Made by a program: the position numbers and the translations under genes
Part shown: positions 1-8,659 of the stretch, piece by piece
Position numbering within the stretch: position 1 is the stretch's first letter
How the letters are laid out: each line of letters starts with the position of its first letter
The notes under the pieces: generated by a model
Told to the model about the DNA's origin: nothing
Seen by the model: the letters and a program-made list of their open reading frames with translations, nothing else
Database searches by the model: none
Source of the DNA: a virus
Taxonomy: Duplodnaviria > Heunggongvirae > Uroviricota > Caudoviricetes
Strand: one strand, 5' to 3'
IMG/VR virus record: IMGVR_UViG_2681813273_000011
DNA length: 8,659 nucleotides

Positions 1-44
1 ATTATCTGAACATAAAACACTATCAATAAGTTGGAGTCATTACC
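1..44. mobile_element. IS1 terminal inverted repeat; element body lies off the left edge of the window
   Basis: Bases 1-44 (attatctgaacataaaacactatcaataagttggagtcattacc) match the IS1 end GGTAATGACTCCAACTTATTGATAGTGTTTTATGTTCAGATAAT in reverse complement, as recalled from memory. Flanking sequence starts at 45. Confidence 0.85.
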
Positions 45-347
45 CGATATCCTGCTGAGAACATAAACACCCACGGATCGAGGCGTACGCTATCATGTTG
101 CTGTGCACCGCCCAGTTTATAATTGGCGATGGTATCGATATCCATGTACCACACTGACATGTTTTAAAAAATGCAATAAGACATTGTATCTGAAAGAAAA
201 AACAGGATTTTGAGGCGCTTTTTCATACCGTTTTCCGTGTTTTTAACTGCCTGATTTTATTGAAATCTTTTTTAGTTTTGCAGAAAGGATTTTTTGCTCG
301 ATCGCTTTAATTTTATACATTCCTGATAACGGAAATTTTTTTGCCCG

Positions 348-377
348 TTGACAGTTTTTGTTCTCCGGGGCTATATT
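348..377 (+). promoter_or_regulatory. sigma70-like promoter upstream of the rha-family gene
   Basis: TTGACA at 348-353, 18-bp spacer, TATATT at 372-377. Predicted start near 384-385, giving a ~235-nt leader before the ATG at 620. Confidence 0.45.
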
Positions 378-439
378 CCTCACACAACCGCAAAATCGGT
401 TGTCGGGATTGGCGTCTCGGATAACATCACAACGCATAG

Positions 440-459
440 CCGCGTTTGCGGTTTTTTTT
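440..459 (+). terminator. Terminator-like or attenuator hairpin inside the rha leader
   Basis: ccgc-gttt-gcgg short stem-loop followed by T8 (452-459). An upstream accgcaaa (388-395) is complementary to tttgcggt (445-452), so an alternative pairing is possible. The stem is short, so strength is uncertain. Confidence 0.3.
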
Positions 460-558
460 GCGTTAAGCATTGCCACATTCGCATTATGGTGGGGCGTGCA
501 GGGGCGGAGAAATCCGCGCCGGGTTTTGTGATGACCGGTTACGCCAACCCTGTACGTC

Positions 559-608
559 TCACCACCTCCCTGATTGGCGTCAGAGGTGGTGATCATCCAA
601 TTAATTGG
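559..608 (+). promoter_or_regulatory. 10-bp inverted repeat plus 12-bp perfect palindrome overlapping the rha ribosome-binding site; candidate operator or translational control element
   Basis: tcaccacctc (559-568) and gaggtggtga (583-592) are exact reverse complements around a 14-nt loop. ccaattaattgg (597-608) is a perfect palindrome ending in the GGAG Shine-Dalgarno (607-610). Confidence 0.35.
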
Positions 609-619
609 AGTCATCACAT

Positions 620-1177
620 ATGAATACAGCTATAACTTTTTCTAACGAGTCACCAAAAGTCTTTTTCAAAGATGGTCGCCTGGTTACCACCTCTCAAGCT
701 GTTGCCGACTACTTCGATAAACAACATAAACACGTTTTAGCTAAGATTGACACACTCGACTGCTCTCCCGAATTTACATCAGCCAACTTTTCGGCCGATG
801 TTCAGACTGTCGAAATTGGCAACGGCGCAGAACGTGAATCACGATGCTACCTGATCACAAAAGACGGCTTCATGTTCCTCGTAATGGGATTTACTGGCAA
901 AAAAGCAGCCAGACTAAAAGAAGCTTACATTGAAAAATTTAACGCAATGGAAGAAGAACTCCACAAACGTCCTCCTGCAGCACAAAACTCCCCCGCCCCA
1001 AATAATGGATGCGCATTACTGATCCACTTCGATAAACACGGTCAGGTCGAGTTCACAGAAAAAGTCCCCGCCGATGCGATGGTATGCACTCTGGAACGGT
1101 TTAAATTTTATCTGGAGCAACATGGGTGGATCGTTGCCCGTAAAGAACAATTGGTGGAAAGGTTGATGCGGTTTTAA
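620..1177 (+). CDS. Phage regulatory protein, Rha family (antirepressor-like)
   Basis: ORF track frame 605..1177. I place the start at ATG 620 because GGAG sits 9 nt upstream, giving MNTAITFSNESPKVFFKDGRLVTTSQAVADYFDKQHKHVLAKIDTL. The N-terminal region resembles the Rha family as I recall it. Stop TAA at 1175-1177. Confidence 0.75.
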   Translation: MNTAITFSNESPKVFFKDGRLVTTSQAVADYFDKQHKHVLAKIDTLDCSPEFTSANFSADVQTVEIGNGAERESRCYLITKDGFMFLVMGFTGKKAARLKEAYIEKFNAMEEELHKRPPAAQNSPAPNNGCALLIHFDKHGQVEFTEKVPADAMVCTLERFKFYLEQHGWIVARKEQLVERLMRF

Positions 1178-1303
1178 TGAATGCAAAACCCCGGATGATC
1201 ACCGAGGTTAATTTTATCGAGCGTGATTGCCGCTAATCGCCATCGCTCTGATTGAGCGTAAATCATTCAGGTTATTCAGTTCTTCCTTCTGCTCTCGCTG
1301 ACG

Positions 1304-1478
1304 TCAATAAATCCCATCATTGCGATCAACCTCATCCTTAACCATTGATGCGAGCAGTTCTTCCAGTTTCTGCGCTGACAGCTTTACCTGGTGATCTTCA
1401 GCATCTTCCCGGGCTATTGTGGTTCGCGCAGTGGCTGATTTTGCTGACATCACCACAGGGGGCAGACGGACCATTGAA
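1304..1478 (-). CDS. Hypothetical small protein (about 57 aa), convergent with rha
   Basis: Minus-strand ORF (track 1304..1585). A plausible start is the ATG at 1478 with GGAGG about 10 nt upstream (MVRLPPVVMSAKSATARTTIAREDAEDHQVKLSAQKLEELLASMVKDEVDRNDGIY). No recognisable family. Confidence 0.25.
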
Positions 1479-1540
1479 CCATGGCCTCCGGAACAAATAA
1501 GGGCAAAAATAACAACCACTATCGAAAGCTCACAAACTAA

Positions 1541-1574
1541 CCGCAGCACGTTCCTGCATACGACGTGTCTGCGG
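1541..1574. repeat. Conserved hairpin element, copy a (imperfect); likely terminator downstream of the minus-strand tfa remnant
   Basis: ccgcagcacg - 13-nt loop - cgtgtctgcgg. Same family as the hairpins at 3968-4000, 5868-5900 and 4707-4739, with a conserved loop (ttcYtgcWtaMga). Confidence 0.5.
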
Positions 1575-1588
1575 CATAATCCCAATGA

Positions 1589-1822
1589 TTACTCCCTGAC
1601 AGGATTTGCAGGCCACTCAATATCAGGTGCAGTTGATGTATCAACACGATTCAACAATACCCGATATTTATTCCATGCCTCCAGCAACGATCTTTCTTCC
1701 TCCGTTGCGATTTCCAGATCTACAGCATCCTGCAGTGGCGCAATATACTCACTAAATTCCTGGATGTAGAACTGTGTGGTGACGGTCTTCCAGCCATTCG
1801 GCTCCTGCTGTATCGAAGCATA
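1589..1822 (-). pseudogene. tfa: Tail fibre assembly protein (Tfa) C-terminal remnant, no start codon
   Basis: Minus-strand frame reads ...[61 protein letters not shown]. This aligns with the C-terminus of the intact tfa' in this window (...[45 protein letters not shown]). An in-frame stop lies upstream (plus-strand cta at 1823-1825). Confidence 0.65.
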
Positions 1823-1885
1823 CTAGGCTATTTCAATATCGCTATGCTGCGGCAGCATTTAACCCCTTGTAATTCATCGCCATAA

Positions 1886-1914
1886 TTGATTTAATTCACA
1901 AATAAAACTATAAT
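1886..1914 (+). promoter_or_regulatory. sigma70-like promoter of methyltransferase cassette, copy 1
   Basis: TTGATT (1886-1891), 17-bp spacer, consensus TATAAT (1909-1914) directly abutting the ATG at 1915. Confidence 0.5.
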
Positions 1915-2366
1915 ATGGTGAAATTAATGAAAAAAAACACAGATGATGGGGCTAAAATTTACACACCACTTACCCTAAAGCTTTATGACTGGTGGGTTTT
2001 GGGAGTATCAAATCGGCTTGCATGGGGATGTCCTACAAAGGAACACCTTCTTCCACACTTTCTGGAACATTTAGGTAACAACCATCTGGATATTGGTGTT
2101 GGAACTGGGTTTTACCTTACTCACGTACCTGAGAGTAGTCTGATATCTTTAATGGATTTGAACGAAGCTAGCCTGAACGCGGCATCTACAAGGGCTGGGG
2201 AATCAAAAATTAAACATAAAATTAGCCATGATGTTTTTGAACCTTATCCCGCGGCGTTACATGGTCAATTTGATTCCATTTCCATGTTTTACCTTCTTCA
2301 CTGCCTGCCTGGAAATATATCTACAAAAAGCTGTGTAATACGCAATGCGGCGCAGGCCTTAACTGA
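1915..2366 (+). pseudogene. Class I SAM-dependent methyltransferase, copy 1, truncated after codon 150 by an IS110-family fragment
   Basis: Identical to copies 2 and 3 through 2366, then diverges. The remainder of track ORF 1915..2529 is read-through into antisense IS sequence. Confidence 0.8.
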
Positions 2367-2987
2367 ACCCCATGAACCAGAAGAAACGATTTCAGACGTT
2401 GCCTTGCATGCCGTAAATCATCGCGGGCAGATGCCCATGCCCGGGCCAAATCCCGGAATGCCTCATCTTCAATGCCGGGTACGTAGACAGCAGAAAGATC
2501 TCCTGCACGCAGTGAACGCACAAGTCTGATGGCATCACGGCGATCGGTTTTAACCCGCTCCCCCGGTTTTTTCGGGATAAGTGAGGGGGCGCAGACCATG
2601 CAGTCAAAACCGGATTTCACCAGCCGACGATAAAGTCCATAACCACAGGGCCCCGCTTCATAAACGATACTGACCTGCGATGACTTTGACCTGAGACGTT
2701 TACAAAGATTCTGAATATCAGTAGGTGATGTGCCAATTTTACCCATCAGTTCAACAGGTTCTGAATTGATAGCATAAGCGACAGTAATCGATTCTTTGTG
2801 AACATCTAACCCGACGTACAATGTGTTATTGTTGTTCATGCTGGCCTCCGTGGTGGAAATACCGGGGTGTAGCAACAGCTCACCCATGCGGCTCTGACAA
2901 CGATGTTAACCCGCGTTAAATATCCCACGTTGGCCAGCATCTGTCTCACGGAAAGTCATACTGCCTTACATTGTGTCTGGTTCTTCC
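2367..2987 (-). mobile_element. IS110-family insertion sequence fragment: 5' non-coding leader (2840-2987) plus N-terminal recombinase domain (2367-2839)
   Basis: Minus-strand ORF starting MNNNNTLYVGLDVHKESITVAYA... with KTDRRDA motif is typical of the IS110-family DEDD transposase N-terminal domain. ATG at 2839 with GGAGG 5 nt upstream. About 157 codons remain before the junction with the methyltransferase at 2366/2367. The right boundary at 2987/2988 is inferred from where homology to the other tfa remnants resumes. Confidence 0.75.
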
Positions 2988-3199
2988 GGCCACTCAATAT
3001 CAGGTGCAGTTGATGTATCAACACGGTTCAGCAACACCCGATACTTCTTCCAGGCTTCCAGCAACGAGTTTTCTTCCTCCGTTGCGATCTCCAGATCTAC
3101 AGCATCCTGAAGTGGCGCAATATGCTCACTGAATTCCTGGATGTAGAACTGTGTGGTGACGGTCTTCCAGCCATTCGGCTCCTGCTGTATCGAAGCATA
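2988..3199 (-). pseudogene. tfa: Tfa C-terminal remnant, copy b; its 3' end is replaced by the IS110-family leader
   Basis: Minus frame ...[50 protein letters not shown], then reads into IS sequence. Differs from copy a at 13 positions across roughly 150 bp (1611-1760), then is identical towards the methyltransferase. Confidence 0.65.
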
Positions 3200-3262
3200 C
3201 TAGGCTATTTCAATATCGCTATGCTGCGGCAGCATTTAACCCCTTGTAATTCATCGCCATAA

Positions 3263-3291
3263 TTGATTTAATTCACAAATAAAACTATAAT
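3263..3291 (+). promoter_or_regulatory. sigma70-like promoter of methyltransferase cassette, copy 2
   Basis: TTGATT, 17-bp spacer, TATAAT (3286-3291), identical to copy 1. Confidence 0.5.
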
Positions 3292-3960
3292 ATGGTGAAA
3301 TTAATGAAAAAAAACACAGATGATGGGGCTAAAATTTACACACCACTTACCCTAAAGCTTTATGACTGGTGGGTTTTGGGAGTATCAAATCGGCTTGCAT
3401 GGGGATGTCCTACAAAGGAACACCTTCTTCCACACTTTCTGGAACATTTAGGTAACAACCATCTGGATATTGGTGTTGGAACTGGGTTTTACCTTACTCA
3501 CGTACCTGAGAGTAGTCTGATATCTTTAATGGATTTGAACGAAGCTAGCCTGAACGCGGCATCTACAAGGGCTGGGGAATCAAAAATTAAACATAAAATT
3601 AGCCATGATGTTTTTGAACCTTATCCCGCGGCGTTACATGGTCAATTTGATTCCATTTCCATGTTTTACCTTCTTCACTGCCTGCCTGGAAATATATCTA
3701 CAAAAAGCTGTGTAATACGCAATGCGGCGCAGGCCTTAACTGATGATGGAACTCTATACGGAGCCACAATTCTTGGCGATGGAGTTGTGCACAATAGCTT
3801 CGGTCAAAAACTGATGCGCATTTACAATCAGAAAGGCATCTTTTCAAACACAAAAGATTCCGAAGAAGGCTTAACACATATACTCTCAGAGCATTTCGAG
3901 AATGTTAAAACCAAGGTTCAAGGTACTGTAGTAATGTTTTCCGCTTCAGGGAAAAAATAG
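3292..3960 (+). CDS. Class I SAM-dependent methyltransferase (222 aa), substrate unknown
   Basis: ORF track 3292..3960. Contains a Rossmann-fold motif I (LDIGVGTGF), an acidic residue in ISLMDLNE, motif II-like FDSISMFYLLHCLP and motif III-like LTDDGTLYGATIL. I see no DPPY/NPPY or C5-cytosine motifs, so it is probably not a DNA methyltransferase. An alternative start is the ATG at 3304. Confidence 0.75.
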   Translation: MVKLMKKNTDDGAKIYTPLTLKLYDWWVLGVSNRLAWGCPTKEHLLPHFLEHLGNNHLDIGVGTGFYLTHVPESSLISLMDLNEASLNAASTRAGESKIKHKISHDVFEPYPAALHGQFDSISMFYLLHCLPGNISTKSCVIRNAAQALTDDGTLYGATILGDGVVHNSFGQKLMRIYNQKGIFSNTKDSEEGLTHILSEHFENVKTKVQGTVVMFSASGKK

Positions 3961-3967
3961 CATCCAA

Positions 3968-4000
3968 CCGCAGCACGTTCTTGCTTAAGACGTGCTGCGG
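3968..4000. terminator. Conserved hairpin between the convergent methyltransferase and tfa remnant; probable bidirectional terminator
   Basis: Perfect 10-bp inverted repeat ccgcagcacg / cgtgctgcgg around a 13-nt loop, 8 nt after the methyltransferase stop. The minus-strand side is followed by a T-rich tract. Confidence 0.5.
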
Positions 4001-4005
4001 CATAA

Positions 4006-4095
4006 TCCCAATGATTACTCCCTGACAGGGTTCGTAGGCCACTCAATATCAGGTGCAGTTGATGTATCAACACGGTTCAGCAACACCCGATACTT
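4006..4095 (-). pseudogene. tfa: Tfa extreme C-terminal remnant (about 28 codons), fused to the pin pseudogene
   Basis: Minus frame ...[27 protein letters not shown] with stop (plus-strand tta) at 4006-4008. Homology to copy b ends near 4095. Confidence 0.6.
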
Positions 4096-4341
4096 TTTCT
4101 AGGCTTCCACCACCAGCACGACAAGATGCCGCATACAGTGCCCCAGTCAGTCCAGTTTTCAGACAACCAGTGCGTCACCTTTTTGAAGGCGCTTTAAAGC
4201 ACGTTTTAATCCAGGTCGGCCTGTCCTTGTTCCGCTTAATTTATCTTCAAATATTTGTTCATATCCTGCACAAACAAGAGCGTTTCGTTGCAGGTCTGTA
4301 TTCTGGTCATTTGTTGATACCCTTACATAGCCAATCAGCAC
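4096..4341 (-). pseudogene. pin: Serine DNA invertase (Pin/Gin/Hin family) N-terminal pseudogene
   Basis: GTG start at 4341 with GGGAG upstream. Reads (M)LIGYVRVSTNDQNTDLQRNALVCAGYEQIFEDKLSGTRTGRPGLKRALKRLQKGDALVV*, where the stop replaces the Trp of the conserved VVWKLDRLGRS (tgg to tga). A second in-frame tga follows, and homology ends after about 82 codons. Confidence 0.8.
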
Positions 4342-4395
4342 GCTGAATCTCCCGTCCAAAAGCACAAATCATGCCATGCAGGCCAGAAACCGCCA

Positions 4396-4406
4396 TTATC
4401 TAAAAC
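4396..4406. other. Isolated pix/gix left half-site at the repeat-unit boundary
   Basis: ttatctaaaac is identical to the left half of the full site at 6296-6321. Identity with the downstream copy ends at 4406/4407, one base before the 2-bp core. Confidence 0.55.
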
Positions 4407-4706
4407 AAGATAAAAAGAGACCGAACACGATTCCTGTTTTCGTCAACAAACAATAAAACCCTTTAAAATTAATGCGTTAAATAAATTTACGTTCATCTTT
4501 TAATCCCTGACACGTACCATTGCATATTAATACATTCAACCAGTTACCATTTTTTTCGAGTTTTTTAGAGAAATTTTCGGGAATATTTCAGGTCAATCCA
4601 TGCAGACGCAAGCAATTCCTGTATTGAATAATTCCGTAGCAATTATGTAAAATCATCTCCGGCTGATTTTCATTCAAACTCGCGCTATCGAACATCCATC
4701 AGCCAG

Positions 4707-4739
4707 CCGTGGCACGTTCTTGCATACGACGTGCTACGG
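4707..4739. repeat. Stand-alone copy of the conserved hairpin element in AT-rich DNA
   Basis: ccgtggcacg - ttcttgcatacga - cgtgctacgg: a 10-bp stem with one G-T pair and the same loop family as the tfa-associated hairpins. Followed by a T-rich tract. Confidence 0.45.
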
Positions 4740-4863
4740 TTTCCTTTACGATTTGGGGTTGCGACTTTACCTCTATTGATAATGCATTCCGGCAGAACGT
4801 TCAAATATGAAGTACGATGTTTAACTAACCGAAAAACAAGAACAATACGGTGCAAGCAAGCTA

Positions 4864-4986
4864 TGAGGTAGCCTGAGTTTAACGGACACTCCTTCCTGAA
4901 ATAGAATGGCATCAGAAGGAGCTAATAATGAGCAGAAAAACCCAACGTTACTCTAAAGAGTTCAAAGCCGAAGCTGTCAGAACGGT
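4864..4986 (+). mobile_element. IS3-family (IS600-like) left end, truncated after 123 bp
   Basis: Starts TGAGGTAGCCTGAGTTTAACGGACACTCC..., identical to 8613-8659. An orfA start (ATG 4928, MSRKTQRYSKEFKAEAVRTV) matches my recollection of IS600 OrfA. The sequence switches abruptly at 4986/4987 to the tfa-remnant repeat. Confidence 0.7.
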
Positions 4987-5099
4987 TCATCCAGATCTAC
5001 AGCATCCTGAAGTGGCGCAATATGCTCACTGAATTCCTGGATGTAGAACTGTGTGGTGACGGTCTTCCAGCCATTCGGCTCCTGCTGTATCGAAGCATA
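4987..5099 (-). pseudogene. tfa: Tfa C-terminal remnant, third copy, 3'-truncated at the IS600-like junction
   Basis: Identical to 3087-3199 of copy b apart from the SNP at 5100 noted under the 1900-bp repeat finding. It begins at ccagatctacag directly after the IS fragment. Confidence 0.55.
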
Positions 5100-5162
5100 C
5101 CAGGCTATTTCAATATCGCTATGCTGCGGCAGCATTTAACCCCTTGTAATTCATCGCCATAA

Positions 5163-5191
5163 TTGATTTAATTCACAAATAAAACTATAAT
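5163..5191 (+). promoter_or_regulatory. sigma70-like promoter of methyltransferase cassette, copy 3
   Basis: Identical TTGATT - 17 bp - TATAAT arrangement. Confidence 0.5.
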
Positions 5192-5860
5192 ATGGTGAAA
5201 TTAATGAAAAAAAACACAGATGATGGGGCTAAAATTTACACACCACTTACCCTAAAGCTTTATGACTGGTGGGTTTTGGGAGTATCAAATCGGCTTGCAT
5301 GGGGATGTCCTACAAAGGAACACCTTCTTCCACACTTTCTGGAACATTTAGGTAACAACCATCTGGATATTGGTGTTGGAACTGGGTTTTACCTTACTCA
5401 CGTACCTGAGAGTAGTCTGATATCTTTAATGGATTTGAACGAAGCTAGCCTGAACGCGGCATCTACAAGGGCTGGGGAATCAAAAATTAAACATAAAATT
5501 AGCCATGATGTTTTTGAACCTTATCCCGCGGCGTTACATGGTCAATTTGATTCCATTTCCATGTTTTACCTTCTTCACTGCCTGCCTGGAAATATATCTA
5601 CAAAAAGCTGTGTAATACGCAATGCGGCGCAGGCCTTAACTGATGATGGAACTCTATACGGAGCCACAATTCTTGGCGATGGAGTTGTGCACAATAGCTT
5701 CGGTCAAAAACTGATGCGCATTTACAATCAGAAAGGCATCTTTTCAAACACAAAAGATTCCGAAGAAGGCTTAACACATATACTCTCAGAGCATTTCGAG
5801 AATGTTAAAACCAGGGTTCAAGGTACTGTAGTAATGTTTTCCGCTTCAGGGAAAAAATAG
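5192..5860 (+). CDS. Class I SAM-dependent methyltransferase (222 aa), copy 3
   Basis: ORF track 5192..5860. Differs from copy 2 by one residue (K to R near the C-terminus). Confidence 0.75.
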   Translation: MVKLMKKNTDDGAKIYTPLTLKLYDWWVLGVSNRLAWGCPTKEHLLPHFLEHLGNNHLDIGVGTGFYLTHVPESSLISLMDLNEASLNAASTRAGESKIKHKISHDVFEPYPAALHGQFDSISMFYLLHCLPGNISTKSCVIRNAAQALTDDGTLYGATILGDGVVHNSFGQKLMRIYNQKGIFSNTKDSEEGLTHILSEHFENVKTRVQGTVVMFSASGKK

Positions 5861-5867
5861 CATCCAA

Positions 5868-5900
5868 CCGCAGCACGTTCTTGCTTAAGACGTGCTGCGG
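5868..5900. terminator. Conserved hairpin, probable bidirectional terminator (copy of 3968-4000)
   Basis: Identical 10-bp inverted repeat with 13-nt loop. Confidence 0.5.
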
Positions 5901-5905
5901 CATAA

Positions 5906-5995
5906 TCCCAATGATTACTCCCTGACAGGGTTCGTAGGCCACTCAATATCAGGTGCAGTTGATGTATCAACACGGTTCAGCAACACCCGATACTT
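5906..5995 (-). pseudogene. tfa: Tfa extreme C-terminal remnant (copy of 4006-4095)
   Basis: Identical to 4006-4095. Confidence 0.6.
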
Positions 5996-6241
5996 TTTCT
6001 AGGCTTCCACCACCAGCACGACAAGATGCCGCATACAGTGCCCCAGTCAGTCCAGTTTTCAGACAACCAGTGCGTCACCTTTTTGAAGGCGCTTTAAAGC
6101 ACGTTTTAATCCAGGTCGGCCTGTCCTTGTTCCGCTTAATTTATCTTCAAATATTTGTTCATATCCTGCACAAACAAGAGCGTTTCGTTGCAGGTCTGTA
6201 TTCTGGTCATTTGTTGATACCCTTACATAGCCAATCAGCAC
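5996..6241 (-). pseudogene. pin: Serine DNA invertase (Pin/Gin/Hin family) N-terminal pseudogene, adjacent to the pix site
   Basis: Identical to 4096-4341, with the same two premature stops. The GTG start at 6241 lies 55 bp from the pix site, as expected for a gin/pin gene next to its crossover site. Confidence 0.8.
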
Positions 6242-6295
6242 GCTGAATCTCCCGTCCAAAAGCACAAATCATGCCATGCAGGCCAGAAACCGCCA

Positions 6296-6321
6296 TTATC
6301 TAAAACCTCGGTTTACGAGAA
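6296..6321. other. pix/gix-type 26-bp crossover site (12-bp half-site, 2-bp core, 12-bp half-site)
   Basis: ttatctaaaacc-tc-ggtttacgagaa. Differs at about 3 of 26 positions from the Mu gix sequence TTATCCAAAACCTCGGTTTACAGGAA as I recall it. Lies between pin and the tail-fibre segment, and the fibre reading frame (NLGLRE...) opens inside it. Confidence 0.75.
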
Positions 6322-7080
6322 CTCGGCACAAGCGGGGAGAAAATACCGTTACTCAGTACAGCGAATACCTGGACTAATCGACAAACATTCAGCGGTGGCC
6401 TTTCTGGTGAACTATCCGGCAATGCTTCTACAGCTGCAAAATTAAAAACTGCCAGGAAAATAAGCAATGTGGCTTTTGATGGTTCCTCCGATATCACATT
6501 AAAAGCAAGTCATGTTGGTGCGTTTGCCTTAGGGAAAACAGGAAGCACCGTTGCGAATGATAAAGCAGTTGGATGGAACTGGAGTAGCGGAGCCTATAAC
6601 GCAACTATTAGTGGTGCATCAACGTTAATTATTCATTTTTATATGGGAGAAGGAAGTTGTCCTGCAGCTCAGTTTCGGATTAATTATAAAAATGGCGGTA
6701 TTTTTTATCGTTCAGCCCGTGATGGTTATGGTTTTGAAGCCGACTGGTCCGAATTTTACACCACCAGAAAACCTTCAGCAGGAGATGTTGGTGCACTGCC
6801 GTTATCTGGTGGTCAACTGAATGGTGCACTGGGTATCGGAACATCCAGTGCTCTTGGCGGTAATTCGATTGTATTGGGTGATAATGACACGGGCTTTAAA
6901 CAAAAAGGCGATGGTAATCTGGATGTTTATGCTAATAACGTCCATGTTATGCGCTTTGTCTCCGGAAGCATTCAAAGTAATAAAACCATAAATATTACGG
7001 GACGTGTTAATCCCTCGGATTACGGTAACTTTGATTCCCGCTATGTGAGAGATGTCAGACTTGGCACACGAGTTGTTTAG
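6304..7080 (+). CDS. Tail fibre variable C-terminal segment (Sv-like), silent orientation, no start codon; ends at an in-frame TAG
   Basis: Open frame from inside the pix site: NLGLRELGTSGEKIPLLSTANTWTNRQTFSGG... to ...RYVRDVRLGTRVV*. ORF track 6469..7080 is the same frame. Homology to the other fibre C-terminus continues for 49 codons past the TAG, to a TAA at 7228-7230. Confidence 0.7.
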   Translation, partial: NLGLRELGTSGEKIPLLSTANTWTNRQTFSGGLSGELSGNASTAAKLKTARKISNVAFDGSSDITLKASHVGAFALGKTGSTVANDKAVGWNWSSGAYNATISGASTLIIHFYMGEGSCPAAQFRINYKNGGIFYRSARDGYGFEADWSEFYTTRKPSAGDVGALPLSGGQLNGALGIGTSSALGGNSIVLGDNDTGFKQKGDGNLDVYANNVHVMRFVSGSIQSNKTINITGRVNPSDYGNFDSRYVRDVRLGTRVV

Positions 7081-7232
7081 ACCATGAAGAAAGGCGTGAT
7101 GTATGAAAAATCAGGCCATGTAATCACGGGGCTTGGTATTATCGGTGAAGTCGATGGTGATGATCCGGCAGTATTCAGACCAATACAAAAGTTAATTAAC
7201 GGAACATGGTATAACGTATCGCAGGTATAATC

Positions 7233-7766
7233 ATGCAGCATTTAAAAAACATTGTCGCAGGTAATCCAAAAACCGTTGAACAATACCAGCTAACAAAGAA
7301 TTTTGATGTTATCTGGTTATGGTCCGAAGATGGAAAAAATTGGCATGAGGAATTAAAAAACTTTCAGGAGGATACAATAAAACTGGCTTACACAGTTGAG
7401 GGAATAATTATTGCTATAGACAAGGATGTATCAGCAATTAATCCAGAAGGTTTAAGTGTCGTTGAGTTGCCTGATATTACAGCAAATCGCCGGGCTGATA
7501 TTTCGGGCAACTGGATGTTCAAAGATGGTGCGGTGATAAAGCGAACTTATACCGAGGAAGAGCAAAGGCAACAAGCGGAAAATGAAAAGCAGAGCCTGCT
7601 GCAGCTCGTCAGGGATAAAACCCAGCTGTGGGACTCTCAGCTACAGCTGGGCATCATTTCCGATGAGAATAAACAAAAATTAACCGAGTGGATGCTCTAT
7701 GCGCAGAAGGTTGAATCCACAGACACCTCCAGCCTGCCAGTAACGTTTCCCGAACAACCAGAATGA
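7233..7766 (+). CDS. tfa: Tail fibre assembly protein (Tfa/U-like chaperone)
   Basis: ORF track 7233..7766, [22 protein letters not shown]... N-terminus is similar to the convergent tfa' and the C-terminus is divergent. The ATG lies 2 nt after the extended fibre stop. Confidence 0.85.
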
Positions 7767-7769
7767 GAG

Positions 7770-7799
7770 AAGGCCCGCTATCGGGCCTTAATTTTTATT
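7770..7799. terminator. Bidirectional rho-independent terminator between the convergent tfa genes
   Basis: 8-bp GC-rich stem aaggcccg / cgggcctt with 4-nt loop (7770-7789), followed by a T-rich tract (aatttttatt). Confidence 0.65.
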
Positions 7800-8322
7800 C
7801 AGGCTTTTGTGGCCATTCAGGATTTGCCGTATCCACACGGCTGACCAGAACACTGTAGCGTTCCCATGCTTCCAGTCGTGTGCGTTCCTCGTCTGTTGCC
7901 ATATTCAGCCTGACAGCTCGTTCCAGCGGCTGGATGACTGATTCAGCTTCGGAAAGCAATGCGGCCTTTTGTGATTCGGCCTGTTGTTGCAGTTCCTGTT
8001 CTGTATATTCCCTCTTTACTACTTTACCATCCAGAAACATCCATTTTCCGTTATTGTCTGCGTGACGATTTGCCGTAATATCAGGAACTTCAACTATGCT
8101 TAGCCCTTCAGGATTAATAGTTGAAACGTCTTTACTGACAGCAACGATGATGTTGTTCTCATCGTAAGCAATTTTTATGGTGTCTGGCTGAAAATTCTTT
8201 TGTTCCTCATACCAGTTTTTGCCATCTTCGCAAAAGAGCCATACCACGCCCGCTTTTTTAGTTAGCTGGTATTGTTCCGGTGTTTTCGGATTCCCGGCCT
8301 TAATATTTTTCAGGTGCATCAT
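7795..8322 (-). CDS. tfa: Tail fibre assembly protein (Tfa'), alternative copy
   Basis: ORF track 7795..8358. Start chosen at ATG 8322 ([22 protein letters not shown]...) by alignment with the plus-strand tfa and its position just after the upstream fibre stop. Confidence 0.85.
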
Positions 8323-8323
8323 C

Positions 8324-8611
8324 TTAAACACTCCCCACGTTGTACCATATTCCCCCAATCAATTTCTGAATTGGCCTTCTGGCAACAGTGTCGACAATAT
8401 CATCCGCATTGCTGTTAATTGCGGCTGTTAAAACATAACCTGACGCATCGCCAAAGCCGTAGTCGCGCCATACGTTTTTATATTCAATGCTGCCAAGACG
8501 AATATCCCGAACGACATGATTATGCAGCCATGTGCTTAACCAGTTGTTTTCCCACACTGAACCATAAATATCGCCACTAGACGCAACTTGCGCACCACTT
8601 CCCAGCGCAAA
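8324..8611 (-). CDS. Tail fibre variable C-terminal segment (S'v-like); 5' portion cut off by an IS600-like insertion
   Basis: Minus frame ...[95 protein letters not shown]. The C-terminus parallels the plus-strand fibre segment (VRDVRLG / [12 protein letters not shown]). The first 9 codons of track ORF 8324..8638 are IS-derived. Confidence 0.75.
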
Positions 8612-8612
8612 T

Positions 8613-8659
8613 TGAGGTAGCCTGAGTTTAACGGACACTCCTTCCTGAAATAGAATGGC
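8613..8659 (+). mobile_element. IS3-family (IS600-like) left end; element continues off the right edge of the window
   Basis: Identical to the first 47 bp of the fragment at 4864. Confidence 0.7.

Follow-up and report, generated by a model that had tools for sequence, protein, structure and literature searches.

A Probable C4-Type Immunity Cassette Upstream of rha

The leader of the Rha-family gene in the analyzed stretch of phage DNA (8,659 nt, hereafter the window) is composed of two RNA genes that have already been described, IsrK and a C4-type antisense RNA, together with the C4 target sites, and positions 348–623 very probably represent a complete C4-type RNA immunity cassette with a Rha-family, antirepressor-like protein as cargo. 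The elements of the cassette all lie on the plus strand, in the 5′ to 3′ order promoter, IsrK (with a1, b1, and a terminator), C4-like RNA (with a′ and b′), a2, b2 at the ribosome-binding site, and rha. Our analyses establish the family membership of the leader, its anatomy, and covariation in all four loop–target pairings; as the module type is already known, the leader is real but ordinary, and not an unknown RNA.

The 257-nt RNA spanning positions 384–640 is predicted to fold with −97.6 kcal/mol, compared with −75.9 ± 5.1 kcal/mol for shuffled sequences (z = −4.27; 0 of 200 shuffles equally stable), and the GC content of the leader (52.8%) exceeds that of the sequence just upstream (30.9%) and of the whole window (43.9%). 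A search of the window for tRNA and tmRNA genes returned none. An isrK and a C4 element separated by approximately 25–35 nt, and located 5′ of antirepressor-type genes, are found in 12 phage loci including Gifsy-1. An earlier note, made from the sequence alone, had proposed, among other options, that a cis-regulatory RNA precedes an antirepressor-like gene, and this part of its reading is supported. All five structural elements that it listed are present, with only the coordinates of a long-range complement displaced by one base, and the cassette accounts for every one of them.

The IsrK Transcript

Transcription of isrK is predicted to start from a sigma-70 promoter (TTGACA-18-TATATT, 348–377) that matches 11 of the 12 consensus positions, and whose −10 region (CCGGGGCTATATTCC) is kept in the homologs. 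The predicted start, A384, was placed via the alignment to Gifsy-1; when Gifsy-1 is numbered from the base aligned to this start, all mutated residues given in the study of that element (PMC4825925) are recovered. Together with the intrinsic terminator, this promoter defines a predicted IsrK RNA of approximately 75 nt (384–459), the counterpart of the a1b1 leader in C4-type modules. The Rfam model of the Hfq-binding RNA isrK (RF01394) matches positions 384–458 over its full length (1–77 of 77) with 72.2 bits against a gathering score of 50. The c4-a1b1 model (RF03163) remains below its gathering score of 46.7 with 43.8 bits on positions 371–423 (E = 5.5e-10); this near miss is the same element as the one captured by the isrK model, and P1 and five sister loci exceed the threshold.

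Compensatory changes are seen in five of the seven base pairs of IsrK stem 1 (384–390/397–403), which is followed by hairpin 2 (404–408/415–419) with a1 in its loop. The pairing of hairpin 2 and of the terminator was taken from the Rfam model alignment rather than from our alignment of 13 leaders, in which indels disturb the terminator columns. The a1 site (ATTGGCGT, 408–415) is complementary to a′, as indicated by covariation and duplex energies, and its residues G411 and G414 correspond to G28 and G31 of Gifsy-1 IsrK. The b1 site (CATCACAA, 425–432) is single-stranded and complementary to the b′ loop, and its duplex with the b′ of its own module has an energy of −11.9 to −12.2 kcal/mol. The terminator (438–459) consists of AGCCGC-GTTT-GCGGTT (438–453) followed by T8 (452–459); its stem is weak, with six base pairs including one G-U pair around a GTTT loop, and shorter than in most homologs, all of which carry a terminator at the equivalent position. 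What had been noticed as a terminator-like hairpin is a real terminator; termination and read-through at its Gifsy-1 homolog give rise to two RNA isoforms (PMC4825925).

The C4-Like RNA and Its Target Sites

The C4-type antisense RNA (482–569), the equivalent of Salmonella STnc1160, matches Rfam C4 (RF01695) along the entire model (1–87 of 87) with 75.9 bits against a gathering score of 45. Folded alone it reaches a z score of −5.2, and its minimum-free-energy fold is the Rfam structure. The 17-bp basal stem P1 (487–503/548–564) is paired in 100% of the aligned leaders with four compensatory pairs; the same degree of pairing is found for stem P2 (504–508/513–517), in which all five pairs show compensatory changes and which is the GCGGA-GAAA-TCCGC tetraloop hairpin (504–517) pointed out before. 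Stem P3 (518–522/535–539) is invariant among the 13 leaders, and its 12-nt loop is b′ (GTTTTGTGATGA, with C535 added, 523–535), the core of which (TGTGATGAC) pairs with both b1 and b2. The a′ sequence (ACGCCAA, 541–547) is located in the C4 junction and, based on covariation, pairs with a1 and a2; its residues C542 and C545 are the counterparts of Gifsy-1 C159 and C162.

The a2 site (GATTGGCGTC, 572–581) is a duplicate of a1, of which positions 574–580 pair with a′ 541–547. It is presented in the loop of a hairpin (559–592) formed by the 10-bp inverted repeat that the note had correctly described (TCACCACCTC, 559–568; GAGGTGGTGA, 583–592). One arm of this repeat is supplied by the 3′ strand of C4 stem P1 (TCACCACC) and the other, located downstream, by a copy of the 5′ strand of the same stem (GGTGGTGA), and the a2 hairpin and C4 stem P1 are mutually exclusive. 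An 8-bp core is found in all 13 leaders and includes one compensatory A-U to G-C change, while the outer 2 bp are not conserved; the same arrangement is found in P1 immI.

The Shine-Dalgarno sequence of rha (GGAG, 607–610) is followed by b2 (GTCATCACA, 610–618), directly 5′ of the ATG at 620, and the duplex between b′ 527–535 and b2 610–618 has an energy of −10.3 to −13.9 kcal/mol. This placement differs from that in the other sampled modules, where b2 precedes the start codon by 5–15 nt in an overlap with the Shine-Dalgarno sequence, and it was sought in the homologs but not seen. In the minimum-free-energy fold of RNA 384–640, a lineage-specific hairpin (586–617) pairs GUGGUGAU (586–593) with GUCAUCAC (610–617); alone it has −13.9 kcal/mol, and it is capped by a smaller hairpin (596–600/605–609) derived from a 12-bp palindrome (CCAATTAATTGG, 597–608), which had been correctly recorded as overlapping the ribosome-binding site. 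Judging from this fold, hairpin 586–617 may sequester the rha ribosome-binding site.

Covariation and Specificity of the Loop–Target Pairings

Covariation was computed on the 13 aligned leaders, and duplex energies on 52 nonredundant homologous modules, which hold 15 sequence variants of a′ and 34 of b′. The a1:a′ helix is 100% paired in the 13 leaders, with compensatory changes in five of six pairs, and the main segment of a′:a2 is 92% paired, with compensatory changes in five of five; the C4 stems P1 and P2 together contribute nine compensatory pairs. The covariation score of the tested leader structure (a1:a′, the C4 stems, and the IsrK helices) was reached by none of 500 column shuffles, and sliding the partner by one to three columns drops the pairing from 91% to 38–47%.

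Across the 52 modules, the a′ and b′ loops of each module fit their own four target sites far better than those of another module. The mean duplex energies for the own and for other modules are −11.3 and −4.2 kcal/mol for b′–b1, −12.3 and −5.9 kcal/mol for b′–b2, −8.5 and −1.7 kcal/mol for a′–a1, and −9.3 and −2.7 kcal/mol for a′–a2; targets from other modules equal a module's own in only 2–3% of cases.

The rha Cargo and Its Genomic Context

The rha gene (620–1177) encodes a protein of 185 aa that matches Pfam Phage_pRha with 95.3 bits as well as TIGR02681, and its C-terminal 65 residues are 32% identical to Gifsy-1 AnrP. The cargo of homologous modules is an ORF6N, P22_AR_C, Bro-N, Rha, or Derepression-family protein. 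Sister modules carry cargo genes annotated as antirepressors, with ORF6N/P22_AR_C, Bro-N, or Derepression domains; the cargo here has a Rha domain and is a putative antirepressor.

The cassette occupies the margin of a degraded prophage, flanked by an ompW fragment and tail-fiber debris, and is preceded by an AT-rich spacer, the OmpW fragment, and an IS1 end. This raises the alternative of a relic: a cassette with an intact sequence but an orphaned function in a decayed prophage, silent or expressed without regulatory consequence for the host. The neighboring genes (ompW, DUF4376, tail-fiber assembly, and recombinase) are pseudogenes and fragments, the IS1 end lies 300 bp upstream, and neither a Q-like gene (antQ, the downstream output in Gifsy-1) nor a repressor gene was found near the cassette. 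Approximately 400 genomes carry the locus at an identity of at least 99%, suggesting clonal inheritance rather than visible selection; of the window as a whole, at most 66% is present in any complete Escherichia coli genome. Against this, every functional element is intact: the promoter retains 11 of 12 consensus positions, both the upstream open reading frame (ORF) and the 185-aa Rha ORF are open, and the pairings are perfect over 7–9 nt for a1, a2, and b2 and over 8 nt for b1. We therefore regard a relic as unlikely.

Attenuation, Operators, and the Annotated ash Gene

The elements recorded in the earlier note are conserved to different extents upstream of homologous genes: the terminator, the tetraloop hairpin, and the 8-bp core of the inverted repeat are retained, but the palindrome and the long-range complement are not. 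The latter bears on the suggestion of an attenuator or antitermination leader, in its strict form a self-contained switch in which pairing of 386–394 with 445–453 acts as antiterminator and decides read-through into rha, with no trans-acting RNA involved. The complement is real, and extends to 9 bp (386–394 with 445–453), with the 5′ arm that had been assigned to 388–395 located at 387–394 (ACCGCAAA). In the isolated 77-nt RNA this pairing is the minimum-free-energy fold (−24.0 kcal/mol vs. −20.5 kcal/mol for the canonical three hairpins), and the weak terminator stem and the read-through observed in the Gifsy-1 homolog would also suit such a mechanism. However, it is the sole candidate antiterminator and occurs in just 1 of 83 distinct folded IsrK variants, the window's own, and is absent from the other 82, and therefore is not a feature of the family. 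Furthermore, folding the complete leader restores the canonical hairpins, stem 1 is the earliest to form as the RNA is transcribed and would need to be displaced, and the covarying a and b sites are left unexplained, all of which makes self-contained attenuation very unlikely.

It had also been suggested that the symmetric sequences are operator sites, and the inverted repeat and the palindrome could in principle bind a repressor or Rha as DNA and thereby control transcription or block elongation. Both sequences are perfectly symmetric and near the rha start, and the P1 immI promoter is under the control of a C1 operator. The inverted repeat, however, is located approximately 200 bp downstream of the promoter, its arms derive from C4 stem P1, and its A-U to G-C change is compensatory as in an RNA helix; the arrangement is moreover present in P1 too. 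The palindrome was sought in the homologs and is absent from all of them, being unique to the present lineage; one 12-bp palindrome is seen where 2.4 perfect ones are expected in a shuffled window of equal size, and RNA 593–640, which contains it, folds no better than shuffles (z = −0.24). A role of these sequences as DNA operators is thus highly improbable.

A 45-codon ORF (486–623), the equivalent of orf45 of Gifsy-1 by its length and its overlap with the cargo gene, begins with an ATG in the 5′ strand of C4 stem P1 and ends with a TGA that overlaps the rha ATG as ATGA (620–623). Among 110 homologs, the ORF from the conserved ATG spans between 14 and 416 codons and in many cases shares the frame of the cargo or uses another one, and a conserved orf45 peptide was ruled out since length and frame vary. 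In Salmonella, orf45 is translated and needed for coupling (PMC4825925). As summarized in PMC12197685, that study (PMC4825925) reports a conserved nucleotide but variable amino acid sequence for orf45. That region 348–623 is instead a protein gene, the RefSeq 91-aa "ash family protein," with its conservation being protein-coding, is very improbable: PGAP annotates the ash CDS in hundreds of Escherichia coli genomes, Pfam Phage_ASH (PF10554) matches its translation with 53.8 bits, and its 3′ 45 codons are translated in Salmonella, but the CDS begins inside the −35 hexamer and crosses the intrinsic terminator, a stop in the ash frame one codon upstream of the conserved ATG is found in 24 of the 110 homologs, the ORF is kept in neither frame nor length among these, no NCBIfam model matches the translation, and leader variation tracks RNA base-pairing rather than codon structure. 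A 124-aa ORF on the minus strand (243–617) was rejected as a protein, having no Pfam match.

Comparison with Gifsy-1, P1, and P4

The closest described counterpart is isrK-orf45-anrP of Gifsy-1 (Hershko-Shalev et al. 2016, PMC4825925), which has an orthologous layout with an identical promoter −10 block, an IsrK with the same three hairpins and terminator, and, as in the window, a C4-like element approximately 25 nt downstream. The a specificity (TTGGCG/CGCCAA) is the same, the residues mutated in Gifsy-1 (G28, G31, C159, C162, G173, C175, and A107) align to identical bases in the window, which keeps the pairs G411:C545 and G414:C542, and in both a 45-codon ORF extends from the C4 basal stem to an ATGA shared with the cargo gene. 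The cargo proteins are homologous in their C-terminal domains, whereas the N-terminal domain is Rha (PF09669) here and ORF6N in Gifsy-1. The two further differ in their b specificity (GGTGAT in Gifsy-1, TGTGATGA here) and in the position of b2, which in Gifsy-1 is 5′ of the Shine-Dalgarno sequence and here between this sequence and the AUG; the ORF of the window lacks the second in-frame AUG of orf45, the terminator is weaker, and an ompW fragment and IS1 are found upstream in place of antQ.

Citron and Schuster are said to have described, in 1990, the immI operon of P1 and P7 with the c4 antisense RNA, a1/b1, a2/b2, icd, and ant. In the P1 annotation (NC_005856), a1, b1, c4, a2, b2, and icd of immI map one-to-one onto the window, and the P1 locus matches the C4, c4-a1b1, and, below threshold (35 bits), isrK models in the same order and spacing. 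Both share a weak terminator-like hairpin, an a2 presented by a hairpin loop, and a b2 located where ribosomes bind for the next ORF, with an antirepressor-type gene further downstream. In P1, icd (a cell-division inhibitor of 73 aa) is inserted between b2 and ant, whereas in the window b2 lies directly at the start of the cargo; the ORF through C4 is absent from P1, with a stop after 14 codons, whereas here the 45-codon ORF spans C4; and no equivalent of the C1 operator at the P1 promoter was identified in the window. Specificity that differs between phages is the basis of P1/P7 heteroimmunity (PMC12197685).

The immunity system of P4 (seqA, CI RNA/seqB, seqC) also uses a leader-processed RNA that pairs with sites up- and downstream of itself; this likeness is by analogy only, and in P4 the result is that transcription of the replication operon ends prematurely, as opposed to translational control of an antirepressor. 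The authors of the Gifsy-1 study consider IsrK a structural homolog of SeqA, and compare STnc1160 with CI RNA (PMC4825925).

A Model for the Control of rha

As a model for the cassette, the single sigma-70 promoter (348–377) would start transcription at approximately position 384, and most transcripts would end at the terminator (438–459) to yield IsrK of approximately 75 nt, with a1 in a hairpin loop and b1 single-stranded. Read-through transcripts would carry the C4-like element (482–569), a2, b2, the 45-codon upstream ORF, and rha. Loops a′ and b′ could then bind a2 and b2 either on the same long RNA or, once C4 has been processed out, in trans. Given the position of b2 between the Shine-Dalgarno sequence and the AUG, this pairing would block ribosome binding and keep Rha off. 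Repression of the cargo by C4 through a2 and b2 has been shown for P1 and P7, and not for IsrK-type modules; we infer that it may operate in the present one. In P1, a mature C4 RNA of approximately 77 nt is released from the leader by RNase P processing. Processing of C4 out of the leader in the window is likewise plausible, and any role of Rho would be equally conjectural.

As IsrK has duplicate targets, a1 and b1, it would compete for the a′ and b′ loops. In cis, IsrK would lock the long RNA in a translationally silent fold, whereas excess IsrK in trans would free the start of the upstream ORF and the downstream sites, leading to Rha synthesis via translational coupling at the ATGA overlap. 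For Gifsy-1, the pairings G28:C162 and G31:C159 were shown by compensatory mutagenesis, IsrK activates in trans with a dependence on orf45, and a processed species, STnc1160, is reported; control there is explained via the orf45 ribosome-binding site, with no structural change at that of anrP (PMC4825925).

Besides the trans pairing already described, the cassette of the present lineage may act as a cis relay. The resemblance of b2 to the 3′ strand of C4 stem P1 enables b2 (610–617) to pair with the conserved GGUGGUGA (586–593), and three mutually exclusive helices would form the relay: C4 stem P1, the a2 hairpin (559–592), and the ribosome-binding-site hairpin (586–617), in which the palindrome-capped structure would bury the Shine-Dalgarno sequence. 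If a ribosome starting at AUG 486, or bound IsrK, opened the C4 basal stem, the rha ribosome-binding site would be opened in turn. On the same reading, IsrK would serve as a decoy dedicated to the C4-like repressor RNA, and the many a/b combinations would insulate co-resident prophages from each other; we put forward the relay, the decoy, and the insulation tentatively, as one joint and rather doubtful proposal.

Implications for C4-Type Modules and Their Hosts

The discovery value of this cassette is small, both RNAs being curated Rfam families and the module type having been dissected in P1/P7 and in Salmonella Gifsy-1. Its practical value is that IsrK is documented as the a1b1 leader of a C4-type module, as reviews still treat IsrK and c4 separately, and that a variant with b2 between the Shine-Dalgarno sequence and the AUG is recorded. 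The RefSeq "ash family protein" CDS is here the translation of an RNA element, and this probably holds for Pfam PF10554 as well. Antirepressors are able to act in trans on other resident prophages. The cassette is carried by approximately 450 of 5,426 complete E. coli genomes, ST131 strains such as NZ_CP103710 among them, and could therefore matter for prophage cross-talk, if Rha is an active antirepressor.

Identity of the Leader

Searched against Rfam with the gathering thresholds as cut-off, the window has two full-length matches inside the leader of rha: isrK (RF01394) at 384–458, with 72.2 bits against a gathering score of 50, and C4 antisense RNA (RF01695) at 482–569, with 75.9 bits against 45. 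The family c4-a1b1 (RF03163, "a1, b1 targets of C4 antisense RNA") matches at 371–423, overlapping the 5′ half of IsrK, at 43.8 bits, below its gathering score of 46.7. Similar DNA was found in the phage collection in Gifsy-1, many Stx-converting phages, phiV10, P88, and an Actinobacillus phage. In 12 of the 12 phage loci fetched, the isrK match is followed 25–35 nt later by a C4 match, and the genes that follow the pair encode ORF6N/P22_AR_C, Bro-N, Rha, or "Derepression" domains and in several cases carry antirepressor annotation. Phage P1 immI shows the order seen in the window (C4 68.8 bits, c4-a1b1 51 bits, isrK 35 bits and below threshold), and the window maps part for part onto the annotation of the P1 record, which lists a promoter, a1, b1, c4, a2, b2, icd, and ant and also gives the target sites of P1 c4. 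The element is a member of known families, namely Rfam isrK and C4, the P1 immI-type module, and the Gifsy-1 isrK locus; the cassette is already known and not a new kind of element.

On the plus strand, a near-consensus sigma-70 promoter (TTGACA-18-TATATT, 348–377) precedes a predicted transcription start at A384; Gifsy-1 numbering from the aligned base reproduces all residues named in the mutagenesis paper on that locus. IsrK (384–459) consists of stem 1 (384–390/397–403), hairpin 2 (404–408/415–419) with target a1 (ATTGGCGT, 408–415) in its loop, the single-stranded target b1 (CATCACAA, 425–432), and a terminator (438–459), and is separated by a spacer (460–481) from the C4-like RNA (482–569). 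The latter is built of the basal stem P1 (487–503/548–564), stem P2 (504–517), stem P3 (518–522/535–539), whose 12-nt loop is b′ (core TGTGATGAC, 527–535), and the junction a′ (ACGCCAA, 541–547). Downstream, target a2 (GATTGGCGTC, 572–581) lies in the loop of an inverted-repeat hairpin (559–568/583–592), followed by the Shine-Dalgarno sequence (607–610), target b2 (GTCATCACA, 610–618), and the rha ATG (620). A 45-codon upstream open reading frame (ORF) runs from an ATG at 486, inside the 5′ strand of P1, to a TGA at 621–623, overlapping the rha ATG as ATGA.

Surrounding the −10 hexamer, the block CCGGGGCTATATTCC (361–383; homologous positions in loci L002–L013) is almost invariant and common to E. 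coli, Salmonella, and Actinobacillus phage modules despite their differing a and b specificities. This conservation exceeds the needs of a −10 hexamer, and the block could be where a shared regulator binds, or else a discriminator element.

Evidence for the Pairings

The covariation analysis proposed in the earlier note was run on 13 aligned leaders and supported a1:a′, a′:a2, P1, P2, and the core of the inverted repeat. In the a1:a′ helix every alignment cell is paired (100%), and five of six pairs show compensatory double changes; P1 and P2 are likewise 100% paired, with 4 and 5 compensatory pairs, respectively. The covariation score of the a1:a′/C4 structure was reached by none of 500 column shuffles, and sliding the partner by 1–3 columns lowered pairing from 91% to 38–47%. 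All five pairs of the main a′:a2 segment carry compensatory changes, and the inverted-repeat hairpin has a conserved 8-bp core in which one pair has changed from A-U to G-C in compensatory fashion; the outer 2 bp of this hairpin are not conserved.

Further modules were added by a pattern scan of viral contigs, giving a parsed set of 110 modules (52 nonredundant) with 15 a′ and 34 b′ sequence variants. We compared duplex energies of the C4 loops with the targets of their own module and with those of modules having a different loop: b′-b1 gave −11.3 versus −4.2 kcal/mol, b′-b2 −12.3 versus −5.9, a′-a1 −8.5 versus −1.7, and a′-a2 −9.3 versus −2.7, and only 2–3% of other-module targets matched a module's own in quality. 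These differences show two co-evolving partner sets for the C4-like RNA, one upstream in IsrK and one downstream at the cargo translation start.

Proposed Regulation

In Gifsy-1, the isrK promoter yields a short terminated IsrK and a read-through isrK-orf45-anrP mRNA, which is kept translationally silent by base pairing between the middle of IsrK and the 3′ portion of orf45; compensatory mutations proved the pairs G28:C162 and G31:C159 (PMC4825925). Short IsrK supplied in trans raises translation about 100-fold, activation requiring translation of orf45, which is then coupled to anrP, and a processed RNA, STnc1160, derives from the orf45 region (PMC4825925). Residue mapping identifies the Gifsy-1 "helix b-I" as the a1:a′ pairing and STnc1160/orf45 as the C4-like RNA. 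The mutated Gifsy-1 residues are all identical in the window (G411, G414, C542, C545, G556, C558, and A486), and orf45 and anrP overlap exactly as do the 45-codon ORF and rha. In P1 and P7, as summarized in a review, c4 RNA pairs around the ribosome-binding site of the downstream message, stopping antirepressor synthesis (Citron and Schuster 1990, cited in PMC12197685).

Combining the two sets of data, we infer a mechanism for the window in which the a′ and b′ loops would cover a2 and b2, shutting the rha start; IsrK, with duplicate targets, would compete for the same loops; and ribosomes starting at AUG 486 would open the C4 basal stem, the ATGA overlap carrying translation on to rha. The scheme would include repression through a2/b2 in a module of the IsrK type, processing that acts on the C4 element, and possibly Rho-dependent polarity.

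P1 immI (L014 48395–48440) reads CCTGCCACC, TTGACAG (a2), GGTAGCAGG, and so has the a2-in-hairpin-loop arrangement that the 10-bp inverted repeat makes in the window. It thus looks general among C4-type modules that the C4 basal stem competes with a hairpin presenting a2.

Structural Elements and Lineage-Specific Features

The five elements listed in the earlier note are all present: the terminator-like hairpin AGCCGC-GTTT-GCGGTT (438–453) with its T8 run (452–459); the tetraloop hairpin GCGGA-GAAA-TCCGC (504–517), which is P2; the perfect 10-bp inverted repeat (TCACCACCTC 559–568, GAGGTGGTGA 583–592); the 12-bp palindrome CCAATTAATTGG (597–608) overlapping the Shine-Dalgarno GGAG (607–610); and the long-range complement, whose 5′ arm needed a shift of one base (387–394, not 388–395) and which can be extended to 9 bp (386–394 with 445–453). 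The density of structure noted there is real, since RNA 384–640 folds at −97.6 kcal/mol against −75.9 ± 5.1 in dinucleotide shuffles (z = −4.27); leader GC is 52.8% versus 30.9% immediately upstream. Two of the five elements, the palindrome and the long-range complement, are each not significant alone: 2.4 perfect 12-bp palindromes are expected per shuffled window and one is observed, RNA 593–640, which contains it, folds no better than shuffles, and the complement is present in only 1 of 83 distinct homologous sequences.

In the window, b2 is placed between the Shine-Dalgarno sequence and the AUG, whereas in all other sampled modules it overlaps the Shine-Dalgarno sequence, its end lying 5–15 nt short of the start codon; the window's b′ sequence is absent from every other sampled module. 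Similarity to the 3′ strand of P1 allows b2 to pair with the conserved GGUGGUGA element (586–593 with 610–617). The predicted hairpin (−13.9 kcal/mol), capped by the palindrome hairpin 596–600/605–609, buries the Shine-Dalgarno sequence and belongs to the minimum-free-energy fold of the full leader. It would link P1, the a2 hairpin, and the ribosome-binding-site hairpin in a series of helices that exclude one another, and gives the palindrome a possible role, as a thermodynamic prediction for a single lineage. The terminator stem of the window is short, and the 9-bp complement, also a single-lineage feature, could lower termination efficiency.

Alternative Readings and Genomic Context

Functionally, the cassette may be an orphan: the prophage at whose edge it sits, inserted in ompW next to trpA, is degraded, an IS1 end lies upstream, and antQ is absent. 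Every functional element is nevertheless intact. The first 44 bases (1–44) are an IS1 terminal inverted-repeat end with one mismatch to the annotated P1 IS1, adjoined by a C-terminal OmpW fragment (26–160, minus strand; Pfam OmpW, 48 bits), and in E. coli genomes the locus lies between trpA and a truncated ompW; the cassette is therefore the outermost remnant of a prophage integrated in ompW.

Elsewhere in the window, a segment of at least 300 nt occurs in three copies of 99–100% identity (1713–2012, 3090–3389, and 4990–5289), spaced 1377 and 1900 bases apart. Two 222-aa ORFs, 1,900 bases apart (3292–3960 and 5192–5860), have the length and relative position of the "class I SAM-dependent methyltransferase" annotated in a related E. 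coli locus (L001), where the neighbors are annotated as tail-fibre-assembly and recombinase fragments; a third, shorter copy lies at 1915–2529. Rfam matches above gathering scores to IS009 (3009–3212, minus strand; 130 bits) and CssrB ("chromosome-encoded Shigella sRNA B"; 4708–4886, minus strand; 121 bits) both lie inside this repeated tail-fibre and methyltransferase region. The amplified arrangement is unusual, since at most 66% of the window is found in any one complete E. coli genome.

A protein-coding reading comes from the RefSeq/PGAP "ash family protein" CDS at 348–623 (plus strand), whose translation matches Pfam Phage_ASH (PF10554) at 53.8 bits; its ORF, however, begins in the promoter −35 hexamer, passes through the IsrK terminator, and keeps neither its frame nor its length among 110 homologues. 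Translation is plausible for the 45-codon part only, and Phage_ASH seems to be a protein family derived from translated IsrK/C4 RNA sequence. In phage PhiR55_1 (L010 1132–2283), the RNA module likewise falls within a CDS annotated as a 383-aa "Rha protein".

The earlier note had left a choice between an attenuator or antitermination leader, a cis-regulatory RNA, and operator sites; its observation is confirmed and its interpretation supported in part, for the RNA reading. Operator sites on the DNA are unlikely, given that the inverted repeat behaves like an RNA helix in an arrangement also found in P1 and that the palindrome is unique and of no statistical note; an attenuator acting purely in cis is also unlikely, its antiterminator candidate not being conserved.

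Relationship of IsrK, C4, and Cargo Genes

The cargo differs in its N-terminal domain, Rha in the window and ORF6N in Gifsy-1 AnrP, whereas over their C-terminal ~65 residues the Rha-family protein and AnrP share 32% identity (E = 3e-6; window 980–1174, Gifsy-1 locus L002 2125–2316), a pattern that suggests shuffling of domains around an effector or partner-binding domain that cassette cargo genes have in common. Through the overlap of the isrK and c4-a1b1 matches, Rfam implicitly identifies IsrK as the a1b1 leader of a C4-type module, and an analogy with P4 SeqA and CI RNA hinted at this identity (PMC4825925); a 2025 review still gives IsrK and c4 separate entries (PMC12197685). Stating the link explicitly is not a discovery but a useful clarification.

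Follow-up and report, generated by a model that had tools for sequence, protein, structure and literature searches.

Inversion systems of the Din family (Pin/P of e14, Gin/G of Mu, Cin/C of P1 and PinB/B of Shigella boydii) combine 26-bp crossover sites, each with 12-bp half-sites and a 2-bp core, with mirrored alternative fibre C-termini, fibre assembly genes and an invertase gene beside one site. Cin and Gin were reportedly described by Iida and Hiestand-Nauer in 1986 and 1987 as also recombining at secondary ('quasi') sites, with joins in the central dinucleotide and site-like partners. At the trpA-ompW locus of E. coli EC958 (ST131), the Phi4_3prime site is active and was shown to invert in trans, despite truncation of the neighbouring invertase gene, which has lost its helix-turn-helix domain (Forde et al., 2014; PMC4134206). 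In the cryptic DLP12 prophage of E. coli K-12, tfaD-ybcY-tfaX comprises an assembly remnant, an opposite-strand SAM methyltransferase annotated as a pseudogene (ybcY) and the 3' end of an assembly gene.

The stretch of DNA analysed here, an 8,659-nt window (Table 1), resembles each of these systems. Like EC958 Phi4, it represents the trpA-ompW locus with a truncated invertase, and its complete crossover site (6296–6321) is identical to Phi4_3prime, including the ccgcca flank; unlike Phi4, it has lost the second crossover site to an IS600 insertion at 8613, its ompW side is cut by IS1, and the locus occurs three times in the scaffold. Compared to Din-family systems, the invertase is cut to ~60–68 N-terminal residues and one site is left. 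The DLP12 gene order is preserved, with window positions 2989–4112 colinear with K-12 582,001–583,122 at 97.2% identity over 1124 nt; the window methyltransferase, a class I SAM enzyme, differs in having an intact frame (222 aa), and its tfaD-like remnant is fused to the truncated pin gene. Judged by this sequence match, the repeat unit is the known DLP12-type tfaX-ybcY-tfaD' module. The methyltransferase cassette is a dispersed repeat present at several loci, and in Shigella the module lies at several chromosomal positions, often beside ipaH genes; it is found at the end of lambdoid prophage remnants.

Table 1. Features of the 8,659-nt window.
Feature	Position	Strand	Remarks
IS1 right end (left window edge, contig-end-like)	1–44	.	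L005 IS1 terminus has the same sequence
ash and rha of trpA-ompW prophage remnant	348–1177	+	Colinear ST131 annotation; TIGR02681 Rha match
C4/isrK-type antisense RNAs	371–569		Rfam matches
Copy 1, trp-ompW ('A-type') haplotype	1539–2366	+	Hairpin, tail-fibre-assembly remnant, promoter 1886–1914, methyltransferase 5' 452 nt
Joint J1, single A	2367	.	Methyltransferase gene has T or C; ISSso6 base happens to be A
ISSso6 (IS110 family) 5' part plus 19 nt of flank	2368–2987	-	NF033542
Copy 2	2988–4406	+	From tfaX-like remnant to left half-site positions 1–11
Promoters	Copy 2, 3263–3291; copy 3, 5163–5191
Methyltransferase	Copy 2, 3292–3960; copy 3, 5192–5860	+	K variant in copy 2, R variant in copy 3 (translations)
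Hairpins	Copy 2, 3968–4000; copy 3, 5868–5900
tfaD-like 3' remnant, copy 2	4015–4098	-
pin N-terminal remnant	Copy 2, 4162–4341; copy 3, 6062–6241	-
Joint J2, single A	4407	.	Fits neither crossover site (C) nor pphA locus (C)
Distant chromosomal fragment	4408–4863	+	pphA-upstream region 4408–4748; ipaH3 island edge 4749–4863
CssrB sRNA gene	4708–4886	-
IS600 nt 1–125	4864–4988	+	Ends one base before first polymorphic IS600 position
Joint J3, single A	4989	.	Matches neither IS600 (C/T) nor repeat (C/T)
Copy 3	4990–6306	+	tfaX-like remnant through pin remnant; includes tfaD-like remnant
26-bp invertase crossover site, complete	6296–6321	+	TTATCTAAAACC TC GGTTTACGAGAA
Invertible tail-fibre segment	6469–8638	.	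Pfam gp37_C, Caudo_TAP
Fibre C-terminus	6469–7080	+
48-aa ORF			Within tail-fibre segment 6469–8638
Fibre assembly genes	7233–7766; 7795–8358	+; -
Alternative fibre C-terminus	8324–8638	-	Cut by IS600
IS600 nt 1–47 (right window edge, contig-end-like)	8613–8659	+	Full IS600 at same junction in L022

By self-BLAST and direct comparison, copies 2 and 3 match over 1317 bp (3090–4406 and 4990–6306) at a spacing of 1900, with mismatches confined to 3201 (T/C) and 3914 (A/G), the latter being the K/R codon of the translated methyltransferase. These two differences require that at least two distinct cassette sequences exist in the sample. An earlier note on this DNA had described the pair and its two SNPs accurately, together with its parts (tail-fibre-assembly remnant, promoter, methyltransferase, hairpin, truncated pin and truncated IS600 left end), but had started the copies at 3087 and 4987, where the sequences read ATC (3087–3089) and TCA (4987–4989). 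It identified the truncated IS600 end correctly, 4864–4988 being 100% identical to the start of full IS600 copies, and the right boundary that it drew holds: 4396–4406 (TTATCTAAAAC) corresponds to positions 1–11 of the 12-bp left half-site of a 26-bp crossover site that is complete in copy 3. A further partial copy absent from that note, copy 1, matches copy 2 at 98.3% and copy 3 at 99.4% identity (1611/1713–2366).

The haplotypes of the copies are mosaics of cassettes known from elsewhere. Copy 3 and the sequence after it perfectly match the ipaH-linked cassette in genome L005 over 4990–5896 and the trp-ompW locus of L022, a complete chromosome, over 5645–8659, with the haplotype switch falling within the 252 nt common to both, and the copy 2 haplotype combines alleles from at least three known cassettes. 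The segment 2368–3200 is identical to L006/L007, and the ISSso6 arrangement with its flank is also found beside an ipaH-linked methyltransferase cassette in complete Shigella genomes. The comparison with related genomes that the earlier note had proposed, seeking a single-copy arrangement, found one: L022, a close relative, is 99.8% identical to 1–2366 and 4990–8659 and carries the module once, flanked by the same IS1 and IS600 junctions (window 1–2366 is colinear with L022 9382–11747, and the L022 IS1 transposase gene ends at 9410). L013, L014 and ST131 genomes are likewise single copy. The novel junctions were found nowhere in 5426 complete E. coli genomes and were absent from the species-representative genomes, metagenomes and viral contigs searched, and searches elsewhere with the junction-spanning ORFs gave no matches.

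Every joint in the window (2367, 4407 and 4989) consists of exactly one base, which is always A and at J2 and J3 matches neither parent. The last base of copy 1 directly precedes a C/T site (2367, equivalent to 3744 and 5644) that is the only common variable site for ~1 kb; it is T in L005, L014 and L008 and C in L022, L013 and L001, to whose single-copy locus the C allele belongs. Over their first 321 nt, the eight IS600 copies compared vary only at nt 126 (C/T), just past the end of the IS600 fragment before J3, and L022 and L008 each carry both alleles. Copy 3 begins one base past a T/C site equivalent to 1712 and 3089. Piece ends therefore adjoin repeat-polymorphic positions at 2366|2367, 4988|4989 and 4989|4990; at 2368, the left end of the middle piece in ISSso6, no polymorphic position was demonstrated in the three copies compared. 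Because the junctions 2366/2368 and 4988/4990 abut polymorphic repeat positions with a one-base spacer, they look like assembler or gap-filler stops and not like recombination breakpoints. Similar structures occur in sister draft scaffolds of the same region (L009–L012), which are chains of pieces with single-N joints, some of these pieces having their first base immediately after a polymorphic site (L009 at the equivalent of 5101; L010 and L012 at the equivalent of L005 position 8960, with 8959 variable). Short-read improvement pipelines leave joints of this type, with a single N after scaffolding and gap filling, a one-base spacer and piece ends one base from polymorphisms, although the window shows A and not N. 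The breakpoints, polymorphic sites and haplotype mosaics were observed directly; as the given sequence carries no N, we infer that its three spacer As are placeholders for unresolved bases, and the same holds for the software behind the scaffold.

With breakpoints that abut polymorphisms and a single copy in L022, the best reading of the periodicity is an expansion during assembly, the outcome that the earlier note had itself named as contrary to its proposal. We assign a probability of roughly 0.7 to the conclusion that the 1.9-kb repeat consists of contigs chained through the dispersed methyltransferase module rather than of amplified DNA; a tandem array of this kind probably does not exist in the chromosome. 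The window would then derive from short-read scaffolding of a genome from Shigella or enteroinvasive E. coli, with an IS1 end on one side and an IS600 end on the other; it includes 44 nt of IS1 and 47 nt of IS600, as is typical of short-read contigs. Three pieces (1–2366, 2368–4988 and 4990–8659), with a fourth if the middle one is itself joined at J2, would each have been extended into the same dispersed repeat until reads became ambiguous and then concatenated with one base between neighbours, a chaining that would generate both the 1900-bp periodicity and the apparent triplication. The true trp-ompW locus would most likely be single copy, approximately 1–2366 plus 5645–8659, as in L022. If so, decayed prophage tail-fibre regions of IS-rich Shigella can yield convincing false tandem repeats in draft assemblies, for which breakpoints one base from repeat polymorphisms offer a simple diagnostic. 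Four observations speak against chaining: the given sequence carries no N, no polymorphic position was demonstrated at the 2368 end in the three ISSso6 copies compared, J2 adjoins no known repeat polymorphism, and the two differences between copies 2 and 3 call for at least two distinct cassette sequences in the sample.

Joint J2 connects the left half-site to a region upstream of pphA, which lies ~600 kb from the crossover-site locus on the E. coli map. Because J2 (4406|4407|4408) is not beside any known repeat polymorphism and the pphA-upstream fragment is single copy, at least this joint may need a real event; it probably reflects a genuine new adjacency, which the sample would carry as a fixed rearrangement or in a subpopulation. 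Illegitimate joining at or beside the crossover site would have produced it, not a conservative invertase exchange. Its spacer, however, is the A that also marks the two artefact-like joints, and J2 could thus itself result from scaffolding. The extra A was found in 0 of 5416 E. coli genomes.

The earlier note had suggested aberrant Pin-mediated recombination, or a resolved inversion or deletion intermediate, as the source of the breakpoint and had proposed comparing 4407–4418 with secondary gix/pix sites. As a conservative exchange, the Pin proposal is unsupported: identity at J2 stops at position 11 of 12, and position 12, which is C in both parents, is A, leading us to reject J2 as a conservative Pin product. 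On a half-site matrix, the complete site (two inverted 12-bp half-sites flanking a 2-bp core) reaches 31.5 bits, a value attained by ~6 per million background 26-mers. Aligned in the register that J2 implies, the 26-mer upstream of pphA obtains -7.7 bits, within the top 4% of 326,004 background 26-mers; among neighbouring registers the maximum is -5.3 bits (top 2.3%). This partner does not resemble a crossover site. J2 is like Cin/Gin quasi-site recombination in pairing one bona fide crossover site with ordinary chromosomal DNA, but differs from those products in that its join lies outside the central dinucleotide and its partner is not site-like.

An invertase could nevertheless have left a footprint at J2, a reading that is confined to this joint and leaves room for J1 and J3 to be scaffold joints. 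In such a case, a Din-family enzyme supplied in trans would have acted by secondary-site recombination, or by an abortive cut followed by trimming of ~3 nt and joining to pphA-upstream DNA. We consider this unlikely. The site is a proven crossover site, which inverts in EC958 despite the truncated neighbouring invertase (PMC4134206), and the identical left half-site occurs at other loci with two different right halves. The J2 break lies 1 nt from the 2-bp core; with six breakpoints in the window, one would come to lie within 2 nt of it by chance in ~1–2% of cases. Repeat polymorphism explains neither side. An intact site at 6296–6321 is also present in the sample, as expected if the population is partly rearranged or has two pin'-pix copies. 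Against this reading, conservative serine-recombinase exchange keeps all 12 half-site bases and joins in the core, 4% of background positions match or beat the pphA-side score, the shared A recurs here, and the reciprocal junction was not seen within this 8.7-kb window of the source genome. The window also contains no intact serine invertase with a catalytic domain and C-terminal helix-turn-helix, the remnant being a 60–68-aa N-terminal ORF.

We rate lower again the specific proposal of a genuine trans-acting Din-family invertase cut in the decayed prophage, with the end illegitimately joined to pphA-upstream DNA. The rearrangement may be present in only part of the culture. Were this cut true, crossover sites of dead prophages would be an IS-independent source of chromosomal rearrangement in Shigella. 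The half-site/pphA-upstream junction is the only element here that merits bench interest.

Bacterial non-homologous repair is known for single-base insertions and captured filler DNA. The least probable reading is a real triplication in vivo by template switching during replication or by end joining that captured stray fragments, with the truncated ISSso6 and IS600 pieces and the pphA-upstream fragment as junction filler and possibly with selection for methyltransferase dosage: its single-base insertions and filler fit such repair, none of the three junctions offers the long stretch of shared sequence required for a k-mer assembler to make a false join, and copies 2 and 3 bear two private differences, but two breakpoints fall one base before and one falls one base after repeat-polymorphic sites (joint chance ~1e-4 or less), the haplotypes of the copies are exact mosaics of cassettes found at other loci, the complete relative is single copy, and the junctions are missing from every collection searched. 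Amplification of the methyltransferase cassette, as the earlier note had also suggested, fares no better, as 2366, 4988 and 4990 abut repeat polymorphisms; more generally, the mechanisms proposed in that note are unsupported, with two of the three novel junctions beside such positions. A real periodic repeat would be a rare amplification of a prophage 'moron' methyltransferase combined with invertase-driven illegitimate recombination.

Downstream of the crossover site, a pattern search for an inverted second site bounding the tail-fibre segment returned one site only, so that the segment could not invert on its own. Mirrored alternative fibre C-termini with assembly genes are present (Pfam gp37_C and Caudo_TAP), and IS600 interrupts the alternative fibre gene at 8613. 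The recombinase remnant is without its C-terminus, and the ST131 annotation likewise describes the truncated invertase as 'missing C-terminus'. Upstream of the methyltransferase, the promoter (TTGATT-17-TATAAT) has 10 of 12 matches, and the hairpin at 3968–4000 has a folding energy of -23 kcal/mol (z = -5.3).

Self-comparison of the window recovered one long direct repeat, pairing 3090–4406 with 4990–6306 over 1317 bp at a spacing of 1900. An earlier note on this DNA had begun the repeat at 3087 and 4987; its near-identity holds, but the first shared base lies three positions later. The sole mismatches are the two SNPs that the note had reported, 3201 T/C and 3914 A/G, the latter being its K/R codon difference between the two 222-aa methyltransferase ORFs. 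Each listed component (tfa remnants, promoter, methyltransferase, hairpin, and pin remnant) was also recovered, and the truncated IS600-like left end proved to be IS600 nt 1–125, at 4864–4988. The self-comparison additionally returned a third, partial copy absent from that list, at 1611/1713–2366. Below, the methyltransferase modules at 1539–2366 (partial), 2988–4406, and 4990–6306 are called copies 1, 2, and 3, and the joints between parental sequences J1, J2, and J3.

Joints and features of the window; blank cells, nothing to report
Feature	Position	Strand	Details
J1	2366/2367/2368		left parent CCTTAACTGA; spacer A; right parent CCCCATGAACC
J2	4406/4407/4408		left parent CCATTATCTAAAAC; spacer A; right parent AGATAAAAAGAG
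J3	4988/4989/4990		left parent CAGAACGGTTC; spacer A; right parent TCCAGATCTAC
ISSso6 (IS110 family) 5′ part and flank	2368–2987		matches the ipaH-linked cassette in L005–L007 (complete Shigella) exactly
pphA upstream region	4408–4748		conserved, single-copy
ipaH3 island edge	4749–4863		as in enteroinvasive E. coli and S. flexneri
CssrB sRNA gene	4708–4886	−	full-length Rfam match, 121 bits, ‘chromosome-encoded Shigella sRNA B’
Window ends	left 44 nt; right 47 nt		inside IS1 (left) and IS600 (right)
Promoter-like TTGATT-17-TATAAT	immediately 5′ of methyltransferase gene
Strong 33-nt hairpin	3′ of methyltransferase		−23 kcal/mol, z = −5.3
Tail-fibre-assembly remnants	either side of methyltransferase		Rfam ‘IS009’ matches; Caudo_TAP products in related loci
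Serine recombinase N-terminal remnant			60–68 aa

The methyltransferase unit is not new: over 2989–4112, its identity to the tfaX-ybcY-tfaD 3′ region of DLP12, a cryptic prophage of K-12, is 97.2%. Many prophage remnants of lambdoid, P2-like, and Mu-like type carry genes for identical methyltransferase proteins at their ends. In complete Shigella genomes, the cassette immediately precedes ipaH genes at two loci, dinI...mlrA, where it adjoins a full ISSso6, and zinT. The cassette is a dispersed repeat. E. coli ST131 and many other genomes have the entire locus in single copy, flanked by trpA and a truncated ompW, in the order ash, rha, DUF4376 remnant, tfa′, methyltransferase, tfa′, pin′, crossover site, and invertible tail-fibre genes. 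This locus is prophage Phi4 of E. coli EC958, and window positions 6290–6321 exactly equal the Phi4 3′ crossover site, ccgccaTTATCTAAAACCTC GGTTTACGAGAA (Forde et al., PMC4134206). The Phi4 segment inverts despite the truncation of its adjacent invertase gene (Forde et al., PMC4134206), and therefore an enzyme acts in trans. Among the loci compared, one left half-site occurs with either of two right halves, which is the pattern expected if the crossover site is in use. In the window, tail-fibre segment 6307–8659 is locked and its second crossover site gone, because IS600 cuts in at 8613, where it interrupts the alternative fibre C-terminus; this junction is also present in the complete relative L022. 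All components are known: a DLP12-type module, the EC958 Phi4 switch, IS1, IS600, ISSso6, and the sRNA of the ipaH3 flank.

A search of related genomes for the single-copy arrangement, as the earlier note had advised, found it in L022 and in two further trp-ompW loci, L013 and L014. Copy 1 followed by 5645 onward rebuilds this single-copy locus; 5645–8659 is identical to the trp-ompW locus of L022, which shares both the left IS1 junction and the right IS600 junction of the window. Positions 4990–5896 are identical to the ipaH-linked cassette of L005, and the haplotype switch in copy 3 falls within the 252 nt common to the L005 and L022 matches. Copy 2 and its left flank are identical to L006/L007 over 2368–3200; beyond 3200, the alleles at 3201, 3744, and 3914 are characteristic of three different cassettes, and the trp-ompW exit follows. 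In draft scaffolds encoding the same proteins (L009–L012), pieces of this region are strung together with single Ns. A piece in L009 starts one base after the counterpart of 5101, a polymorphic site, and pieces in L010 and L012 start at L005 position 8960, where the preceding base, 8959, varies among ISSso6 copies. We rejected L010 and L012 as a real two-module locus with an intervening ISSso6, since they are single-N scaffolds with a false join at an 11-nt shared word, and left both out of the evidence for a real arrangement.

At J1, J2, and J3, exactly one base, always A, separates two parental sequences that are otherwise perfect; this base fits neither parent at J2 or J3. Copy 1 stops at 2366; one position further along the cassette, the single-copy trp-ompW locus (L022, L013, and L001) has C and other cassettes have T. 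The IS600 piece stops at nt 125, one base before nt 126, which is C or T and alone varies within the first 321 nt of eight IS600 copies from six genomes; both alleles are present within single genomes. Copy 3 starts one base past a T/C site that separates the trp-ompW type of tfa remnant from the ipaH-linked type. Biological breakpoints have no reason to track polymorphisms among repeat copies; read-based extension halts exactly there. None of the three joints turned up elsewhere, whether the junction ORFs were looked up as exact proteins or genome, metagenome, and viral collections were scanned with the DNA.

We read the window as a scaffold of three or four contigs, with a probability of about 0.7. 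Each contig would have run on into the dispersed methyltransferase module before all were set end to end, with the single A's representing unresolved bases; the window sequence as given contains no N. Tail-fibre inversion regions are known to yield artefactual assembly duplications, as Forde et al. (PMC4134206) warned. The 1.9-kb periodic repeat with a half-site boundary, which had first attracted notice, is most probably not a chromosomal feature.

J2, unlike J1 and J3, has no known repeat polymorphism adjoining either side. Because of this, because the pphA-upstream fragment is highly conserved and present only once, and because a 581-bp piece beginning in unique DNA has no reason to form a separate contig, J2 is likely a real novel adjacency in the sample, beside an intact copy of the site. 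A pphA-locus variant with the extra A was present in 0 of 5416 E. coli genomes and 0 of three S. flexneri drafts, and the pphA-ipaH3 locus is intact in these drafts. A search for a pphA-upstream paralogue diverging at 4408 turned up none, paralogues being confined to 4700–4839.

Conservative exchange by a serine recombinase retains all 12 half-site bases and joins within the TC core. At J2, the match to the half-site stops at position 11; the next base, position 12, is C in both parents and A in the window. With a matrix built from 11 real half-sites, the true crossover site scored 31.5 bits, whereas the pphA-side 26-mer in the implied register scored −7.7 bits, a value matched or beaten by 4% of 326,004 background positions; the 4407–4418 side, which the note had proposed to test for resemblance to a secondary site, is not site-like. 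Both testable features of a conservative Pin product, join position and partner resemblance, fail. The coincidence that is left is the position of the break, 1 nt away from the core, in a site for which cutting in trans is established; its chance is ~1–2% given six breakpoints. This coincidence sustains an invertase-made break followed by illegitimate joining as a minority reading, which we consider unlikely. J2 creates TTATCT-AAAACA-AGATAA at 4396–4413, in which the outer half-site hexamer is repeated perfectly in inverted orientation over its 6 nt, across a spacer of 6 nt where the site has 14; the AGATAA already belongs to the sequence upstream of pphA.

Other origins of the repeat or its junctions were rejected. 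IS-mediated duplication by recombination between full IS copies does not fit, as only truncated IS pieces are present and the truncations coincide with polymorphic sites. Simple homologous tandem duplication through the flanking tail-fibre-assembly remnants (73–145 bp direct repeats) would not leave junctions outside those repeats. Ligation chimeras of a dA-tailed library (frag-A-frag-A-frag) would arise from random shearing, which would not put ends beside repeat polymorphisms, and k-mer collapse or expansion is dismissed because the joined sequences share ≤3–6 nt.

The first ~23 nt of the CssrB model align within the IS600 left end, and the curated family therefore seems to begin inside IS600 and to run outward, in the direction of the ipaH3 flank. 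Rfam detected no SdsR/RyeB sRNA in the filler. One GC-rich hairpin, equal to the 3′ stem-loop of the CssrB model, occurs at every module boundary (1540–1574, 3968–4000, 4708–4741, and 5868–5900). In complete Shigella genomes (L005–L007 and L035), ipaH genes lie directly 3′ of this hairpin, which may be a prophage-end or attachment-site remnant common to ipaH islands. ISSso6, annotated as an IS110-family RNA-guided transposase, directly follows a hairpin copy in complete genomes (L005 8240–9700), replacing ~36 nt of the tfa remnant; this position may reflect a preferred target. In the minus-strand tail-fibre-assembly remnant ORF, T at 3201 (copies 1 and 2) gives a TAG stop, and C at 5101 (copy 3) leaves the ORF open, with an 89-aa Caudo_TAP product in L005–L007. 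The Rfam ‘IS009’ sRNA family matches 1632–1835 and 3009–3212 (− strand), plainly tail-fibre-assembly coding remnants, and may represent a gene fragment rather than an RNA gene. At 371–569 (+ strand), adjoining ash (348–623) and rha (620–1177), Rfam matched an isrK-like RNA and C4 antisense RNA above gathering scores (72 and 76 bits) and c4-a1b1 targets at 43.8 bits, slightly below the 46.7-bit gathering score; these matches identify an immI-like immunity module of P1/P7 type within the trpA-ompW prophage remnant.

Follow-up and report, generated by a model that had tools for sequence, protein, structure and literature searches.

How does the 5′ part of a DNA invertase gene come to be joined to the 3′ end of a tail-fibre assembly gene, and does anything still work at such a locus? 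The question is raised by a stretch of 8,659 nucleotides from a tailed virus (Caudoviricetes; IMG/VR record IMGVR_UViG_2681813273_000011), called the window in the following, whose sequence marks it as the cargo end of a prophage of the lambdoid type residing in a genome rich in IS elements. An initial annotation, made from the nucleotide sequence alone, had described a pin pseudogene fused to a tfa remnant, present in two copies with the same lesions, and had explained the fusion by an illegitimate deletion that ran from pin into a downstream tfa gene. As described below, the pin'::'tfa object is an ordinary prophage pseudogene that had been annotated before and that was formed once, long ago. 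Very probably it is a recombination joint, now dead, that arose by cassette replacement at the cargo end of a lambdoid prophage, decayed later and was duplicated passively.

Composition of the pin'::'tfa Pseudogene

Translation of both copies on the minus strand, from 4341 to 4015 and from 6241 to 5915, gives identical readings of 109 codons each, consisting of the first ~77 codons of a Pin-type DNA invertase gene and the last ~30 codons of a tail-fibre assembly gene (tfa). The N-terminus of both copies is of the Pin/Gin type (VLIGYVRVSTNDQ…) and retains YVRVSTNDQ, i.e., an intact version of the nucleophile motif Y-x-R-V-S-T-x-x-Q that contains the catalytic serine of serine DNA invertases. 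The GTG-started reading opens with VLIGYVRVSTNDQNTDLQRNALVCAGYEQIFEDKLSGTRTGRPGLKRALKRLQKGDALVV and continues with TGA, KLD, TGA, LGHCMRHLVVLVVEA, TAG, 27 tfa residues, and the stop. When the stops are read through, Pfam detects Resolvase (PF00239, E 6.9e-22) in residues 3-83, corresponding to positions 2-91 of the 145 of the profile, and the extreme C-terminal end of Caudo_TAP (PF02413, E 3.8e-12) in residues 79-105, corresponding to positions 104-130 of 131. The full length of Caudo_TAP (~130 positions) is not reached, as positions 104-130 alone are matched and this piece carries a TAG codon in addition. At the junction, pin and tfa are joined in frame, the minus strand reading GTGCTGGTGG followed directly by TGGAAGCC (4119-4102).

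Each copy has three premature stops, two in the pin part and one in the tfa part (Table 1), and the two TGA codons that interrupt the pin' frame recur in copy 2 and in other strains. On these points the initial annotation was right: an N-terminus of the Pin/Gin family with an intact catalytic-serine motif, its inactivation by nonsense mutations and truncation, its fusion to the 3′ end of a tfa, and the presence of two copies with identical lesions and junction are all recovered. The feature that it had placed at 4096-4341, with 28 tfa codons, is real, but the tfa piece extends to 4015 and comprises ~30 codons.

The Resolvase match ends at profile position 91 of 145 and the switch to tfa occurs at 4109/4110, leaving the catalytic domain and the E helix incomplete. 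In alignments with PinE and WP_000905061.1, nothing pin-like follows the junction and the C-terminal helix-turn-helix is absent. With the truncation, the protein lost its E helix, its DNA-binding domain and ~40% of its catalytic domain, so the invertase was dead from then on, and pin' has no enzyme function.

Table 1. Coordinates of features in the window; where two intervals are given, they refer to copies 1 and 2.
Feature	Position	Strand	Remarks
isrK	384-458		Rfam match
C4 antisense RNA	482-569		Rfam match
Rha-family gene	620-1177		directly downstream of the isrK/C4 matches
First tfa 3′ remnant		-	left of first methyltransferase copy
Class I SAM-methyltransferase copies	1915-2370, 3292-3960, 5192-5860		WP_000240999.1 type; first copy cut at 2370
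IS110-family fragment, 603 bp	2371-2973		Pfam domain match; cuts first methyltransferase copy
Second tfa remnant			between IS110-family fragment and methyltransferase gene 3292-3960
Duplicated unit, copy 1	3090-4406		part of tfa 3′ remnant, methyltransferase gene 3292-3960, hairpin 3968-4000, 'tfa::pin', pin upstream region, outer 11 nt of pix
Duplicated unit, copy 2	4990-6306		methyltransferase gene 5192-5860
pin' copy 1	4110-4341	-	GTG start at 4341; ~77 codons, serine-invertase catalytic domain
pin' copy 2	6010-6241	-	same as copy 1
'tfa copy 1	4015-4109	-	last ~30 codons; lambdoid tfa-methyltransferase homology ends at the equivalent of 4109
'tfa copy 2	5915-6009	-	same as copy 1
TGA	4159-4161 / 6059-6061	-	in place of Trp of VVWKLD
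TGA	4147-4149 / 6047-6049	-	in place of Arg of KLDRLG
Junction motif	4102-4119 / 6002-6019		GTGCTGGTGGTGGAAGCC
TAG	4099-4101 / 5999-6001	-	in place of Trp of the tfa motif EAWKKY
TAA	4015-4017 / 5915-5917	-	natural tfa stop
Candidate recombinational enhancer	4257-4320 / 6157-6220	-	copy 2 by pattern match and position; copy 1 interval is its equivalent
Outer pix half-site alone	4396-4406	+	TTATCTAAAAC; joined at 4407 to sdsR 3′ end / ipaH3-upstream sequence
Complete 26-bp pix	6296-6321	+	TTATCTAAAACC TC GGTTTACGAGAA; core TC 6308-6309; between pin' and tail-fibre variable region
Tail-fibre variable C-terminal (Sv) region beside pix	6307-7230	+	CAG to TAG at 7078-7080
Intact tfa of invertible segment, 177 aa	7233-7766	+
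Second, opposed tfa of invertible segment, 175 aa	7798-8322	-
Opposed tail-fibre C-terminal (Sv) region	8324-8612	-	cut by IS600 end at 8613

Surroundings of the Pseudogene

Positions 1-45 of the window are presumably the end of an IS1. From 131 to 2366, and in both copies of the duplicated unit, the window is 98.5-99.4% identical to the prophage located beside a truncated ompW in the ST131 strain JJ1887; in E. coli, the lambdoid prophage with the pin'::'tfa joint adjoins this truncated gene. The isrK and C4 antisense RNA matches upstream of a Rha-family gene correspond to the known arrangement of the P1/P7-type antirepressor control module.

Each methyltransferase copy is flanked on both sides by tfa 3′ remnants on the opposite strand. 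The repeated conserved 3′ ends of tfa look like recombination points for the exchange of cargo between lambdoid prophages. One of these remnants is overlapped by a match to the Rfam family IS009 (3009-3212, minus strand; 130 bits at a gathering threshold of 117), and this “sRNA” family apparently represents a conserved 3′ fragment of tfa. A GC-rich hairpin (CCGCAGCACGT…ACGTGCTGCGG) lies 3′ of every tfa end, between convergent genes, at 3968-4000 and 5868-5900, with related hairpins near 1541-1573 and 4707-4739. It is probably a bidirectional terminator; a simple terminator scan did not call it (no T run). The same 47-bp end of IS600 occurs twice in direct orientation (4864-4910 and 8613-8659), and the second of these ends interrupts the opposed variable region of the tail fibre where the window stops.

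Origin of the Joint

The orientation of pin bears directly on the origin of the joint. In the window, pin points away from pix and the invertible tail-fibre segment, which means that the tfa genes of the segment are not located downstream of pin; pinE of e14 has the same orientation and precedes mcrA. Intact counterparts are found for either side of the junction, each in a different type of phage. A lambdoid prophage at potB in STO_Bone2 and ATCC 43886 comprises J, lom, stf, a complete tfa directly after stf, a convergent methyltransferase gene, and a tfa remnant. With the stub locus this module shares the tfa 3′ end, the hairpin, the methyltransferase WP_000240999.1, and the further tfa remnant, the block from tfa to the methyltransferase gene being 99.5% identical to NCTC86 up to exactly the position of the junction; in contrast to the stub locus, its tfa is complete and it has neither an invertible segment nor pin. 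Beyond the block that separates the two, similarity between NCTC86 and the lambdoid type returns (96%) in the N-terminal part of stf and continues through lom and J.

The other counterpart is found in P2-like prophages of S3, UTI89, and E300082, in which the tail-fibre gene is followed by pix, an Sv-tfa / tfa'-Sv' pair, a second pix, a complete invertase of 196-199 amino acids (WP_000905061.1 in S3 and UTI89, WP_000905050.1 in E300082), and then by tail genes, with no tfa next to the invertase. S3 matches NCTC86 from ~490 nt outside the stf-side pix, across the segment, to about codon 63 of pin; the S3-type pin upstream region, pix, GTG start, and first ~190 nt of pin show ~96% identity. The Sv-tfa cassettes neighbouring the P2-like invertases are shared with the stub locus at 95-98%. 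Whereas the P2-like invertases are complete and lie between the tail-fibre module and myovirus tail genes, pin' is cut, lambdoid, and situated beside methyltransferase cargo. In sum, NCTC86 contains a 3.67-kb block collinear with the P2-like type, and the sequences on either side of this block are collinear with the lambdoid type.

Because each side of the junction has an intact counterpart in a different phage type, the junction can be read as one joint of a cassette replacement, and the collinearity argues for an origin by such a replacement between two phage types. In a lambdoid phage with the arrangement J-lom-stf-tfa and a convergent SAM-methyltransferase gene, ~2 kb comprising distal stf and most of tfa would have been swapped out for a 3.67-kb P2-type cassette that began in the distal tail-fibre gene, included the Sv-tfa / tfa'-Sv' segment with a pix on either side, and ended after ~77 codons of the invertase gene. 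One joint would lie within the tail-fibre gene, and the other would be the non-homologous in-frame connection of pin codon ~77 to tfa codon -30. Exchange of tail-fibre genes between P2-like and lambdoid phages has reportedly long been known, and the cassette origin fits it.

Some details of the donor deserve attention. Compared with pinE, the DNA of pin' is only ~80% identical, with the exception of the last ~45 nt before the junction, which resemble pinE and not the P2-like allele; either the donor invertase gene was itself mosaic or it represents an unsampled allele. A chimeric query consisting of the 5′ part of pin from the window and the 3′ part of pinE returned pinE alone, its 3′ half dominating the score, and the P2-like relatives were obtained through tail-fibre queries. 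Alignment with NCTC86, ABW_S38, pinE, and an intact tfa reveals no clean microhomology at the junction, and an extra TGG triplet must be assumed. Among the loci sampled from 5426 complete E. coli genomes, there was neither an intermediate nor a direct parent with the exact pin allele.

The initial annotation had favoured a deletion in situ, in which a complete pin stood upstream of a complete tfa on the same strand and one illegitimate deletion took the 3′ half of pin, the DNA between the two genes, and the 5′ part of tfa. A non-homologous junction with both halves on one strand would agree with such an event, and further tfa and DUF4376 remnants at the prophage end bear witness to repeated rearrangement there. 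However, what follows pin in its intact relatives is never tfa but a set of P2-type tail genes or, in e14, mcrA, and the tfa genes of the segment, from which pin points away, could not have served as partner. Moreover, both flanks of the 3.67-kb block are collinear with the lambdoid type, which possesses an intact tfa exactly where the remnant begins, and the sampled loci hold no intermediate of the deletion either. We consider this explanation unlikely. A two-step history, i.e., insertion of the cassette followed by deletion, would give the same end product and is, strictly speaking, still conceivable as a route.

Distribution and Order of Decay

The joint is old and is found in many strains. 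Of 5426 complete E. coli genomes, 536 (~10%) contain sequence that covers a 201-nt query spanning the junction. RefSeq lists the two halves as pseudogenes, “recombinase family protein, incomplete” and “tail fiber assembly protein, incomplete”, as was checked in NCTC86, 18AR0845, JJ1887, ZH193, CD306, O25b:H4, and Ecol_656. Because the same junction is present unduplicated in these 536 genomes, fusion and inactivation are older than the duplication. The order inferred earlier, with inactivation and fusion preceding duplication, is correct and greatly understated the age of the joint.

A second context of the junction is known from ABW_S38, AR_0085, and 74-2, in which the remnant is located at the bioA-ybhB site with a diguanylate-cyclase gene as cargo. 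Junction and stops were aligned for the window, NCTC86, ABW_S38, pinE, and one intact tfa. ABW_S38 has exactly the same junction, both Trp codons are still TGG, and the change of Arg to TGA is the sole stop; AR_0085 and 74-2 show the same annotated arrangement as ABW_S38 and the same 64-residue ORF product, WP_001378636.1. The change of Arg to TGA, common to all lineages examined, came first, and the changes of Trp to TGA and of Trp to TAG came later in the lineage of the window. Several missense changes have also accumulated in pin', and three of the four pin' differences between the lineages of the window and of ABW_S38 are missense or nonsense, as would be expected for neutral decay. The order of events is fusion, Arg to TGA, split of the lineages, two changes of Trp to stop and, much later, local duplication; the split included a replacement of the downstream sequence from within the tfa 3′ end onward.

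In a scan of species representatives, the sole match to the junction was on a 2.5-kb contig (JAEWTL010000008.1) of a metagenome-assembled genome labelled “Bacillota bacterium”. This contig is E. coli-like, of the ABW_S38 type, and carries the diguanylate-cyclase gene, and contamination of the bin is almost certain.

Local Duplication and the 4406/4407 Junction

The two copies of the duplicated unit form a 1317-bp repeat with two mismatches (3201 and 3914), both outside the pseudogene, and the joint was passively copied in this much later local duplication in an IS-rich genome. The 583 bp of filler between the copies (4407-4989) are a contiguous piece of another locus. Of this filler, 457 bp (4407-4863) match the intergenic region from pphA/sdsR to ipaH3 of EIEC strains at 99%, and the remainder (4864-4989) is an IS600 truncated at 4989, of which the initial 126 bp are left. 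The Shigella sRNA CssrB has an Rfam match at 4708-4886 on the minus strand. Together with IS1, IS600, and the ipaH3-upstream sequence, this match makes Shigella or EIEC the probable source. Both junctions of the filler are non-homologous and each has one extra A. The first reads …TTATCTAAAAC A AGATAAAAAGAGACC…, the A at 4407 stemming from neither parent. A similar earlier duplication is seen at the first methyltransferase copy, which is cut at 2370 and joined to the next unit via the IS110-family fragment.

The duplicated unit ends on the right at pix position 11 (of 26), no more than 1 nt away from the dinucleotide at which crossover takes place, and an endpoint beside the pix core is unlikely for a random breakpoint. 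The 4406/4407 junction may have been made by an invertase that recombined pix with a poor secondary site at the sdsR terminator; against this stand an A in place of the C expected at pix position 12 and the intact second copy, which such an exchange leaves unexplained. Secondary-site integration mediated by an integrase was considered for the same junction, which abuts the 3′ end of sdsR at the border of the ipaH3 island; it would leave the second, intact unit unaccounted for.

That the lesions or the duplication are artefacts, the stops being sequencing errors or the repeat an assembly error across repeated tfa and IS sequences, is very improbable. The region is certainly repeat-rich, with three methyltransferase copies, four tfa 3′ ends, and IS fragments, and the 4406/4407 junction was found neither in the search of the E. 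coli collection of complete genomes nor in the scan of metagenome contigs. The stops, however, are not sequencing errors, because they are shared by independent assemblies: the same three occur in alignments with NCTC86 and 18AR0845, and JJ1887 shows no difference at the stops. In addition, two mismatches tell the duplicate copies apart and each is joined to its neighbours at specific junctions of its own, which would not be expected of a collapsed or expanded repeat. Hardly credible at all is a function for the N-terminal Pin peptide of 60-64 residues (ORF 4159-4365; WP_001378636.1 in the other lineage), e.g., as regulator or inhibitor of other invertases, since the product has neither E helix nor DNA-binding domain and the ORF, although widespread and preserved in start codon and upstream region, ends at a Trp or at an Arg codon depending on the lineage and differs between lineages as in neutral decay.

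The Invertible Segment in the Window

The crossover site of serine invertases, which consists of two 12-bp half-sites and a 2-bp core and bounds the invertible segment, is present once in complete form in the window (Table 1). In E. coli relatives, a second, inverted pix lies ~3 kb away and exchange maps to the core; in the window, IS600 interrupts the segment at its far end, and the second pix is located beyond the window. The Sv region beside pix is 98.8% identical to a copy that is joined to the constant part of the tail-fibre gene in NCTC86. As NCTC86 joins the same Sv-tfa cassette to the constant part, the window represents the opposite arrangement for that cassette. By comparison with the intact NCTC86 allele, the tail-fibre gene of the segment is a pseudogene here as well, a CAG codon having changed to TAG.

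In serine-invertase systems, the recombinational enhancer comprises two Fis sites ~48 bp apart in the 5′ part of the invertase gene, ~100 bp from a crossover site. In copy 2 of pin', the Fis-like 15-mers GTATCAACAAATGAC (6220-6206) and GTGCAGGATATGAAC (6171-6157), which were detected as matches to a degenerate pattern only, are 49 bp apart and located ~96 and ~145 bp from the pix core. A similar distance, ~100 bp, separates the Hin enhancer from a hix site (PMC3798978). Besides pix, the stub has retained the pin upstream region with the promoter region and that part of the coding sequence in which enhancers of the Hin/Gin type lie; it may still supply a candidate enhancer in cis.

Inversion in Trans in ST131 Genomes

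Orientation counts for the whole collection are not cleanly separable, as Sv alleles have been shuffled among strains, and five related ST131-type genomes were compared directly instead. All five share the prophage, an ISEc12 insertion in lom, and the dead pin stub, and over 447 compared positions their pin' shows 4 differences from the window, all outside the stop codons. A segment of 3083 bp (locus positions 5949-9031) is present in one orientation in JJ1887 and CD306 and in the other in ZH193, O25b:H4, and Ecol_656. The two orientations are exact reverse complements without a single mismatch, and their flanks are identical. The outer half-sites are fixed, i.e., TTATCTAAAACC on the pin side and TTATCGAATACC on the stf side, whereas the inner half-sites, GGTTTACAGGAA versus GGTTTACGAGAA, swap, which places the crossover within a 10-bp interval that holds the core TC.

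The pin stub is dead and yet the segment has been inverted at the pix cores; an intact invertase elsewhere in the cell must therefore act on it. Site-specific inversion with the invertase supplied in trans is, on the basis of these genome comparisons, essentially established for the ST131 segment. RecA-mediated inversion via long inverted repeats was rejected for ST131, in which this pair of alleles has no long inverted repeat, the segment ends diverge 10 nt inside the core, and the exchange is still at the pix core. The segment of NCTC86 holds inverted repeats of ~770 bp that are ~98% identical.

As to the source of the enzyme, the 3′ half of the intact P2-like invertase gene is present at 100% identity in the ST131 genomes JJ1886, “O25b:H4-ST131”, and Ecol_867, the last of which holds both the intact P2-like invertase and the dead stub. 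These matches suggest the invertase of a P2-like prophage as a candidate for the trans-acting enzyme in ST131.

Discussion

In its ancestral features, pin' resembles PinE of e14 from E. coli K-12 and the related Gin, Cin, and Hin: they have in common the YVRVSTNDQ motif, a GTG or ATG start ~65-90 bp from a 26-bp crossover site, and an orientation in which the gene reads away from an invertible tail-fibre segment containing opposed Sv-tfa pairs. Unlike these invertases, pin' is reduced to ~77 codons with two internal stops and lacks the E helix and the helix-turn-helix. The closest parallel for the present state of the locus is the P segment of e14, on which PinQ and PinR act and which is likewise a prophage tail-fibre segment flipped by the invertase of another prophage, PinQ of prophage Qin inverting it in trans (PMC12529663). 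In e14, however, the adjacent pinE is intact, whereas here the adjacent gene is dead and the segment is wholly dependent on a foreign enzyme.

It is possible, if rather doubtful, that the stub is kept in ~10% of the genomes as a carrier of pix and enhancer, an “orphan switch” run by the invertases of co-resident prophages, and that the same pix also served as the site of a chromosomal rearrangement in the source genome. If this were true, a lambdoid tail-fibre segment would be worked in the same way as the e14 segment is by PinQ.

The pin'::'tfa fusion itself matters little, since RefSeq marks it as a pseudogene in hundreds of genomes; it was duplicated as a by-product of the scrambling of an IS-rich genome. 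Only two points are mildly interesting, namely that the segment is flipped precisely although the local invertase is dead and that the duplication ends in the pix core. The locus nevertheless offers a clean and datable example of the transfer of a tail-fibre cassette from P2-like to lambdoid phages in which both joints are visible, and its invertible segment still flips exactly at the crossover sites after the death of its own invertase gene, which calls for caution when phase-variable loci are inferred from the presence of an intact neighbouring recombinase.

Follow-up and report, generated by a model that had tools for sequence, protein, structure and literature searches.

A decayed tail-fibre inversion switch of apparent Gin/PinB type beside trpA in Escherichia coli and Shigella, most likely frozen in the present genome

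Tail-fibre inversion switches of the Din family have been textbook material since the description of Gin and the G segment of Mu. The 8,659-nucleotide stretch of DNA analysed here, which we refer to as the window, ends in what appears to be such a switch with its invertase gene and both of its fibre cassettes damaged, and this raises the questions of what kind of switch it was, whether it is already known, and whether it can still invert. Our answer, held with considerable though not complete confidence, is that positions 6013-8659 are a decayed host-range switch of Gin/PinB type (Din family), carried by a lambdoid prophage that adjoins trpA in E. coli and Shigella, and most likely frozen here. 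With the same high degree of confidence, we regard it as the element found in prophage Phi4 of the E. coli ST131 strain EC958, with the crossover sites of the Shigella boydii B segment. The element and its inversion in trans have both been published (EC958 Phi4), and the sites are known from S. boydii; as a switch it offers nothing new.

An earlier note, made from the letters of the sequence, had claimed a layout of this kind, and every component that it listed was found, with only small corrections. The order in the window is invertase stub, crossover site, silent cassette, chaperone, hairpin, chaperone and cassette on the other strand, and IS600, which is the Mu G-type organisation of two mirror-image sets, each made up of a fibre C-terminus and a Caudo_TAP chaperone. 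The features, together with a half-site that lies further upstream, are as follows.

4396-4406, no strand assigned: outer half-site of a second stub unit (copy B), seen in the sequence, breaking off at site position 11-12
6013-6241, minus strand: 5' stub of a gin/pinB-like serine DNA invertase, about codons 1-75 (translation, Pfam Resolvase)
6062-6241, no strand assigned: DNA expected to hold a Fis-dependent recombinational enhancer (homology to the 5' coding region of Mu gin)
6296-6321, no strand assigned: 26-bp crossover site of bixR / Phi4_3prime type (consensus match and identity to EC958 Phi4_3prime)
6310-7230, plus strand: silent fibre C-terminal cassette, in the position of Mu S' (Pfam gp37_C, E=9.5e-8)
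7233-7766, plus strand: first tfa, a tail-fibre assembly chaperone of 177 aa, Mu U'-like (Caudo_TAP, E=4.8e-34)
7770-7789, plus strand: GC-rich hairpin with a T-run after it, separating the two convergent chaperone genes (terminator scan)
7795-8322, minus strand: second tfa chaperone, 175 aa, Mu U-like (Caudo_TAP, E=7.9e-37)
8324-8612, minus strand: S-like cassette oriented for expression, its last 95 codons (8327-8611) and stop (collinear with the L006 fibre)
8613-8659, plus strand: left end of IS600 (47 nt, 100% identical to full IS600 copies)

Three kinds of damage had been proposed and all three are present, namely a stub with two TGA codons and a truncation, a TAG in the silent cassette and IS600 in the oriented cassette. 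The range first given for the switch, 6241-8659, does hold real components, but it begins at the start codon of the stub and thereby leaves the stub itself outside. Similarly, position 8612, proposed as the right-hand end of an invertible stretch from 6309, is where the cassette is cut by the IS and does not bound the invertible segment; with the IS left out of account, about 2,916 bp would separate the start of the first site from that of the second.

The invertase stub opens with GTG at 6241-6239 on the minus strand and meets TGA at 6061-6059 (codon 61) and again at 6049-6047 (codon 65), and its homology ends near 6013, where the 3' fragment of a tfa gene begins, fused to the stub. The 60-aa product still matches Pfam Resolvase (E=2.9e-15) and retains the active-site Ser9 context VRVSTNDQ, and 175 of its 180 nucleotides (97%) are identical to codons 1-60 of Mu gin. 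No intact serine invertase of about 190 aa (Resolvase plus a C-terminal HTH) lies next to the site; nothing more of the catalytic domain is left, there is no DNA-binding domain, and the stub is, judged by its sequence, a non-functional remnant of a Din-family invertase and not a working member. The identical 60-aa ORF was found in 7,443 blocks of an E. coli/Shigella contig collection. What the stub may have kept is the enhancer. The gin coding region contains three Fis sites (PMC3378877), and the Hin enhancer spans 65 bp and lies about 100 bp from hix (PMC3798978); by homology, the equivalent element would be expected within 6062-6241. A loose scan with a 15-bp Fis core gave many matches in the window and in Mu alike and no clean pair of sites. 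In ST131 loci that still invert, the stub differs from that of the window at only 3 positions over the span 5861-6309.

Both fibre cassettes were compared with intact genes in relatives. The silent cassette aligns with the last 308 residues of a 934-aa fibre (L001), from which it differs by an in-frame TAG at 7078-7080, a codon that is CAG in two intact homologues from E. coli, L001 and L025, and otherwise by two substitutions and a single one-residue gap. The second cassette is collinear with the intact 918-aa fibre gene of L006 as far as 8612 and is there severed from the remainder of that gene. The stretch 7177-8322 shows 81.6% DNA identity to Mu U'/U, and the C-terminal part of the second chaperone is near-identical to Mu U. 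A scan of the window found no promoter-like site ahead of the cassettes, and in L001 the fibre reading frame crosses the crossover site, reading ...IEY-L-GLRE... at that point.

These features are consistent with a familiar mechanism. In the intact form, the constant 5' fibre part is continued, across the 26-bp site, by one or the other of two mirror-image cassettes, both consisting of a fibre C-terminus with its own chaperone gene. Strand exchange takes place at the GA core of the two sites, which are inverted relative to each other; it is carried out by a serine invertase, with the help of Fis bound to an enhancer within the 5' portion of the gene for that enzyme, and it flips the segment and swaps the cassettes.

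Evidence that the segment has flipped in this way comes from relatives of the window, not from its own strain. Two orientation states are seen: the window, L006, L014, L021 and L032 are in state 1, and L012, L013, L029 and L033 are in state 2. They have in common the stub and the outer half-sites GGTTTTAGATAA and GGTATTCGATAA, while the inner halves, TTCTCG... and TTCCTG..., are exchanged exactly at the core; when tested, the alignment breakpoint between the states fell in the 26-bp sites, as a Din switch requires. Among complete E. coli genomes, the state 1 junction occurs in 302 and the state 2 junction in 152. The TAG is common to L006 (state 1) and L012 (state 2), and thus at least one inversion postdates it. 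At one and the same locus next to trpA, the serial ST131 isolates 4/1-1 and 4/0 have the segment in opposite orientations, each with a truncated recombinase pseudogene. Forde et al. 2014 found both orientations of the Phi4 segment in PacBio reads of EC958 and concluded that another invertase acts in trans (PMC4134206), and the P segment of e14 is likewise inverted in trans by PinQ (PMC12529663). The suggestion that an invertase supplied from elsewhere might still turn this segment is thereby borne out, in that the segment is found in either orientation among genomes that share the dead stub, and the trans-inversion of EC958 Phi4 is on record. Other invertases flipped the segment in trans once the stub and the TAG were in place, and its ST131 orthologues flip to this day.

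Whether this holds for the present genome depends on what lies to the right of IS600. The element inserted between 8612 and 8613, next to the target triplet AAT (8610-8612), and the full IS600 copies that it matches are annotated as 'IS3-like element IS600 family transposase'. The window stops 47 nt into it, and statements about the DNA beyond rest on relatives; within the window, a consensus search found only one full crossover site. Two full sites are present in L006, L012, L014, L021 and L032, the bixL-type 26-mer expected as the second site in state 1 being TTCCTGTAAACCGAGGTATTCGATAA. The relatives of the window are of two kinds. L014, which differs from it at 1 position across 5645-8659, carries a simple IS600 insertion with a 3-bp duplication of AAT, an arrangement in which AATCCCCCATCTGTTTTAAAAATG would come after the right end of the IS, and has its second site at 13247, 1,867 bp past the insertion point. 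L007, L008 and L009 are identical to the window over 5645-8659, and in all three what follows IS600 on the right is unrelated DNA and not the remainder of the fibre gene; no second site was found within the 7.9 kb available in L005 and L007-L010. Of these relatives, only the L014-type lineage has the second site just beyond the IS, and since the DNA beyond IS600 in L007-L009 is not the fibre remainder, the second site is probably not just past the IS in the window's genome. In the closest relatives, recombination at IS600 would have cut the element off from its second site and from the remaining fibre gene.

Of the alternatives to a frozen element, the one that fares best is that the switch is physically active, with a Din-family invertase from another prophage flipping the IS600-bearing segment between 6296-6321 and a second site just past the IS. 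L014 shows precisely such an arrangement, the stub and site of the window are virtually identical to those of the ST131 loci that invert in trans, and were the window's genome like L014, the IS-enlarged segment could still flip. The three genomes that match the window base for base speak against it, however, and even with flipping, the TAG and IS600, one in each cassette, would prevent either orientation from yielding an intact fibre; we consider this reading rather unlikely. As both cassettes are dead, the flank beyond IS600 in L007-L009 is unrelated and their available DNA lacks a second site, the element is most likely a frozen fossil in the window's genome, from which no functional fibre would be made in either orientation.

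Far less probable is that the remnant has been domesticated, its fibre fragments or chaperones serving the host, for instance as a barrier to phage adsorption. E. coli K-12 offers a precedent, in that the chimeric StfE2 formed after PinQ inverts the e14 P segment blocks phage adsorption (PMC12529663), and the dead-stub element is widely kept in E. coli and Shigella. The disabling lesions in both cassettes, the detached constant part and the lack of any promoter-like site ahead of the cassettes all weigh against such a role, and vertical inheritance of a prophage remnant explains the wide retention equally well.

A frozen fossil nevertheless belongs to a particular kind of switch, and it is the crossover site that identifies it. 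The site at 6296-6321 reads TTATCTAAAACC TC GGTTTACGAGAA, with halves of the form TTC...AAAC and GTTT...GAA in imperfect dyad symmetry about the core dinucleotide TC/GA at 6308-6309, and is the sole match in the window to TTN5AAACCNNGGTTTN5AA, even with 2 mismatches allowed; the site itself has 0 mismatches, against a chance expectation of 0.07 matches in the window. These match statistics, together with the comparative data, rule out a chance resemblance to a Din switch. As had been anticipated, the site aligns with the gix, bix, pix, cix and hix references. It is identical to EC958 Phi4_3prime at 26 of 26 positions, with the flank ccgcca identical too, agrees with Mu gix at 23 of 26 and, by our own count, with bixR at 24 (the outer half being identical) and with pixR at 19. 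The core is GA in gix and bix and AA in pixL/R, cix and hix (bix sequences from Table 3 of PMC3241671). That the switch is specifically e14-type Pin/pix, as the pin and pix labels of the earlier note imply, is the least probable reading of all and is refuted by the site and stub comparisons, since although Pin belongs to the same family and the general layout is alike, the core is GA and not AA, the site is closer to bixR and Phi4_3prime than to pixR, and the stub has 91-94% DNA identity to gin of Mu, D108 and SfMu, all of which make it Gin/PinB-type.

A second stub unit lies upstream. This copy B has its stub ORF at 4159-4365 on the minus strand (the 60-aa version starting at 4341) and differs from the unit described above, copy C, at 2 of 1,317 positions, the two diverging at 4407 and 6307, respectively. 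Its methyltransferase gene is of the common YbcY type found at the ends of many lambdoid prophages. In copy B the half-site stops at the crossover point, one base short of the core, and gives way to chromosomal DNA (4407-4863) from a distant locus, with 4404-4864 matching the sequence upstream of pphA in E. coli. We found this junction in none of the complete E. coli genomes, GTDB species representatives or JGI metagenome contigs, and for a unit of about 3 kb we estimate at roughly 0.2% the chance that a breakpoint placed at random lies no more than 2 nt from the core. The junction at 4396-4407 might be a scar that a trans-acting Din invertase left behind in an off-target or aborted reaction, either through recombination with a chromosomal quasi-site or through a double-strand break at the core that was repaired illegitimately. 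Canonical recombination with a quasi-site can be rejected: the pphA-upstream sequence matches the site at only 11 of 26 positions in register, lacks a TC core on the strand that would have to be used to link the outer half with the flank seen here, and requires one extra base change at the junction. Given these mismatches, we keep the scar reading only as a doubtful one; if true, it would mean that the orphan site of a dead switch helped to rearrange a Shigella chromosome.

The value of these observations lies mainly in annotation and assembly, and there is little in them as discovery, since the element was published before. The fibre and invertase fragments at this locus should be annotated as pseudogenes, near-identical genomes that differ in orientation here represent switch states and not errors, and such loci can yield spurious contigs or duplications in long-read assemblies. 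The locus is also a natural demonstration that a dead switch with two sites and the 5' stub of an invertase keeps flipping, until in Shigella the activity of IS600 finally disables it.

Among known systems, the Mu G segment shares with the window the order of invertase, site, S'-like, U'-like, U-like and S-like genes, equal chaperone lengths (177 and 175 aa), the GA core and a fibre frame that runs through the site. In contrast to Mu, the window has as its host element a lambdoid prophage whose constant fibre part is of lambda Stf type, and not a Mu-type phage, its cassettes are only partly similar to Mu S/S', and its invertase is dead. The e14 P segment (PMC12529663) is similar in being a cryptic-prophage fibre segment inverted by the invertase of another prophage, PinQ or PinR. 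It differs in its AA-core sites and invertase subgroup, and strains such as L003 retain an intact Pin gene within e14 itself.

The S. boydii B segment is closer with respect to the sites, as all 26 positions agree between bixL and the fibre-side site of the relatives in state 1, and likewise between bixR and their stub-side site in state 2. The S. boydii pinB gene that accompanies the invertible B segment is reportedly functional, whereas the window keeps only a stub of about 75 codons, and the likeness rests on the sites. EC958 Phi4 (Forde et al. 2014, PMC4134206) has the same trpA-adjacent position in ST131 isolates, the same truncated stub, an identical stub-side site and flank, and the same mirror layout of cassettes and chaperones. 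In ST131 the site starts are 3,081 bp apart, which makes the segment longer than in the Shigella-type relatives (2,916 bp), and the C-terminus of one cassette differs from that of the window. The ST131 cassettes are intact, whereas those of the window carry the TAG in one and IS600 in the other.

The right-hand end of the window carries a tail-fibre inversion module in which every feature listed by the earlier note is found, as follows.

6241-6239 to 6049-6047, minus strand: reading frame of the invertase stub, GTG start at 6241-6239, 60 codons to a TGA at 6061-6059, second TGA at 6049-6047
6296-6321: crossover site, TTATCTAAAACC TC GGTTTACGAGAA, 55 bases upstream of the stub start codon
6310-7230, plus strand: first fibre C-terminus cassette, opening at the site core (gp37_C, E=9.5e-8)
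7233-7766: first Caudo_TAP chaperone gene, 177 aa
7770-7789: GC hairpin with T-run, between the first and second chaperone genes
8322-7795, minus strand: second Caudo_TAP chaperone gene, 175 aa
8611-8327, minus strand: last 95 codons of the second fibre C-terminus
From 8613: left end of IS600

This is the cassette architecture of the Mu G type. The first cassette is interrupted by a TAG at 7078-7080, where intact E. coli homologues have CAG, with the 49 codons downstream conserved. The 60-aa product of the stub matches Pfam Resolvase (E=2.9e-15), the second TGA follows four codons past the first, and invertase similarity ends at about 6013, at a junction with a 3' fragment of a tail-fibre assembly (tfa) gene; no complete invertase of the Din family lies within the window.

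The e14-type pin/pix label first given to this module does not hold, as both stub and site are of Gin/PinB type, with a gin-like stub and a GA core. The stub DNA is 91-94% identical to gin of Mu, D108 and SfMu, with 175/180 nt identical over codons 1-60 of Mu gin. Across the window the family consensus, even at two mismatches, is matched by the site at 6296-6321 alone (chance expectation 0.07), and no second full site is present. Read on the opposite strand as TTCTCGTAAACC GA GGTTTTAGATAA, it agrees with gix at 23/26 positions and with bixR, from the pinB-linked B segment of S. boydii, at 24/26, the outer half being identical and the GA core shared; pix, cix and hix have AA cores (PMC3241671, Table 3). 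Together with a six-base flank (ccgccaTTATCTAAAACCTCGGTTTACGAGAA), it is exactly the crossover site named 'Phi4_3prime' in E. coli ST131 EC958 (PMC4134206, Table 3), in which Phi4 is a trpA-adjacent prophage.

Evidence of inversion comes from the many E. coli and Shigella relatives sharing the 60-aa stub, which were recovered by exact-protein look-ups and have the segment in either of two orientations. The window and relative loci L006, L014, L021 and L032 are in state 1, with TTCTCGTAAACC-GA-GGTTTTAGATAA as the site next to the stub and TTCCTGTAAACC-GA-GGTATTCGATAA, which is bixL, as the one on the fibre side. In state 2 (L012, L013, L029 and L033), the inner half-sites are exchanged and the outer ones unmoved, giving TTCCTG...GGTTTTAGATAA, which is bixR, on the stub side and TTCTCG...GGTATTCGATAA on the fibre side. 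Alignment of the window with L012, from S. sonnei ATCC 29930, breaks exactly at the site (4990-6316 reverse, 6292-8612 forward); such a half-site swap with its breakpoint at the site is the mark of strand exchange at the core. Among complete E. coli genomes (n=5,426), the state 1 junction occurs in 302 and the state 2 junction in 152.

The dead stub and the TAG are common to loci of both states, and therefore at least one inversion postdates loss of the local invertase and was catalysed in trans. The earlier note had suggested such inversion by an invertase supplied from elsewhere, and it is borne out by these shared lesions in the relatives and by further evidence. Swedish serial ST131 isolates 4/1-1 and 4/0 have opposite states at one locus, where both have a truncated recombinase pseudogene. 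In PacBio reads of one culture, Forde et al. saw Phi4 in both orientations; they described its invertase as 'severely truncated' and suggested that the Phi1 invertase acts on it in trans (PMC4134206). Experiments with PinQ and the e14 P segment have likewise demonstrated action from one prophage on another (PMC12529663).

In L012 and L013 (S. sonnei ATCC 29930 and a relative; 7221-9848), which are in state 2, the TAG cassette is joined to the constant part and the called fibre is 875 aa, without its last 49 residues; the switch thus still flipped after one cassette had broken. In E. coli O25b:H4 strains H76 (NZ_CP015085.1) and H88 (NZ_CP015087.1), the chromosome is in state 1 and the strain has a further record, of 32.8 kb, in state 2, the latter probably being an 'alternative-orientation contig', the long-read assembly artefact of which Forde et al. 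warned.

The earlier note's placing of the enhancer within the 5' part of the gene for the invertase is in line with published work: the gin coding region contains three Fis sites (PMC3378877), and in the Hin system the enhancer spans 65 bp, is ~100 bp away from hix and is able to act from a distance too (PMC3798978). A loose scan for Fis motifs yielded many hits in the window and in Mu alike and no clean site pair. On the stub side of the crossover centre, 269 bp near-identical to Mu gin are kept, and the stub differs at only 3 positions from that of the inversion-competent ST131 loci. The recombinational enhancer would appear, from this conservation, to be retained.

In the window copy, which is in state 1, the stub-adjacent cassette (TAG, 177-aa chaperone gene) is silent and the far cassette (175-aa chaperone gene) is oriented towards the constant fibre part, yet is severed from it by IS600; neither orientation can give an intact fibre. 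L014 has IS600 simply inserted, with AAT duplicated (3 bp), and beyond it come the remainder of the fibre gene and the second site, 1,867 bp past the insertion point. In L007, L008 and L009, which match the window at all positions of 5645-8659, the right end of IS600 adjoins unrelated prophage DNA (lysis or regulatory genes in varying arrangements), and no second crossover site is found across the available 7.9 kb. This unrelated flank and missing site show that IS600-IS600 recombination has detached the segment in that lineage, and we consider it fairly probable that the window's genome resembles L007-L009 and that its element has lost the ability to flip locally. On the right side of the cassette IS600, DNA differs among otherwise near-identical genomes (L005, L007-L010 and L023 against L009), with lysis genes one way round and Q/RusA-side genes the other, which indicates repeated IS600-IS600 inversions or deletions inside the prophage region.

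Over its left two thirds the window is mosaic in structure. A unit of tfa fragment, YbcY-type class I SAM methyltransferase, tfa fragment and invertase stub occurs there in up to three copies (1597-6306).

From ~1597: copy A, cut at 2366 by partial ISSso6
2988-4406: copy B
4990-6306: copy C
1915-2366 (cut), 3292-3960, 5192-5860: methyltransferase copies
4159-4365, 6059-6265: stubs
1569-1686, 2946-3063, 3995-4112, 5895-6012: tfa 3'-end copies

Copies B and C have 2 differences over 1,317 positions. Each of the relatives fetched has just one unit, including L028, the closest to this block, and the repeated block is absent from every one of them; the repeat is therefore a recent duplication or an assembly artefact. 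The IS110-like ISSso6 (2360-2985, minus strand) retains the 5' half of its transposase gene and is abruptly joined, at 2366/2367, to internal sequence of methyltransferase copy A. The element's name, together with flanks near-identical to S. sonnei ATCC 29930, suggests S. sonnei as the origin of the window. The four tfa 3' ends flanking the methyltransferase units are 72-100% identical, one being joined to the truncated end of the invertase stub, and look like leftovers of successive tail-fibre module replacements at the prophage end.

At copy B (4396-4421; compare 6296-6321), the crossover site is reduced to its outer 11 nt (TTATCTAAAAC), ending at 4406. DNA from upstream of pphA in E. coli follows (4407-4863), and then only the first 125 bp of IS600 (4864-4988), oriented as the copy at 8613; this IS600 piece meets the middle of a tfa fragment, in copy C, at 4989/4990 without homology. 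Searches of complete E. coli genomes, GTDB representatives and JGI metagenomes gave no match to the half-site/pphA junction, and the block may reflect either a genuine rearrangement or a misassembly. Its breakpoint, one base off the core dinucleotide and so off the point of cleavage, hints that an invertase took part; that is unlikely, however, because the pphA side is a poor quasi-site with a non-matching core.

As for known systems, the claim of a Gin-type host-range switch stands, since the order and gene sizes mirror those of Mu (gin, gix, S' part, U' of 177 aa, U of 175 aa, S part), with 81.6% DNA identity over the two chaperone genes. Unlike Mu, the host element is a lambdoid prophage adjoining trpA, as seen in relatives, where it has J and lom together with a long Stf-type fibre gene that runs into the segment at its 3' end. 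The element is the same as Phi4 of EC958, and it has the crossover sites known from the B segment of S. boydii; both it and its inversion by an enzyme in trans despite a dead invertase are already known and published. Intact, it works like Mu G/Gin, and the window copy is a Din-family remnant.

Follow-up and report, generated by a model that had tools for sequence, protein, structure and literature searches.

The window, the whole 8,659-nucleotide stretch of viral DNA analysed here, carries a tail fibre reading frame that is interrupted by an amber codon shortly before its expected end. This raises the question whether the stop is a nonsense mutation in a decaying gene, a codon that is read through, the natural end of the fibre, or an error in the sequence. 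A first-pass annotation, made from the letters of the window alone, had proposed a recent nonsense mutation, or else a suppressor-dependent amber, in the receptor-binding tip of a silent fibre segment. The source lineage of the window is Shigella sonnei, and the comparisons described below make it very probable that the TAG is a lineage-specific nonsense mutation in the fibre gene of a Pin/Gin-type cassette, residing in a defective lambdoid S. sonnei prophage and representing ordinary decay.

Reading frame and ancestral codon of the amber

The codon at positions 7078-7080 on the plus strand reads TAG and is in frame with a reading frame that is open from 6304 on. Downstream of it, the frame continues for 49 sense codons (7081-7227) up to a TAA at 7228-7230, and only 2 nt (TC) separate this TAA from the ATG (7233) of the tail fibre assembly gene tfa, an arrangement that is exactly as first described. 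The part before the stop (Sv, 6304-7077) is a variable fibre segment that matches Pfam gp37_C and is present in the window without an N-terminal constant part; in databases it appears as a 203-aa 'bacteriophage tail protein' with its start placed at GTG 6469. The part beyond the stop (7081-7230), consisting of the orphaned last 49 codons of the fibre tip and the TAA, is annotated as a 48-aa ORF starting at ATG 7084. A run of 49 codons without a stop is not unusual by chance alone (about 0.1 by our own estimate) and carries little weight by itself, so that homology is what decides. In this respect, the 49-residue stretch and the C-terminal end of the minus-strand fibre remnant (8324-8638) can be aligned with 19/41 identities and E = 4e-09, which confirms the similarity between the two fibre ends that had been noted before.

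The closest relatives of the segment carry a sense codon at this position that is a single step away from TAG. A Shigella dysenteriae contig (L014, QXIG01000439.1) is identical to window positions 6973-7281 at 308 of 309 nt, and its sole mismatch is a C instead of the T at 7078. Escherichia coli NCTC86 contains the same segment at 94% nucleotide identity, with CAG at the position of the TAG, and differs from the window at no position between 7079 and the start of tfa. The fibre CDS of NCTC86 encodes 442 aa, reads RLGTRVVQTMKKGVMY around the site, and runs uninterrupted to its end 2 nt before tfa.

More distant homologues were compared by aligning a 146-aa tip query with the 120 database matches listed and reading the residue at the column of the TAG. 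Among these listed matches, Gln occupies the column in 55 aligned homologues, the remainder having another residue or a gap. Listed tips that contain the RLGTRVV motif have Gln in all cases but one, the exception being P0013 with Lys, and listed tips of other types have different residues. None of the 120 matches listed ends at the position of the TAG; all of them continue in one frame. Moreover, intact tips that are 92-95% identical are found in phages that have been isolated and propagated, including L-413C, pro147 and P2-like phages. Over the 79 residues of the tip on both sides of the TAG, the gpH protein of L-413C shows 95% identity (E = 2e-45) in an unbroken alignment, and the last 79 residues of the pro147 fibre are 92% identical; Gln is found at the position of the TAG in both, and in both a Caudo_TAP assembly gene follows directly.

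Because the nearest relatives, the phages and all but one of the listed RLGTRVV homologues carry Gln, these alignments show that the ancestral codon is CAG (Gln) and that the event was one C-to-T transition to TAG. The stop lies within a region that is continuous in the uninterrupted CDSs of NCTC86, L-413C and pro147, and the 49 codons behind it are fully homologous to intact fibres. The proposal of a nonsense mutation in the receptor-binding tip of the segment is hereby supported on each of its components: an ancestral CAG, no homologue ending at the site among the matches listed, and a homologous downstream stretch. An exact-pattern scan of a one-genome-per-species contig set, using a 34-nt context with any codon allowed at 7078, returned no match; the allele is assumed to be absent from that set, which makes the scan uninformative either way.

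The inversion cassette and its lesions

From position 6296 to the end of the window, the gene order has the layout of an invertible host-range cassette of the Mu G, P1 C and e14 P type, in which a variable fibre C-terminus and a tfa gene occur twice, in opposite orientations. On the plus strand, the variable fibre part (6304-7230) is followed by the tfa for this tip (7233-7766), which encodes 177 aa, matches Pfam Caudo_TAP (E = 4.8e-34), and has its exact product on record as a Shigella tail fiber assembly protein. Facing this set on the minus strand is a second tfa, for the opposite tip (7795-8322; Caudo_TAP, E = 7.9e-37), which shares 55% identity with the first tfa and makes up inverted repeat I1. 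Next to it lies the S'v remnant (8324-8612), an ORF comprising the last ~96 codons of the alternative tip that is cut by an insertion sequence (IS) and of which the C-terminus aligns with the other tip. Loci free of this IS encode fibres of 280-918 aa at the S'v position.

The left crossover site of 26 bp (TTATCTAAAACC TC GGTTTACGAGAA; 6296-6321), which we take to match the Din-family consensus, is contained in the window, and the right site is located outside it, past the IS insertion. Related loci have the 26-bp site together with an inverted partner at a distance of about 2.9 kb, and both sites are present in loci L005, L011, L013 and L001. Two of these, L005 and L013, were found in opposite orientations: the segment is flipped, and the left half-sites are swapped about the central TC (TTATCTAAAACC vs TTATCGAATACC). 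Such a half-site exchange is the signature of precise site-specific inversion. The crossover sites in L005 and L013 are positioned at 2061-2090 and 4989-5010.

The adjacent pin-type serine invertase gene is truncated. The minus-strand remnant at 5954-6265 contains residues 1-99 of about 199, has an ORF of 68 aa, and matches the Pfam Resolvase N-terminal domain (E = 4.6e-15); a tblastn search with an intact 199-aa invertase homologue as query covered residues 1-99 only, and no functional serine invertase was found next to the cassette. The same truncated invertase is present in all ten S. sonnei-type loci that were compared and in E. coli NCTC86. Because orientation differs among loci while every copy has the truncated invertase, the activity was most likely supplied in trans. 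The invertases Gin, Cin, Pin and Hin cross-complement one another.

The description of the TAG-bearing segment as silent holds for part of the material. It is apt for the window, since the segment adjoins the dead invertase there, with its crossover site next to the truncated pin, and not the fibre constant part, the N-terminal fibre region being absent. It does not hold for S. sonnei ATCC 29930 (L013, among the ten loci), in which the segment is flipped to the expressed position and joined to the fibre constant part, creating an 875-aa ORF that stops at the TAG; the other tip of this strain has no IS insertion. The sequence CP026802.1 is that of ATCC 29930 (PMC9430107).

Besides the invertase, several other parts of the cassette are damaged. 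The end of an IS3-family element lies within the minus-strand fibre segment (8613-8659, plus strand) and is identical over its 47 nt to positions 4864-4910; it is presumably IS600, and in L006 and L007 the same element encodes HTH_Tnp_1 and rve transposase ORFs. In the lineage of the window (L004), lysis genes and not the fibre constant part are found past this IS. Furthermore, alignment with NCTC86 revealed the in-frame loss of one ACC (Thr) codon at 6760-6765 (EFYTTRKPS vs EFYTTTRKPS), which is common to all ten S. sonnei-type loci; three Thr residues are present at this motif in the L001-L003 homologues and in Mu S'. It is this combination of a truncated pin, an opposite fibre cut by an IS, a lost Thr codon and lysis genes past the IS that places the TAG in a context of decay.

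The tip with the preserved CAG in L014 survives as a 309-nt island with unrelated sequence on one side, and the same IS3-family end is inserted within its tfa at the equivalent of window position 7281 (contig region 1-415), which shows that the cassette has decayed independently in a second Shigella lineage.

The locus shares with the Din family (Mu G/gin, P1 C/cin, e14 P/pin) the two head-to-head sets of variable fibre C-terminus and tfa, the 26-bp crossover site inside the fibre reading frame and beside a serine invertase gene, and the occurrence of both orientations among strains with exact exchange of half-sites; its fibre parts are homologous in sequence to Mu S and S'. In contrast to the members of this family, the invertase in the window is a truncated pseudogene, the IS has cut off the fibre constant part along with the second crossover site, and one of the two tips carries an amber codon. 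With a dead invertase and one crossover site severed by the IS, the locus does not qualify as a functional Din member, and the cassette in the window is a fossil and not a working switch.

The tip resembles the gpH proteins of the P2-like phages L-413C and pro147, both in the sequence of its last 79 residues and in the Caudo_TAP gene directly after it. However, the phage genes are uninterrupted with Gln and are not part of an inversion cassette, whereas the copy in the window belongs to a lambdoid-type remnant, with Lom and phage_tail_N upstream in L013, and gpJ and Lom in L001. L-413C is a plague-diagnostic Yersinia phage and pro147 a coliphage, and the tip used in this comparison corresponds to window positions 6994-7230.

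Spread of the allele and consequences for the fibre tip

The 203-aa ORF that ends at the TAG is exactly UniProt Q3Z104_SHISS, a 'putative bacteriophage tail protein' of S. sonnei Ss046, and the 48-aa ORF is on record as 'putative tail fiber protein (GpH) [Shigella sonnei]'; each of the two split ORFs occurs on at least 1000 contigs. The genomic context was studied in a sample of ten chromosomal contigs of about 4.8-5.0 Mb each (complete or near-complete genomes), chosen by encoding the same Tfa protein. The TAG was present, within an otherwise identical 930-nt segment, in 10/10 of these S. sonnei-type genomes. The stop is reproducible in independent sequences, and the TAG is fixed in the S. 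sonnei-type genomes. The mutation arose after the S. dysenteriae and NCTC86 alleles had branched off, and in this sense the qualification 'recent' is justified, but it is old enough to be common to all ten genomes examined.

The 150 nt past the TAG are undecayed relative to NCTC86, which is expected for a young mutation and also fits continued constraint, but is no argument that the stretch has a function. A variant of 7084-7227 (P0156) with a D-to-E replacement (GDDP to GDEP) was encountered in two S. sonnei contigs, so that the stretch behind the stop has already begun to change further.

The part of the fibre that is lost by truncation could be delineated by comparison with phage Mu. Residues 71-165 of the fibre segment match Mu S' (8JU3; E = 9e-55), and the read-through tip matches Mu S in its complex with Tfa (5YVQ chain A, residues 424-502 of 504; E = 5e-16). 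Homology to the C-terminal domain of Mu S and a Caudo_TAP gene immediately downstream identify the tip as one of the Mu S / P2 gpH type. The chain in the Mu S crystal structure aligns continuously across the TAG site; as counted from the alignment, the TAG coincides with Mu S residue 452, and the 49 orphan codons align with about residues 453-502 of 504 (5YVQ). The lost part, matching Mu S 452-504, comprises a hypervariable stretch behind the conserved RLG motif as well as the RP(I/V)QK-INGTWYN end, which is conserved. TfaMu binds the distal fibre moiety and ensures its correct trimerisation, as summarised from structural work on the Mu fibre and Tfa (PMC9608196), and for the P2-like phage P88, swaps with pro147 showed that host range is determined by a hypervariable stretch of 31 aa (residues 716-746) close to the C-terminus (PMC5285337). 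Because the residues matching Mu S 452-504 are lost, and in view of this literature on Tfa binding and host range, loss of function is predicted: the truncated product would be unable to fold, trimerise, be matured by its Tfa or bind its receptor.

The proposed course of events can be outlined on this basis. The C-to-T change at 7078 turned the Gln codon CAG into TAG, and translation stops 49 codons early in the variable, receptor-binding part of the fibre. The hypervariable stretch and the RPIQK-INGTWYN C-terminal strand, which make up the Tfa-bound distal tip region in Mu S, are thereby removed from the product. The change would represent neutral decay in a prophage that is probably no longer making particles.

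Alternative readings of the stop and the surrounding modules

The second possibility put forward in the first-pass annotation, that the amber is suppressor-dependent or leaky, implies that the TAG is read by a suppressor tRNA or by near-cognate tRNA-Gln and that the full-length fibre is made, possibly as a regulated minor product. The 49 downstream codons are intact and identical to those of functional alleles, misreading by near-cognate tRNA-Gln would restore the ancestral Gln, and the segment occupies the expressed position in ATCC 29930. However, intact downstream sequence is expected anyway after a young mutation, and several other disabling lesions are present in the cassette and the prophage. 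The TAG is, moreover, restricted to one allele: among the matches listed no allele but the S. sonnei type carries it, and a sense codon takes its place in the nearest relatives and in diverged homologues. A search for tRNA genes in the window and in five related loci (L001, L004, L005, L011 and L013) detected none. The suppressor-dependent alternative found no support in these data, and we consider read-through of either kind very improbable.

A variant of this idea, which seems slightly less probable still, is that in some strains such as ATCC 29930 the amber tip is flipped to the expressed position by an invertase acting in trans, and that read-through by tRNA-Gln yields a little regulated full-length fibre; or else that truncation was selected to disarm a prophage- or tailocin-derived particle instead of having spread by drift. 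Since the TAG segment of ATCC 29930 is preceded by the 5' constant part of its fibre gene, some low level of read-through product might conceivably be made there.

It is extremely improbable that the fibre naturally ends at 7080 and that 7084-7230 represents a separate small gene. Gene callers do predict a 48-aa protein from an ATG at 7084, but no evident Shine-Dalgarno sequence precedes this ATG as judged by eye, no homologue among the matches listed ends at the site, and the Mu S structure chain is continuous across it. The homologue alignment, the match to the Mu S structure and the intact phage tips rule this reading out. A single-base sequencing or assembly error, although a one-base change is the smallest possible artefact, is equally implausible and is ruled out by the identity of the allele in ten independent assemblies and by the presence of each split ORF on at least 1000 contigs.

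Ordinary decay by a nonsense mutation agrees with what is common in Shigella, of which the genomes are rich in pseudogenes and in decay caused by IS elements. The locus follows the pattern of pseudogene formation and IS expansion in this group, in that a nonsense point mutation is fixed in a clonal pathogen and fragments of several IS elements lie around it, and nothing sets the TAG at 7078 apart from this pattern. Both ORF fragments are already part of public annotation (Q3Z104_SHISS and the 48-aa GpH ORF), and the pseudogenising mutation is of a known sort. As one more such point mutation in a degraded S. sonnei prophage, it matters little. With respect to annotation, the two ORFs should be merged as a single pseudogene. 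The CAG/TAG site and the orientation of the segment could serve as a lineage marker, and for the mining of receptor-binding domains from prophage fibres, the intact form of the tip is that of the L-413C / pro147 type.

Upstream of the cassette, a module consisting of Rha, a tfa fragment, a SAM-methyltransferase and a pin remnant (956-6306) is present in three copies in the window and as a single copy in ten related S. sonnei-type loci; the methyltransferase ORFs are found at 1915, 3292 and 5192. The copies are joined via partial IS pieces, namely a fragment of ISSso6 (IS110-family) at 2367-2987 and a 125-bp IS3-family end at 4864-4988. The ORFs created at the junctions, a 204-aa methyltransferase variant and a 75-aa ORF across an IS junction, had no record in the gene index, and the triplication could be either a real IS-mediated amplification or an assembly artefact.

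The second copy of the pin remnant (4396-4863) contains the pin-proximal half of the crossover site only (TTATCTAAAAC). The DNA fused to this half-site shares 99% identity with a part of E. coli that lacks annotation and is located beside pinE in some genomes, which suggests that the crossover site recombined long ago with an e14-like element. Finally, positions 1-43 of the window presumably correspond to the end of IS1 (CAATAAGTTGGAGTCATTACC), and a weak 20-nt repeat of this window-start sequence is found at 598-617.
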